Made by a program: the position numbers and the translations under genes. The notes under the pieces are model-generated. The model did no database searches, was not told the DNA's origin, and saw nothing but the letters and a program-made list of their open reading frames with translations. Below, piece after piece: positions 1-23,473 of a stretch of 23,473 nucleotides of DNA. This stretch comes from an uncultured bacterium (GTDB lineage Bacteria > Babelota > Babeliae > Babelales > RVW-14). The stretch spans positions 1 through 23,473 of the forward strand of contig CAVXAT010000016.1 in the NCBI GenBank assembly GCA_963759805.1, given 5' to 3'. Within the stretch, counting starts at the first letter, position 1, and the number at the start of each line of letters is the position of its first letter.

Positions 1-39
1 ATAGGGGTAACGGGTTATACTTTGGGACGAGAAAACTAA

Positions 40-858
40 TTAAGGAAGCGTAACTTTTACTTTGCTATTTTTTGCGTCCGGCGAACTGTTTTTCCTTCCT
101 ATTCTTTCATGAAAGACGGAATCTTCCAAACATAGTATGGATTTTGCCGAGATTCTTTTTAATTTATCGAATTCAATTGTAGATTTTAAAACGATTCTTG
201 GGATCTTGATGAAATTGTCAGCCAGGTTTACATTCCACTCTTCGATTCTTTCAACGTATTTTGGATCGACAAGGAGTATGATGCTGTTTTTAGGGATTAC
301 AAAATTCTTGCGATTAAGTTTCTTCTCTTTTTGAAGCCAAATTCCCTGTCCATGTCCAAGTCTTTTGAATGAAAACCCCAGATAGTTTTTATCAGGAATT
401 ACTTTTAGGCTGGCAAATGTGTTTTTTTTATCTACCACATGCTGAATTTTACGAGTAATGATGAGCCTGTACTTTTGTATATCTTGATCATTAATAGGAA
501 ATGAGAAAAAACCGTCTTCGTCGGTTAATGTCTCCTGTCCTTCAAAAAATACTCGAAATTCGGGGATGTCATCAACCCGATTTTCAATTCTGATAGCCCC
601 TTTAACAAAAAGGGGTTGCCCATTTGGTGGTCGAGAGAAGACATTTGGTTTTAGATCAGCCGAGTTGAAATTATTAGAGGCAGGGACATTTGATTTAAGA
701 TCACTGTCTGATGTAGCTTGTGTGCGTGGATAAAATTTCCCAAAATCTTGCTTATCAATTTTTTTGTCAAATTCATCATCGGCATTAAGTTTTGAAATTA
801 CGATTAATACGAGTAGTGTTACGCCTGAGATAAAACAGATAATATTTTTTTTCAACAT
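40..858 (-). CDS. Hypothetical exported or membrane-anchored protein (272 aa)
   Basis: Long ORF with a basic-hydrophobic N-terminus (MLKKNIICFISGVTLLVLIV) and GGAG upstream. TDEDGFFSF resembles a carboxypeptidase-regulatory-like beta domain motif. No family recognised. Confidence 0.75.
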   Translation of the reverse strand: MLKKNIICFISGVTLLVLIVISKLNADDEFDKKIDKQDFGKFYPRTQATSDSDLKSNVPASNNFNSADLKPNVFSRPPNGQPLFVKGAIRIENRVDDIPEFRVFFEGQETLTDEDGFFSFPINDQDIQKYRLIITRKIQHVVDKKNTFASLKVIPDKNYLGFSFKRLGHGQGIWLQKEKKLNRKNFVIPKNSIILLVDPKYVERIEEWNVNLADNFIKIPRIVLKSTIEFDKLKRISAKSILCLEDSVFHERIGRKNSSPDAKNSKVKVTLP

Positions 859-1031
859 ACTTCTCCAATTTCTTTAGTTCAATTTCTTTGGTCCAACTTC
901 TTTAAATTTATTATTTTTGTAATTTTATCTAAGTTTATATTTAAGTTTATATTATGGTATTCTAAAAGTTAAGATAAGAAAATAGATTTTGATCAATTTT
1001 TATTAAACCGTTTAATAAGGGATTTTTTTAG

Positions 1032-1472
1032 ATGAAATTTTGGGATAAGGCGAAAGAGTCTTTCTTCAAGGCGATGCGATCGGGAAAATCTCCGCGAGCA
1101 TTGGCTATAGCATTTTGTGTTGGAATTTATGTTGCATTTTCTCCTTTTCCAATGGCTCACACGATTATGATGATTATTTTCAGTTGGCTTTGGGGCCTGA
1201 ATTTCCCAATAATGTTCATTGCCGCTTCAATAAATAATCCATGGACAATTGTTCCATTTTTCTCTATCGATTATACTTTTGGGTACTGGTTTGTTCATAA
1301 TTTGCTCGGTTGGGACCCGGTATGGGTTATTTCTTTGGTAAAAATATTTGGATATGGTAAAATCTGCGTATGGTCCTTTTTGATTGGCGGAAATGTTTTG
1401 GGCATTGCAGCCGGTCTAATTTGTTATCCGATAGTGTACTATTTTTTTAAAAAATTTGTTAAAAGTGCATAG
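1032..1472 (+). CDS. DUF2062 family membrane protein
   Basis: SPRALAIAFCVGIYVAFSPF...HT...NNPWT pattern with hydrophobic helices; 3 bp upstream of smpB. Confidence 0.8.
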   Translation: MKFWDKAKESFFKAMRSGKSPRALAIAFCVGIYVAFSPFPMAHTIMMIIFSWLWGLNFPIMFIAASINNPWTIVPFFSIDYTFGYWFVHNLLGWDPVWVISLVKIFGYGKICVWSFLIGGNVLGIAAGLICYPIVYYFFKKFVKSA

Positions 1473-1475
1473 ATT

Positions 1476-1937
1476 ATGAGCGTTGTAGTTGTAAATAAAA
1501 AAGCAAGATTTGATTATGAGATTTTAGAAACCGTTGAAGCCGGCATTGAGCTACGCGGTGATGAGGTAAAGTCTTTGCGAAAAAAGGCAGTGTCGCTTGA
1601 AGAGACTTATGCTGTTGCAAAGGATGGTCAGATGATGCTTTTGAACTGTTACATTGCTCCGTATACCCATGCATATGCAAAAAATGAGATAACAGACACG
1701 TCAAGACGCAGTCGTAGGTTGTTACTGCATAAACGAGAGATTGATAAGATGATTGGTCAAATTTCTCGTAAGGGTCTGACTATAATTCCACTTAAAATTT
1801 ATTTTAATAGCAAGGGCTTTGCAAAAATTGAGCTTGGCATTGCAAAGCACAAGAAATTGATTGATAAAAAAAGAGAACTCAGGGAAAAAGACATAAAACG
1901 TGAAACTGAACGACAGATAAGAGGTCGTATAAATTAG
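1476..1937 (+). CDS. smpB: SsrA-binding protein SmpB
   Basis: NKKARFDYEILETVEAGIELRGDEVKSLR, RRLLLHKREI and basic DKKRE tail. Confidence 0.97.
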   Translation: MSVVVVNKKARFDYEILETVEAGIELRGDEVKSLRKKAVSLEETYAVAKDGQMMLLNCYIAPYTHAYAKNEITDTSRRSRRLLLHKREIDKMIGQISRKGLTIIPLKIYFNSKGFAKIELGIAKHKKLIDKKRELREKDIKRETERQIRGRIN

Positions 1938-1947
1938 GGGGAGGGTT

Positions 1948-2784
1948 ATGATAATTGGTAGTAAACTCTATCGCACGAGGCAGTGTGCGGACTCGATGGA
2001 CTGGGCAAAGCAAAATATGGCAACGGCTCCTGATGGAGCTGTTTTTTTAGCAGATAAACTTACTCAAGCCAAAGGACGGGATGGTAGGGTTTGGAAGGTT
2101 TATGACGGACAGTTGAATGTTACTATTTTACTTAAGCCCAAAATCTTGCACGGTTTTTCTTCAGAAGATCTACAAATTCGAATTAATCAATTAAATATGG
2201 CAGTATCTCTTGGCATATATGATGCTATAAAAGATTTTGGGGTTGGGACTAAATGGCCTAACGATTTTGTTACTCAAAATGATACAACCGTGAATAAGAA
2301 AATGGTGAATAAAAAAGTTGGTGGAGTTTTATTTCAGCTTGTGTGGCAAGGTGGGATGCCTGCCGGAATAGTTTGCGGATTTGCAATTAATGTAAATAAT
2401 CTGTTTGAGCAATCAGATGAACTTTTTGATACTGCTACAAGTTTATCATTTATTGCAGGTAGCAAGGTTGAGATGAGGCCTTTATATAAAAATTTGCTTT
2501 CTTCAATAAATAATTATTACGAAAAATGGCTTGCAGGTAATTTTGATGAGATTTACAAACTTTGGCGTAAGGCTCAAATTTTCCTGGGTAAGCCCATTAA
2601 AATACACCAAAAAGATGGTGTGATAATCGCCGGGACAATGGGGCAGGTTTTGCCAAATGGTGATATGCTCTTAATTGATAACTCTGGCACAGATAAATCT
2701 GGCACAGATAAATCTGGTACAGATAAATCCGGTAAACAAAAAATTGTCTCTTTCTACATGGTTGAGCAAGTTATTTCAGATTAA
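1948..2784 (+). CDS. birA: Biotin--[acetyl-CoA-carboxylase] ligase without an N-terminal HTH
   Basis: QAKGRDGRVW biotin loop variant, KWPND, KKVGGVL, AINVN and ATSL motifs; GGGGAGG RBS. Confidence 0.9.
   Translation: MIIGSKLYRTRQCADSMDWAKQNMATAPDGAVFLADKLTQAKGRDGRVWKVYDGQLNVTILLKPKILHGFSSEDLQIRINQLNMAVSLGIYDAIKDFGVGTKWPNDFVTQNDTTVNKKMVNKKVGGVLFQLVWQGGMPAGIVCGFAINVNNLFEQSDELFDTATSLSFIAGSKVEMRPLYKNLLSSINNYYEKWLAGNFDEIYKLWRKAQIFLGKPIKIHQKDGVIIAGTMGQVLPNGDMLLIDNSGTDKSGTDKSGTDKSGKQKIVSFYMVEQVISD
2677..2733 (+). repeat. In-frame 15-bp tandem repeat (SGTDK x3) in birA
   Basis: tctggcacagataaa tctggcacagataaa tctggtacagataaa tccggt. Confidence 0.95.
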
Positions 2785-2942
2785 ATTTCAAATTGCATGA
2801 ATAATGCTCTGCGCTTTGTTTTATTGAGCAGGGGGCTTTTGCAAGTTCTTTCTATCTTCTTTAAGCTTAAAATACTTAGTCTAGATGTTAGTGGTTCACT
2901 AGAGGTTATTTTGGGTATCTATTTTTTATGGAGGTTTTTATT

Positions 2943-4262
2943 ATGAAGTTTTCTGTAAAACGATTAATTTTGACAACATGTCTACTTGCTGCTTCGCTCA
3001 AGGTTAGCCCTATGGGGGTACCCGCTGATGCTGGTCTGACCAATGTTGACGTAAGCAAATTTTTTGGTGGTGCGCATTCTGCATCAGAATTGCAAACGCG
3101 CGTCGATGCAAATTTTGACAAGACAGGTTGGTTTTCTTTGTTTTGCACGGCAGGGCCTGTCGATGCAAAACTAAGAGAGGTTGCCGCATCTCAGGCTGAA
3201 ACGCAGGCGGCCATTGATGCATTAAAAGCAAATACAGCAATTTCTGAAGCTGCAAAATCTGCTGCAATTGGTGAGCTTGAACGACGCCAAGAATTTTTAT
3301 CGCAAGTTGGAAAGTGTCATGAAGGTTTGCGTGATGATTTAAGGCAGGCAAAACAGACGATTGCTGTTAATGCCGGTGAAATTGATCGTATTGCTGCGAT
3401 TGATAAGGGTGGTGTTGTTGTAGCCCGTGATACCAAGATTGCAAAAACGGTTAACCAGGCAATGATTGCTCCATTTGAGAGAGCCACAACGTGCTTTAAT
3501 CATGTTGTTACGGGGGATCCCCTTGCTCGACCTCAAGCAACTTTGGGAAAAGAGTTTGTTGATGGCAAAGCAGATCCTTATGTTGAAAGCAATAGACAAG
3601 TGGAACAAGTTGCCAGTGAATTGGATAGCAAAGCTGCTCGAGCCGGAGCAGAATTAGCGCAGCGAGAACTCACAGAAAAATGTAAAGTAAGCGGAGATTC
3701 TTCATGGGATTGTTGGGATAATCGTGTCAAGATGAAGGCTGCAGCAGCCACAGAATGGATTGCTGGTGGTTGGAAAGTATTAGGCCAGAATGTAGCGCCT
3801 AAACTTGAGGCTGCAAAGGCCATTACTTTGGCCGATGTTCGTAGCTATAAGGCCATTACTTTGGCCGATGTTCGTAGTTATGGAGCCGATAAATGGAAAG
3901 CTGTTCGTGACTATGGGATTTGTAATCATAAGCTGGAATGTACAGTGGCCAATCCGGAATGTACAGTGGACATTGATGGGCATGCATTTTGTGCTGATCC
4001 GCATTCATCAAGCCCATATGATAATCCAATGCAATACTACGCAATTCAAGGTGGTAAAATTGTTGGCGGCATAGCTCTTGCAGCAGTAGGTTTGTATGCT
4101 GCTTATAAGCTTGCAAAACTTGGTTGGAGGGGTGCATGCGCATTGAAAAATGCATTGTGGACTAACAGATCCAAGACTGCCAGGGCTGCTATTATATTAG
4201 CACTTGGAACTGCTGTTGCAGTTGCACCAAGTACGGCTATGGCTTATGGTTATATGCAATAA
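2943..4262 (+). CDS. Hypothetical secreted/membrane-anchored Ala-rich coiled-coil protein
   Basis: Track ORF is 2928..4262; ATG 2943 follows GGAGG. Signal-like N-terminus, coiled-coil-like middle, Cys-rich patch and two C-terminal hydrophobic segments. Confidence 0.8.
   Translation: MKFSVKRLILTTCLLAASLKVSPMGVPADAGLTNVDVSKFFGGAHSASELQTRVDANFDKTGWFSLFCTAGPVDAKLREVAASQAETQAAIDALKANTAISEAAKSAAIGELERRQEFLSQVGKCHEGLRDDLRQAKQTIAVNAGEIDRIAAIDKGGVVVARDTKIAKTVNQAMIAPFERATTCFNHVVTGDPLARPQATLGKEFVDGKADPYVESNRQVEQVASELDSKAARAGAELAQRELTEKCKVSGDSSWDCWDNRVKMKAAAATEWIAGGWKVLGQNVAPKLEAAKAITLADVRSYKAITLADVRSYGADKWKAVRDYGICNHKLECTVANPECTVDIDGHAFCADPHSSSPYDNPMQYYAIQGGKIVGGIALAAVGLYAAYKLAKLGWRGACALKNALWTNRSKTARAAIILALGTAVAVAPSTAMAYGYMQ
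3816..3881 (+). repeat. In-frame 33-bp tandem duplication (KAITLADVRSY x2)
   Basis: aaggccattactttggccgatgttcgtag(c/t)tat twice. A 21-bp-period ggaatgtacagtgg repeat follows at 3935-3969. Confidence 0.95.
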
Positions 4263-4297
4263 ATAAAGTGTTTTATATAAACAAACGATAATATAAA

Positions 4298-4327
4298 AAG
4301 CGTCGCCTGAAAACACAGGCAGCGCTT
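4298..4327 (+). terminator. Putative intrinsic terminator hairpin
   Basis: Imperfect stem aagcgtcgcctg-aaaaca-caggcagcgctt about 35 bp after the stop, followed by ggattttc. Confidence 0.5.
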
Positions 4328-4438
4328 GGATTTTCTAGCATAAGTGAATGTAAATTAACAAATTTGTCTGTTTTTCTCAAAGCAAGACTATGTATTGTTA
4401 ACTTGATTAATATCAATTAATAATTAATGGGAGATTTT

Positions 4439-5407
4439 ATGAATTACATTAAAGCTTTTAAAGCTAATATTTTTTTATTTGTAGTTGGTTTGTCTTTATT
4501 CCAGGCAGACATTTTTGGAGCGGTACCCAAACCTGAGCTTGACTCCGCCGCGCTTGCGCATGAGGAATCCCGCAGGGCAAAAGTCATTCTTGTTCTTGGT
4601 ACGTCCAGCTCAGGTAAATCAACAATTTCTAATCGACTTAAGGCCAATTTCCCGAATAGTTGTCTGGTTGCTATGGATAGCATGGATGATGAGTTAGATC
4701 AAGGAATAACTAAGCAAGAGCGTCTAGAATTTCCACGGGAATGGTTGTCTACAGAATTATGCATTTTATGCAAACAGATACTTAAGCAAGCAGATTCGCA
4801 CAGTATCATAGTTGTTGATGCAATTCTTCAAGAAATAACTAGAGATTCGCAGGTAGATCAAACCGCATCGTTTATAACTTACTTAGAACGAAAAGGGTTT
4901 CAAGTTTATTCCCTGTTGGTTCACTGTCCAATTGCACGGTTAGTACAAAATGTTTCAAAAAGGAATGCAGATGGCTGTGATATGAGTCGACGTAGCCCCG
5001 TAGCTGTTGTTGGAGAGTACATAGATAATTATATTTCGCCTGTGGGTTCACCCTCATCAGGGTGCCACCGTTCCCCTTTTGGCAGTCCTCCTTCTTGTGG
5101 TTCATTAAGGGCGTCCATTGATGGTGAAGTTGCTGCGTTTACAGGTCGGTCCGGCGAGTTTATTGATCCTAGTGATTTTGACTTGGTCTTAAAGATGTTT
5201 TCCCAGATGCAAGTTGATCCCTCACTTGAGAAGGCAAAAAATGTTTTACTCGAAAAGATCAAACAGGTCTCAGCCCGAAGAACCCCTTCACCGGTTATAA
5301 TAGCTTATGAAAATTACAATTTCATTTTTAACAACAGAACACCTGAGCTATTCGAAACAGAATTTTCAAGATTAATCAGTGCAATTTCAATGTGGGTTGC
5401 AAACTAA
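4439..5407 (+). CDS. P-loop kinase-fold protein (AAA/chloramphenicol-phosphotransferase-like) with signal peptide
   Basis: VILVLGTSSSGKST Walker A, IIVVD Walker B-like and R..R lid; hydrophobic N-terminus. ATG 4439 follows GGAG (track start 4427). Confidence 0.75.
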   Translation: MNYIKAFKANIFLFVVGLSLFQADIFGAVPKPELDSAALAHEESRRAKVILVLGTSSSGKSTISNRLKANFPNSCLVAMDSMDDELDQGITKQERLEFPREWLSTELCILCKQILKQADSHSIIVVDAILQEITRDSQVDQTASFITYLERKGFQVYSLLVHCPIARLVQNVSKRNADGCDMSRRSPVAVVGEYIDNYISPVGSPSSGCHRSPFGSPPSCGSLRASIDGEVAAFTGRSGEFIDPSDFDLVLKMFSQMQVDPSLEKAKNVLLEKIKQVSARRTPSPVIIAYENYNFIFNNRTPELFETEFSRLISAISMWVAN

Positions 5408-5423
5408 CAGCTGAGCCGCCCTT

Positions 5424-5657
5424 ATACCATTCTGTTGAATTAAAGTACCCAAGCTTGCCCGCTCCCAGCCGTCGCCTTCGCTTCGCTCATGGCTATGGCG
5501 GGCAGGCTGTGGTGAGTGTTTTTTGCAGGCCGCACCCTTCGATACGCGCACTGCGTGCGCACTCAGGGCGAGCGGCCAAAAAAAATGTACGTGGGCGTCG
5601 AAGCCTTGGCGAAGGCGGCTCGAACCATGCGGGCATAAGACTTACTTTGAATGGTAT
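5424..5657 (+). mobile_element. MITE-like palindromic element, copy A (234 bp)
   Basis: Terminal IR ataccattc (5424-5432) / gaatggtat (5649-5657). GC-rich multi-hairpin interior. Near-identical reverse-complement copies at 8566-8799 and from 23299. Confidence 0.88.
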
Positions 5658-6613
5658 TACTCCATTCTGATTACATTACTCTCAACTGCTTGCTGCTGCA
5701 TAAATGTCGAGTAGACTTTGCTGGCAAACGACCCAACATTTTCTGCAAAAGAGCGACTTTCCATACCATACTCTTCTTCGTCGCTTGAAGTCAGCATATG
5801 CAGAAGCCCTGAACCCTTTTTAGGGTGGATAAGTTTAACTTCAGTTTCGATTTTAGCCAGTTTCTTGATGACATCAATTCCATCCTGTAGTGTGCCAAGT
5901 TGGTCGATGAGCTTGAGTTCAAGAGCCTGTGTTCCGGTAAAGACTTTTCCATCTGCCCACTTTGAAAAATCCTTTTCGGATAAATTTCTACTTTGCGCAA
6001 CATCGGTTGCAAATTGAGTGTAGGTGTTATCAGATAATTTTTGTAAATATGTAATTTCGTCGCTTGAAGTGTCTTTAAGTGGGCTGCCTGCTGTTTTATA
6101 CTTACCGGACTGTATATAGTTGAATTTAATTTTCCATGAATTTAAAAGATCTTTTACGTTTGGAAGCTCAAGTATAACACCAACACTACCAATCAACGAT
6201 GATGGATTTGCGATGATTTTATCTGAAGATGCCGCAATGTAGTAAGCGCCTGATGCGCAGAGATTTTCTACGACAGTGACAACTGGTTTTTTCTTTTTAA
6301 ATTTCTTAAGTTCGGCAAAAATTGCTTGGGCTGAGCCGGGCATTCCTCCGGGTGAGTTGATTTTTAGAATCAAGCCTTTTATGTTGTCATCCTTTGAAAA
6401 AGCCTCAATTTTGTTAAGGTAATAACTTGAATCGTACAGAACGCCATCAATCTTGAGTAGGCCGACCTCCGTTTTGGGTCTTATTGCATCAACGATTGTT
6501 GTTTTAATGCTTGAAATTATTGTGGGAGCGATGCTTAAAAACAGAAGTACCATAAATAGATTTTTAATGTAGTAAAAAAAGGTGTCTGCTTTTTCATGTC
6601 GTGTGTTTTTCAT
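5657..6613 (-). CDS. sppA: Signal peptide peptidase SppA (S49, short type)
   Basis: INSPGG, CASGAYYIA, GSVGV, SGKYK, ADGKVFTGTQA and LIDQLG motifs; N-terminal TM segment. Confidence 0.95.
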   Translation of the reverse strand: MKNTRHEKADTFFYYIKNLFMVLLFLSIAPTIISSIKTTIVDAIRPKTEVGLLKIDGVLYDSSYYLNKIEAFSKDDNIKGLILKINSPGGMPGSAQAIFAELKKFKKKKPVVTVVENLCASGAYYIAASSDKIIANPSSLIGSVGVILELPNVKDLLNSWKIKFNYIQSGKYKTAGSPLKDTSSDEITYLQKLSDNTYTQFATDVAQSRNLSEKDFSKWADGKVFTGTQALELKLIDQLGTLQDGIDVIKKLAKIETEVKLIHPKKGSGLLHMLTSSDEEEYGMESRSFAENVGSFASKVYSTFMQQQAVESNVIRME

Positions 6614-6699
6614 GGGTATTCTCCAGATAATTAGAAGTTATTTAAAAATATTGGGCAATTTTTATGATATTGAATAAATTTATACATAAGTTATTTGAT

Positions 6700-6891
6700 T
6701 TACTTTTTGACTGGAACGTCGGGAGGGCGGTTAGAATAGGTCTCTTCGAAGAGCTTTTCACTTACGCCGCAGCCCGGACAGGTCCATTCCGGATCAAGAT
6801 CTTCAAATGGAATTGGCTGATTTTCGACATTTTTTTCGGCTGATTCTTCATCATAAAGATAGCCACAGACCTTACAAATATATGCTTTCAT
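6700..6891 (-). CDS. Rubredoxin
   Basis: YICKVCGYLYD...FEDLDPEWTCPGCG; ATG at 6891 (track uses TTG at 6897). Confidence 0.93.
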   Translation of the reverse strand: MKAYICKVCGYLYDEESAEKNVENQPIPFEDLDPEWTCPGCGVSEKLFEETYSNRPPDVPVKK

Positions 6892-7018
6892 AGACAATCT
6901 CTTTTAAAAATTAATCCAAACTTACAACTTAGAAAGTTTTAACTTAAAGTCTTAACTTACCATAGAGCAGTATAGCATTTTTTTGAATTTATTTTTAAAA
7001 AAAGAGAAGAAGAGTTGA

Positions 7019-7504
7019 TTATGCTGCCAGTAATGTTGCAGGTGCAGGGACTTCCTTGCTCCTGATATTTTCATGCTTGTGTTTAGGATTCTTAAAGTTT
7101 AAGGACATGGATTTATCGTGTTTATTGTAGAGTACTTCAACAACTTTGTCCGCAGGAATTGCATCATGAAGGTAGCATTCATGTACAAAGTCCGGTCTTT
7201 TGTGGTACTCATCATAATAAATCTTTGTTGTTGTTGAGATTGCATTTGATCCGGCAAGTGCATATGTGCAACGGATGGAACAAGGATGCCCTGATTGTTT
7301 TAAGCTAGATTTGATTTTTGCTGCGGCATCATTGATAATTGCCTGTTCATCACGAAGCTTTTTAAGTTTAAACTTTTGACATTCTTTACTAATGCCGTTG
7401 CGATTTTTGGCTTGGAGAGGCATCTCTTGCAGTGCCATTAAAAAAATAAATAAAAAGCTCAAACTACCTGAGAAAGCAATCTTATATAAAGTTAAATTTT
7501 TCAT
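7019..7504 (-). CDS. Hypothetical secreted protein (161 aa)
   Basis: GGAG RBS and signal-peptide-like N-terminus; no recognised domain. Confidence 0.7.
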   Translation of the reverse strand: MKNLTLYKIAFSGSLSFLFIFLMALQEMPLQAKNRNGISKECQKFKLKKLRDEQAIINDAAAKIKSSLKQSGHPCSIRCTYALAGSNAISTTTKIYYDEYHKRPDFVHECYLHDAIPADKVVEVLYNKHDKSMSLNFKNPKHKHENIRSKEVPAPATLLAA

Positions 7505-7681
7505 GTTTTTAACTCCCGTCTATTTTAAAAAAAATTTCGTCAAAATCGGATTTTGCATCAACACAGTTGCTTATTATAAATAGAAATAATTTTATATAAT
7601 TAACTTATATTATTAGTTGACCAAAAGTAAAAGATCTCGTTTTAAAGTATGAAATAAGCCTACTTAAAAACCTTTTTTTTG

Positions 7682-8560
7682 TCAAATCCAGCACCCAATC
7701 CACCGCTTTTGGCCTTGCATATCCTTATATAATGCGAATTTCTTGAATTTATAAGCTTTTAAAGTGGTTTCTACCGTTTTTTGTGCCGGTCCGATTTCCA
7801 TAACTATCTGCGGTACGGGGGTGATCTTGTCAAGACTCGTCTTGTTAAGACTTGTCTTATTAAGAATATGGGGTGATTCTTTAAATATTCTGTGATAAAA
7901 GTACATCCCCTCATCTTTTGCCACTAGTGCCTGATGATCTTCCCATTCCCTGACATCAGGACTTAGTTGGTCAAGTTCTTGCTTTGCTAAGTACGGAGGG
8001 TTGCTAACTATCAAATCGCATCTAAAATCATGAGGTAATTTCTGGTATAGGTCAGAGTGTATAAACTCTATATTTTCAATTTTATTATGTGCTTTGTTTT
8101 CCAGGCTTAGATTTATGGCCTGCGTGTTAAGGTCTATCCCAATGATTTTTGATTTGGTAAATGCCTTTGCAAGTGCAAGTCCGATGCAGCCGGATCCGCA
8201 ACATAGGTCGATAGCGGTGAATTTTGTGAAATTTGCAATTTTTAGCTGATTAATCAACCAACTCACCCACTCTTCAGTCTCCGGCCTGGGGATCAGGACT
8301 GGTGGTTTTACCAGTATCTCCAAATTACAAAATGGAACACTGCCCAGAATGTAAGCAAGTGGTTTGTGATACTTAACGCGATCTGTAATCCATTGCTCGA
8401 GTTGAGCCTGCTGCGTGTCAGAGATATGTAGCTCCGAATTTGTAAGCAGCCATGTTTTGCTTTTATTAGTTAGTTTTTCGAGTAGCCACCAAGCCTCTTG
8501 TTCATCCTCAAGCCGTGTGGCTACCGTTTGAATCAATTTTAAAACGTTGATTTTATACAT
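7682..8560 (-). CDS. prmC: Release factor glutamine N5-methyltransferase PrmC/HemK
   Basis: PLAYILG, VLIPRPETE, DLCCGSGCI, VSNPPY and MEIG motifs. Confidence 0.96.
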   Translation of the reverse strand: MYKINVLKLIQTVATRLEDEQEAWWLLEKLTNKSKTWLLTNSELHISDTQQAQLEQWITDRVKYHKPLAYILGSVPFCNLEILVKPPVLIPRPETEEWVSWLINQLKIANFTKFTAIDLCCGSGCIGLALAKAFTKSKIIGIDLNTQAINLSLENKAHNKIENIEFIHSDLYQKLPHDFRCDLIVSNPPYLAKQELDQLSPDVREWEDHQALVAKDEGMYFYHRIFKESPHILNKTSLNKTSLDKITPVPQIVMEIGPAQKTVETTLKAYKFKKFALYKDMQGQKRWIGCWI

Positions 8561-8565
8561 GAATT

Positions 8566-8799
8566 ATACCATTCGAAGTAAATTTATGCCCGCATGGTTC
8601 GAGCCGCCTTCGCCAAGGCTTCGACGCCCACGTACATTTTTTTTGGCCGCTCGCCCTGAGTGCCGAGCTTTGCGAGGCGTATCGAAGGGTGCGGCCTGCA
8701 AAAAATACTCACCACAGCCTGCCCGCCATAGCCATGAGCGAAGCGAAGGCGACGGCTGGGAGCGGGCAAATTGGGTACATTAATTGCGCAGAATGGAAT
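8566..8799 (-). mobile_element. MITE-like palindromic element, copy B (234 bp), inverted relative to copy A
   Basis: ataccattc (8566-8574) ... gaatggaat (8791-8799). Aligns end to end with the reverse complement of copy A, except for one replaced hairpin and scattered substitutions. Confidence 0.88.
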
Positions 8800-9383
8800 T
8801 ACAGGCTATCAGTTGCTTTTATTATAGCATTCAAAGTTTCTGAGTACTTTATGATATTTTGAGCAAATTCAGTATATTTACATTCAAGTGATTTGAATTT
8901 CTTAACTGATAACATGGCCTTTTCAATTTTGGTTTTGACGAATTCCAGGGCTTCACCTTCCTGCGCAAGATCTTTTGCAAATGTCATTAAAGGTGATTTG
9001 ATGTTTGGATACTTTTCTTTGAATTTTTCTTTGAGCAGATTCAAGATGTTTTGTGCCTGGGAGAGTTCTTTGGCAAAACTTTCCTGTTTGCACCAGTAAA
9101 GATTGTTGAAAATAGCATTGATCTCTTTAATCTCATTTTCAAATGATTTTCGTTCTGCATCTGCGTTTAATGACGCAACATCTCGGCCGTTTATAAAAAT
9201 CTTGCTACCAATATTTTGGGTTTTTTCTAAAAATTCTTTAAATGATGTCTTAGGTCCATTTACAGCACTTTCGACTTTGCTTTTCAGTCGTTCAAGGCTG
9301 GGCATAATGTGTTTTGGACTTAAATTTGAAACTGTAAACATAAGACCACAAAAAATGGTAGAGCATATTAACTTTTTCTTCAT
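8799..9383 (-). CDS. Hypothetical secreted Lys/Glu-rich helical protein (194 aa)
   Basis: MKKKLICSTIFCGLMF signal-like start; AAGGA upstream. Confidence 0.75.
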   Translation of the reverse strand: MKKKLICSTIFCGLMFTVSNLSPKHIMPSLERLKSKVESAVNGPKTSFKEFLEKTQNIGSKIFINGRDVASLNADAERKSFENEIKEINAIFNNLYWCKQESFAKELSQAQNILNLLKEKFKEKYPNIKSPLMTFAKDLAQEGEALEFVKTKIEKAMLSVKKFKSLECKYTEFAQNIIKYSETLNAIIKATDSL

Positions 9384-9451
9384 CTCTTTTCCTTTCGTTA
9401 TATTTCGTGACTCTCTTTCACTTATTCACTCACTTACTTACTACTCTTTCA

Positions 9452-10402
9452 TTATTCATAAAGCAATCCGTGAACATACTCTTTCGCATCAAATACTTTG
9501 ATATCTTCAAGCTTCTCTCCAAATGTTGTGTATAAGATTGGAATTTTAAACTGTTGCGTTATAGAAAAGACGATACCGCCTTTTCCGGTTCCGTCAAGTT
9601 TGGTTAGTATAATTCCGTTTATCTTTGTGGCCTGTTCAAAGAGTTCTGCCTGTTTTAGGGAGTTTTGTCCGATCATGGCGTCTACCGTGAGCCATGTACT
9701 GATATCATCTGCACAAATCTGGTCTGGAACTTGCTTATCAATTATTTTACGAATCTTTTCAAGCTCTTTCATTAAATTTACTTTGGTTTGAAGTCTGCCT
9801 GCCGTATCTATTATTATATGATCATAATTTTCATCTTTAAATGTTTTGCATGCATCAAAAATGACAGATGCAGGGTCTTGATTTTCGCGGCCAACAAACA
9901 CCGGTACGCCAATTTTTTTACCCCATTCCATCAGTTGCTGTGTAGCGGCAGCCCTGAAAGTATCTCCGGCCACAAGAATTACACGTTTGCCTTGCTGGTG
10001 CATTATGTTTGCGAGCTTTGCACTAAAAGTTGTTTTACCGCTGCCGTTAATTCCAACCAGCAAGGTGATTTTTGGTAACAGATTAACTGTTATGGGTCTG
10101 TTTGATTTTTCGACTGAGGTTTGTGATGGCAAGAGTTGAGATAACAACAGTTGCGATAACAATAATTGTTCAAGTGCTGTTTTTACGTCATTAATATCTT
10201 TGATTTTTGCCGAGCTAATATCAGCTTTGAGTTGTGTAATTATGGCATCTGTTGTTTTGGAGCCGGTATCTGCTGAAATAAGCAGGACAGAGAGCTCTTT
10301 TAGTAACTGTTCATCAAGCTTATTTCGTGAGAAAATCGTGCTGATTTGGCTTGTAAATGTACTGTATATTTTTTTAAATTTGTCTTTTATAAAACCGAAC
10401 AT
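9452..10402 (-). CDS. ftsY: Signal recognition particle receptor FtsY (NG domain only)
   Basis: GINGSGKTT, DTFRAAA, DTAGR, TKLDGTGKGG and GEKLED motifs. Confidence 0.97.
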   Translation of the reverse strand: MFGFIKDKFKKIYSTFTSQISTIFSRNKLDEQLLKELSVLLISADTGSKTTDAIITQLKADISSAKIKDINDVKTALEQLLLSQLLLSQLLPSQTSVEKSNRPITVNLLPKITLLVGINGSGKTTFSAKLANIMHQQGKRVILVAGDTFRAAATQQLMEWGKKIGVPVFVGRENQDPASVIFDACKTFKDENYDHIIIDTAGRLQTKVNLMKELEKIRKIIDKQVPDQICADDISTWLTVDAMIGQNSLKQAELFEQATKINGIILTKLDGTGKGGIVFSITQQFKIPILYTTFGEKLEDIKVFDAKEYVHGLLYE

Positions 10403-10432
10403 GGCCCAAGATCCTGTTTGTTTTAAATTTTG

Positions 10433-11005
10433 TTAACCTGAATCTGAGTACCATTCTAAGAATTTTTTCAAAGCTTGCAACCTATAAAGATATTTTGCGG
10501 CTAATGGCGTATTTCTGATCTGGGCATAAGTTAATTTTTCGTTGTCCGGGATAAAATAGGCATCATATGGAAGTTCAGGGTGGGCGTTAAAAACTTCTGG
10601 TTTGGTCAAATGTCCGTCGCAACGGCCTTCAAAAATTTGGTAAGACTCCGGGCCGTCGATGTAAACCATATAAAGTAGAAAGTGCGCTTTGTCGCCTTCA
10701 TCAAAAAGTCTTTTTATCCCATCAAAGCCTATGCCGTGTGAGACAAATTTTGACATTGTTCCGGGGAATTTGTTGTAACGATTAAAATAAATTGCAGCAT
10801 CGTCTATGAGCAATGGCTTTTTTGCAAAGTGCCAGGCCTTTTTAGCCTTATCGATGGCGATTTTAATCTGATCATCTGTCTGAATTTCTTCAATGTCAAA
10901 AATAAGTTGCTCAAGCTCAATGCCTGAATGACATTCAACAAGATACGCGGATACCTCTTGAAATTTGCCAGAATTTGATGTTACGTAATAAAGTTTTTTT
11001 GTCAT
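10433..11005 (-). CDS. Ham1/RdgB-family non-canonical purine NTP pyrophosphatase with divergent specificity motifs
   Basis: TSNSGKFQE, EEIQ, KAK, PLLIDD, FPG..SK, FEGRCDG, YD..FIP and TYAQ motifs. Confidence 0.88.
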   Translation of the reverse strand: MTKKLYYVTSNSGKFQEVSAYLVECHSGIELEQLIFDIEEIQTDDQIKIAIDKAKKAWHFAKKPLLIDDAAIYFNRYNKFPGTMSKFVSHGIGFDGIKRLFDEGDKAHFLLYMVYIDGPESYQIFEGRCDGHLTKPEVFNAHPELPYDAYFIPDNEKLTYAQIRNTPLAAKYLYRLQALKKFLEWYSDSG

Positions 11006-11865
11006 ACTTCGTTGGCAAATAGGCGTCTGTTTTTAACCAGAGAATATATCTTATTGGTTGTTTCAAGAAGAGTGTTTGCTAAATTATAGTTTGGGTAGAA
11101 GAAAGTTTTATTTCCATAACTGTCAATTTGATAGATGTCAATTGCAGATATTAATTCCCATAATCCTTCATCAAGATTTACAATGTTTTTGTAGCTGTTT
11201 AGAAAATGATTCGAATTGTTATCCAATTGTTTGAGTAATTCAGTAATTTGAATGGTCGTTTCTTTTGAGATTTTGTTTCTATTGTAAATAAGATAACTTA
11301 TTAGCCCGATAACACCAGGTTGGCTAAGGGCATCATCAAGTTGTCTAGCAAAATCCAAGGCTTTTGGCTGTGACTGAATTTGTTGATGCAAGTTGATTAG
11401 GCTGCTAATCAGAGCCGTTATTTCAATTAATTTTTTTGCAACGCAGGGACCAGGACAAGCTTCCCTTCTCTCATAATGATAATAAGTGCAGCCTGTTGGC
11501 TTGTAGTCAAAACCAATGGCTATAACTGAAGGCTCGCCCAGCGCTGATATTAATGTGTGTAAGACCTCAGATAAGCCTGGGAGATTTTCGTTGTTGCTTA
11601 AAAATACGTCGACTCCCCTATAAAGGATTTGCAAAAAATTTTGTAGTTTTGAAAAATTATTGTAGAATTCGGGAATATAAGCAAGCTCTTCTCCTGCTCC
11701 ATACAGCACATATTGCTCAAGATGGGAAATTTTTTCTAGAACAGATGCTTCGTCGGAAACATTTGGTGGGGTTGGTGCCTGGCCGTAAACATTCTGAACC
11801 GAAAAGGCTCCGGTTAATAGTGTTACACTTAGTACTGCTATGCAGATTTTTAGACTTGTTCTCAT
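11002..11865 (-). CDS. Hypothetical secreted protein (287 aa)
   Basis: Signal-peptide-like N-terminus; AAGGGA RBS; ATGA overlap with the Ham1-family gene. Confidence 0.75.
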   Translation of the reverse strand: MRTSLKICIAVLSVTLLTGAFSVQNVYGQAPTPPNVSDEASVLEKISHLEQYVLYGAGEELAYIPEFYNNFSKLQNFLQILYRGVDVFLSNNENLPGLSEVLHTLISALGEPSVIAIGFDYKPTGCTYYHYERREACPGPCVAKKLIEITALISSLINLHQQIQSQPKALDFARQLDDALSQPGVIGLISYLIYNRNKISKETTIQITELLKQLDNNSNHFLNSYKNIVNLDEGLWELISAIDIYQIDSYGNKTFFYPNYNLANTLLETTNKIYSLVKNRRLFANEV

Positions 11866-12106
11866 AAAAAATCCCTTTAGGTTAGTTATTTAAAAACTTT
11901 ATGTTCTATTTCGAATGTAATTTAATTTCACTGAACTGTGAAAACAGAATAATTTAAAATAAATAAATGTCGAGAATAATTTAGTGTATTATTGTTTATC
12001 TGATTCCAATGTATGTAAAATTCCCATGTATATAAAATAATAAAAATCTGTAGAATAATTAAAATTAATATTATTAATGTCTTGAGTAGAAAATTAAGGA
12101 GAATTT

Positions 12107-13147
12107 ATGGACATACTTTCGTTGCTCAAGCAGAGCATGGGGGCGGATGCATCAATGGTATGGATTTTGCTACTCTCATTTTTGTCGGGAGTGCTTATAA
12201 GTTTTACACCATGCATTTATCCAATGATTCCAATAACCATCGGAATCATGCAGACTCAGGCAACGCATTCATTCTGGCGTGGATTATTAACCGGATTTTT
12301 TTATGTTTTGGGATTAGCAACGGTTTATGCAACACTTGGTTTTATCTGTGCAACCACTTCGGTAATGTTTGGGCAGTGGACCTCAAACCCATGGTTTACG
12401 CTTTTTATTGTACTTTTGTTTTTGTATCTTGCTTTCTCTCTGTTTGGTTTTTATGAGATCACGATTCCGGCATTTTTCAAGTTCAAAACACAGGATGATC
12501 CTTCGATACGATTTGCTACGCAAATCACTCAGGATGAGCGGGAAGGGAGTAGGCGCGCTCGTGGTTCCTTCGACGGGCTCAGGATGAGCGGCTTACTTGC
12601 CTGGGCGCCGAAGCCTTGGCGAAGGCGGCTCGAACCATCGCCCATAGGGCGACGCGCCGTGGCTCAAGCAAAGCCTGCTAGCCGGCCATTTTTAAAAAGT
12701 TTTTTACTGGGGCTTTTCGCTGGTTCAGTTGCCTCCCCTTGCCTAACTCCTGCCTTGGCCATGCTTTTGGCATTGGTAGCAGAAAAAGGCAACCCCTTAC
12801 TTGGTTTCTTTGCACTGTTTCTCTTTGCATTTGGAATGGGTTTCTTATTGATATTTGTCGGAATGTTTTCAGCATCAATTAATGCATTCCCTCGTGCAGG
12901 TGAGTGGATGAATGAGGTTAAAAAGTTTTTTGGGTTTGTGATGCTTGCCGCTTGTGTTTATATGTCTCGAAATGTACTTTGGTTGCCGATTATTAAAGGC
13001 CTTTATGCTCTAGTTTGTGCAAGTGCCTCAATTTACTATTTTTACACGGGTTACTATTTTGAAACCGGATTGGGTAAAAAGATTAAATGGTTTTTGGGGC
13101 TATGTTTTGCTGTTATCACGGTATATTTGCTTGTAAAAGTTTTATGA
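12107..13147 (+). CDS. DsbD beta-domain / CcdA-like transmembrane thiol-disulfide electron transporter with an in-frame palindromic insertion
   Basis: FTPCIYPMIP and VASPC redox cysteines, PRAGEWMNEVKKFFG motif, multiple TM helices and AAGGAG RBS. No thioredoxin domain. Confidence 0.88.
   Translation: MDILSLLKQSMGADASMVWILLLSFLSGVLISFTPCIYPMIPITIGIMQTQATHSFWRGLLTGFFYVLGLATVYATLGFICATTSVMFGQWTSNPWFTLFIVLLFLYLAFSLFGFYEITIPAFFKFKTQDDPSIRFATQITQDEREGSRRARGSFDGLRMSGLLAWAPKPWRRRLEPSPIGRRAVAQAKPASRPFLKSFLLGLFAGSVASPCLTPALAMLLALVAEKGNPLLGFFALFLFAFGMGFLLIFVGMFSASINAFPRAGEWMNEVKKFFGFVMLAACVYMSRNVLWLPIIKGLYALVCASASIYYFYTGYYFETGLGKKIKWFLGLCFAVITVYLLVKVL
12497..12687 (+). repeat. GC-rich palindromic insert related to the MITE, in frame within the dsbD/ccdA-like gene
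   Basis: 12602-12638 is identical over 37 bp to the reverse complement of copy C. It also contains ccttcgatac-hairpin-actcagg and ccttcgacgggctcaggatgagcgg modules. Boundaries are approximate. Confidence 0.85.
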
Positions 13148-13234
13148 GTTTGAATTTGTCAGAATGCTTAATTTGCGTTAAAATTGGGCTTTGGTATACC
13201 ACATTAACATGGTGTATATTTGCGAAAGGACGCC

Positions 13235-15022
13235 GTGAAAGACTTAGTGAAGAGCTTAAAGCGTGATGTATTTTGTGGGCAGATTAACCGGACTTATTTG
13301 AACAAAGAGGTTGTTCTTGCGGGCTGGGTGAACCGTAGACGAGATCTTGGCGGGCTGATTTTTGTTGATATTCGTGATCGATCCGGGTTGATGCAGCTTG
13401 TCTTTGATCCGGAATTATCTCCCGATGTTGTTGCAAAAGCCCACGATCTGCGGAGTGAGTATGTCATTGCTGTCAAAGGAACTGTAATCAAACGGCAGGG
13501 TGCCATTAACACCAAAATTAACACTGGAGAGTTTGAGCTCAAGGTGTCCGATTTGCAAATTTTAAACGAATCACAAACACTGCCATTTCAGTTGGATAGT
13601 GAGGCGGCAGAGGAGTTACGGTTGAAATATCGTTATCTTGATTTACGCCGTCCTGTAATGCAAAATTATTTAAAAATACGTCATGACACTGTTTACGCAC
13701 TGCGTGACTACTTAAATCGTAATGATTTTTACGAGATTGAGACGCCTATACTTTCTAAAAGCACACCGGAAGGGGCGCGAGATTTTTTAGTTCCATGTCG
13801 CATTCAACCTGGAACATTTTATGCGCTTCCCCAATCGCCTCAATTATATAAACAACTGTTAATAGTTGGGGGGCTTGAGCGTTACTTCCAGATTGCGCGA
13901 TGTTTTCGTGACGAGGCGCTGCGTGCCAACCGCCAGCCGGAGTTTACTCAGTTGGATATTGAGATGTCATTTGTCGACGAGCAGGATATTAAAAATATGT
14001 GCGAGGGTCTTTTCAAAGAGTTGTGGAAAAAATTCTTCGGAATCGATTTACAACTTCCGTTTCCTGTTTACTCTTATGACGAAGTTTTTTCAAAATATGG
14101 CAGCGACAAGCCGGATACCCGTTTTTCTTTAGAAATTAATGAATTAACAGAAGTTTTTAAAACTTTGGAAATTAACCAAATCAAGTCTGTTTTAAATGAC
14201 GGTGGTAAAATCGGATGTTTATGTGTGAGTGGCAGTGGCGGTTTAGGCAAAAAATTTAGCCGTTCTGAGCTTGATTCTTATGTCGAGCTTGTAACAAAAG
14301 AACTTGGTGGGAAAGCTTTGTTATGGATCAGGTGGAAAGAGAGTGGGGTGATTGACTCGCCGCTTGCCAAACAGTTGCCGGAAAACTTTTTCGAGTTGGT
14401 ACAAAAGCATATTCCGGGGTTGACCAAAGCCGATACACTGTTTTTAGTAGCAGGGTCGTTTGAACCAGCATGGACAATTCTTGGACAGTTGCGTTTGGTG
14501 TTGGGTAAAAATTTAAATCTTATTAATAATGATTATAAACTGTTCTGGGTTGTAGATTTTCCAATGTTTGAGTGGAGCGAAGAGGATAACCGCTGGATGG
14601 CAAAGCATCATCCTTTCACCAGTCCTCAGCAGGGTTGGGAAAATATGGAAATTGGCAAAGTCAAGGCAAGAGCCTATGATCTTGTTTGCAATGGCGAAGA
14701 GCTGGGAGGCGGATCAATCAGAATTCACGATCCAAAAGTTCAGAGCAAAGTTTTTGAGATGATTGGTATTACGCCGGAACAGGCAAAGGAACGGTTTGGA
14801 TTTTTGCTTGAAGCGCAAACATTTGGTTACCCTCCGGATGGCGGAATTGCATTTGGGATAGACAGACTTGTTATGCTTTTTGCGGGCACTGATTCAATGC
14901 GTGATGTAATTGCGTTTCCAAAGACTAATCGAGGCAGTTGCTTGATGATGGAGACTCCATCATCTGTGGATCAAAAACAACTTGATGAACTTCATATCAA
15001 AAGTACTATCAAAGAAAAATAA
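13235..15022 (+). CDS. aspS: Aspartate--tRNA ligase (bacterial type with GAD domain)
   Basis: RRRDLGGLIFVDIRDRSG, TPEGARDF, LPQSPQLYKQ, QPEFTQLD, HHPFT and GGGSIRIH motifs. GTG 13235 follows AAAGGA (track start 13220). Confidence 0.98.
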   Translation: MKDLVKSLKRDVFCGQINRTYLNKEVVLAGWVNRRRDLGGLIFVDIRDRSGLMQLVFDPELSPDVVAKAHDLRSEYVIAVKGTVIKRQGAINTKINTGEFELKVSDLQILNESQTLPFQLDSEAAEELRLKYRYLDLRRPVMQNYLKIRHDTVYALRDYLNRNDFYEIETPILSKSTPEGARDFLVPCRIQPGTFYALPQSPQLYKQLLIVGGLERYFQIARCFRDEALRANRQPEFTQLDIEMSFVDEQDIKNMCEGLFKELWKKFFGIDLQLPFPVYSYDEVFSKYGSDKPDTRFSLEINELTEVFKTLEINQIKSVLNDGGKIGCLCVSGSGGLGKKFSRSELDSYVELVTKELGGKALLWIRWKESGVIDSPLAKQLPENFFELVQKHIPGLTKADTLFLVAGSFEPAWTILGQLRLVLGKNLNLINNDYKLFWVVDFPMFEWSEEDNRWMAKHHPFTSPQQGWENMEIGKVKARAYDLVCNGEELGGGSIRIHDPKVQSKVFEMIGITPEQAKERFGFLLEAQTFGYPPDGGIAFGIDRLVMLFAGTDSMRDVIAFPKTNRGSCLMMETPSSVDQKQLDELHIKSTIKEK

Positions 15023-15044
15023 TTTTATATTTAATCTGTGCACA

Positions 15045-15078
15045 AAAAAGCTGGGTGTCTTTCAACACCCAGCTTTTT
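15045..15078. terminator. Bidirectional intrinsic terminator between convergent aspS and OMP-like gene 1
   Basis: Perfect stem aaaaagctgggtgt-ctttca-acacccagcttttt with A and T tails. Confidence 0.88.
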
Positions 15079-15083
15079 AACTA

Positions 15084-15137
15084 AACTTGTCGCGTCGTAG
15101 CCACGTTTAAGCTTTAGCGAAAACGGGCGAAGACGGA
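15084..15137. repeat. 54-bp palindromic module, identical to 16900-16953
   Basis: cgtc-gta-gcc-a-cgtt-taa-gct-tt-agc-gaa-aacg-ggc-gaa-gacg, directly abutting the stop codon. Confidence 0.85.
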
Positions 15138-16640
15138 TTAGAATGACAAGGAGAGCTTGCCCCATACCATCCAGTAGTTTGGTATGCTGTTCTCATTTGC
15201 CCAGTCATATTTTCCACCTACACCCAACAAGAGAGGATCTTTCCATTTCTTGAAGTGGTAGCCCAAACCGCCATAGATGCCGTTTGTGAATTGTGATGGA
15301 GTTTCTGCTTTCTCTATGTCAATGCTGTCGTTTGTGAGCCAATTTCCCTCAAGCAAAGGCGAGGAAGGGTTGCGATCAATGCCTGTAACATCGAATTCTA
15401 TTGGAGTCTCGTAATCATATTCATCCGCTGTCAACCAATCTCTTGCTGCTACTCCGAATGTATCGTGTGGAAGTGAGTGCTTGAGGCTTAGATCTTCATC
15501 TTCTCTGTAATACATATTGTAACCAAGGTCTGCACTGAATCCGCCATTGTTGTAAGCCAGTGCAAGGATACCATCAAATTGGCTGCCTGGGGTTACATTA
15601 ACGCCAAGTGGTGTCAATATGTTAACTGCAGGAATCAAGTCTACGTGTCCATCTTTGCCCAGCAAGACATATGGTGATGCATAACCCTTCAATTTTAGAG
15701 GTCTGTGCTCAGATGATTCGAACAGATAACGGTAGTTAGCTGCAAAGTTCAATTTGATATTTTGTTTGCCTTTGGTCCACAAGTTTGCATGTGCATCAAG
15801 TCCGCCACCAAATCCGAAGTGGGAGCCGTTGCCGTATATTGGTTCAAACATCTCTCTGCCGTTTGGCTTGTTGCCTGTTGGGATTGTTATTGCAAGGTTG
15901 ATACCGAAATGGTACTTATCTTTGTACAAGAACTTGTAACCAAGAATTACGTCGACGTCTGCAAACCCTGTCGCTGAATGTTCGTCTTTTATTAAACCAT
16001 AGTCAAGGGCAACTTGAGCGTCATTTGGAAATTCACCGTTGGTTGTCTGAAAATAATGACCGGTGAAGAACTCTGTTAACCAGGTTTCGTAATCTTCTGG
16101 TGTGTATCCTCCCTCAGAACCCTGAATACCCTCGACGTTCAACTCCATATCATTTTCTACGCGAACAACTGTTGTGTTTACCTTGAGGTAAAGACCCTTT
16201 AGAAGTTTGTCCATGTTTTGGTAGTAATCAAAACGTGCGCCGTATGATTTTGAGCTTGGATCTAATGATACAGTTGCGATTGCGCCTTCATCTCCACCTA
16301 GAGAACCGTGGAGTATATACCCAAGATCGAAATCATCCTTTTCTGTTGATTTTGTATTAGCGATAGGGTCGCCTTTTAATCTATATGTGCTGTCGCCGTT
16401 AATACCAAAGTAACTACCGAAATTACCGTTTGATTCCCCATAGAAACCGGATATTTGTAAATTTCCACCGAAACGGTGTTCCAACTTGAGTTGTGTTCTC
16501 TCATAGAATGTTGTGAGTTCCATTGGAAGATTTACGTTTGTACTACGTAAGTTCATGTATGTGTGTTCTGTGTGTGCCGAGATGTTATTTGCGCTTACTG
16601 CCAATGCAGCAAGCATTAGATATTTTATTGATTTATTCAT
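15138..16640 (-). CDS. Putative outer-membrane beta-barrel protein, paralog 1 (500 aa)
   Basis: Signal peptide, Gly/aromatic alternating strands and C-terminal WGKLSLSF beta-signal; GGAG...AAGG upstream. Confidence 0.8.
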   Translation of the reverse strand: MNKSIKYLMLAALAVSANNISAHTEHTYMNLRSTNVNLPMELTTFYERTQLKLEHRFGGNLQISGFYGESNGNFGSYFGINGDSTYRLKGDPIANTKSTEKDDFDLGYILHGSLGGDEGAIATVSLDPSSKSYGARFDYYQNMDKLLKGLYLKVNTTVVRVENDMELNVEGIQGSEGGYTPEDYETWLTEFFTGHYFQTTNGEFPNDAQVALDYGLIKDEHSATGFADVDVILGYKFLYKDKYHFGINLAITIPTGNKPNGREMFEPIYGNGSHFGFGGGLDAHANLWTKGKQNIKLNFAANYRYLFESSEHRPLKLKGYASPYVLLGKDGHVDLIPAVNILTPLGVNVTPGSQFDGILALAYNNGGFSADLGYNMYYREDEDLSLKHSLPHDTFGVAARDWLTADEYDYETPIEFDVTGIDRNPSSPLLEGNWLTNDSIDIEKAETPSQFTNGIYGGLGYHFKKWKDPLLLGVGGKYDWANENSIPNYWMVWGKLSLSF

Positions 16641-16838
16641 TTACCTTTTCTCCAAAAAAGTTGTTTAAACACTATTTAATGACTACGAATTAGATGCTTT
16701 TCTTTTGTTTTGCATTCTCCTTTCTTTGATTTAATAGATTATGTACTTGGCACCGACACATTCCTAACCGATGATAAAAAATTTTACATGAGTTTAGTAT
16801 AACATGCAAGCTATGCGTATACAAAAAAACTGGCACAA

Positions 16839-16872
16839 AAAAAGCTGGGTGTCTTTCAACACCCAGCTTTTT
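16839..16872 (-). terminator. Intrinsic terminator after OMP-like paralog 2, identical to 15045-15078
   Basis: aaaaagctgggtgt-ctttca-acacccagcttttt. Confidence 0.85.
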
Positions 16873-16899
16873 AACTAATTTATTTTTATTATAAATCAG

Positions 16900-16953
16900 A
16901 ACTTGTCGCGTCGTAGCCACGTTTAAGCTTTAGCGAAAACGGGCGAAGACGGA
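16900..16953. repeat. 54-bp palindromic module, second copy
   Basis: Identical to 15084-15137; abuts the stop of paralog 2. Confidence 0.85.
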
Positions 16954-18402
16954 TTAGAATGACAGGGAGAGTTTGCCCCATACCATCCAGGAGTTTGGTA
17001 TGCTGTTCTCATTTGCCCAATCATATTTTCCACCAATACCCATCAAGAAAGGATATTCCCATTTCTTGAAGTGGTAGCCCAAACCGCCGTAGATGCCGTT
17101 TGTGAGTTGTGATGGAGTTGCTGCTGCATCTTCATCAACGTCTTTTCTTGAGATCCAGGCAGTTTCCTCACCATCGAAGTCGATTGGGTTTGTACCGAAA
17201 GTATAGTTTTCTAAATTAGTTCTATAAAATACTGATGCTACACCAAATCTGTCTTCTTCAATTTTGCCTCTGAAGTCAACATCCTCTTCATCTCTGTAGT
17301 AAAGGTTGTAACCTAGGTCTGCACTGAATCCGCCGTTGTTATAAGCTAATGCCAAAATACCATCAAATTGGCTGCCTGGTGTTACATCAACACCATTGTG
17401 TGACAAAACATTAACTGCAGGTATCAATGGCGCATTTACAGTGGAGCTATCGCCCAAAAGAACGTAAGGGGATAGATAATCCTTCAACTTAAGAGGTCTG
17501 TGCTCAGATGCTTCGAACAGATAACGGTAGTTAGCTGCAAAGTTCAATTTGATGTTTTGTTCGTGTTTGGTCCACAGGTTTGCATGTGCATCAAGTCCGC
17601 CACCAAATCCGAAGTGGGAGCCGTTGCCGTATATTGGTTCAAACAGTAGTTTACCATCTGGTTCTTCGCCTGTTGGGATTGTGATTGCAATGTTGATACC
17701 GAAGTGGTACTTGTCTTTGTACAAGAACTTGTAACCAAGAATTACATCGATATCAGCAAGACCTGTTTCGTTGTGCTCGCCTTTAATTAAACCACGTTCA
17801 ACTTCTTCTTGTGCATTACCTGGATCTGTAGCATTTGTTTGTTCATATTTGCCGGTGAAAAATTTATAAAGGTTTGTTTGCATTGCTGAGTCGGAACTAT
17901 GTACGCCCAAATCCATATCATTTTCTACACAAACGATCGTTGTGTTTACCTTGAGGTAGAGACCCTTTAGAAGTTTGTCCATGTTCTGGTAGTAATCAAA
18001 ACGTGCGCCGTATGATTCGGTTTCTGGATTGTATGAAACTTTTGCTGGGGTATCTTCGATCTCATGAGCCCAATCGTGAATCAAATAACGTAAAACAGTG
18101 TCGGCTGTTGCTGGAGTTGCATCACGTTGTGCTGCTGTGCCTAGTATATATGTGCTGTCACCATTCATACCAAAATAGCTGCCGAAATTACCGTTTGATT
18201 CTCCGTAGAAACCAGATACTTGTAAATTTCCACCAAAACGGTGGTCCAACTTCATTTGTGTTCTCTCATAGAATGTTGTAAGTTCCATTGGAAGATTTAC
18301 ATTGGAGCTTTTCAAGTTCATATATGTGTGGTCTGAGTGTGCCGAGATGTTTGAACTTACTGCCATTGCAGCAAGCGCTAGATATTTTATTGATTTATTC
18401 AT
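16954..18402 (-). CDS. Putative outer-membrane beta-barrel protein, paralog 2 (482 aa)
   Basis: Long blocks identical to paralog 1 (e.g. EPIYGNGSHFGFGGGLDAHANLWTK), the same MNKSIKYL start and the same WGKLSLSF end. Confidence 0.8.
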   Translation of the reverse strand: MNKSIKYLALAAMAVSSNISAHSDHTYMNLKSSNVNLPMELTTFYERTQMKLDHRFGGNLQVSGFYGESNGNFGSYFGMNGDSTYILGTAAQRDATPATADTVLRYLIHDWAHEIEDTPAKVSYNPETESYGARFDYYQNMDKLLKGLYLKVNTTIVCVENDMDLGVHSSDSAMQTNLYKFFTGKYEQTNATDPGNAQEEVERGLIKGEHNETGLADIDVILGYKFLYKDKYHFGINIAITIPTGEEPDGKLLFEPIYGNGSHFGFGGGLDAHANLWTKHEQNIKLNFAANYRYLFEASEHRPLKLKDYLSPYVLLGDSSTVNAPLIPAVNVLSHNGVDVTPGSQFDGILALAYNNGGFSADLGYNLYYRDEEDVDFRGKIEEDRFGVASVFYRTNLENYTFGTNPIDFDGEETAWISRKDVDEDAAATPSQLTNGIYGGLGYHFKKWEYPFLMGIGGKYDWANENSIPNSWMVWGKLSLSF

Positions 18403-19069
18403 TTACTTTTTCTCCGAAAATGCTGTGTAATATTATATTAAGGACTACGTTTTTAAATATTTACGACACCTGAGCCGTAAATATTTAAGCATCAACAACA
18501 TCGAATTAGAAGATTTTCTTTGTTATCGCGCCCTCCTTTCTTTGAATTAATAGATCGCGTGCTTGACACCGACACCGCCATCACTATCATAATTTAATGT
18601 GTTGAATCTATATGATGCTAAGGTGCTCCTCTTCACGTGAACTTGGCGTACTACTCATTGATGCTGATATTCTACGTGGTATTTACTTGCGTACCAAAGC
18701 CCACCTTGACGTTGATAGATTAATCGTGTTTTTAAAAGATATCAAGTATTTTTTTGTTAGCCTGTTAATAGCTTTTTATTTTCACACAAATAATTTATTG
18801 TGTGAATGATAACCATATTTAAAATATCTGTTTCGAGGCATTTATGTTTATCACTTTTGTTAATTACTTTTCCAGTCTAAAATACAAGATACTGGTTTTG
18901 TAAACAAAATGATTAAAAAAAATGTTTTGCCTTTATTTAAAAGGGTTTTTGAGTTTTAGTTTTCTGATTTTTGAAGATAACCCCAATGGATATTTTCGGT
19001 TATTTTTGATTTTGTCCCAAAACTATAAAAAATTTTTATGGGATCAATGAAGAACTCAATAAAATAAAA

Positions 19070-19113
19070 CTGGACCATGCCTGTTCCGAGTTTAGGAACA
19101 AATAATGGTCCAG
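19070..19113 (-). terminator. Putative terminator downstream of the large proline-rich gene
   Basis: ctggaccat..tgttcc-gagttta-ggaaca..atggtccag stem, followed on the minus strand by ttttatttt, about 20 bp after the stop at 19135. Confidence 0.6.
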
Positions 19114-19134
19114 GTTAGTTATCGGTTGTTTATT

Positions 19135-19440
19135 CTATTGTTCTTTCGTTGCATGGGCTTCTGCTTGTGGCTGTTGCACCTCTTGCTGTTTTGCTTTGGT
19201 TTTTTGAACCTTGACTGCCTCTGCTTTCGCTTTGGCTTGTGCTGCTGCTTTTTTTGCAGAATCTAACTGTGGCTTAAGTATATCAATTTCTTTATTTATA
19301 GAGTCTTCTTCATCAGGGGCCATAGCTTTCCGGCGGTTTAAAACCGCTATCTTCGACTTTAGCTGTTGGAATTCATTTTCCAGTTTTATGGCATCTTGTT
19401 CTTCAGGGGATTTATTGGCAAATTCTACAAATTGTTTTGC
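19135..19440 (-). CDS. Frameshifted C-terminal continuation (~101 aa, coiled-coil-like) of the proline-rich WH2 protein
   Basis: Frame open across 19440 to the stop at 19135 (AKQFVEFANKSPEEQDAIKLENEFQQLKSK...MAPDEED...TKEQ), with the same Ala/Lys/Glu composition as the upstream ORF. Confidence 0.75.
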   Translation of the reverse strand, partial: AKQFVEFANKSPEEQDAIKLENEFQQLKSKIAVLNRRKAMAPDEEDSINKEIDILKPQLDSAKKAAAQAKAKAEAVKVQKTKAKQQEVQQPQAEAHATKEQ

Positions 19441-21733
19441 TTTTTTCTTCTTCTATTTCTGCTGGTGTTGCAAGTTTTGCTTTTTTTCTTTCTTCTTCTG
19501 CTACTGCTTTTATGGGAGCCCCTTCTCCTGTTGCCGCAGTAAGAGTCCATGCTTTTTCATCGGGCCCATTTGCTTCTGCTTTTGTTGCCGCTGGCTCTGC
19601 TGGTGTTGTTCCCGATTGCTTAAAAGCACCTCTCAAAATATCGGTTAGGCTACGTCCTTCTAGCCCAGCCTTTTCAGCTTGTTCTTGAGTAAGGGGGGCG
19701 GGTTTGCGTTTCCCAACCGGTCGAAGTTTTTTCCCACTTTGTATCTCCGCCATCAGGTCGGGCCGCTCAGTTCCACTAGGTAGTTGCGATGGTTTTTTTG
19801 CAGTACCTTCTTCAGTGACAGTCTCTGCAGTTCCTTTAGGCTTCCAATTTGCTGGTGGCAATGGTGGTGGTGGAGTGGTAGCTTGTGCAGTTTCCTCTGC
19901 GGTAGTCGGTGTAGCAGCTTCAACAGATTTTGCCGTTGGTTCGGCAACCGGTGTTGTGGATGGTTTGGCCGCTACGGGAGTGGCAGCGATTTCTGCAGGT
20001 TTTGCAGCTTCAGCGGTAGGTTTGGGTTTAGCACCCCATTCTGGCATTGGAGGTGGTGGTGTGGTGGATTCTGTGCTTGGTCTAATTGTCTTAATCGTTT
20101 GAAGGGCTGTCCTAGAAGTTTCAATTGTCAATTCTAACTTCCCAACCAGAGTCATAAGCTCCCCATTGTATTTTTTTGAGATGGCGGTTCTTCGTGTAAG
20201 AATTTTCTGCATTTCTGGAGTTAATGCTTTAGTTTGGGGATGGGCGTTAAATTCTTCTATTCCAGGAATTTTAGCTATTTCAGCGTCGATTAATTTTTGG
20301 TTTTGCTCGATTTTTGTGTTAAGTTCAATCAGTGTAGCCTCTTTCCCTTTCAAGTCTTCTTCCATGCTTTTGATAGTAGGCGCATCTAGTCCTGTAACAA
20401 CTTTCTGACGTTCGGCTGTTAGTTCGGCTATTTTTTTAGTGGCAGCATCAAGATCTCCTTTTGCCACTGATGCATCAGCTAATCTTTTTTTATCCGCTTC
20501 ATAACCTTTTTTCACTTCTTGCTTATTTGCCAGTTCGCTTGTCCATCTGGCCATATCGCTATCAAAACCTGGTATAGCCCGTCTAGCAAACTCTAAATCA
20601 GTTTTTGCTTTTTGATATTCGGCTGAACTTCTACCAAATTTTGCAGCGGCTTCTGCTGCTTCTAATTGAGGCTTAATTTGAGCTCTTAAGCCATCTATTC
20701 GTGCTTGTAGCTTAGATGTATCCATATCAGTCGACCGACTCATCATTTCTAGGAATTCGACACCAACTTTTGGAGTAGCGGCTATCTGTGCTTTTAATTG
20801 TTTTGCTTTTTCTTTTTCTTGTGCTAAAGAATCACCTAATCCAATTAATTTTGTTTTGACGGTGCCGACAACAACTTCAACGTCCTTCTTTTTTGCGGTC
20901 TCTTCCTTCTCTGCGGCCGTCCTTTTAGGAGCAGGAGGCAGTGGAGTCGATGGAACAGCATATTTAACAGTAGGTTTCTCAGGTTCTTCAGCAGGAATAG
21001 CTGGTGCGGGCCTGTGTGGGGTTGTAGCAGGTTCAGTGCGTTTGGGAGCGGGCGGTGGAGGCACTGGGTGAGTAGGAAGAATATGAGCAGGTTTAGCCGC
21101 AACAGCTTCAACAGGTTCTACTGCTGTTCCAGGTTTATTCGTTCTATCTACAGCAGGCGGAGGCGGTGCGGGCGGTGCATGATGAGGAGGAATATGTGTA
21201 GCAGGAACAGGTTGTCCAGCCCCTGGTTGTAATTCCATAAATCTCTTTCCTATTTCCAATGTTTTAAACTTGCTTTTTAGATCCGGGGCTTCTAGTGTCC
21301 CCTTAATGAGTTCTTGCCAATGAGCTTGGGCGGCTGCGTGTTTAGCGGTGGCCTCTTTAACGGTAGGAACGGTAGGAGCAAGTCCAAAAACTGCTTTGAC
21401 TCTATCGAATGTAGAAGTTTGTTTCGCTTTAGTTATTCCAGCCAGAGTATCATTATGTTCTGTTAGTGCTTTATTGATTATGGATTCTAACTGGTTATGG
21501 TTAGGATCTTTTTTAACTTCAGTTATTAGATCTCGTGCTTGTTGGCGTGCTTCCTCCGGGGTTCTCACTTTGCCAATCCCCAAAGAGCTTTTTATTTTAC
21601 TGAAAGCTGATGGTTCTTCTTGTGGGGCTCTTCTTTCCTCTGTTGGGAATCTCCGTTCCTCCATTCCATAACAAAAGCTGCAAATCATTAAAGCGCTGAT
21701 TAAAAAAGATAGCCGTTTATTATTTTCACTCAT
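19412..21733 (-). CDS. Secreted proline-rich coiled-coil protein with a WH2 actin-binding motif (WASP/RickA-like effector candidate)
   Basis: ATG 21733 follows AAAGGA (track start 21772). Signal peptide, polyproline tracts, coiled coil and ERPDLMAEIQSGKKLRPV WH2 consensus. Confidence 0.75.
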   Translation of the reverse strand: MSENNKRLSFLISALMICSFCYGMEERRFPTEERRAPQEEPSAFSKIKSSLGIGKVRTPEEARQQARDLITEVKKDPNHNQLESIINKALTEHNDTLAGITKAKQTSTFDRVKAVFGLAPTVPTVKEATAKHAAAQAHWQELIKGTLEAPDLKSKFKTLEIGKRFMELQPGAGQPVPATHIPPHHAPPAPPPPAVDRTNKPGTAVEPVEAVAAKPAHILPTHPVPPPPAPKRTEPATTPHRPAPAIPAEEPEKPTVKYAVPSTPLPPAPKRTAAEKEETAKKKDVEVVVGTVKTKLIGLGDSLAQEKEKAKQLKAQIAATPKVGVEFLEMMSRSTDMDTSKLQARIDGLRAQIKPQLEAAEAAAKFGRSSAEYQKAKTDLEFARRAIPGFDSDMARWTSELANKQEVKKGYEADKKRLADASVAKGDLDAATKKIAELTAERQKVVTGLDAPTIKSMEEDLKGKEATLIELNTKIEQNQKLIDAEIAKIPGIEEFNAHPQTKALTPEMQKILTRRTAISKKYNGELMTLVGKLELTIETSRTALQTIKTIRPSTESTTPPPPMPEWGAKPKPTAEAAKPAEIAATPVAAKPSTTPVAEPTAKSVEAATPTTAEETAQATTPPPPLPPANWKPKGTAETVTEEGTAKKPSQLPSGTERPDLMAEIQSGKKLRPVGKRKPAPLTQEQAEKAGLEGRSLTDILRGAFKQSGTTPAEPAATKAEANGPDEKAWTLTAATGEGAPIKAVAEEERKKAKLATPAEIEEEKSKTICRICQ

Positions 21734-21821
21734 AAAAAACAGTCCTTTCACCTTTCTCCGCCAGACATACAAATTTTAACTGAATATTAAAATAAAAATT
21801 CTAGTATCCAAAAGTCAATAA

Positions 21822-22547
21822 TTATTTTAATGCTACGAAACTGATTTGACGCAAGGCTTGTTCCCCGTCGCATCTGTATGAATGGAAATTGTTGCTACCA
21901 GGCTTGCCTGTGCACATTGTGCAGTGATTGTTTTGAAAATGCATGTTCTTAGAAAGCATGCCAAGATCGATGAGCAGCAGTTTATTAAATAGAACGTTAT
22001 CAAAAAAAAGTTTGCCGTCATCTTTTCTGATAACTTGGTTTTTGAATTTAAAGTTTGTTAGATTTTGCAAAAAATCAGGTTGGACTTGATAACAGCAAGT
22101 TTTTGCGCATGGCCCAAAATAAATTTGCAGATCTTCCGGCGCAAATTTAAACTTTTCAAACATCATCTGCACCACTTTTGTGACTATTTCGGCAATTGCG
22201 CTGCGCCATCCGGCGTGGATGCACGCGGCAACATGATTTTTAGTGTCATAAAAAATTATTGGCAGGCAATCTGCTGTTAAAACTCCGATGCCAATATTTT
22301 TTTGATTTGTGATTAAAAAGTCGCCAACAAGATTGAATGGTCTGTTAAGATCCAAAGGTTTTATACATTCTGCTTTCTCTTTTGAATCAATATAAGTTCC
22401 GGCAGTACCGTGGACCTGTTCTGAGAAAATTAATTTTGTCAGCCCGTGGGTTTGAGCCAGGTTGTTACAAAAGCTGGTAAACTCTTTTGATTTATGACTG
22501 ACGGTGCAATTACTTTTGTCCCCGAAAAATATTGTGAAATTAAACAT
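21822..22547 (-). CDS. pgeF: Peptidoglycan editing factor PgeF / YfiH-family purine nucleoside phosphorylase
   Basis: QVHG, TADCLPI, HAGWR, GPC..CCY.V, CT.C and HSYR motifs. Confidence 0.94.
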   Translation of the reverse strand: MFNFTIFFGDKSNCTVSHKSKEFTSFCNNLAQTHGLTKLIFSEQVHGTAGTYIDSKEKAECIKPLDLNRPFNLVGDFLITNQKNIGIGVLTADCLPIIFYDTKNHVAACIHAGWRSAIAEIVTKVVQMMFEKFKFAPEDLQIYFGPCAKTCCYQVQPDFLQNLTNFKFKNQVIRKDDGKLFFDNVLFNKLLLIDLGMLSKNMHFQNNHCTMCTGKPGSNNFHSYRCDGEQALRQISFVALK

Positions 22548-23280
22548 CTTTAATTTTCCCCAAAATTTTTTCTAAGTCTTGTATTGAGTATGCGCCTTCT
22601 CGTACGACGCGAACTTGATCTGTTTGCGAAGCATCTAGATGCGAGGCATCCAAAATTGTTGATGGTTTACCATCCATAGCTATGAGCCCACAGGGCGAAA
22701 GCGAAGGATGGCTTTCGGTGCTCTTCTGTTCTTTGTCATCTACCAGATATGCCACTTGCGATGCGACTCGTTGATCAACAGAATCAATTGTAATTGGGGC
22801 AACTTCAAAACTTGTGTTGGCACTTGTTGAGTACAGTCCATTGAAATGTTTTAATACTGCCAGCAACGGAGTGTAATTTGGGCAACGAATTGCCATCGTT
22901 CCTTGCTCTGATTTTAAAAAATTAGGGAGTTCTTTTTTTGCTTTAAAAATAATAGTCAGTGGCCCGGGCCAAAGTTTAGTAACCAATTTTTGGATTTGCG
23001 GGTTAGGCTGTTGGGTTTGTTGCTGGATAAGTTTGGTGTTAAATTGTTGTGTGTCAACGAAGTAATCCAATTTACTTACATCAGAGATCAGGATGATATA
23101 TGGCTTGTTTTGCCGGCCGCCTTTAATTTTGTTTAGTGACTCAAAGCTTTGTTCAGTAGTGTTGGCAAGAAATCCGGGAATTGTGTCTGTGGTTGTTATC
23201 AAGATTTTGTTGTCTTGCAGGGCTTTTATTATTTTATTTTCTGTGTCCGGATTTTGCCAGTAAATAACCGGTTTAATCAT
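22540..23280 (-). CDS. tsaC: L-threonylcarbamoyladenylate synthase (TsaC/Sua5/YrdC domain)
   Basis: TDTIPG, K.R..NKP, LWPGPLT, AIRCP, STSAN, PSTILD and REGA motifs. True start is probably ATG 23280; the track's 51-aa extension is mostly translated MITE. Confidence 0.9.
   Translation of the reverse strand: MIKPVIYWQNPDTENKIIKALQDNKILITTTDTIPGFLANTTEQSFESLNKIKGGRQNKPYIILISDVSKLDYFVDTQQFNTKLIQQQTQQPNPQIQKLVTKLWPGPLTIIFKAKKELPNFLKSEQGTMAIRCPNYTPLLAVLKHFNGLYSTSANTSFEVAPITIDSVDQRVASQVAYLVDDKEQKSTESHPSLSPCGLIAMDGKPSTILDASHLDASQTDQVRVVREGAYSIQDLEKILGKIKDV
22670..22711. repeat. 42-bp palindromic module inserted in frame in tsaC
   Basis: ccatcc-ata-gct-atga-gccc-aca-gggc-gaa-agc-gaa-ggatgg has the same architecture as the MITE module gcc-ata-gcc-atga-gc-gaa-gc-gaa-ggc-gac-ggc. 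Confidence 0.8.
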
Positions 23281-23298
23281 TTTTTTCTTTCGGGGGTA

Positions 23299-23473
23299 AT
23301 ACCATTCAAAGTAAGTCTTATGCCCGCATGGTTCGAGCCGCCTTCGCCAAGGCTTCGGCGCCCAAGTACGTTTTTTTTGGCCGCTCGCCCTGAGTGCGCA
23401 CGCAGTGCGCGTATCGAAGGGTGCGGCCTGCAAAAAACACTTCCAGCCTCCGCGTAAAGCTACGGCGGACGCA
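23299..23473 (-). mobile_element. MITE-like palindromic element, copy C (truncated by the window end)
   Basis: Starts ataccattc. Nearly identical to the reverse complement of copy A up to about 23441, then carries a different hairpin module. Confidence 0.85.

Follow-up and report, generated by a model that had tools for sequence, protein, structure and literature searches.

The closest described counterpart of the locus studied here is the Ssn system, described only in 2025 and presented as the first site-specific endonucleases acting on single-stranded DNA (ssDNA) only. According to the available part of that study, Ssn proteins consist of a single GIY-YIG domain (cd10448) and cut only ssDNA, at a site on one strand that lies a few bases upstream of the NTS/SRM hairpin, which carries directional tags (Chenal et al. 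2025, Nat Commun, PMC11893778). The repeats were catalogued there by one degenerate pattern, and the ssn genes are flanked by them on at least one side in 71% of cases and on both sides in 42%. The four SRM oligonucleotides tested all have the form (C/T)GTCAT-stem-loop-stem-ATC. In the SsnA substrate the identity of the loop was dispensable and extensions at the loop position were tolerated, and activity of the N. meningitidis enzyme was abolished by a changed stem even though the hairpin was preserved (PMC11893778). In the available part of the paper, the two Dependentiae genomes included had 0-1 SRM and no ssnA homolog.

The window analysed here is the whole 23,473-nt stretch of contig CAVXAT010000016.1. 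In this window, the pattern CCTTCGATAC-N(5-35)-ACTCAGG gave four exact matches (copies A, B and C and the long-form unit in the list below). In 100 dinucleotide-preserving shuffles of the window the mean number of matches was 0.00, and four matches were reached in none. The features are as follows.

5455..5663, plus strand: composite element F1, copy A, an inner unit inside an opposite-strand outer unit
GGTGAGT at 5511-5517, and GTA at 5587-5589 with TCGAACC at 5620-5626, opposite strand: outer unit of F1 copy A, GG/CC scaffold allele
5528..5577, plus strand: copy A, entire inner unit, with closing stem GGCCGC (5528-5533) and GCGGCC (5572-5577), junction AC...GCGA, tags and X
5536..5567, plus strand: copy A, with 5′ tag CCTTCGATAC (5536-5545), X GCGCAC-TGC-GTGCGC (5546-5560) and 3′ tag ACTCAGG (5561-5567)
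8566..8783, minus strand: composite element F1, copy B; with copy A, about 3 kb distant, it forms an inverted repeat with 99-100% identity except in X
8655..8688, minus strand: copy B, tags as in copy A, X GCCTCGC-AAA-GCTCGGC (8662-8678)
12488..12690, plus strand: in-frame GC-rich repeat array of about 66 codons (limits approximate), interrupting the DsbD_TM domain of ORF 12107-13147
12500..12533, plus strand: long-form unit in the DsbD_TM gene, X GATTTGC-TAC-GCAAATC (12510-12526), junction AT...ATGA
12567..12583, plus strand: short-form (X-less) unit CCTTCGACGGGCTCAGG, with ATGAGCGG directly after it
23293..23441, minus strand: composite element F1, copy C, with a differing left arm, at the window end
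23389..23420, minus strand: copy C, tags and X both as in copy A

The sequence-only reading of this stretch had claimed that one slot holds three different hairpins, here called X, and the four matches bore this out, with the sequences it gave for copies A and C, copy B and the dsbD copy. The cassette-less form that it had placed at about 12567-12583 was also present. Its interval for copy A, 5536..5569, began at the right base and ended 2 nt beyond the 3′ tag. The flanks, which it had described as identical, are identical in copies A, B and C; the dsbD copy has only the 17 tag bases in common with them, and its closing junction is AT...ATGA versus AC...GCGA in the other three. The dsbD copy is a member of a different unit family that has only the tags in common. 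The stem of copy B is imperfect, with two pyrimidine-pyrimidine appositions in its middle. There is no complementarity between the tags CCTTCGATAC and ACTCAGG, and the hairpin lies between directional, non-palindromic flanks.

We propose that scaffold and hairpin together are one repeating unit, that this hairpin repeat is dispersed and directional, and that its partner is a gene for a small nuclease with a single GIY-YIG domain; we put the probability of this reading at about 0.68. By analogy, repeat and gene probably work like an Ssn/SRM pair with a different repeat motif, as a member of that kind.

The sequence-only reading had also called for a genome-wide extraction of scaffold matches. 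In the genome holding the window (contig C16 of G000; assembly 1.5 Mb, 38% GC), this gave 30 long-form slots with 13 unique X, and about 18 short forms. A MAFFT alignment of all 30 units with their flanks was uninformative. The exact scaffold was found in 97 of 261 Dependentiae genomes, in about 1426 copies, and a reversed control pattern gave no match in any of the 261. In a scan of one genome per species, at least 126 stretches from many phyla carried the scaffold; the chance expectation for so short a pattern in that collection is about two thousand, and the count alone proves nothing. Most of these cross-phylum instances are real, because among the matches listed 105 of 158 instances have a hairpin and 98 have the 3′ motif RYGA (66 have both), while only 21 have neither. 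The same 17 tag bases thus occur in many other phyla, the hosts among the matches listed being Alpha-, Beta- and Gammaproteobacteria, Chloroflexi, Actinobacteria, Cloacimonadota, Bacteroidota, Acidobacteria and others. The composition of X tracks that of the host: its GC fraction is 0.36 in the Dependentiae loci versus 0.67 elsewhere (among the matches listed), and the tags are unchanged.

From 232 unique X collected, 188 had sufficient length for scoring. Most X proved to be structured, as 67% of 169 unique X had at least four perfect outer pairs, compared with 3.5% of shuffles. In the 188 scorable X, stem pairs 1-6 were Watson-Crick in 78-98% of cases versus 28-34% (maximum 43%) with shuffled partners; the X sequences are related, so that these percentages are not probabilities, and the stem register was picked per sequence among four offsets, which favours pair 1. 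All four pair types were found at each of the first six stem positions. This partner-shuffle test upheld the earlier claim that the hairpin is kept while the sequence of its stem changes. Covariation was observed in the scaffold as well. In the genome holding the window CCTTCGA..CTCAGG occurs 51 times and GGTTCGA..CTCACC 36 times, and neither of the mixed forms CC..CC and GG..GG is found more than 3 times. The closing pair alternates between C-G (AC..GCGA) and T-A (AT..AYGA). A further GG..TC scaffold class was present 18 times in the same genome.

An anatomy can be proposed for the unit. As single-stranded DNA the unit would form a coaxial hairpin with a variable outer stem and a conserved junction. 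Inside it, a short conserved helix would be built from CCT/AGG and one covarying pair, with two fixed non-Watson-Crick appositions. The tip would be either a 4-nt loop in the short form or TAC-X-(T)A in the long form, in which X is a further hairpin. Readings of the conserved bases as a hammerhead, K-turn or T-loop were dropped after inspection by eye, since the core nucleotides or bulges that these need are absent.

A second Dependentiae genome (G255) carries 93 long and 20 short units, and close copies within one of its stem families differ by paired changes and at unpaired positions. Its contig C1 (loci L189-L248 and L275-L291) contains 25 doublets of units in (-,+) order about 45 nt apart, versus 2 in (+,-) order and none on the same strand. 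In these doublets the stem of one member is invariant (ATTTTTTG-AAGA-CAAAAAAC, about 25 copies), the stem of its partner differs in nearly every copy by paired changes, and both purine-rich loops lie on the same physical strand. Because one stem is invariant in about 25 copies, some stems may be read for sequence. On the complete 1.52 Mb contig of this genome, a bias of units between the replication strands was not significant (frozen-stem units 16:7 versus 7:9, p 0.19; all units p 0.7).

A strong asymmetry between the two strands of the unit was observed. In the following, the strand on which the tags are written above is called the written strand, and the folding strand would be its complement. 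Among the unique X, 75 of 103 triloops are C-TNC-G on the written strand, which is C-GNA-G on the complement, and GNA loops on the written strand numbered 3. The motif GCGNAGC is described, in the available parts of two papers, as an exceptionally stable DNA mini-hairpin (PMC13037366, PMC3201870), so that the complement of most X tips resembles the mini-hairpins d(GCGNAGC) and d(GCGNNAGC); the shortest X (GCTTCGCT) includes the complement of GCGAAGC. These mini-hairpins differ from the repeat in being a motif of physical chemistry and not a genetic element. When the units were folded as ssDNA, the complement was the better strand in 176 of 228 and the written strand in 45; the difference had a median of 0.7 kcal/mol. 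The complement also folded better in all three window units; for the unit of copy A (5528..5577) it reached -17.3 kcal/mol (z -2.87), compared with -14.3 kcal/mol (z -1.57) for the given strand. Stem mismatches on the written strand were C.T/T.C in about 58 cases, A.C/C.A in 19 and G.T/T.G in 3; on the complement, C.T and A.C become G.A and G.T, the milder kinds.

Covariation of this strength, in X as well as in the scaffold, would also be expected of a structured RNA, such as a cis-regulatory element, a small RNA or a ribozyme, with X as a variable peripheral helix selected for RNA folding. Functional RNAs typically combine conserved junctions with variable helices, and the strand asymmetry does imply that a single strand matters. 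However, G.T appositions are nearly missing on the written strand, although RNA helices usually tolerate G.U, and the favoured loops are of the DNA mini-hairpin type C-GNA-G. Rfam gave no match at the gathering score for the whole window and none at E≤1 for positions 5430-5680. Furthermore, the units occur in both orientations, including the (-,+) doublets (25 versus 2 and 0), and they lie in frame inside coding regions and in inverted pairs around the nuclease gene described below. The known relatives of the system act on ssDNA and not on RNA, according to the available part of the Ssn study (PMC11893778). We therefore consider an RNA highly improbable. Since G.T is nearly absent from the written strand and the loops are of DNA type, the loops and the fold energies most likely reflect strand-specific ssDNA rather than RNA. 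The sequence-only reading was right about a kept structure, whose most likely form is an ssDNA hairpin tied to a GIY-YIG nuclease and not an RNA.

A terminator was ruled out separately for F1, in which a T-run lies upstream and an A-run downstream of the hairpin on either strand.

An association of the repeat with a gene was observed at several levels. The protein P0001 has 97 amino acids, its sole Pfam match is PF01541 (6.9e-17, residues 4-76), and the solved proteins nearest to it belong to UPF0213 and have 96-107 amino acids; no NCBIfam model matched it. The genome holding the window has two copies of its gene, and at both of them units lie within 100 bp on each side. In 30 loci of the phylum that were fetched for their ssn-like gene, units were found within 300 bp upstream in 18, downstream in 18 and on both sides in 16. 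The bracketing is oriented: in 15 of these 16 loci the unit upstream of the gene lies on the opposite strand and the one downstream shares the strand of the gene. The bracketing units are mostly 13-58 bp from the gene, and most are the sole units within 3.3 kb. Fourteen of the 30 loci are not bracketed on both sides by recognised units, and 10 of these have no unit within 300 bp on either side.

The bracketing pairs are short/short in 6 of 16 loci and long/long in 10 of 16. Short-form units also flank the nuclease gene, which makes X an optional addition to the tip. On the two sides of a gene, the X are the same in two loci (L171 and L159) and nearly so in a third (L187), and they differ in four others (L165, L177, L180 and L183).

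Across the phylum, a homolog of P0001 (E≤1e-8) was present in 88 of 261 genomes. By hand count, it occurred in 59 of the 97 scaffold-positive genomes versus 29 of the 164 scaffold-negative ones, and in 37 of the 43 genomes with 10 or more copies; as the genomes are related, these counts carry no p-value. No homolog at E≤1e-8 was found in 38 of the 97 scaffold-positive genomes, including three with high copy numbers (G054 with 34, G079 with 51 and G098 with 27). Three further small GIY-YIG matches of another type are present in the genome holding the window (C1:132943, C18:49169 and C5:3782). None of the three has units on both sides, and the last has a short-form unit 563 bp upstream.

The doublets recall another class of repeats. 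REP, BIME and REPIN elements, which go with RAYT enzymes of the Y1 (HUH) type, are likewise short tagged hairpins found as inverted doublets, follow a logic of ssDNA hairpin recognition, and have one associated single-copy enzyme gene flanked by repeats. The repeat could thus be REP/REPIN-like or of the IS200/IS605 type, moved by a Y1 transposase that reads an ssDNA hairpin and a short tag, and the GIY-YIG gene would then be a passenger. A conserved tag beside a variable hairpin is the logic of REP sequences, as the available part of the Ssn study has it (PMC11893778), and the genome holding the window does contain five Y1_Tnp (PF01797) genes in addition to the REPIN-like doublet architecture. 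However, the Y1_Tnp genes lie away from the units: none of the five has a unit within 1 kb, as against both P0001-type genes, and GIY-YIG loci are bracketed in 16 of 30 cases across the phylum. The enzyme is GIY-YIG and not HUH, and the GTAG tag is missing. For these reasons movement by a Y1 transposase is regarded as very unlikely. The five Y1_Tnp genes, of IS200/IS605 or RAYT type, are at C4:113564, C11:76599, C8:141891, C14:18809 and C1:154902.

The pairing with a GIY-YIG gene can be compared point by point with the Ssn/SRM system. In both, hairpin repeats bracket a single-domain GIY-YIG gene of about 95 amino acids, genomes with the gene carry tens to hundreds of dispersed repeat copies, and copy number goes with the gene. 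In both, the hairpin lies between non-palindromic directional tags with an unconstrained loop, and the stems vary between lineages while the tags persist. Loops starting with a purine on one strand are also common to the two (GAAA/GCAG in NTS, in the available part of the study, and GNA here), and the optional X agrees with the loop tolerance reported for SsnA in the same part (PMC11893778).

The two systems differ in their tags, which are TTCGATAC...ACTCAGG or the complement here and (C/T)GTCAT...ATC there (in short, CGATAC / ACTCAGG versus GTCAT / ATC). Many stems occur per genome here (13 unique X in the 30 copies of the genome holding the window), whereas the NTS stem is uniform. The units described here have a conserved basal helix with fixed mismatches beneath an optional apical hairpin, and they nest recursively. 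The Dependentiae are effectively missing from the Ssn study, and our repeat is known from sequence whereas Ssn is known from biochemistry. The stem dependence of the meningococcal enzyme argues against a freely variable stem, if the enzyme here behaves alike.

The published SRM pattern HGTCWY..RNCYNB gave two matches in the genome holding the window, compared with 1-3 in ten block shuffles, and neither match is a unit. The repeat thus escapes the SRM pattern, yet the same pairing of gene and repeat is found in a phylum where the Ssn study found none. In 12 of the 14 supplementary files of that study, the tag words were found only as chance matches in two primers (PMC11893778). Full-text literature searches with the core DNA words of both strands and with two hand-translated motif peptide words found no paper. 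Among the matches listed, searches on GIY-YIG enzymes with mobile intergenic palindromic repeats returned only organelle or unrelated work, and searches on palindromic repeats in Dependentiae returned nothing on the repeat.

If the analogy holds, we infer that the GIY-YIG protein recognizes and cleaves the unit as ssDNA. The tags and the junction would be conserved because they are recognized. The tip would not be read for sequence, and it may change, lengthen or take up nested copies as long as it is still paired and holds the basal helix.

Tips that change are best seen in the composite element F1. Its inner unit occupies the slot of an outer unit, which is on the opposite strand and has the GG/CC allele. 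In copy A the outer slot contains a T-run/A-run stem and the inner unit (partly by direct reading of the sequence), and both arms carry extra GC-rich modules (about 5469-5508 and 5590-5619). Between copies A and B, identity is 99% over 93 nt on one side of X and 100% over 80 nt on the other. The genome has ten F1 copies; the 15-nt A stem is present in four of them, and B-type stems with the loops AAA, GGC and AAC are present in six. In the sister genome (G149), only B-type stems (loops AAA, ATA and AGA) were seen in the three pattern-recognised F1 centres among six BLAST matches. Copy B has the long arms of the A group, yet it carries the B stem.

Because unrelated stem-loops sit in otherwise 99-100% identical elements, the difference between copies A and C and copy B is a recent outright swap of a 17-nt stem-loop for an unrelated one of 15 nt, and not gradual drift. 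In the simplest history, a short F1 with the B stem would have given a long F1 with the B stem, whose tip was then replaced and amplified to four copies. The B stem would be the older F1 stem, and copies A and C would descend from one recent replacement of the whole tip. The three combinations seen in F1 fit such a simple series of events without recombination. No donor of the A stem was found. An origin of the A-type stem by a simple hairpin flip was ruled out, as swapping the arms of the related GCGTGC-TTC-GCACGC stem does not give its arms. Exchange of modules between families is plausible, because a near-identical B stem, with one base different, is present in an unrelated doublet family.

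The sequence-only reading had attributed the changing stems to selection on structure or module exchange rather than drift. A kept structure and the outright replacement between copies A and C and copy B agree with it, but elsewhere much of the diversity of X does look like drift under a pairing constraint, because the GC content of X tracks the host and close copies differ by paired changes.

Nesting is not confined to F1. At position 426793 of G255, the X of one unit has a complete short unit in its loop. Two-tier hairpins are common among the X, and the sphingomonad X consist of core-like copies of the short core.

Replacement of tips and nested growth are also what would be expected of selfish palindromic DNA of a generic kind, similar to MITEs or RPEs and lacking an enzyme of its own. 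Its arms would be kept matched by template switching in quasi-palindromes or by repair of breaks at the centre, and its tags would be kept through recent common descent and horizontal spread. The loops of otherwise identical F1 copies are hypervariable (AAA, GGC, AAC, ATA and AGA), as such a process would have it, and insertion in frame within a gene, as in Rickettsia palindromic elements, points the same way. However, a symmetric process on double-stranded DNA leaves the strong strand asymmetry in loops, mismatches and fold energies unexplained. Selfish DNA also does not explain 17 invariant tag bases in many phyla beside an X that drifts to the composition of the host, nor the oriented bracketing of a nuclease gene. 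We thus take selfish palindromes without an enzyme to be improbable, and keep to a repeat that belongs with the GIY-YIG gene.

Under this reading, how tips get replaced can also be inferred. The nuclease might read only the approximately 17 bases of the tags together with the hairpin's geometry, leaving the stem a free field and making the tip a preferred landing place for copies. The unit would then be a natural, programmable module for ssDNA recognition, growing as units nest recursively in the loops of units on either strand, and the replaced tips would be the footprint of nuclease-triggered repair. We offer this extension tentatively and hold it to be rather unlikely. The repeat also amounts to a natural mutagenesis series, with hundreds of stems on constant tags in short and long forms, which predicts the parts of the substrate that are read and the strand that is cut. 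Such a series bears on the spread of repeats, on in-frame sites in the genes of reduced intracellular bacteria and on the design of ssDNA tools.

Rickettsia palindromic elements (RPE) sit in frame inside protein genes. In layout, the array in the DsbD_TM gene is alike, being a palindromic repeat in frame within a protein gene of an AT-rich intracellular bacterium. The translation of ORF 12107-13147 continues through the array (...KTQDDPSIRFATQITQDEREGS...SFDGLRMSG...), and its DsbD_TM domain (PF02683, 3.7e-45) was found as two stretches. The RPE and SRM classes may overlap, because Rickettsia felis is among the genomes used to define SRM and Rickettsia is among the SRM-rich taxa in the available part of the Ssn study (PMC11893778).

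Several other features of the window were observed. A distinct GC-rich module, GGGCG(T/C)CGAAGCCTTGGCGAAGGCGGCTCGAACC, with the hairpin GCCTT-GGCG-AAGGC, occurs at 5590-5619, 12602-12638, 8594-8630 and 23328-23371; it lies in the dsbD array and, in F1, inside the 3′ tag of the outer unit. With its CGTC-hairpin-CTCG layout it comes closer to the published SRM form, but it fails the SRM pattern at two positions. The F1 copies A and B (5455-5663 and 8566-8783) bracket about 3 kb as inverted repeats, and the stretch between them could be an invertible or co-mobilised segment; it carries, on the minus strand, the gene for an S49 peptidase (5657-6613), an unassigned ORF at 7019-7504 and the gene for a PrmC-like methyltransferase (7682-8560). 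Two paralogous segments, each about 1.8 kb long, lie in tandem at 15044-18575 and are 75-89% identical (ORFs 15138-16640 and 16954-18402), and each begins with an identical 41-nt hairpin with flanking A/T runs (15044-15084 and 16838-16878). At 3816-3881, a 33-nt tandem duplication in perfect register (97% identical) adds 11 codons to ORF 2928-4262.

Follow-up and report, generated by a model that had tools for sequence, protein, structure and literature searches.

Short palindromic repeats that sit in frame inside protein-coding genes are known from Rickettsia and from other genera (PMC10969869, PMC2229807, PMC3184786, PMC3733652). The Rickettsia palindromic elements (RPEs) and the intragenic GTAG/CGTC REPs are portrayed in these accounts as hairpin repeats of ~100–200 bp lying in frame in conserved genes (PMC10969869, PMC2229807, PMC3733652), and the repeat examined here, which interrupts a ccdA gene of an uncultured member of the Babelota, is of the same kind. 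As in the RPE examples described, its dimers and clusters encode tens of residues, and its hosts are similar, among them uvr genes, tRNA-modifying enzymes and synthetases. It differs from the RPEs, as they are reported there, in occurring in another phylum, in carrying no GTAG or CGTC tag at its arm ends, in forming at ccdA a nested mosaic of two families with no terminal inverted repeat, and in using, as a family, several reading frames and both orientations; in addition, the same loops are filled, and have been remodelled, in a non-sister species. A further parallel is offered by the Ssn nucleases and their NTS/SRM hairpins, in the description of which a single-domain GIY-YIG gene of ~95 aa lies between inverted, genome-scattered hairpins (PMC11893778). 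The REP/REPIN-RAYT (TnpA-REP) systems also resemble the present one in their inverted dimers of short palindromes, their mosaic clusters and their tie to a gene for a hairpin-recognising enzyme; however, the gene flanked by the present repeat encodes a GIY-YIG nuclease, and none of the five Y1_Tnp matches in the genome as assembled (88.7% complete) lies within ~4 kb of a catalogued cluster. In the literature searched, no paper was found that deals with this repeat, with repeats of the Babeliales or with a partner of UPF0213 type. Taken alone, the ccdA insert is one more case of the behaviour known from Rickettsia; what this locus adds is a staged, nested history and a set of shared, remodelled sites.

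The window analysed, a stretch of 23,473 nt, is contig C16 of a 1.5-Mb genome (designated G000, with contigs C1, C2, C6 and so on) whose nearest named homologues are Babeliales/Dependentiae proteins; relatives' genomes are designated G001, G002, G003, G007, G012, G034 and G040, and two relatives' CcdA proteins P0003 and P0010. The host gene (12107..13147, + strand) encodes a stand-alone DsbD transmembrane-domain protein of 346 aa and is the sole DsbD_TM gene found in the G000 assembly; the gene is single copy. Its identification as DsbD/CcdA-like in the original prediction agrees with the DsbD_TM/CcdA match and with the presence of both redox cysteines, Cys36 in a TPC motif (codon 12212..12214, + strand) and Cys212 in an SPC motif (12740..12742, + strand), which are intact, as is the open reading frame. 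We take the interrupted loop to be the linker between the two CcdA halves, presumably cytoplasmic as in the topology of Escherichia coli DsbD; this assignment follows the DsbD topology because fold searches gave no informative match for CcdA, and a PDB sequence search with the host protein gave no match. The loop contains 16 Lys/Arg residues compared with 0–2 in the other loops, which fits a cytoplasmic position. In the AlphaFold model, confidence is low over most of the insert, with pLDDT <50 at residues 155–178 and 180–186 and helices on both sides.

Repeat-derived sequence occupies 12491..12658 on the + strand (168 nt, codons 129–184), with a core at 12498–12658; its opening 7 nt correspond to the lead-in seen in composite copies at other loci and run over a conserved host Gln codon. 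On the same strand, the core opens with arm L1 and the inner hairpin of module A (12498..12541), which agrees at 43/44 nt with each of the arms that bracket the C1:266297 GIY-YIG gene. A 9-nt spacer (12542..12550) then leads to the 5' part of an inverted partner arm, R (12551..12565), inside which a second module-A arm, L2, is nested (12566..12591) with a junction that recurs in the intergenic copy C6:5540-5696. A linker and the hairpin of module B follow (12592..12628), the part common to MITE-like elements of the window and also found beside a second group of GIY-YIG genes, and the core ends at 12629..12658 with the 3' part of R, a tip hairpin and a closing stem whose pairing partner is the beginning of R. 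The insert is thus a nested mosaic of hairpin modules from two small repeat families, not one palindrome. Where the original prediction had an in-frame palindromic insert of about 60 codons at 12497..12687, the in-frame repeat itself is upheld at ~54–56 codons (from 12491 or 12498 to 12658), whereas 12659..12687 (+ strand) encodes host-like loop residues that are not repeat-derived, QAKPASRP being found also in the element-free protein P0010. The single palindrome does not survive either: folding of the whole region yields z scores of only −1.4 (RNA) and −1.8 (DNA) and a branched structure of nested modules, while L1 and the nested part of R fold at z −2.4 to −3.2, and L2 and B alone are not significant. 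At the ccdA insert, neither a single long stem-loop with terminal inverted repeats, by which RPEs are recognised, nor any terminal inverted repeat or target duplication was seen. The GC content of the insert is 0.62 against 0.40 for the remaining gene, and of its six frames only the coding frame is open.

The loop is far longer than in most of the family. Between the two sequence anchors named in the original prediction, 70 residues were counted, in agreement with the ~70 proposed, and, measured from LFGxYE to xPC, the loop of the G000 protein extends over 101 aa compared with a median of 42 aa among homologues (118 anchored of 120). In relatives' loci with an anchor match the span is 42–47 aa in 22/25 (30 examined), and in seven relatives with no match to the repeat-arm pattern it is 42–44 aa, so that no equally long loop was found in orthologues lacking the repeat. 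The proposition that the loop is normally short accordingly holds for the family but not for the nearest kin, since 11 close element-free relatives already have spans of 53–71 aa made of polar five-residue repeats. The loop is thus already long where the element is absent, and the net gain over these kin is 30–48 aa. A metagenome scan added, among close relatives, only a locus of the G002 type. As a separate observation, tandem duplications of 15 nt occur in the window in birA, prmC and ftsY (2677–2729, 7825–7865 and 10130–10162, respectively); this period is the commonest genome-wide (21 cases in G000, nine in G003) and is also seen in the ccdA loops of element-free kin, whose 15-nt microrepeats resemble the arm core by eye.

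The repeat family comprises 70 clusters in G000, against none in one shuffled control, and 25 of the 70 lie inside long open frames. Their host genes include alaS, mnmA, miaB, truA, uvrC, prs, tkt, gnd, gpmI and mevalonate kinases. Empty sites were taken from 1.43 Mb of G003, and a cluster counted as testable where the gene around it is a single open frame in G003, which left 16 intragenic clusters for comparison: the net length is a multiple of three in 15/16 and the frame is open in 14/16, the two exceptions being the weakest alignments (scores 49 and 74, versus at least 160 for the rest). The ccdA site itself failed the filter and stands outside these 16, although it aligns to G003 at the protein level. 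Elsewhere, a copy (C1:255749) replaces the end of an ABC-F-like ORF (C1:255729-257549), leaving it ~40 residues shorter than in G003. Frame keeping of this kind is predicted by translation and not needed by excision or bypass, and so appears to favour translation over excision; judged from sequence, the ccdA insert is likely translated and tolerated, like the Rickettsia repeats. The original prediction of an independent repeat family behaving like the RPEs is borne out by the in-frame inserts, the empty orthologous sites and the preserved frames at testable sites.

Modules A and B also ride in other vehicles. A MITE-like element of 236 bp with short terminal inverted repeats carries both (5423..5658, + strand), a second MITE-like copy of 236 bp lies further along (8565..8800, − strand), and a third, partial copy lies near the contig end, upstream of a Sua5/TsaC-family gene (23293..23441, − strand). 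This last copy lengthens the open frame of the Sua5/TsaC gene, whose G003 orthologue aligns only from ~23280. MITE-type copies also lie in frame in genes, adding 44–54 residues (C11:41434, C19:6507, C2:163495 and C4:70035; the hosts are phosphomevalonate kinase, a competence protein, gnd and one other), and copies at C1:336686-336846, C6:5540-5696, C11:96253-96377, C19:7568-7788 and C1:30857-30988 lie in inverted-repeat shells of a second type, which do not resemble the ends of the window MITEs. The ccdA insert had been thought to consist of MITE-related modules in the order of the MITE but without its terminal repeats. The shared core order (R 5' part, L, B, R 3' part) and the lack of a terminal repeat were confirmed, but derivation from the MITE was rejected, as the closest copies are not MITEs: local alignment scores are 169 to C6:5540-5696 and 102 to a copy on C19 versus 79–80 to the two window MITEs. 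The nested part is identical to the intergenic C6 copy at 90/97 nt, and only ~40 nt are closely shared between the insert and the window MITEs. Thus, while the window's 236-bp elements resemble MITEs of DDE-type insertion sequences in their short terminal inverted repeats and hold the same modules, such ends are missing from the ccdA insert, which is nearer to non-MITE copies, and the modules appear to be passengers common to both.

Both modules are associated with genes for small GIY-YIG nucleases, module A with a UPF0213-like type and module B with a second group. Two GIY-YIG genes of 97 aa in G000, one of them at C1:266297, are bracketed by inverted module-A arms; the closest solved relatives of this A-type protein are UPF0213 proteins, and it is 31% identical to another small GIY-YIG protein of G000, which we take to be SsnA-like. 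Arm A lies within 350 nt of 27/40 close GIY-YIG homologues and in the distal flanks of none of the 40; with our own and duplicate loci set aside, it is present at 25/37 close homologue loci, inverted on both sides in 17. It was found at 0/29 weaker GIY-YIG matches (three loci gave no hit) and at 10/14 named non-Dependentiae loci, and bracketed GIY-YIG genes occur in several phyla. Module B lies near 25/29 loci of the second group, presumably SLX1-like, compared with 3/29 in far flanks and with arm A near 0/29, by a loose pattern that was written after two of our own loci had been seen and that also matches 12/40 A-type loci. In G000, second-group genes with module-B hairpins lie directly downstream of tRNA genes (C18:49169-49348 and C5:3782-3976), the latter copy stopping after 65 codons. 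Across genomes the gene-repeat link is imperfect: the A-type gene is present in G000 (42 arms) and G002 (16), weakly matched in G003 (4) and not found in G001 (0), but the nuclease query drew a blank in G040 (17) and G034 (6) and gave no more than weak hits in G012 (38).

The system differs from Ssn, as the latter is described, in three respects (PMC11893778). The insert fails the SRM pattern with 0–3 substitutions, a strict comparison since the genome's own SsnA-type repeat also fails the exact pattern; NTS is reported as intragenic in 2% of cases versus 25/70 present clusters in long open frames; and the A-type partner is nearest to UPF0213, the genome's SsnA-like gene having a different repeat. 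That SsnA-like gene (C1:132934-133233) is bracketed by a third hairpin repeat, abundant in the genome and inverted from one side to the other, and three nuclease/hairpin pairs are found together in this one small genome.

Six loops (in ccdA, uvrC, mnmA, fcl, mvk and nurA) are filled in G000 and in G002 and empty in G003, although G002 is sister to G003 and not to G000, as indicated by 127/144 genes and by quartets of 86:23:13 (with G001) and 36:11:16 (with G007). The ccdA gene alone carries no signal on this sisterhood, and a single clade of element-bearing CcdA proteins is weakly rejected (p-AU 0.035). Apart from ccdA, the filled genes of G000 are uvrC (C2:140769-142586), mnmA (C2:87388-88713), fcl (C8:62361-63737), mvk (C11:95264-96535) and a nurA-like gene (C2:96077-97420). 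By scoring, 4/12 covered G000 sites are filled in G002 (ccdA, uvrC, mnmA and fcl), with mvk added by eye and nurA via a targeted locus; G002 coverage is 730 kb, about half, and these counts are partial. In G003, none of 21 G000 sites is filled. From 362 kb of G002, ccdA had at first seemed to be the sole shared site, an impression that the additional sequence overturned. At ccdA of G002, L1, the spacer and the beginning of R are present at the same nucleotide as in G000 and differ at 5/61 bases, compared with 45% at four-fold sites; the spacer keeps its length with 3/9 bases different. P0003 carries a longer hairpin variant in the ccdA loop, and this variant is found elsewhere in G002. The uvrC copies differ at 7/149 nt and by an added 36-nt module that keeps the frame, the fcl contents differ in nesting, and the mnmA copies are in opposite orientation. 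Modules were later nested or collapsed at occupied sites. In G003 the loops are of outgroup length at mnmA and fcl and 10–26 aa longer than in G001 at ccdA, uvrC and nurA. A co-converted flank was not found at ccdA (the G000=G002 pattern is seen at 8/36 sites versus a background of 0.27) and was seen only 3' of the uvrC site (22/27 informative sites). The same arm sequences are found in the repeat pools of G000 and G002, and the resemblance at shared sites can therefore be accounted for by conversion between copies.

The explanation that we consider probable is that the insert, an in-frame nested mosaic, is likely translated into a floppy loop that the protein tolerates, and that it was likely placed by nick-and-repair started by small GIY-YIG nucleases that recognise the hairpins. 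By analogy to Ssn, the small nucleases would bind the hairpins as single-stranded DNA and cut nearby, repair might then patch a repeat copy in at ragged junctions without target duplication, and selection would retain only frame-preserving insertions in permissive loops, here the CcdA linker. In Rickettsia, gmk is a reported case of an enzyme that is translated with its RPE (PMC2229807), and Ssn mobility is itself presented only as a hypothesis (PMC11893778). That the insert is instead cut out of the transcript or bypassed during translation to give a short-loop protein, an outcome allowed for in the original prediction, is very unlikely: the modules do fold into hairpins and 56 additional residues in a membrane protein could be costly, but there is no in-frame stop codon to skip, an Rfam search (E up to 1) found nothing at the insert and no group I/II intron (two sub-threshold matches lie elsewhere in the window), and frames are kept genome-wide and in secondary insertions such as that of uvrC. 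Known inteins are far longer than this insert. That the nested right half is a product of the assembly, formed by the joining of paths through repeats, seems at least as improbable; the same junction at C6 would permit it, but the two differ at 7/97 bases, the frame is kept, and the left half lies at the same place in G002 and P0003. From two DNA read runs (share 0.06) came nothing that crosses the insert site, only short fragments of other organisms. Less easily set aside, yet still unlikely, is the proposal that the translated and tolerated insert goes back to a DDE-transposase MITE that has since lost its ends, with the GIY-YIG genes as mere passengers or targets of the hairpins. Many copies lie inside inverted-repeat shells and could thus be moved by a DDE transposase; both modules travel in MITE-like elements that have terminal repeats and enter genes in frame, and the genome holds 14 DDE_Tnp_1 matches. 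However, ccdA shows no shell, terminal repeat or duplication, no transposase with ends matching either shell was found in G000 (the terminal repeats around two transposase types differ from both shells, and none were found around the other two types), and the arms bracket GIY-YIG genes in several phyla.

A serious though less probable contender, compatible with translation, concerns the age of the insert, which would be younger than the species split if the filled allele had spread sideways between co-occurring lineages or if the same loops had been re-targeted in homing-like fashion. The distribution speaks for it, in that G002 shares the ccdA and uvrC elements of G000 despite its kinship with G003, as do the outgroup-length G003 loops, the inverted mnmA copies and the failure of the element-bearing CcdA proteins to form one clade. 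The absent co-converted flank at ccdA, the lengthened G003 loops, as expected of relics of an old insertion, and the common arm pools speak against it. Two histories stand about level, an old insertion that conversion kept fresh and that G003 lost, and lateral spread of filled alleles; repeated targeting of the same loops ranks below both. To the favoured reading of nuclease-started nick-and-repair may be joined a bolder one, which we regard as rather doubtful: the inserts would be anything but frozen relics, and two undescribed GIY-YIG/hairpin pairs, one UPF0213-like and the other presumably SLX1-like, would maintain particular protein loops as landing pads, which are cut again, nested anew, inverted and copied from one species to another, and which decay once the nuclease is lost. 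If true, this would constitute a homing-like system in miniature, one that keeps rewriting a fixed set of loops in housekeeping proteins for as long as its nuclease is present.

How RPE-type repeats enter genes has been an open question since 2000. Here the hairpin is defined and a protein of 97 residues is a concrete candidate for the enzyme, so that mobilisation becomes testable in vitro, and a positive outcome would extend Ssn-type ssDNA nucleases to another branch of the GIY-YIG family. The filled, remodelled and empty alleles of three related genomes also make the life history of an intragenic repeat traceable. The window holds further features of its own. Tandem duplicated genes (15138–16640 and 16954–18402) encode proteins of 500 and 482 aa that end in Phe and are likely outer-membrane proteins; the 500-aa protein has no Pfam match, and an identical 41-nt hairpin follows each duplicate gene. 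Beyond them, 19412–21772 encodes a Pro/Ala-rich protein of 786 aa, also with no Pfam match and possibly host-directed, whose short C-terminal motif, in our estimation, resembles the actin-binding WH2.

Follow-up and report, generated by a model that had tools for sequence, protein, structure and literature searches.

The window analysed here, a stretch of 23,473 nucleotides from a Babeliales (Dependentiae/TM6) MAG with a completeness of 88.7% (G000), carries on its reverse strand an open frame at 19412-21772 that has 786 codons when it is counted from a TTG. The ATG at 21733 is the likely start, which gives a protein of 773 residues (19415-21733). An AAGGA lies about 11 nucleotides upstream of this ATG, and the genes at the same position in the sister genomes G002 and G003 begin at the equivalent methionine in an N-terminal alignment. 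The database gene call starts 15 codons downstream and gives 758 amino acids. The only DNA repeats that we found inside the gene were short compositional matches. The features are as follows, in the order in which the gene is read.

21789..21818, reverse strand: promoter-like -35/-10 pair upstream of the gene, a consensus match only
19412..21733, reverse strand: gene for the 773-residue, putatively exported protein, with its stop codon at 19412-19414
21665..21733, reverse strand: signal-peptide-like N-terminus, residues 1-23, a basic n-region and then a hydrophobic core
21380..21664, reverse strand: leader region, to about residue 118, common to the same-position genes of G002 and G003
20909..21196, reverse strand: proline-rich region 1, residues 180-275, with two P4 runs and two PPAPKRT motifs
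20084..20902, reverse strand: helical domain, residues 278-550, long helices in the single-sequence AlphaFold2 model (pLDDT about 70-91)
19838..20068, reverse strand: proline-rich region 2, residues 556-632, with two TTPPPP-x-P...W units about 62 residues apart
19715..19768, reverse strand: WH2 motif, residues 656-673, matched by Pfam WH2, the Babeliales W-C-A profile, hhalign, and BLASTP to the G001 module
19616..19657, reverse strand: C-like amphipathic helix, residues 693-706, with the hydrophobic face kept and the basic pair lost
19541..19570, reverse strand: vestigial A-like spot with Trp729, not acidic (net charge -1 in 16 residues) and outside the profile match
19415..19540, reverse strand: charged tail of 42 residues, a predicted terminal helix, ending in C-x-x-C-Q

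The original prediction saw in this gene a secreted bacterial mimic of WASP/WAVE, and the motifs that it named are all present: the polyproline tracts, the WH2 (19715-19768), the C-like helix (19616-19657) and the string GPDEKAW (19547-19567). Its signal peptide corresponds to residues 1-23, whose signal-peptide-like character is kept in G002, in G003 and in a paralogue on contig C12, and its polyproline tracts do flank a helical region, with proline-rich regions at 180-275 and 556-632 around the helices at 278-550. Runs of four prolines stand at residues 190-193, 225-228, 559-562 and 621-624; only three of the 1218 stop-to-stop frames of at least 150 amino acids in the genome contain such a run, and the frame of this gene holds four of them. 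The PPAPKRT motifs of the first proline-rich region appear to fit the SH3-ligand pattern PxxPxR.

The AlphaFold2 model was made from the single sequence and has a mean pLDDT of 51.7. It predicts disorder in proline-rich region 1 and on both sides of the helical domain of about 270 residues, and it includes a short helix at 696-704, with the WH2 and C helices at low confidence. When the full model was compared with the PDB by Foldseek, nothing was found at E<=0.001 and the best rows were generic coiled-coil arms (SMC proteins, chemoreceptors). A prediction of residues 278-550 as a two-copy complex gave no answer (score 0.00, mark 0.32) and speaks neither for nor against oligomerisation. When the protein was searched against Pfam, neither a membrane anchor nor an autotransporter barrel turned up, nor any further Pfam domain. 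We considered whether the C-terminus might carry a prenylation signal of CaaX type and rejected the idea because the CaaX rule puts a cysteine at -4 and the cysteines here stand at -5 and -2.

A search with the Pfam WH2 model (PF02205), which had been proposed as a check, bore out the motif in rank and left it short in score: WH2 was the top Pfam match of the protein yet reached only 15.0 bits (E 0.02, hmmscan), and in a scan of the whole genome it was the sole match at 19.3 bits (E 0.0022), in both cases below the gathering cut-off of 23.1 bits. Matches to the same model appeared in eight of 14 control genomes at E<=10 and in none of the 14 at E<=0.01. The residues follow the WH2 anatomy, with a short amphipathic helix that contains L-[LM]-x-x-I, followed by G-x-x-L-[KR]-[KP]-V, and they align column for column with 12 Babeliales WH2 motifs in which L7, I11, G14 and L17 are nearly invariant. 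These data support the presence of a real WH2-type motif, a short element by which host cells bind actin.

The match extends beyond the WH2. We built a profile of 68 positions (A1) from 12 Babeliales W-C-A modules, leaving out the 773-residue protein, and in the source genome this gene was its only match (24.2 bits, E 5.4e-5, profile positions 3-42); in five unrelated genomes the profile found nothing at E<=1. With hhalign, residues 669-718, numbered in the 786-residue frame, aligned to columns 3-47 at E 4.1e-5. BLASTP of the C-terminal 132 amino acids against a W-C-A protein of the same-genus genome G001 found 22 of 50 positions identical with two gaps (E 1e-5), in an alignment that covers the WH2, a linker of conserved length and the C helix. 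Seven of 13 positions of the C-like helix are identical to the C helix of G001, its hydrophobic face stands at the canonical spacing after W, and a proline-rich region precedes W (P4 runs at 559-562 and 621-624, WH2 at 656-673). Taken at the level of sequence, these comparisons show that the W-linker-C stretch is homologous to the Pro-W-C-A modules of sister genomes. In the PDB the same profile matches N-WASP (6uhc_H, E 1.1e-17, profile 3-65) and WAVE1 (3p8c_D, E 4.5e-8, profile 1-65), and also Spire, WIP and VopL (the VopL WH2 peptide 3m1f_V at E 0.0041). The WH2 claim of the original prediction is thus upheld by profile, hhalign and BLASTP alike. Its C-like helix is homologous to the C (connector) helix of same-genus modules, and because the match of those modules to N-WASP and WAVE1 extends over all of W, C and A, the WASP/WAVE/RickA frame in which it placed the protein was the right one.

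The A segment fared differently. Of the 68 profile positions, the match covers none beyond position 42, which lies within the C helix and before A. Where 10 of the 12 relatives have RR after C, this protein has S-G in place of a basic pair (RR or KR), as the original prediction had remarked of the C segment. Trp729 is present, with a net charge of -1 over 16 residues around it, whereas the Babeliales relatives carry long D/E runs at A; it stands 22 residues after the C helix and 44 residues follow it. The WH2 and the C-like helix are therefore supported and A is not, since the match stops inside the C helix and this protein has neither the basic pair nor the acidic cluster. Of the proposed WASP/WAVE mimic there remain the signal-peptide-like N-terminus, the proline-rich sequence, the WH2 and the C-like helix, without the A segment and the basic pair. 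Because both are defining features of Arp2/3 activators, we do not class the protein as one of WASP type.

A survey of homologues, also suggested at the outset, was productive for the module and not for the protein. Modules of W-C-A type were matched by the profile in 34 of 261 Babeliales genomes; Pfam WH2 was found in 24 of the 261 at E<=0.001 (20 of them above the cut-off) and in none of 14 control genomes. Canonical Pro-W-C-A proteins are encoded in G001 (L027:8011-9363), G002 (L028:5147-7114), G060 (L037) and G216 (L038). They belong to the same taxonomic order as the 773-residue protein and resemble it in a signal-peptide-like N-terminus, in a proline tract and in the WH2-C spacing; they differ in retaining RR as well as a long run of D/E together with a Trp, and outside W-C no similarity to it is detectable. 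Complete modules of the kind that serves host cells as an actin-branching switch are present in many Babeliales relatives and appear to be unreported for the group: we found no paper that ties WH2 or Arp2/3 activators to Dependentiae, Babeliales or TM6, and actin effectors go unmentioned in the searched text of the three main genome papers.

No whole-protein homologue of the 773-residue protein was found in the genomes of 60 relatives, and no ortholog of its W-C part was found. A word-based search of 5.8 billion proteins and a phmmer search of 1.84 billion representatives each returned the query only, with no detectable homology to RickA. The Protein Atlas gave no usable match, a PDB sequence search with the C-terminal 162 amino acids gave just chance matches to SRP54 (E about 0.8), and G000 searched with the W-C-A protein of G002 gave no match at E<=1.

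The leader does have relatives. By tblastn, residues 1-97 match the same-position gene of G002 (38.8% identity over 98 amino acids, E 8e-9) and residues 1-118 that of G003 (34% over 129 amino acids, E 1.3e-6), and BLASTP aligns the leader to both genes as well. The shared position in the three genomes is after a Cu-oxidase_4 gene. In G002 and G003 this gene closes with a different domain, roughly 350 amino acids long, that is without WH2 and for which we found no Pfam family and no PDB relative. The match of the first 100 or so residues to same-position genes with another ending suggests that the 773-residue protein is a chimeric effector. The W-C-A module of G001 and G002 is near the N-terminus of its protein and is encoded at another locus, between a TPR gene and dnaE; in G000 the TPR gene and dnaE are 24 bp apart. 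Architecturally similar family-level proteins occur in G009, G010 and G023, where none of the window's neighbour genes was found nearby.

With WCA defined as in PMC10330494, the protein shares with the VCA/WCA regions of the WASP family (N-WASP, WASP, WAVE/SCAR) an upstream proline-rich region, a WH2, a short linker and an amphipathic C-type helix. It differs from that family in being bacterial, with a predicted Sec signal peptide; in having no GBD, WH1 or SHD regulatory domain; and in the lack of the C basic pair and the A acidic cluster, with its Trp far from the C-terminus. VopL and VopF of Vibrio are likewise bacterial WH2 effectors; VopL combines three tandem WH2 motifs with a dimerisation domain and is delivered by type III injection, whereas here a single WH2 is followed by a C-derived helix. 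TARP and BimA nucleate or elongate actin without a full CA. Both BimA of Burkholderia (PMC7858667) and TARP of Chlamydia resemble the present protein in combining one or two WH2 motifs with proline-rich sequence; BimA, a trimeric autotransporter, is anchored in the membrane, and TARP is a type III substrate, whereas no anchor or type III system was found here. RickA of the spotted-fever-group Rickettsia, in which PMC2440523 describes proline-rich sequence at the centre and W-C-(A) at the C-terminus, and which is thought to act on host actin via Arp2/3, is another bacterial likeness. RickA keeps complete C and A segments, unlike the 773-residue protein, and belongs to a different phylum; the hosts of the phylum considered here are protists.

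Protists are the hosts of the Dependentiae (TM6), which are widespread obligate parasites, and to our knowledge almost nothing is known of the effectors of this phylum beyond ankyrin repeats and hydrolases. In the source genome, at 88.7% completeness, we found three genes for secretins and neither FHIPEP nor VirB4. Type II components are described as common to TM6 genomes (PMC4776705), and the account of C. destructans in PMC6561590 reports signal peptides on 44% of coding sequences, outer-membrane vesicles and entry into the host cytoplasm. On balance we favour the reading of the 773-residue protein as a chimeric Babeliales effector that leaves by Sec and probably type II export and has host actin as its target; we infer the export to the host, the actin binding and everything downstream of them. 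The signal peptide would carry the protein through the inner membrane, and its release in the direction of the host would fall to a secretin-based system or to outer-membrane vesicles. Once it is in the host cytosol, both disordered proline-rich regions might recruit profilin-actin and host proteins of SH3/WW type, the single WH2 would grip one G-actin monomer with the adjoining C-derived amphipathic helix as a second, weak contact, and the helical domain of 270 residues could be a spacer or an assembly platform. The W-C stretch would descend from a complete WASP-like W-C-A module of the kind seen in the sister genomes and would now sit on the leader of a different effector gene, having lost the basic pair of C and the acidic cluster of A. 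With these two elements lost, Arp2/3 activation is probably weak or lost too, and the delivery or sequestration of actin monomers, or Arp2/3-independent assembly in the manner of TARP, BimA or VASP, is more likely than the action of a full nucleation-promoting factor.

Such a full factor of the WASP/WAVE/RickA type, in which the WH2 delivers actin while the C helix and the Trp segment bind and activate host Arp2/3, we think unlikely here. The order of proline-rich region, W, C-like helix and Trp is retained, and the W-C part shows homology to canonical modules whose match to N-WASP and WAVE1 takes in W, C and A. Within A, Trp is the residue that is most often named as indispensable; it is still there, and a protein with a weak A segment might keep some WASP-family activity. 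Against this stand the end of the profile match at 42 of 68, the S-G that replaces the RR pair of 10 of 12 relatives, the net charge of -1 around the Trp compared with the long D/E runs of the relatives, and the placing of the Trp, 22 residues from C and 44 from the end. The opposite view, that the protein has no actin role and is a disordered Pro/Ala-rich protein of the envelope or one that spans the periplasm, with a WH2-like string that arose by chance, could draw on a WH2 that is short and below the Pfam cut-off, on an orphan protein, and on the eight of 14 ordinary genomes that give WH2 matches at E<=10. At E<=0.01 none of the 14 controls does so, and chance would not readily account for a match that continues past the WH2, across a linker whose length is conserved, and into the C helix of a canonical module from the same genus, nor for an independent profile that scores E 5.4e-5 here and nothing in five unrelated genomes; four P4 tracts, in a genome where three of 1218 long frames have any, also fit a WASP-type context. 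We regard this view as distinctly improbable.

More improbable still is a factor retained at the bacterial surface in the style of RickA, BimA or ActA, which would form actin tails or gather actin at the bacterium or its vacuole. The building blocks are those of RickA (Pro-rich repeats and WCA; PMC2440523) and of BimA (WH2 and a proline-rich domain; PMC7858667), and C. destructans, as described in PMC6561590, does enter the host cytoplasm. Against it, neither a membrane anchor nor an autotransporter barrel nor any other Pfam domain was found, and the C-terminus of the protein is predicted to be a charged helix; moreover, RickA as treated in PMC2440523 has no signal sequence and the 773-residue protein has a putative one.

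The exported Pro-W-C-A family and its derived forms, the present protein among them, would be the first concrete host-cytoskeleton effectors for Dependentiae, and they raise the question of how Sec/type II substrates reach host actin. We suggest, tentatively, a wider picture in which Babeliales possess a large, fast-shuffling repertoire of W-C-A proteins exported by Sec and type II; the present protein would be a natural domain swap in which W-C, taken from a canonical activator, was joined to another effector's leader and the Arp2/3-activating parts were stripped away, leaving a factor for Arp2/3-independent assembly or a decoy that competes with host WASP/SCAR for actin monomers. In that picture host actin would also be manipulated by a phylum without type III or type IV secretion, by some other route into the cytosol. 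The Babeliales modules are short, modular and readily tested in vitro, and they form a natural deletion series (W-C-A, W-C, W only) from which the contribution of each part of WCA might be learned. In a crude hydrophobicity check, the score class of the 773-residue protein is attained by 23 of the 24 scored frames that have a WH2 pattern and a complete N-terminus, against a baseline in which about half of the long frames in G000 (359 of 756) pass; the single miss is a match by regular expression only, in a dnaE fragment.

WH2 domains recur among the relatives of this organism, and many of them lie in proteins that resemble eukaryotic activators of actin assembly. The Pfam WH2 profile matched 24 of 261 genomes of the Babeliales at E<=0.001 (20 above the cut-off), drawn from 7 of 21 families; within the organism's own family 8 of 35 genomes matched at E<=0.01 (6 above the cut-off), compared with 0 of 14 control genomes. 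Many of these frames, for example in genomes G060, G216, G054, G169 and G234 and in the sister genomes G001 and G002 of the same genus, read as textbook Pro-W-C-A proteins: a signal-peptide-like N-terminus is followed by a proline tract, a WH2 domain (W), a short linker, an amphipathic connector helix ending in RR (C) and a long D/E run with a tryptophan (A), which often makes up the final residues. A profile of 12 aligned Babeliales W-C-A modules, A1, from which the window protein was excluded, matched 18 distinct PDB sequences at E<=1. N-WASP (6uhc_H; E 1.1e-17, profile positions 3-65 on N-WASP 429-491) and WAVE1 (3p8c_D; E 4.5e-8, profile positions 1-65) were among its PDB matches, and further ones were to Spire, WASP, WIP, VopL, Cordon-bleu, INF2 and MIM. 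The N-WASP and WAVE1 alignments indicate that the relatives' modules are WASP-like in sequence over W, C and A.

Across the order, A1 found matches at E<=0.001 in 34 of 261 genomes, spread over 9 of 21 families; 12 of the 34 had supplied training rows and so are bound to match, and the others comprise the genome studied here and 21 independent ones. The forms at loci L016-L057 run from complete W-C-A modules at the extreme C-terminus, by way of W-C without A, to tandem WH2 only. The WH2 proteins at L018, L019, L022, L024 and L045 have a short heptad-like L-x-x-L-x-x-x-L right behind the signal peptide. Outside subscription journals, we found no literature linking WH2, WASP or Arp2/3 with Dependentiae, Babeliales, TM6, Babela, Vermiphilus or Chromulinavorax, and the co-occurrences of WH2 with TM6 concerned unrelated topics. 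The commonness of complete WASP-like modules in the order is more interesting than the degenerate copy in the window.

That copy lies in a single open frame of 786 codons from a TTG (window 19412-21772, minus strand). The ATG at 21733 is most likely the real start, giving 773 residues, because AAGGA lies about 11 nt upstream, a promoter-like pair (a consensus match only) is found at 21818-21789, and the genes at the same position in the sister genomes G002 and G003 start at the corresponding Met and share an almost identical hydrophobic leader. The database gene call, of 758 aa, begins 15 codons downstream. When the frame and motifs were re-read in the sequence, every coordinate in the original prediction proved correct. 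The protein sequence, together with a single-sequence AlphaFold2 model (mean pLDDT 51.7), gives the following layout:

Residues 1-23: signal-peptide-like leader
To about residue 145: helical leader region
Residues 180-275: proline-rich region 1, disordered, with two P4 runs and two PPAPKRT motifs
Residues 278-550: long helices, pLDDT about 70-91
Residues 556-632: proline-rich region 2, disordered, with two TTPPPP-x-P...W units
Residues 656-673: WH2
Residues 693-706: C-like amphipathic helix
Residue 729: Trp with non-acidic surroundings
Last 42 residues: charged tail

The protein ends in C-x-x-C-Q (window 19415-19429); this is not a CaaX box, since the cysteines sit at -5 and -2.

Searched with A1, the genome gave the window gene as its sole match (24.2 bits, E 5.4e-5), which lies at window 19631-19768 and covers profile positions 3-42 of 68. 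No match at E<=1 came from five unrelated genomes (2.4-4.4 Mb). Alignment of the protein to A1 with hhalign gave E 4.1e-5 and a probability of 70%, and BLASTP aligned its last 132 residues with the G001 W-C-A protein at 22/50 identities with only 2 gaps (E 1e-5), spanning the WH2, the linker and the C helix, where 7 of 13 positions are identical. The proposed WH2 is upheld by the A1 and BLASTP matches, and the WH2, like the hydrophobic face of C, is inherited from a WCA module. The A1 match ends inside the C helix (position 42 of 68). Here the two reservations in the original prediction were well placed: the basic RR pair kept in 10 of 12 relatives is S-G in the window protein, and the net charge is -1 over the 16 residues around Trp729, where relatives have runs of at least 8 acidic residues. 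A further 44 residues lie beyond that tryptophan. The parts that would engage Arp2/3 are degraded.

Could the motif be a chance occurrence within a disordered envelope protein? The Pfam profile taken singly would leave room for this. WH2 is the protein's top Pfam match (15.0 bits by hmmscan) and the window gene is its sole match in a six-frame scan of the genome (19.3 bits, E 0.0022), but both scores fall under the 23.1-bit cut-off; 8 of 14 control genomes also have matches at E<=10, none above the cut-off, and 0 of 14 at E<=0.01. The WH2 call from Pfam alone is suggestive only. With the A1 and G001 alignments in hand, and with P4 runs present in only 3 of the 1218 frames of at least 150 aa in this genome and four of them in the window frame, we regard a chance motif as improbable. 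One of the two other P4-run frames (contig C18:44037-45194) contains H-P-F-x-D-G-N-G-R, which we take to be a Fic motif.

We somewhat favour a reading in which the protein is an exported effector whose WH2 would bind host G-actin, whose proline-rich regions would recruit profilin-actin and SH3/WW proteins and whose helical domain would serve as a spacer or platform, with Arp2/3 activation weakened or lost. Such a protein may be a monomer-delivery or sequestering factor, or an Arp2/3-independent assembly factor. It is proposed to work like its closest known kinds, the WASP-family WCA domain (definition in PMC10330494), RickA (PMC2440523), BimA (PMC7858667), TARP and VopL. By sequence it does not belong with RickA (phmmer, 1.84 billion representatives), and it departs from a WCA activator in two defining features. 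A full nucleation-promoting factor, which the order of W and C would suit and the altered RR pair and acidic segment would not, is unlikely, if less so than a chance motif.

As to the proposed export of such an effector, this organism has three secretin genes; FHIPEP (type III or flagellar) and VirB4 (type IV) were not found in the 88.7% complete genome. PMC4776705 describes type II components as common to TM6 genomes, and PMC6561590 reports for Chromulinavorax signal peptides on 44% of coding sequences, outer-membrane vesicles and entry into the host cytoplasm. In a crude N-terminal hydrophobicity check, the threshold was reached by 23 of the 24 WH2-pattern frames that have a complete N-terminus and were scored (the lone miss is a regex-only match within a piece of dnaE; another frame lacked a Met and received no score). 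This is weak support for export, since 359 of 756 long frames in this genome pass as well, a high baseline. We consider a surface-retained motility factor the least probable of the readings weighed here.

Taken whole, the protein is an orphan. The assembly is a MAG of 1.50 Mb in 21 contigs, and the window holds ordinary bacterial genes (SmpB, FtsY, PrmC, AspRS, Sua5), its AspRS being 86-87% identical to those of MAGs labelled Candidatus Babeliales. The full-length protein retrieved only itself among 8000 scored candidates from a 5.8-billion collection and in an exhaustive phmmer search of 1.84 billion representatives. A search of the genomes of 60 relatives, three of the same genus, gave no match at E<=0.01, and the W-C part has no ortholog. 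The parts of the protein probably have separate histories. The same-position genes of G002 (L033:4052-6667) and G003 (L034:2846-5863) lie immediately behind the Cu-oxidase_4 and Sua5 genes, on the same strand as these, and encode large exported-type proteins; a porin-like gene is found downstream. The first ~100-130 residues of these large proteins match the window protein's leader by BLASTP and by tblastn, the latter with 38.8% identity over 98 aa in G002 (E 8e-9) and 34% over 129 aa in G003 (E 1.3e-6). Their conserved C-terminal domain of ~350 aa is unrelated to the window protein, has no WH2, Pfam family or PDB relative, and is probably another effector domain. In G001 (L027:8011-9363) and G002 (L028:5147-7114) the canonical W-C-A gene is flanked by a TPR gene and dnaE. 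At the corresponding site in this genome (C9:15753-16355) those genes are only 24 bp apart, so there is no W-C-A gene at that locus, and a search of the genome with the G002 W-C-A protein found nothing. The simplest account, we infer, is module shuffling, which would have joined a W-C(-A) module to the leader of another effector. A 236-residue paralogue on contig C12 (2935-3660, minus strand) has a signal peptide identical to the window protein's at 19 of 25 positions, which fits a reuse of leaders.

The C12 paralogue lacks a WH2 but carries proline-rich motifs and, seven residues before its C-terminus, an acidic D-E-E-W; it might be a putative 'A-only' Arp2/3-binding protein. Over its first 68 residues the G001 protein is 35.5% identical (E 5.6e-5) to a frame on contig C21 (12438-12665) of the genome studied here. 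In G001 the Cu-oxidase_4 (YfiH-like) gene of the window locus is broken into two pieces by one TAG and one TAA (L031/L032, C19:12277-12925), and nothing corresponding to the leader of the window gene was detected next to it. About 1 kb (window 18403-19411) separates the window gene from the next large gene, its only frame being a lysine/alanine-rich one of 62 codons (19135-19323, minus strand). Beyond it lie tandem paralogues (window 15138-16640 and 16954-18402, minus strand), signal-peptide proteins without a Pfam family that end in L-S-F and are presumably outer-membrane barrels; both are 61-66% identical to one single gene in G002 and G003, and the pair is therefore a lineage-specific duplication.
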